In this document: positions 1-15,850 of the stretch, piece after piece
How the letters are laid out: every line of letters begins with the position of its first letter
Position numbering within the stretch: position 1 is the stretch's first letter
Assembly: GCA_016839785.1 (NCBI GenBank)
Contig: JAEOTQ010000042.1
Coordinates: forward strand, 1-15,850
DNA from: Candidatus Hodarchaeota archaeon
Lineage (GTDB): Archaea > Asgardarchaeota > Heimdallarchaeia > Hodarchaeales > Hodarchaeaceae
Direction: 5' to 3'
Length of the DNA: 15,850 bases
Translations under genes and position numbers: made by a program
The notes under the pieces: generated by a model
The model's database searches: none
What the model was told of the DNA's origin: nothing
The model's input: only the letters and a program-made list of their open reading frames with translations

Positions 1-368
1 CCTTTTCCTAATCTTTCTGTCGGCTTTAAAATCAATACTTGCTCCCAAGCGTTTGATAAGCCAATGCCTAGTTTTGCAAAGAAAGGAATCCCATAACCCA
101 CAGCAATCAACTGTTTTCTTCTCCCAGTTTTATCTGCAATATAACCTGAAAAAACTTTAACAATATTTGCTACAGCGTCACCTAATCCACCGATAAAACC
201 AATAACAACACTGGATCCTCCAAGTGCAACAATAAACAGAGGAAGTACAGGAGTCATCATTTCACCTGAAAGATCAGCAAAAAAAGACACTAAACCTAAA
301 AGAAGTACATTTCCAGTGAACCAAGCACGCGAGGAGGATTTTTTAGCAGCAAATTTTTCTTCTTTCAT
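1..368 (-). CDS. MFS transporter, N-terminal part (runs off the window start; absent from ORF track)
   Basis: Manual translation from ATG at 368 gives MKEEKF...NVLLLGLVSFFADLSGEMMTPVLPLFIVALGG...FSGYIADKTGRRK...ERLGK. It has hydrophobic helices and MFS motif A (GxxxDxxGRR). Confidence 0.9.
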   Translation of the reverse strand, partial: MKEEKFAAKKSSSRAWFTGNVLLLGLVSFFADLSGEMMTPVLPLFIVALGGSSVVIGFIGGLGDAVANIVKVFSGYIADKTGRRKQLIAVGYGIPFFAKLGIGLSNAWEQVLILKPTERLGK

Positions 369-554
369 TTGAATCGGCTCTTGTAGGCAATTATTGTGCA
401 GATACGATTGATTCGATATTGATTACTCTCCTATATTTTAACTAGTATCGTTCAAATATACAGCAAAGCATTCTCCCATTCAAACTGACTCGAGAAGGCA
501 AGTTTTTTCTCTTATGAAGATCAGATCGTAGCGTGTTGGATGTTGCAGGTTTGA

Positions 555-1496
555 GTGACTATGAAGGTTATAGTTGTAGGTAAACATGACTTTGCAGGAA
601 AGCTCTCTACCGAGATAGAAGGAGCGATTTTCATTGAAATCGATGAACGTATCTTTCCTGATGGCGAAGTTTGTCCTCGGTTGTTATTAGATAATCAGAA
701 CCCGATTGAAAATTCACACGTTATTATTGCAACGCAATTGGGATTTGATCAACCTATAAACCAGTACTTAGTTTCCTTACTTTTGACGATTTATAATGTT
801 AAACGACATGGAGCCACAAAAGTTACCTGTATTATGCCCTATCATATATATTCGAGGCAGGATCGTGAGACTCGCTTAGGTGAACCCTTCTCTAGCAAGT
901 ACCTTGCATCAATGCTCGAAACAGCTGGTATGGATGAGTATGTAACCATTAATTCCCACTCATATGGTAAGAATCCTCTCAGTGATTTCTTCTCTGAATC
1001 AAGATCTATCAGCCTCTCAGCAATTCCCTTGATAGCTAGGGCTGTAAAAATGACAAGTAATTCATCTGAGGATATTTTATGCTTTTCCCCAGATGAAGGA
1101 GCCCTAATGCTAGCTAAAGAAGCAGCGGAAGCAATTGATTCACCTTTCTATGGCGCAATCAGGAAGAGAAGAGATCCTAAAACTGGAAAGATCTCGCAAG
1201 AGATGATTGGAATCGATATCTCGCTGGAAAATAGACATATTTTAATTGTTGATGATCTAGTTAGTTCTGGAGGAACCATGGTAGGAGCAGCAAGAATATT
1301 TAAGCAACAGGGGGCAAAAGAAGTCTACTTGGGGTATATCCATGGTGTACATACAGTTGAAAAATTCGAAAAGTTAAAAAAAGAAGATATTCAAATATTT
1401 GTAACAACTAATAGCATAAAACAAGAAATTCCAGGCCTGACAACTGTTAGTGTTGTGAAATTGATCGCAGATTGGATAAATTCCAACCTCTCTTAG
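555..1496 (+). CDS. prs: Ribose-phosphate pyrophosphokinase (PRPP synthetase)
   Basis: Motifs FPDGE, PYxxYSRQDR, GEPFS, PDEGA and the PRPP-binding loop IVDDLVSSGGTM. The start may be ATG 561. Confidence 0.95.
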   Translation: MTMKVIVVGKHDFAGKLSTEIEGAIFIEIDERIFPDGEVCPRLLLDNQNPIENSHVIIATQLGFDQPINQYLVSLLLTIYNVKRHGATKVTCIMPYHIYSRQDRETRLGEPFSSKYLASMLETAGMDEYVTINSHSYGKNPLSDFFSESRSISLSAIPLIARAVKMTSNSSEDILCFSPDEGALMLAKEAAEAIDSPFYGAIRKRRDPKTGKISQEMIGIDISLENRHILIVDDLVSSGGTMVGAARIFKQQGAKEVYLGYIHGVHTVEKFEKLKKEDIQIFVTTNSIKQEIPGLTTVSVVKLIADWINSNLS

Positions 1497-1566
1497 TAAG
1501 AGCACTCCGAAAATATAATATGATTTCAAAGAACATCTGATTTATATTCAATGAAAAGGGCTTCAC

Positions 1567-2883
1567 TTGGATGCAGATATGGAAGAAAGTATCTACAAAA
1601 CGGTTACGGTTTTGAATTTTGGGTGTAGTGCAAATCGTGCAATTGCTGAGGGAATTTCAGGTACATTAAAGCAGAGCGGTTATAAAATTTCTACTACAGA
1701 CATAGATGCTGACTTTATAATTATTAATACATGTGTTGTAAAACAGAATACTGAACACAGGATGAAAGATCTTTTACTTTCGCTTCCTGATAGCCAAAAT
1801 GTGATAATTACAGGTTGTTTACCTGTAGTAATGCAAAAATGGATTGAACAGCATGTCCCGAGCGCTAGAATCCTTTATCCGGAGAATGCAAATGAAATTG
1901 TATCCCTGATCGAGAATCGCCCTGTAAATTCAAATTTTCGGCTTGATTCGCAAATATGGGAACAATTGTATTCGCATAAGCGAGTATTATTCAATCCGCT
2001 TATCACAACTGTGGAAATATCAAGAGGTTGTCTTGGAAATTGTAGTTATTGTATTGTGAAACATGCAAAAGGGCATTTACGTTCTAGAAATCCATTTTCC
2101 ATAATACATGAAGTCAGAGATTCAATTAAAGCTGGAAGTAAGGAAATATGGCTTACAGCTCAAGACACAGGAACATACGGGTGGGATCGTGATCCTAAAA
2201 CAACATTACCAGAACTAATTAGTGAACTTGTAAGTCTTCAAGGCCATTTTTATATTCGTATAGGAATGATGACTCCATATACAATGGAAAAGATCAAACA
2301 CTCATTAATTAAACAAATGAATAATTCTAAAGTGTTTTCTTTCTTGCATTTACCCATTCAATCGGGATCTAATACGATCCTCACTGAAATGAGACGAAAA
2401 GAGACTAGAGAGGGATTCATTGAGCTAGTTAAGGAATTGAAATCTAAGATCCCAAGGCTTGTACTATCAACAGATGTCATTGTAGGAGTCCCAGGAGAGA
2501 CTGAAGAAGATTTTAAATTATCAGAGTCCTTAATCAAACAGATTAAACCAACGATTGTCAATATTTCTAAATATACAGATCGTCCAGGAACTACAGCAGC
2601 AAAATTAAAATCCAAGATTCCCACGAAAATTAAATCCCAACGATCTAAGAGGTTAATGCAGCTCTGTCAAGAGATTTCAAAAGGAGAGTTACAATCGTGG
2701 ATCGGATGGACTGGCTCTGTGATAATTGATGACCAAGGTACAAAGAAAAATCAGTTAAAGGCACGAAACATGTCTTATCTACCAGTAATTATAAATAATT
2801 CACAAGAGCGACTAGGGACTTTTCAAACAGTGACAATTACAGATACGACAGTCAATTATCTGATGGGAACTATAAATGAGTAG
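1567..2883 (+). CDS. mtaB: MiaB-family radical-SAM tRNA methylthiotransferase, archaeal MtaB/CDKAL1 type (ms2t6A37)
   Basis: UPF0004 cysteines (FGCSAN, NTCVVK, TGCLP), radical SAM CxxxCxxC (GCLGNCSYC), EIWLTAQDTGTYG, HLPIQSGS, VGVPGETEEDF and a C-terminal TRAM-like region. The start may be ATG 1579. Confidence 0.9.
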   Translation: MDADMEESIYKTVTVLNFGCSANRAIAEGISGTLKQSGYKISTTDIDADFIIINTCVVKQNTEHRMKDLLLSLPDSQNVIITGCLPVVMQKWIEQHVPSARILYPENANEIVSLIENRPVNSNFRLDSQIWEQLYSHKRVLFNPLITTVEISRGCLGNCSYCIVKHAKGHLRSRNPFSIIHEVRDSIKAGSKEIWLTAQDTGTYGWDRDPKTTLPELISELVSLQGHFYIRIGMMTPYTMEKIKHSLIKQMNNSKVFSFLHLPIQSGSNTILTEMRRKETREGFIELVKELKSKIPRLVLSTDVIVGVPGETEEDFKLSESLIKQIKPTIVNISKYTDRPGTTAAKLKSKIPTKIKSQRSKRLMQLCQEISKGELQSWIGWTGSVIIDDQGTKKNQLKARNMSYLPVIINNSQERLGTFQTVTITDTTVNYLMGTINE

Positions 2884-2958
2884 CTCAAATGAAACATAAT
2901 AGAAGAAAGATCATGCGGGGGGAGGGGTTTGAACCCTCGAACGTCTATACGACTGGAT

Positions 2959-2976
2959 TTCTCATTCAATGTGGAT
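2959..2976 (-). other. tRNA-Leu intron 2 (18 nt, canonical 37/38)
   Basis: Central helix CTTA/TGAG with bulges AG|A and AA|A. Confidence 0.9.
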
Positions 2977-2992
2977 CTTAAGTCCAGCGCCT

Positions 2993-3047
2993 TTGGTCGG
3001 CGCCATGCGACAAACTAAAATGTCGTTTAGCCCACGTATAGCTGCCC
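2993..3047 (-). other. tRNA-Leu intron 1 (55 nt, position 21/22)
   Basis: BHB-type motif with central helix GGTC/GACC, bulges AA|G and AA|A, and intron helix GGC/GCC. Confidence 0.85.
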
Positions 3048-3208
3048 TTGACCTGGCTTGGCTACCCCCGCGAAGTAGGAAGGTAGGCTTTTCTGAAAAC
3101 AGGCAAAACACAGGTAGTAAAAAGAATTATCTATAGTTTGAGGATCATTTGGTATTAGCAGAAAATCGATAAGATCCCTATAGTCGTATTTAAATGGAGT
3201 AAATATAT

Positions 3209-3958
3209 TTGAATGATCGATCTATGGAAAAAGAAAATTCTAGAGTTTCAATTATACTTGTTGAGACATCTAAAGTTCAGAATATTGGAAGTATTGCTCG
3301 TGTAATGATGAACTTCGGCTTTACAAAACTTATCTTGATAAATCCAAAGGTAAATTTGGCTGATCCTGAAATAGAGATTGTTGCTCGCAAGGCCATTCAT
3401 ATTATCGAACAGGCGGAAGTTATCATTTCAGGACTATCAGAACTTAGAAACAAATTTCCTCTACTAGTAGGAACCACTGCCCGAGTGGGGAGTGATTACA
3501 ATCTAAACCGCGTTGCTATAACTCCAGAAGAGCTTTTTACAGATGATCTCCCCATTGAAAAAGTGGGTCTTGTGTTCGGAAGAGAACAACATGGTTTAAC
3601 AAATAATGAGATTGATTTATGTGATCTGGTATTAACAATTCCCTCTCATTCTACGTATCCAGTGATGAACTTATCACACGCACTGGCAATAATACTCTAT
3701 GAAATAAGGAAAATTGTGAAATTAAATGAATCTACTCAATCATTACGGAAACCTAAACATAGAGGAGCAAACTACAATGAGCGAGAACAGCTGAAAAAAT
3801 ACTTTAATCAACTTATAATGAAAATTAACTATCATCCCGAAAAACTAAAGGTTGCAAATCAAGCATTTTCAAATATCCTTTCACGTGGATATATTACAGG
3901 ACGAGAAGTTACAACATTGATGGGTGTATTGAAATGGATTGAATTACAACTCAAATAA
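3209..3958 (+). CDS. trmJ: SPOUT tRNA (C32/U32) 2'-O-methyltransferase, TrmJ/LasT family
   Basis: Motifs NIGSIARVMMNFG, GTTAR, LVFGREQHGLTN and IPSxxxYPVMNLSHA. The start may be ATG 3224. Confidence 0.9.
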   Translation: MNDRSMEKENSRVSIILVETSKVQNIGSIARVMMNFGFTKLILINPKVNLADPEIEIVARKAIHIIEQAEVIISGLSELRNKFPLLVGTTARVGSDYNLNRVAITPEELFTDDLPIEKVGLVFGREQHGLTNNEIDLCDLVLTIPSHSTYPVMNLSHALAIILYEIRKIVKLNESTQSLRKPKHRGANYNEREQLKKYFNQLIMKINYHPEKLKVANQAFSNILSRGYITGREVTTLMGVLKWIELQLK

Positions 3959-4086
3959 TCAGGTAGGATAGCAACTTAACCAAAACCAATAGGAATATGT
4001 GTTATAATAGGAAAATACTTTGAGAGGTAAAATACAAATAACTACCTATTAATGAGCTATTTACGCAGTAAAAGCATCGGAACTGC

Positions 4087-4103
4087 GGAAAAAAATTATA
4101 ATC
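4087..4103 (+). promoter_or_regulatory. BRE/TATA promoter of tRNA-Gly
   Basis: Purine run GGAAAAAAA followed by TTATAATC, which begins 26 nt upstream of the tRNA 5' end. Confidence 0.65.
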
Positions 4104-4121
4104 TTGAAAAATATGACGACA

Positions 4122-4194
4122 GCGCCGATAGTCCAGCCTGGTAAGACTCCTGTCTGCCACACAGGTGACCTGGGTTCAAATCCCGGTCGGCGCA
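4122..4194 (+). tRNA. tRNA-Gly(GCC), intronless
   Basis: Acceptor GCGCCGA/TCGGCGC, anticodon arm CCTGT-CTGCCAC-ACAGG (GCC at 4156-4158), T arm CTGGG-TTCAAAT-CCCGG. Confidence 0.96.
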
Positions 4195-4212
4195 TTTTCT
4201 TTTCCTTTCTTT
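4195..4212 (+). terminator. T-rich archaeal terminator after tRNA-Gly
   Basis: TTTTCTTTTCCTTTCTTT lies immediately after the discriminator base. Confidence 0.55.
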
Positions 4213-4226
4213 GTATCGTCTAGTTG

Positions 4227-5228
4227 TTATTTGTGATTTTGTTGGATTGAATCCCATCCATATAATGGAATTCTTACATCCTCATTATTTTTTCTGTAAA
4301 ATACTCCCTCTCCTGAATAGCATTGCCCAATGATTATACATTTGTTATTATTGCGCTTAAATACATCCAAAGTTTCATCCAACTTTGAGGAAGGAATGGT
4401 AAAAACTAGTTCGAACTCTTCCCCTCCAAAAAAAGTCATATCCTGAACAAGCTCATCGGAAAAATTGTATTCTAGAAGAGCTGGTTCAGTAGGGAGATGA
4501 TCTACAATAATTTTAATGTTTGACTCTTTAGACAACCAATTTAACGCGGAGGCTAATCCATCAGAACTATCAATTGATGCAGAAGCTAGTTCACTTGAAC
4601 ATAAAATTGTTCCTTCTTGGAGTCGTAATTCAGGATCATATACATCGTTAATAGCAGACTCAAGAAGGTGAGAAGAAATAGTTTGAGATTTATACTTTGC
4701 TGTATCCAGTAAATAGTCAAATGCAATTGCTGTAAGACCAAAATATCCAGTAACACAGATTAAATCCCCTTTTTGAGCATTTCTTCTAGTTAAAAGTTCT
4801 CCTTGTTTAATCGTACCTATTCCAATCCCAGTTAATACTGTTTCAGATGCGGAACCCAAATCTCCTCCCAAATAAGATGCATTATATGCAAGAGTAGCTT
4901 GTTGAATACCACTAGCGAGCTCTTTGAGATTTTCCTCTGACATCTCATCCTCAAGAACCAAAGCAGATAGAAATTTCTCAGGAGAGGCTCCTTTAGCTAC
5001 TAAATCTGAAAAAGTCATGGTAACCAATTTTCCCCCAATTTGAGTCCAGGTTTGGTTTGGTAAGAAGTCTCCATCCCGCTGCATACTATCAATATTAATT
5101 AGCATGTATGGTGGTTGATCTCTAATCAGATATGCATCTTCATTACTCCCCATAAACGGAGAAGAGACAAGATATGATTGTAGAAGATGAATGACATCTG
5201 ATTCCTTAATATCCTTCAAAATCCGCAT
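4227..5228 (-). CDS. thiL: Thiamine-monophosphate kinase
   Basis: PurM-like family motifs EDA, NIDSM, SDLVAKGA, GGDL, DSSDGL and GGEEFELVFT. Confidence 0.92.
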   Translation of the reverse strand: MRILKDIKESDVIHLLQSYLVSSPFMGSNEDAYLIRDQPPYMLINIDSMQRDGDFLPNQTWTQIGGKLVTMTFSDLVAKGASPEKFLSALVLEDEMSEENLKELASGIQQATLAYNASYLGGDLGSASETVLTGIGIGTIKQGELLTRRNAQKGDLICVTGYFGLTAIAFDYLLDTAKYKSQTISSHLLESAINDVYDPELRLQEGTILCSSELASASIDSSDGLASALNWLSKESNIKIIVDHLPTEPALLEYNFSDELVQDMTFFGGEEFELVFTIPSSKLDETLDVFKRNNNKCIIIGQCYSGEGVFYRKNNEDVRIPLYGWDSIQQNHK

Positions 5229-5295
5229 AATAGCTTACATTCTCGTTCCAGTATTTTTATTTTCTTAATCCTTATTCTGTCAAAATGACTGGAAA

Positions 5296-6411
5296 ATGAG
5301 TGAAGTAGTTGATAACTCAAAGGCAAAGACGCGTGCTTTCTTTTCCCCAATTATATTTGTAGTAATAATAGCTATCATTTTATCTGGAATGACATTAAGT
5401 TATTATGGAAATCCAGAGACACCAGACGAACCTGATGATATATCTCCTTATCCTGAAAACCCTGATGATCCTGGAGGAATAGCTCAAGGAGCAATATCCA
5501 CTATGTTATTTTATGTTGCCATAGTATTCATCAGTGGATTTATTGTGCTAATAATAATCAAGAAAGGTCTAATACATTTATTATCATACTTCTATGCTGC
5601 AATTATGGGAATAAGTTGGTTTACATTCGGAATGTTTTATGGAAGTATAATATTAACTCACTCGGTAGGAATTATCAACGCCGTATGGGATAACATACCA
5701 AGGATGATTCAGAATTTTCTCAGTTTCCTGTTTGAGACCGAAGTAACCTTACCCTTTTCAGGGAACTTTGTTGTTATTGTATTGATTTGGTATATAATAG
5801 CTGCTCTTCTTGGGGTAATTGGAACAATCTCATTTGGAATCAAATCCTTCAAGAGAATCTGGGTTCGAAATGTGATGATGGTGTTTTTTGGACCAATGAT
5901 CGGTTCTATGCTTGCTATCCATTTTGGGTTGCTTACAGTCTTTTTAATATTAATTGGTTTATCATTATATGATATCTATGCAGTTTTTCGTGGCCCCCTC
6001 AAGGGTATAATCGATGAAAGTCGCGAATCAGTTAAAGAAGTTGAACTTCAGGTAGAAGAACAAGAGTATGACATGAGTGAATTGGAATTAGTACCCCTAA
6101 TGCCAGCATTACCAGTCTATTCAACACCATTAATTAATATCGGACTCGGTGATTTCGCTTTTTTTAGTATGTTTGTTAGTGCGGCTGTCGTCATTAGCGC
6201 AGAATTAAATACGCTAATACCATTGGTTATGGCAGTTACCGGGCTTTTAGGAGGAGCATACTACACGTTCCAATATTTAAAAGAAGAACGAGCATTACCA
6301 GGTCTTCCCTTGCCAATTTTTGGTGGAATTGGATTCCTCACTTTAGGTGTAATATTTGTTTTAGTCTTTGGGGGAACCTCATTAGAGACTATTCTAAGCT
6401 TATTTGGTTGA
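5296..6411 (+). CDS. Presenilin-like GxGD intramembrane aspartyl protease (peptidase A22)
   Basis: Multiple TM helices, catalytic YD (LSLYDIYAVFRGPLK), GLGDF, and C-terminal ALPGLP at the PAL motif position. Confidence 0.92.
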   Translation: MSEVVDNSKAKTRAFFSPIIFVVIIAIILSGMTLSYYGNPETPDEPDDISPYPENPDDPGGIAQGAISTMLFYVAIVFISGFIVLIIIKKGLIHLLSYFYAAIMGISWFTFGMFYGSIILTHSVGIINAVWDNIPRMIQNFLSFLFETEVTLPFSGNFVVIVLIWYIIAALLGVIGTISFGIKSFKRIWVRNVMMVFFGPMIGSMLAIHFGLLTVFLILIGLSLYDIYAVFRGPLKGIIDESRESVKEVELQVEEQEYDMSELELVPLMPALPVYSTPLINIGLGDFAFFSMFVSAAVVISAELNTLIPLVMAVTGLLGGAYYTFQYLKEERALPGLPLPIFGGIGFLTLGVIFVLVFGGTSLETILSLFG

Positions 6412-6521
6412 ATTCAGAAGTCAAATACAGGATTATTGACTATAAAAGCCAACATTACAGAAAAAAAGAAGAGAAAGGCATTAAAATCTGAATGAGTATT
6501 AAAAAAAAGAATAAACGAAGT

Positions 6522-6809
6522 TTACATGGCGACTAGGGCTTCACGCTCAAGTTGAACTAAGTATTCATTGATCTTAGTCTCAATATCGATACCCAGTTGA
6601 CCCGCAAGGATAATAGAGTTTAAGAAGACAGTAAGAATCTCATCAGCAACTTGCTCATTGTTCAATAAGGTAGGATCCATCGCTTTCTTTAATGAAGCAA
6701 CTAATTCAGGGTTGAAAAAAGGGGACTTGGTATTATAACTGCCAGTAAAGTGATTGAGAAGGGTTTTCACTCGATCTTGTATTTCACTCACACTCATGTA
6801 ATATTGCAT
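6522..6809 (-). CDS. Small MazG-like (all-alpha NTP-PPase fold) protein with degenerate metal-binding motif
   Basis: The C-terminal DEILTVFLNSIILAGQLGIDIETKINEYLVQLERE resembles the MazG-like EELADVLxYLLxLAxxLGIDLE pattern. Start moved from the track's TTG 6842 to ATG 6809, which has a GGTGA SD-like site upstream. Confidence 0.6.
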   Translation of the reverse strand: MQYYMSVSEIQDRVKTLLNHFTGSYNTKSPFFNPELVASLKKAMDPTLLNNEQVADEILTVFLNSIILAGQLGIDIETKINEYLVQLEREALVAM

Positions 6810-6852
6810 ACGGGTATCACCATTTAGGAATTTGTATTTCAAGACTAATTAT

Positions 6853-6880
6853 GAAATTAATAATATATTAAGCTTTTCTG
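6853..6880. promoter_or_regulatory. Probable divergent BRE/TATA region
   Basis: The minus strand reads CAGAAAAGC-TTAATATA, upstream of the MazG-like gene. The plus strand reads GAAATTAA-TAATATAT, about 30 nt before the 6895 structured element. Confidence 0.5.
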
Positions 6881-6894
6881 GAAATAGATAGAAA

Positions 6895-7156
6895 GGAAAT
6901 ACTCGGGTTCCTACATCCTTAAACCGAAAGATTCGGAATTTTGTCGAATTTTCTGCATTCTCGACTGGAAACAACCGGGGGAGGGTGTTTGTATCTTCCG
7001 ACTTTATTCACCTTTCACTTCATACTCCTCAATCCCGCTCTTAAATAGAAACAGAGTGTTATCTCCAAATAGAAATAGGAAAATTATAATTTTAGTCGGC
7101 TAAAGATGGAGATTTTAAGGTGCTTTTTCTAACCCTCTTAGGAGATATACATTTCC
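6895..7156 (+). ncRNA. Candidate pseudoknotted structured ncRNA (unassigned)
   Basis: ORF-free segment with at least 8 compatible helices found by eye, end-to-end pairing and two pseudoknots. G-U pairs favour the plus strand (see findings). Confidence 0.5.
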
Positions 7157-7239
7157 GATTAAATTTCTGATTCTACCTCATGAGAGAATTTGATTAAGTC
7201 AGTTTTGTAGGTTTGAATGTTTTACGTCATTTGGAATTT

Positions 7240-8337
7240 TTAATAAAGCGATCGAGCAAAATGAAATAATTTGGTTTCAAACTGTGGAGTATATCTCTTA
7301 ACCATAGAAATAACTATATATAACTCATCTGCTTGCAAATCAGCTCTAAAAGTTTGTATTTCTTCTCTACCTATTTCTTCTTGTTCACACAGCTCTATGA
7401 GTTGTGCAGTCTTTGCTAGTAGTTTGTTTACATAATCATGAATTACCGTTTTTTGTGTTTCACTGGGAGCAATTTTGAGAGTGTGAATCAGGTTTCCCAA
7501 CGAAGGTAATTCTCGTGATTTTTTAATTATTTTTCGTGAATGGATATTTACATTGGTAATGTTTTTGTATTTTTTCAAAAAGTTCACTTGGGGAGAACAG
7601 ATTAGGAGATCTTTCTTTTTCGGATCTACATACGATAAAGCATATTCTACTGCAAGGAGTCTATGAGGTACAAGTAATTTCATCGAGTTTATTACTTTAT
7701 CTACAATCTCTTTTACGTTTCCAAGAATGAGAATAGGTTCTTCCATTAAAAGAGAATATATTACTTTCTCAATTCCATCTTGAAAATACTCTAATAGAAA
7801 ATTTAAGGTTTCCTGATTAGGATCCTCAAATACTATTGTTTCTGTCGAGGGTAAAGGAGGCGAGATTTCAAAATCTGGAGTTTTCAATGCTAAAAGGGAT
7901 TCCAAGATACTTTTTACTTCATTATCTATTTTTGATACTTCTTTTGTATATATATACCGATCTTGGATATGAGTTACTGAATCCAACACTTTCTTCTGTA
8001 TCTCAGGAAGGGATCTATAGAAATTTATTGCCGCAGAGCTATCTTGTGCAAAAGTAATTGTAGCGTACATATTTTCGGATTCAGGATCCTTACTCTGTAT
8101 TCTGAACATATAATATAAGGCTATTCTATCAAAGCTGGGGAGAGGAAGTAGTGCATATTTGGCTTCAAGATCAGATTTGTCCTCTAAAGCTCCAATCGCT
8201 ACATAAGATTTCATCACTATCTTTCTGCTAATTTCATGAGAACTTATTGTTGAATAAAGAATGATTGGTCCTTTTTGGGGATCAAAAATTGAAAATAGAA
8301 CATCATTTTGCACGATATCGACCTTCATTGGACTCAT
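7240..8337 (-). CDS. DENN-like protein (uDENN/longin + cDENN), eukaryotic-signature type
   Basis: N-terminal LFSIFDPQKGPIILYS matches the uDENN/longin hairpin seen in NPRL2/AVL9-like proteins. Central LEYFQDGIEKVIYSLLMEEPILILG...VINSMKLLVP matches the cDENN pattern. The C-terminus is helical. Confidence 0.7.
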   Translation of the reverse strand: MSPMKVDIVQNDVLFSIFDPQKGPIILYSTISSHEISRKIVMKSYVAIGALEDKSDLEAKYALLPLPSFDRIALYYMFRIQSKDPESENMYATITFAQDSSAAINFYRSLPEIQKKVLDSVTHIQDRYIYTKEVSKIDNEVKSILESLLALKTPDFEISPPLPSTETIVFEDPNQETLNFLLEYFQDGIEKVIYSLLMEEPILILGNVKEIVDKVINSMKLLVPHRLLAVEYALSYVDPKKKDLLICSPQVNFLKKYKNITNVNIHSRKIIKKSRELPSLGNLIHTLKIAPSETQKTVIHDYVNKLLAKTAQLIELCEQEEIGREEIQTFRADLQADELYIVISMVKRYTPQFETKLFHFARSLY

Positions 8338-8544
8338 TGTAACGATTATGAAATTACAAAGCGTTGCTATATTTTAACTATTTCATTCAAACACTTACGA
8401 TTTTTGAACATTCGAAAAAATTCACTGATTTGAAATTGGGAGAAATGAATGTTTATCGTGATTAATCTCAATTTTCTGGTATTGAGTATGGTGAGTTGGA
8501 GAATAAGCTTACTCAATCTCGTGAGTATTAAGGATTAACTTACT

Positions 8545-9402
8545 CTATGTAATTGTTAGGAAATTTGCAATTAAGGAACTAGTAATCAGAAATAGCACAC
8601 CCATTATATATTTTCTTGTTTTATGAACATAATCAACATTATTATGCTGTTTTATTAGTTTGAAAATGGGAAATAACGCCAGTAAGATGATTACCTCTAC
8701 TGCCCAAAAGAGGAGTGTAAAAAGGCTATCTGTAGTCAGTAAAATCCCATGGTATAGGATTATACTTAGTAAATAGAGGCCAATTACTAATACTGCGGCT
8801 TTTCTGGTACCTAATACAACAGGGATGGTATTTTTCTGATTTTTTCCATCCCATTCCACGTCAGCCATGTCTTTGTGCATTTCGAAAGCAACTACAACAA
8901 TGAAAATTAATAGGAAAAATAATAAAATTTCAATAGATATGCTCTGTGGATTGGTTGCAAATACACCAACTATTAATGATGATGAAATCCCGAATGAGGT
9001 CACAATATTCTTTACTAATAGCACATTTTTCAATTGCCATGAATAGAGCACAGATAAAATAGCAACACTTGCGGAGAGAAGAAATGAATAAAGATTAAGG
9101 TAAAATGCTAAAATTAATCCAAGTATGGTTTCTAGGATAAATATGACTGTAGCTTCCTTCACTGAAATTCCTTTTCTAGGAATAGGTCTTTTTGGCTTCT
9201 CAAAAATGTCTATTTCTCTATCCATAATGTCATTTATTGTATTCGTACTGGCGGAGAGGAGTAATCCTACCAAAAACCCGAAAACTAGTTTCAAGTCCAG
9301 AGTGGCTTCTGTTGATGAGATGATCATACCAAAAATGACGACTAATCCTACTATTATTGAAGCTTTGAGGCGTGCTAGATCAGTAATTGCTCTTAATTCC
9401 AT
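8545..9402 (-). CDS. UbiA-family prenyltransferase, probable digeranylgeranylglyceryl phosphate synthase
   Basis: Asp-rich motifs NDIMDREID...KRPIP and KDMADVEWD...TIP, plus multiple TM helices. Confidence 0.85.
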   Translation of the reverse strand: MELRAITDLARLKASIIVGLVVIFGMIISSTEATLDLKLVFGFLVGLLLSASTNTINDIMDREIDIFEKPKRPIPRKGISVKEATVIFILETILGLILAFYLNLYSFLLSASVAILSVLYSWQLKNVLLVKNIVTSFGISSSLIVGVFATNPQSISIEILLFFLLIFIVVVAFEMHKDMADVEWDGKNQKNTIPVVLGTRKAAVLVIGLYLLSIILYHGILLTTDSLFTLLFWAVEVIILLALFPIFKLIKQHNNVDYVHKTRKYIMGVLFLITSSLIANFLTIT

Positions 9403-9733
9403 TTACTTTCACGGTCAAAAAAAGAATTTATCTATTATTGTCAGAAAATTAACTCCTTTTTATTAATCGCGATCCCGTAACCACAAGAAGTAATTCTGTA
9501 TTTTCTTAGCGTACAAACTAGAGGGTGTAGTGTATTAAAATGCAGTAGCGAGTGAGAATTTTATGTATTCGCAAATAAAAAATTCTTAAATCTCAACCAA
9601 GTTTATATTTTACAAATAAGATTTTAACACTCAATAAAATCCCTTAAAACGGTCATAATTCATTATTTAAACAGATTCTGTTTGAATTTATGATATTTGA
9701 TGAACACATTCAAGAAATGGAGTCCTGTATTCA

Positions 9734-9895
9734 TTGCCAATTACTGATCCAGAGAAAAGAGACATTGTGCGTAGTGCCCTCCTTGATATGATGATCTGTC
9801 GAAAGTGCTATGCTCGAAATCCTGCCAATGCCACTAAATGCCGTCGCTGTCGATCAACAAGACTTCGTCCCAAGCGGAAAGAGAGAGCAGGGTAA
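9734..9895 (+). CDS. rpl40e: 50S ribosomal protein L40e (missed by ORF track)
   Basis: TTG start gives MPITDPEKRDIVRSALLDMMICRKCYARNPANATKCRRCRSTRLRPKRKERAG, a CxxC...CxxC Zn ribbon. GGAG lies at 9719-9722. Confidence 0.95.
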   Translation: MPITDPEKRDIVRSALLDMMICRKCYARNPANATKCRRCRSTRLRPKRKERAG

Positions 9896-9976
9896 CTTAT
9901 TTTCGGTTTCACAATTTCTTGGATACAATTTGTATCTGATTGACTTGGGCTAACTCTTAAAATTGGAGGATTTGTT

Positions 9977-11011
9977 TTGCGTCTAATTGATGGTAGCCAA
10001 GGTGAAGGTGGAGGTTCAGTATTACGTATTGCTACAGCCTTTGCATTAGTCAATCAAGAATCGATCACCATTGAAAATATTCGGAAGAAAAGGCCCGTAA
10101 CCGGACTTCGACCGCAACATCTTTTAGGTTTGCGTGCTTTGACAGATTTATGCTCTGGAGAATTAGTCGGTGGAGAAATTGGATCTGAAAAGATAACATT
10201 TCATCCTGGTTCTGACTGGAAATCAAATCTTGTGGTTAACATTCCAACTGCAGGAAGTATTGGCTTAGTTCTTCAGATCCTTCAAATCGGGATGCTAGCT
10301 TCTTCGAATCTTAGAGTCAATCTAACGTTTCAGGGTGGTGGGACATTTGGAAAGTGGGCTCCTAGTATCAATTATATCGAAATGGTAACATGGCAAATCT
10401 TCAAGCAGATGAATTATAATCTAGAATTAACCGTTAATCAACACGGTTTTTACCCTAAAGGAGGAGCTGAAGTGAAGGTCTCAATGAATTCACCCTCTAA
10501 TTTAACTGGTATAAATTTAAAACAGGAAGGAGAGATCACAAAAACCATTATTGATTCAGTTGCAACAACGCATTTAAAAAATGCTAGAGTAGCTGAAAGG
10601 CAGGCAGAAGAAATTCAACGTAGTCTAGCTGAACATGATATTGGAGCAACAGTCAATATTTCTATTTTAAATGCTAACAATCCAGGTTCAGGAGTTCTTG
10701 TATATTCCCCTACTGGTAATACGATAATTGCGGGAGATGCAGTTGGTGAAAAAAGAAAACCAGCAGAAAGAATTGGACAGATTGCCTTTAAAAATTATTT
10801 TATGACATTATCTAACCATTGTAGTGTAGATAGGTTCCTAGCAGATCAGATATTACCTGTGATGGCCTTAGCAAATTCCTCGAGTACATTTATTACTCCA
10901 ACTCTCACAAAACATACGAGAACTAATATTGATCTTATAGAGGCCTTAACAGACGCTAAAGTGACAATTCAGAAAATAGAGAACAAATTTCTAGTGTCTG
11001 TTGATGTTTAA
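9977..11011 (+). CDS. rtcA: RNA 3'-terminal phosphate cyclase
   Basis: Motifs IDGSQGEGGG, GLRPQH, GFYPKGG, DRFLADQ and the catalytic His in TKHTRTN. GGAGG SD lies 7 nt before the TTG start. Confidence 0.95.
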   Translation: MRLIDGSQGEGGGSVLRIATAFALVNQESITIENIRKKRPVTGLRPQHLLGLRALTDLCSGELVGGEIGSEKITFHPGSDWKSNLVVNIPTAGSIGLVLQILQIGMLASSNLRVNLTFQGGGTFGKWAPSINYIEMVTWQIFKQMNYNLELTVNQHGFYPKGGAEVKVSMNSPSNLTGINLKQEGEITKTIIDSVATTHLKNARVAERQAEEIQRSLAEHDIGATVNISILNANNPGSGVLVYSPTGNTIIAGDAVGEKRKPAERIGQIAFKNYFMTLSNHCSVDRFLADQILPVMALANSSSTFITPTLTKHTRTNIDLIEALTDAKVTIQKIENKFLVSVDV

Positions 11012-11332
11012 CTTCGCCGTTGTCTCTCTGAGCCATTGAAGATACTCCTCACTCCCTGTATGAATTTTGTATACTGCAAAAGCAGGAGTTTCATAAGAAT
11101 GAACCGACTTGAGCAGTTTTTCTAATGTCTCAACGAGCGATTCACGAGTTTTTACCCAGACAATGACCTCATTTTCCTCTTCAATGGTCTCTTTCCATCT
11201 GTAAATGGATCTTACATCAGAAATGATGTTTACACAGGCCGCAAGGTGTTCTTCGATCACTCGTATACCAAAATGTTTAGCATCTTCTAAATTAGGAAAA
11301 GTTGTATAAACTGCTACAAACAAGACATTCAC
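10991..11332 (-). CDS. cutA: Divalent-cation tolerance protein CutA
   Basis: Motifs YTTFP, LAACVN, SIYRW, EExE and HSYETP. Confidence 0.93.
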   Translation of the reverse strand: MNVLFVAVYTTFPNLEDAKHFGIRVIEEHLAACVNIISDVRSIYRWKETIEEENEVIVWVKTRESLVETLEKLLKSVHSYETPAFAVYKIHTGSEEYLQWLRETTAKLNINRH

Positions 11333-11340
11333 CTTTCATA

Positions 11341-11679
11341 TTATTTATGATATCCGAATCGGTGTTCTGATCGACATAATAAACACAGATAGTGAATCTG
11401 TTTTTTCTTACTATTTAACCGTACCTTAGTTGTATCACTGGTAAATGGAGCAAGACATTTATGGCAATATAGCTGTCGGAATGGTTTAGGAAGGTGAAAT
11501 CTACCTCGCATTCCCATTTTCTTGGCTGATTGAATATACTCTCTTGATAAATCGGGATCTGTCGATCGAAGATCAAAACTTCTTTGAAGGAGATAATTAA
11601 TTGCTTCAGAAAAGAGGACTTTCTTTGTTTGCTTTTCTGTTCTCGGTCGTCGTTTTTTCCTTTGCTTCGAGGGAGCCAT
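11341..11679 (-). CDS. rnp4: Ribonuclease P protein component 4 (Rpp21/Rpr2)
   Basis: A helical N-terminal part (LSREYIQSAKKMGMR..FHLPK) is followed by the YCHKC...CLLC..EHRF Zn ribbon. Confidence 0.9.
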   Translation of the reverse strand: MAPSKQRKKRRPRTEKQTKKVLFSEAINYLLQRSFDLRSTDPDLSREYIQSAKKMGMRGRFHLPKPFRQLYCHKCLAPFTSDTTKVRLNSKKKQIHYLCLLCRSEHRFGYHK

Positions 11680-11984
11680 ATAATCAGACGTCCAATTACC
11701 TTATCTCCTTAACCACGATTTTTGATTCAACCAAAACTTATATTTTTTACTTTTTATACTCATGATCAAATTCCTATATTGAAAGCACATTGATTTTACA
11801 TTTGGAAATATTTATTGTTCTTCTCATAATAACTACCACAAATCTTCATTCCTAGGGGACTAATCCATAGAAATAAATATCAAAGAAGTGCAAGAAACCT
11901 TTTTAGTTTAAAGCAAGGGGGGAAGAACTGCCAAGAAAGGGCTATAGTCAAAGGATTTCTGCTCCGATAGTGTAGCTTGGCCCA

Positions 11985-12014
11985 TGAGGGCATCAATGCG
12001 ATACCTACGGCTAA
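11985..12014 (+). other. tRNA-Glu intron 1 (30 nt, 21/22)
   Basis: Central helix GGCC/GGCT with bulges CA|T and AA|T. Confidence 0.85.
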
Positions 12015-12037
12015 TCATATCGGGCTTTCGCCTCGAT

Positions 12038-12068
12038 ATAGGATTACACCAGAAGTCTCCTGCGAGAG
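12038..12068 (+). other. tRNA-Glu intron 2 (31 nt, 44/45, variable loop)
   Basis: Central helix CTCG/CGAG, bulges AT|A and AG|G, intron helix TAGGA/TCCTG. Confidence 0.85.
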
Positions 12069-12139
12069 GACCCGGGTTCAAATCCCGGTCGGAGCATTTC
12101 CTTAGCATATGGTTTCCTTTCTTTTTAGAGTGATTAGAA

Positions 12140-12382
12140 ATGAGTCGACCTTTAGATGTCTTATCAAATGCTTTGAATCAAACGGTAATCGTTAAGATGA
12201 GAGCCTGGCGTGAGATTCGTGGCACATTACGTAGCTATGATCCCCATCTTAATCTATACCTGGAGAGTGCTGAAATGATTCATCCAGGCAATGAGGAAAC
12301 AGGTGAAGAAGAACGTACAGAAACCCTTGGGAATATTATTCTTAGGGGAGACAATGTAATCCTTATCTCACCTCCATCATAG
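12140..12382 (+). CDS. Sm-like archaeal protein (SmAP1/Lsm)
   Basis: RPLDVL, Sm1 motif GTLRSYDPHLNLYL and Sm2 motif LRGDNVILISP. The position upstream of rpl37e is the classic one. Confidence 0.95.
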   Translation: MSRPLDVLSNALNQTVIVKMRAWREIRGTLRSYDPHLNLYLESAEMIHPGNEETGEEERTETLGNIILRGDNVILISPPS

Positions 12383-12425
12383 ACTTGTATCTCAGATCAA
12401 CACAAATTTATCGAGCTGTAATAAA

Positions 12426-12614
12426 ATGACAAAAGGAACAACCTCACGAGGAAAACGTACATCACATAGGACACACATGCAATGTAGACGCTGTGGAAAC
12501 CGTAGTTTTCATAAACGTAAAGGTCGATGCGCATCCTGTGGATATCCAAGTCCCAAGCTAAGACGGTTTGGGTGGCAACGAAAGAATTTTAATCACCGTC
12601 GAAGGATAACCTAA
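12426..12614 (+). CDS. rpl37e: 50S ribosomal protein L37e
   Basis: MTKGTTSRGKR...THMQCRRCG..SFH....CASCGYP. Confidence 0.97.
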   Translation: MTKGTTSRGKRTSHRTHMQCRRCGNRSFHKRKGRCASCGYPSPKLRRFGWQRKNFNHRRRIT

Positions 12615-12636
12615 ATACATTGCCGAGGTAGCTTAG

Positions 12637-12663
12637 AGTTTACTCCCATGAGTAAACGAGTAA
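12637..12663 (+). other. tRNA-Phe intron 1 (27 nt, 15/16)
   Basis: Central helix GCTT/GAGT, bulges AG|A and AA|C, perfect 8-bp intron helix GTTTACTC/GAGTAAAC. Confidence 0.88.
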
Positions 12664-12671
12664 CCCGGGAG

Positions 12672-12703
12672 GATTGTCTCCTTAATTGGAGATGATTCCC
12701 GTA
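12672..12703 (+). other. tRNA-Phe intron 2 (32 nt, 22/23)
   Basis: Central helix CGGG/CCCG, bulges AG|G and TA|A, intron helix ATTGTCTCC/GGAGATGAT. Confidence 0.88.
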
Positions 12704-12718
12704 AGCGCTGGACTGAAG

Positions 12719-12743
12719 TCTGAGGATTGTTTAATCGTCAGAA
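12719..12743 (+). other. tRNA-Phe intron 3 (25 nt, canonical 37/38)
   Basis: Central helix CTGA/TCAG with bulges AG|T and AA|A. Confidence 0.92.
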
Positions 12744-12765
12744 ATCCAGTTGCCGTGCGTTCAAA

Positions 12766-12801
12766 AGGCATTCATAGGGAACAGGTGTCCCTCCCTGAAA
12801 T
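12766..12801 (+). other. tRNA-Phe intron 4 (36 nt, 59/60, T-loop)
   Basis: Strict BHB made of the T-stem, central helix TTCA/TGAA, bulges AA|A and AT|T, and intron helix GG/CC. Confidence 0.9.
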
Positions 12802-12856
12802 TCGCACCCTCGGCACTACTTTCTCCTTTAGTATTCATAGAATTTCAATTTTTTCC

Positions 12857-13132
12857 ATGACTAAATTTGTCAGACAACTATTTCGAAAATAGTTCTGGAC
12901 AGGATGAGTCACACATCCACTATCCGGCAGGTTTGCAATCCGAGAATGACTGCTTTCCATTAGGACTACTTGAACAAGGCCTATTTGTAATATTCCAACT
13001 ACTGTGAATTTCCATCAATTTGGGTCATTCTTCTCTTGCCTTTGACGGATAACTCGTCTAACGTAGTTACAAGGGAATCTGACCGAGACGCTAATTCAAT
13101 TTATTAGTCATCACCTCGCTTAGAAGAGGTGA
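12857..13132. ncRNA. Second candidate structured ncRNA (unassigned, strand uncertain)
   Basis: ORF-free segment with nested long-range helices ATGACTAA/TTAGTCAT, GTCAGA/TCTGAC, TATCCG/CGGATA and GAGAATGAC/GTCATTCTT, plus several hairpins. Confidence 0.45.
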
Positions 13133-13386
13133 GAGAGGGAGATTTTTTAAGTTTGAAAGAGAGAGGTCAATGAAAATGGGAATTAGTGCTCTGTCGGATG
13201 AAAATGATCATGTTTTTTTGAAAGGTGGAATTAACTATCATAATTTTTGCTGATTAATTTTGACCTAGATACAAATTTCTCAAGTTAGATTGATAATTCT
13301 TTCAGGATCAGAAATCTATTAAATTGGGGAAGTATCTTATAGCGGTAAGAAAGATTTCCATAAAGAAAAAATCGGAGTAAATCAGA

Positions 13387-14067
13387 ATGAAACCAGTAAT
13401 TACGCTTTCTCTTGGTGGCTCAATTATTAATCCAGGTCAAATTGATGTTAAATTTCTAGAAGGTTTTTCTAAGATTATCCATCAACTTATTCCAAAATTT
13501 AAGTTTATGATTGTTTGTGGTGGGGGAAAAGTCGCACGAGAATATATCCATGCGCTTCCTCACGGGCTGACTGAGGGGGAACGGGATTATATGGGAATTG
13601 CTGCAACATGGTTAAATGCAGAATTGTTAACATTTTATTTCAAAGGTTTATGTGGCCCCGTATTACCCAGAACGGTCGAGGACTTGAGGCAGCAGTTACA
13701 GCATTTTGATGTGGGCTTATCTGGCGGATTTTTACCCGCGGTAAAAACTGATGAAGATGCAGCAATCGTTGCGGACCTATTCGGATCACCAATTTTAATC
13801 AATGTTACAAATGTTGATGGAATTTATGATAAGGATCCAAGAGATAACTCTGATGCTAAAAAATATGATAAATTAACCTCTAAGGAATTTTATGAAGTTA
13901 TCTCTCCTCTTTCTATAGGAGCAGGGTCTAATGCCCCTTTTACACTTATTGCAGCAAAAATTTGTGAACGATCCAATATGCGTATTATTATTTGTCCCAA
14001 AGATCTAAATAAGATCCGACAAGCAATTGAGGGAGTAAATGTGGGTACAGTAATTCAAAATGCATGA
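13387..14067 (+). CDS. pyrH: Uridylate kinase (archaeal type)
   Basis: Motifs LSLGGS, VCGGGKVAREYI, DYMGIAAT, TDEDAA and TNVDGIYDKDP. Confidence 0.95.
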   Translation: MKPVITLSLGGSIINPGQIDVKFLEGFSKIIHQLIPKFKFMIVCGGGKVAREYIHALPHGLTEGERDYMGIAATWLNAELLTFYFKGLCGPVLPRTVEDLRQQLQHFDVGLSGGFLPAVKTDEDAAIVADLFGSPILINVTNVDGIYDKDPRDNSDAKKYDKLTSKEFYEVISPLSIGAGSNAPFTLIAAKICERSNMRIIICPKDLNKIRQAIEGVNVGTVIQNA

Positions 14068-14073
14068 ACTGAA

Positions 14074-15078
14074 TTGAAAAAGATTAGAGAAGAAAGAAAT
14101 TGCGAAACGCTCCTATTTCCTAAATGCGTCTCAAATACAACTTATGGTGTTACCCAGTTTTGGGCTGAGGAATATTGGACATGGTTACAAATACAGAAGA
14201 TTCGGAAAAAATACCCTTTCATCGATTTGAGCGGTTTAGTTAATAGAGAATTTGAAAATCATTTGAACGAGCTCCTCATCAACAAACCCCATAACAAAAT
14301 ATTGGACACGAACTCTTTTACAGAAGTACCTAAAGATTCTTGGGTAATCAGCAATAACATGTTAACAATTGCTACATCCCATGCCCCCTCACGTTATAAA
14401 GCTCAGAGGCTCTTGAGAAGATATAAAGAGAAATGTCGAATCCTCACAATTGATGCTCACTACGATTTAGGGAATTATTCAGGTATCCATGGAGCATGGA
14501 TTACAGACAAATTAGCAAGGCACACATGTGTTATAGGGGGCTGGGATGAGACATTATATGAATTGAAAGCAGCTCAATCATTTATTCCTTACATTGAATC
14601 AAGTCTAACTATATTAAGTGAAAACAATTCGTTTTTAAGATGGATTGCTGACAAAAAGGTTTATATATCAATAGATCTAGATTTTTTTCCCCCTGCAGCT
14701 GAATATTACGGATTATCATCATTTTGGAATCGTAATTTGTTTATTGGCCATAGTTTGAATTTAAATCAACAAATTCAAATGTTAGGAGAAAATATTGACC
14801 TGGCCACTCCAACTCTTATTGGCAAAACTATCAATCTCTTTGAAAATTTATCCTCCTTTCGGAAAGAGAAGATAATAAGTATCAATTCACACCTACGGAT
14901 GCTCATGAATCTTATTGAAGAAATCGTTATTCTATTTCAAAATACTTCCTCTTCCCTATTAGGAATGGATCTAGTTGAATACTCTGCCATATGTGATTGG
15001 GATCATTTAACCATTAATGCCCTGATGAAACATTTCAATCTATTTAAGAGTGCACTTCAGCCCATTATTGAAAAATAA
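14074..15078 (+). CDS. Divergent arginase/ureohydrolase-fold metalloprotein
   Basis: IDAHYD (DAHxD), YISIDLDFF (SxDxD) and GMDLVEY occur in the family order. The GGDH motif is replaced by ATSH. Confidence 0.6.
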   Translation: MKKIREERNCETLLFPKCVSNTTYGVTQFWAEEYWTWLQIQKIRKKYPFIDLSGLVNREFENHLNELLINKPHNKILDTNSFTEVPKDSWVISNNMLTIATSHAPSRYKAQRLLRRYKEKCRILTIDAHYDLGNYSGIHGAWITDKLARHTCVIGGWDETLYELKAAQSFIPYIESSLTILSENNSFLRWIADKKVYISIDLDFFPPAAEYYGLSSFWNRNLFIGHSLNLNQQIQMLGENIDLATPTLIGKTINLFENLSSFRKEKIISINSHLRMLMNLIEEIVILFQNTSSSLLGMDLVEYSAICDWDHLTINALMKHFNLFKSALQPIIEK

Positions 15079-15245
15079 TCACGTTCATGAATTGTCATTA
15101 TCTACTTGATTTGAAATCAACCAGATCATTATCCCCTTCTTTCGTTATTATCATTGATAATACTTTTATTAGTGTGTTGAAAGAAAGAAATATGGAGTAA
15201 GGGGCGAATACAATTTAACTAGTAGTTTTACAGGAGAAATTTACC

Positions 15246-15850
15246 ATTTCTTATAGAGCTTATAAATACGAACAGGAATTAAATGCCTTAAAAGCGAAAG
15301 AATCTCCTGATGGGAGTACTTGTTTAATTTCTCTCTATGTTCCCCCAAATCGTGCAATCGCAGATTTTGTGCAAGAACTATCTGATGAAATTGGTACTGC
15401 TACCAATATTAGAAGTAAGTTTACTCAGAAAAACGTTGTTAAGGCTCTACAAAATGTAATTGGGAAGCTCAGGTTATATGGGCATAAAGCCCCAGAATCA
15501 GGAATAGCAATATTTGCGGGTGCAACTGCTGATTCTGGCCATAAGGATTTTAAGTTAGAATCTTATGCATTTGAGCCTAAAGATCCAATTTCACGGAAGC
15601 TGTATGTATGTGATAATCGATTCCATGTTGAACATCTAATCGAAAAACTTGGAGAGAAAGATGTATTTGCACTTTTGGCTATCGACAGTGCTAAAGCCAC
15701 TATTGCGACCTTGCAAGGTGATCGAATCCAAATAATCAAAAGTACACGAAGTGGTGCCGCGAAAAAACATAGAAAAGGGGGACAAAGCAGCGTTCGATAC
15801 GCTAGGTTGCGTGTAGAAGCAATCGCGCGCTATTTAAAGCGCGTAGCTGA
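15246..15850 (+). CDS. prf1: Peptide chain release factor aRF1, N-terminal part (runs off window end; probable ATT start; absent from ORF track)
   Basis: The frame gives SYRAYKYEQELNALK...TCLISLYVPP...GTATNIRS...YVCDNRF...KKHRKGGQS, with NIKS-like, YxCxxxF and GGQ motifs. An in-frame TAA lies at 15216, and AGGAG at 15232-15236 precedes ATT 15246. Confidence 0.92.
   Translation, partial: MSYRAYKYEQELNALKAKESPDGSTCLISLYVPPNRAIADFVQELSDEIGTATNIRSKFTQKNVVKALQNVIGKLRLYGHKAPESGIAIFAGATADSGHKDFKLESYAFEPKDPISRKLYVCDNRFHVEHLIEKLGEKDVFALLAIDSAKATIATLQGDRIQIIKSTRSGAAKKHRKGGQSSVRYARLRVEAIARYLKRVA

What the first reader, a model, noticed from the sequence alone, without database searches (positions are those of the whole stretch)
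12622..12815. tRNA-Phe(GAA) gene interrupted by four BHB introns
Seen: removing 12637-12663 (27 nt), 12672-12703 (32 nt), 12719-12743 (25 nt) and 12766-12801 (36 nt) leaves a 74-nt canonical archaeal tRNA-Phe. Each intron independently shows a 4-bp central helix flanked by 3-nt bulges cut after the second base. Introns make up 120 of 194 nt, and the exon between introns 1 and 2 is only 8 nt (CCCGGGAG). Known: the multi-intron archaeal tRNAs I recall, mainly from Thermoproteales, have up to three introns; I cannot check whether four has been reported. Inference: intron 1 uses the 5' D-stem strand (GCTT) as its central helix, so the D arm cannot fold until splicing. This suggests ordered, refolding-dependent splicing by a broad-specificity EndA. 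Standard annotation would probably miss this gene or call it a pseudogene.
Basis: partly seen in the sequence, partly recalled or inferred. Interest (0 to 1): 0.88.

Follow-up and report, generated by a model that had tools for sequence, protein, structure and literature searches.

The report
Four-intron tRNA-Phe gene, Hodarchaeales archaeon
This is a genuine phenylalanine tRNA gene of an Asgard (Hodarchaeales-like) archaeon that is cut into five pieces by four short protein-spliced introns, a striking but already described kind of gene architecture in Asgard archaea.

Summary
Removing 12637-12663, 12672-12703, 12719-12743 and 12766-12801 leaves 74 nt, which ARAGORN calls tRNA-Phe(GAA). The introns sit at tRNA positions 15/16, 22/23, 37/38 and 59/60.

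All four junctions have a 4/4-paired central helix with 3-nt bulges. Only 2.0% of random boundaries do.

The strongest evidence is comparative. Across 22 gene copies in 21 congeners, introns 1, 3 and 4 are each precisely absent in some relative. Exons stay near-invariant, and stems covary across exons.

No other tRNA-Phe was found in this 84.5%-complete genome. Closed congeners carry one interrupted copy. The genome encodes a two-subunit EndA with the crenarchaeal-type loop, and RtcB.

Ordered splicing is not required: all four motifs fit one fold. No splicing was observed directly.

Four introns is not a record. A 2026 preprint reports up to five intervening sequences per Asgard tRNA gene. 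In this lineage it is an outlier: 32 tRNA genes I resolved average about 0.9 introns. I file it as a new member of a known kind.

The parts
12622..12815 (+). tRNA-Phe(GAA) gene, five exons and four introns (194 nt; mature 74 nt, no encoded CCA)
12622..12636 (+). exon 1: tRNA positions 1-15 (5' acceptor strand, U8, 5' D-stem strand, start of D-loop)
   Evidence: Acceptor pairs 4, 5 and 6 covary with exon 5 across congeners.
12637..12663 (+). intron 1 (27 nt) at 15/16. HBh'-type: central helix GCUU/GAGU, 8-bp intron hairpin, no exon outer helix.
   Evidence: Precisely absent in G011, G006, G017 and G001.
12664..12671 (+). exon 2 (8 nt): tRNA positions 16-22 (D-loop with G18 G19, first base of 3' D-stem strand)
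   Evidence: Identical in 18 of 19 fully parsed congener genes, while the flanking introns vary.
12672..12703 (+). intron 2 (32 nt) at 22/23, inside the 3' D-stem strand. Central helix CGGG/CCCG; 9-bp intron hairpin offset by one unpaired base.
   Evidence: Present in all 22 genus copies examined.
12704..12718 (+). exon 3: positions 23-37 (rest of D stem, 26, 5' anticodon stem, anticodon GAA, G37)
12719..12743 (+). intron 3 (25 nt) at the canonical 37/38 site. hBHBh': central helix CUGA/UCAG, with the anticodon stem as outer helix.
   Evidence: Precisely absent in G006 (L019).
12744..12765 (+). exon 4: positions 38-59 (3' anticodon stem, variable loop, 5' T stem, T-loop to 59)
12766..12801 (+). 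intron 4 (36 nt) at 59/60 in the T-loop. hBHBh': central helix UUCA/UGAA, with the T stem as outer helix.
   Evidence: Absent in 13 complete genus copies. Skipped exactly by one contig of run X4.
12802..12815 (+). exon 5: positions 60-73 (end of T-loop, 3' T stem, 3' acceptor strand, discriminator A73)
12587..12593 (+). TATA-like box (TTTTAAT) about 32 nt upstream of the tRNA 5' end, inside the last codons of rpl37e. Inferred promoter.
   Evidence: Read from the sequence. The same TTTTAATCAC-type motif stands upstream of tRNA-Phe in the congener loci printed. Inference only.
12426..12614 (+). ribosomal protein L37e gene. Its stop codon ends 7 nt before the tRNA.
   Evidence: PF01907, 3.3e-22

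Best explanation
A functional, single-copy tRNA-Phe(GAA) gene of a Hodarchaeales-like Asgard archaeon. It is interrupted by four short bulge-helix-bulge introns at positions 15/16, 22/23, 37/38 and 59/60.

Inferred pathway:
- The gene is transcribed as a precursor of at least 194 nt. Transcription starts either from a TATA-like box inside the end of rpl37e or by read-through of the Sm-L37e operon.
- Each intron forms its own BHB motif with the four exon bases upstream of its 5' splice site.
- The heterotetramer-type (alpha-beta)2 splicing endonuclease cuts the eight sites. Its catalytic subunit carries the crenarchaeal-type specific loop (CSL/L1).
- RtcB joins the five exons. RNase P, RNase Z and the CCA-adding enzyme finish the ends.

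Introns 3 and 4 are canonical hBHBh' substrates. Introns 1 and 2 are relaxed HBh'-type substrates with no exon outer helix, which is why a broad-specificity EndA is needed.

Shown here: gene structure, motif geometry, conservation, covariation and presence of the enzymes. Inferred: transcription start, actual cleavage and ligation.
For: 1. The spliced product is called tRNA-Phe(gaa). It is 56-66 of 74 identical to the 16 tRNA-Phe genes, uninterrupted or with one intron, that ARAGORN calls in 30 loci from other genera of the class.
2. All four junctions have 4/4 central pairs and 3-nt bulges, against 2.0% of random boundaries.
3. Natural intron-minus alleles fix the boundaries. I examined 22 genus gene copies:
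   - 6 have all four introns (G000, G004, G002, G014, G019, and a second G013 copy lying across two contig ends).
   - 11 have introns 1-2-3.
   - 1 has 2-3-4, 1 has 2-4 and 2 have 2-3.
   - 1 is cut off after intron 3.
4. On 19 spliced genus sequences (8 distinct), 168 of 168 cloverleaf cells are standard pairs. Six of 21 pairs show compensatory double changes. Three of these are acceptor pairs whose halves lie in exons 1 and 5.
5. Intron hairpins are kept through compensatory changes. In intron 1, pair 5 reads A-U in 7, G-U in 3 and G-C in 6 of 16 sequences.
6. No other tRNA-Phe was found by ARAGORN -i (29 calls), by RF00005 (25 matches) or by blastn-short of the product. The three one-contig congeners G007, G010 and G016 each hold exactly one exon-3 match.
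7. Two EndA paralogues are encoded:
   - A 182-aa protein matches A. pernix catalytic chain 3p1z_B at 4.4e-43. The alignment is ungapped through the specific loop, and a Lys aligns to chain position 44.
   - A 215-aa protein has Val where the catalytic His would align.
   RtcB is also present.
8. Independent contigs of run X4 carry introns 1-3 with 0 differences.
Against: - No RNA evidence of splicing. The four runs laid are contigs only. The RNA runs X6 and X10 do not cover the tRNA, apart from one divergent contig that ends at 12667.
- The one exact intron-4 skip is in a library labelled 'RNA? (probably DNA)' and may be a strain allele.
- The genome is 84.5% complete, so a second tRNA-Phe in the missing part cannot be excluded.
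- Free-RNA folding gives the central helices of introns 3 and 4 low probability (0.00 and 0.12), although energy models penalise BHB bulges generally.
- Intron 2 lacks a strictly contiguous outer helix (h'=1, h=1). Its hairpin is offset by one base.
- tRNAscan-SE and Infernal scoring of the spliced product could not be run.
Confidence: 0.93

Rival explanations
1. A decaying pseudogene: a former tRNA-Phe gene disrupted by four insertions and no longer giving a working tRNA.
For: The standard tools available here do not recognise it. No expression data cover it.
Against: - It is the only tRNA-Phe detected.
- Exons are near-invariant while introns diverge.
- All 168 cloverleaf cells pair, with 6 compensatory pairs.
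- All four insertions sit at 4/4 BHB junctions.
- The interrupted gene is kept in 20 of 21 congeners searched.
Confidence: 0.02
2. A different exon-intron structure. For example, the D-arm carries one composite insertion or other boundaries, so the 8-nt 'exon 2' is not an exon, or there are fewer than four introns.
For: My scanner finds several equally scoring D-arm solutions from structure alone. ARAGORN accepts many arbitrary excisions.
Against: - G011, G006, G017 and G001 lack intron 1, and exon 1 runs straight into the 8-nt exon 2.
- The 8 nt are identical in 18 of 19 parsed genes.
- Every scanner solution within one point of the best still needs four introns.
- Introns 3 and 4 each have exact intron-minus alleles.
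Confidence: 0.03
3. The four-intron form is an assembly artefact or a chimera of strains.
For: The assembly is a 248-contig MAG with 3.4% contamination. The sample in run X4 holds several strains.
Against: The same four-intron structure is in five separately held genomes (G000, G004, G002, G014, G019), which differ by substitutions. X4 contigs from another sample cover 12586-12680 and 12651-12765 with 0 differences.
Confidence: 0.01

Closest known systems
[quoted passage not shown] Sources: Valentin-Alvarado et al. 2024, PMC11291895 (passages read); Goswami et al. 2026 preprint, 10.64898/2026.10.13.758758 (abstract, sections 2.1, 2.2, 2.4 and 2.6 and passages read; supplements closed).
   Same: - Several non-canonical BHB introns per tRNA gene.
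- D-arm introns that annotators miss.
- T-arm introns with clean motifs.
- An (alpha-beta)2 EndA background.
- The preprint reports up to five intervening sequences in one gene. Its worked example is a three-insert tRNA-Phe(GAA) of Atabeyarchaeia.
   Different: - Those reports centre on Atabeyarchaeia and on Freyr-/Jordiarchaeaceae. The preprint text says several Heimdallarchaeia lineages carry fewer than one per gene, and it never uses the word 'Hodarchae'.
- This gene is in a Hodarchaeota/Heimdallarchaeota-like genus, where the 32 tRNA genes I resolved average about 0.9 introns.
- Whether this gene is in their supplementary tables could not be checked.
Multi-intron tRNA genes of Thermoproteales (Pyrobaculum, Thermofilum). 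The work of Sugahara et al. 2007/2008 is known to me only as cited in PMC4090602 and PMC8450103, of which I read passages.
   Same: [quoted passage not shown]
- Relaxed HBh'/hBH motifs.
- Processing by an (alpha-beta)2 EndA with the specific loop.
- Iterative intron removal is discussed in the tRNAscan-SE 2.0 paper.
   Different: The stated maximum there is three introns per gene (PMC8450103); here there are four. I found no sign of the intron-sequence families shared between tRNAs that were reported for Thermoproteales: these four introns have no second copy in the genome.
Aeropyrum pernix (alpha-beta)2 tRNA-splicing endonuclease (PDB 3p1z, 3ajv)
   Same: - The 182-aa subunit aligns to catalytic chain B over residues 9-182 at 4.4e-43, without gaps through the specific loop.
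- It has the aligned loop Lys and the Tyr/His/Lys positions.
- A second, divergent paralogue is present.
   Different: The second subunit (215 aa) matches the M. kandleri and M. jannaschii enzymes better than the A. pernix beta chain. No biochemistry exists for this enzyme.

Membership tests
Archaeal BHB (EndA-spliced) tRNA intron | [quoted passage not shown] | tested here: met
   4/4 pairs at all four junctions (intron 1 with two G-U pairs). The random rate is 802 of 40,000.
Archaeal BHB (EndA-spliced) tRNA intron | Two 3-nt bulges on opposite strands that hold the cut sites | tested here: met
   The geometry fits at all four junctions. The cuts themselves were not observed.
Archaeal BHB (EndA-spliced) tRNA intron | At least one outer helix (h from exon or h' from intron) | tested here: met
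   Intron 1 has h' of 8 bp. Intron 3 has h of 6 bp and intron 4 has h of 5 bp. Intron 2 has a 9-bp hairpin only after a one-base offset; its strictly contiguous h' is 1, so under a strict rule it would be scored without an outer helix.
Archaeal BHB (EndA-spliced) tRNA intron | Excision restores a cloverleaf tRNA | tested here: met
   ARAGORN calls tRNA-Phe(gaa). 168 of 168 paired cells across congeners.
Archaeal BHB (EndA-spliced) tRNA intron | Spliced junctions or circular introns seen in RNA | tested here: inconclusive
   Only contigs were available. One exact skip of intron 4 occurs in a library that is probably DNA.
tRNA-Phe | Anticodon GAA, with G20 and A73 (the identity elements are recalled, not from a call) | tested here: met
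   Read from the ARAGORN drawing and the exon sequences.
(alpha-beta)2 EndA with crenarchaeal-type specific loop (CSL / L1) | Two distinct paralogues, one catalytic and one structural | tested here: met
   Two PF01974 matches (99.4 and 64.8 bits). The 182-aa protein keeps the aligned Tyr/His/Lys. In the 215-aa protein Val aligns to the His of the M. kandleri catalytic domain. The assembly into a tetramer was not tested.
(alpha-beta)2 EndA with crenarchaeal-type specific loop (CSL / L1) | Insert (specific loop) with a conserved Lys in the N-terminal part of the catalytic subunit | tested here: met
   Ungapped alignment to 3p1z_B through chain positions 38-50; query Lys39 aligns to chain Lys44. 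The role of that Lys is recalled from the literature. PMC5829648 (passages) states that Asgard EndAs carry L1.

The most novel reading that the evidence does not exclude
Intron 4 is being gained or lost right now within one species-level population. A contig from another sediment sample is identical over 115 nt, including introns 2 and 3. It lacks exactly the 36 nt of intron 4 and differs at only 2 of 114 downstream bases. Together with the 2-to-4-intron mosaic across the genus, this would make the locus a natural time series. It could show how BHB introns enter and leave tRNA genes in the archaeal order that recent phylogenies place nearest to eukaryotes (recalled), a route the 2026 preprint leaves open. 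The alternative bold reading is that the contig is RNA. It would then be a splicing intermediate in which the T-loop intron goes first, and the first direct splicing evidence for such a gene.
Probability: 0.4. Interest if true: 0.55.

Novelty: new member of a known kind. Interest (0 to 1): 0.38.

Why it matters
The locus shows with unusually clean comparative evidence that an essential, single-copy tRNA can persist in five pieces. It depends entirely on a broad-specificity splicing endonuclease.

It extends heavy tRNA interruption to a Hodarchaeales-like genus whose other tRNAs are only modestly interrupted.

It offers a well-defined substrate for biochemical study of Asgard EndA: two canonical and two relaxed BHB motifs, with natural minus-alleles for three of the four introns.

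For annotation, the genome would appear to lack tRNA-Phe unless multi-intron genes are searched for.

Tried and rejected
- Intron mobility. blastn-short of the four introns against the genome found no second copy (best non-self match 14 nt, E 0.18).
- RNA evidence. I laid contigs of two RNA runs (X6, X10) and two 'RNA? probably DNA' runs (X4, X7). The RNA contigs cover Sm-L37e. They stop at 12605 and 12554, or are divergent, and do not cover the tRNA, so nothing can be said on expression.
- Census. The working version resolved 32 loci. It misses genes with interrupted T arms or weak motifs. A relaxed rerun on 15 leftover loci returned nothing within its time limits. The counts are therefore a lower bound on genes and introns.
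- nhmmer exon chaining gave candidate loci only.
- The neighbouring tRNA-Glu-like gene (11961-12096) was brute-forced with ARAGORN. Hundreds of alternative two-intron solutions passed, so its boundaries stay unresolved and ARAGORN alone is not a strict test.
- The spliced aligner misplaced the 5' ends in loci of other genera, because it allows no small indels. I read those by eye.
- The flank tree from 520 nt has weak deep nodes, so I inferred no order of gains and losses.
- UAG reassignment was tested for a side observation and rejected.
- I ran no protein structure or complex jobs, because the EndA question was settled by sequence.
- Paper supplements are closed. The per-gene tables of PMC11291895 and of the 2026 preprint may already list this gene or other four-intron genes.

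Full report
**1. Observation**

The window reads as the finder said. Exons are 12622-12636, 12664-12671, 12704-12718, 12744-12765 and 12802-12815, with lengths 15, 8, 15, 22 and 14 nt. They sum to 74 nt. The four intervening stretches are 27, 32, 25 and 36 nt, or 120 of 194 nt.

The product, joined inside a script, is called tRNA-Phe(gaa) by ARAGORN. It has a 7-bp acceptor stem, a 4-bp D stem, a 5-bp anticodon stem and a 5-bp T stem. In tRNA numbering the introns lie at 15/16, 22/23, 37/38 and 59/60.

The unspliced locus is invisible to the tools available here:
- ARAGORN, with or without -i.
- Rfam at gathering score.
- Rfam at E<=5.
- RF00005 run over the whole genome (25 matches, none at this locus).

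**2. More than chance?**

At each junction, the four exon bases at -6..-3 pair 4/4 with the four intron bases at -6..-3. Both bulges are 3 nt and are cut after the second base. Among 40,000 random boundaries of like length in the same loci, 802 (2.0%) reach 4/4. Only 237 (0.6%) reach 4/4 with an outer helix of at least 2 bp.

The motif types differ:
- Introns 3 and 4 are full hBHBh' motifs. Their exon outer helices are the anticodon stem and the T stem.
- Intron 1 is HBh', with an 8-bp intron hairpin and no exon helix.
- Intron 2 has a perfect CGGG/CCCG centre. Its 9-bp hairpin is offset by one base, so it is also a relaxed motif.

I wrote a cloverleaf-plus-BHB scanner and ran it genome-wide over 4,461 T-loop seeds, of which 1,487 had acceptor candidates. 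It separates 32 loci (score at least 19.5) from noise. The best noise score is 18.5, and the noise solutions need five to eight long 'introns'. This locus scores 21, and every solution within one point of the best has four introns.

One caution applies. ARAGORN accepts many arbitrary excisions, so I do not lean on its call.

**3. Comparative evidence (the core)**

The Sm-L37e-tRNA locus is found in 20 of 21 other genomes of the genus. G001 was parsed separately, and G013 holds a second copy spread over two contig ends. That makes 22 gene copies, counting the window's own:

| Intron set | Copies | Genomes |
|---|---|---|
| 1-2-3-4 | 6 | G000, G004, G002, G014, G019, second G013 copy |
| 1-2-3 | 11 | G020, G005, G007, G008, G003, G018, G010, G015, G021, G016, G012 |
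| 2-3-4 | 1 | G011 |
| 2-4 | 1 | G006 |
| 2-3 | 2 | G017, G001 |
| truncated after intron 3 | 1 | G013 (L015) |

Introns 1, 3 and 4 therefore each have exact natural minus-alleles that fix the finder's boundaries. Intron 2 is present in every copy.

The evidence for a functional gene is as follows:
- The 8-nt exon 2 is identical in 18 of 19 fully parsed genes, while both flanking introns vary.
- On the 19 spliced sequences (8 distinct), 168 of 168 cloverleaf cells are standard pairs.
- Six of 21 pairs show compensatory double changes. Three of these are acceptor pairs split between exons 1 and 5, about 180 nt apart in the DNA.
- Intron hairpins are also kept by compensatory change.
- The Hb strand of intron 2 (CCCG) is invariant in 19 of 19 sequences.

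A tree of 520 nt of upstream flank puts the five four-intron genomes in one clade with support 1.0. Its deep nodes are weak, so I infer no order of gains and losses.

**4. Wider taxonomic view**

The closest named records for the EndA gene are 'Candidatus Heimdallarchaeota archaeon B3_Heim' and 'Candidatus Hodarchaeota' MAGs, at 89-91% identity.

An exon-3 pattern is present in 67 of 81 genomes of the class. In the 30 loci returned from other genera:
- ARAGORN -i calls tRNA-Phe(gaa) in 16. Ten are uninterrupted and six have one canonical intron. The window's spliced product is 56-66 of 74 identical to them.
- The other 14, read by eye, carry a T-loop insert with or without a short 37/38 intron.
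- So these genera carry zero to two introns. The two D-arm introns were seen only in this genus.

Within this genome, the 32 scanner-resolved tRNA genes break down as follows:

| Introns per gene | Genes |
|---|---|
| 0 | 13 |
| 1 | 12 |
| 2 | 4 |
| 3 | 2 (Asn-GTT, Thr-GGT) |
| 4 | 1 (this gene) |

That is about 0.94 introns per gene. It is a lower bound, because the scanner misses some genes.

**5. Is it the only tRNA-Phe?**

- ARAGORN -i finds 29 tRNAs. Its only 'Phe' is a mis-spliced Gln-like gene.
- blastn-short of the product finds only the five exons.
- The assembly is 84.5% complete, so absence elsewhere is not proven.
- The one-contig congeners G007, G010 and G016 each hold exactly one exon-3 match, which is the interrupted gene.

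**6. Machinery**

Two PF01974 genes are present.
- The 182-aa protein has both EndA domains. It aligns to the A. pernix catalytic chain 3p1z_B at 4.4e-43. The alignment is ungapped through the specific loop, with a Lys at the position of chain Lys44 and the Tyr/His/Lys positions kept.
- The 215-aa paralogue has Val where the catalytic His aligns. This fits a structural subunit.
- This matches the published statement that Asgard archaea have (alpha-beta)2 EndA with the L1 insert, and that only the loop-bearing types cut relaxed motifs (PMC5829648, abstract and passages).

RtcB is present, but as two pieces on two contigs. RtcA, an RNase P Rpp21 subunit and an Sm protein lie next to the tRNA.

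**7. Mechanism and the 'ordered splicing' idea**

The D arm indeed cannot form before splicing. Intron 2 splits its 3' strand, and intron 1 borrows its 5' strand.

An obligatory order does not follow:
- The MFE fold of the 194-nt precursor (-76.5 kcal/mol) already holds the acceptor stem and the BHB centres of introns 1 and 2.
- A single structure with all four motifs forced is feasible at -68.3 kcal/mol.
- In modelled intermediates, the centre of intron 2 is probable in every context (0.93-0.98).
- The centre of intron 1 is most probable while intron 2 is still present and intron 4 is gone (0.72-0.75). It drops to 0.02-0.03 if intron 2 is gone but intron 4 remains. This is only a weak, model-based hint.
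- Introns 3 and 4 score low in free RNA in all contexts. In intron 3 an internal hairpin competes with the BHB.

Iterative removal of closely spaced introns is in any case a known idea (PMC8450103, passage).

**8. Reads**

Only contigs could be laid.
- X4 contigs carry 12586-12680 and 12651-12765 with 0 differences. This confirms introns 1-3 in another sample.
- One X4 contig (229 nt, depth 2.5) joins 12765 to 12802, skipping exactly intron 4. It has 2 differences downstream.
- The library is flagged 'RNA? (probably DNA)'. The skip is therefore either a near-identical strain without intron 4 or a splicing intermediate. Either way it confirms the boundary.
- No X4 contig covers intron 4.

**9. 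Novelty**

- Valentin-Alvarado et al. 2024 report that 92-95% of tRNA genes in three Atabeyarchaeia and Freyarchaeia genomes have introns, and that over half have several.
- The October 2026 preprint reports 2.2 intervening sequences per gene in three focal families and 'up to five in a single gene'. It notes that D-arm inserts are systematically missed, and shows a three-insert tRNA-Phe as its example.
- The preprint places Heimdallarchaeia lineages below one per gene and does not mention Hodarchaeales.
- My searches for 'four introns' with tRNA and archaea, and for Hodarchae with tRNA and introns, found no specific report of this gene. Supplements were closed.

I therefore file it as a new member of a known kind: real, well supported, and of moderate interest.

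Noticed in passing
G000:C137:7569-7677 (+) (locus L074/L075); orthologues in L076-L086: A Gln-like tRNA paralogue with a 36-nt canonical intron and a perfect BHB centre (TTCT/AGAA) reads anticodon CUA with U37 in six congeners (G000, G014, G002, G019, G004, G005). In the other six loci printed it reads CUG with G37. ARAGORN mis-calls it Phe(aaa). TAG is still an ordinary stop: 527 of 2,478 long ORFs end in TAG, with a median read-through of 12 codons. It is a possible amber-suppressor-like or decaying tRNA, and remains unexplained.
   Followed up: partly
window 11961-12096 (+): A second interrupted tRNA, Glu(TTC)-like. It has an intact anticodon arm and T arm (Rfam tRNA 24.2 bits over 12030-12096). 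It carries two non-canonical inserts of about 30 nt, one in the D-loop and one in the variable region. The boundaries are not resolved. Its orthologue in G001 carries an extra T-loop intron at 59/60.
   Followed up: partly
window 2914-3071 (-): My scanner resolves this as tRNA-Leu(TAA) with two introns of 55 and 18 nt. ARAGORN calls it tRNA-Pro(tgg) with one 80-nt intron.
   Followed up: partly
window 12765|12802, contig of run X4: One 229-nt contig from another sediment sample lacks exactly intron 4 while keeping introns 2 and 3 unchanged. It is either a strain-level intron polymorphism or a splicing intermediate.
   Followed up: partly
G000:C169:3109-3975 (+) and G000:C135:49341-49904 (-): RtcB (PF01139) is found as two pieces on different contigs, covering profile positions 1-284 and 245-426. 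This could be a split gene, an intein or an assembly break.
   Followed up: no
G013: L041 (C303 end), L040 (C424 end), L015 (C424:3129-6591): G013 holds two tRNA-Phe copies. One has four introns, lies across two overlapping contig ends and has a different acceptor stem and a different intron 4. The other has sequence that departs from the gene inside exon 4. This may reflect mixed strains or an assembly chimera.
   Followed up: partly
window 9977-12815: A cluster of RNA-processing genes and interrupted tRNAs: RtcA (9977-11011), CutA, RNase P Rpp21 (11341-11679, - strand), tRNA-Glu, Sm (12140-12382), L37e and tRNA-Phe.
   Followed up: no
G000:C206:22519-22685 (-) and G000:C116:31104-31270 (+): My scanner gives tRNA-Asn(GTT) and tRNA-Thr(GGT) three introns each, of about 29-33 nt. 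They are the next most interrupted genes in this genome.
   Followed up: no
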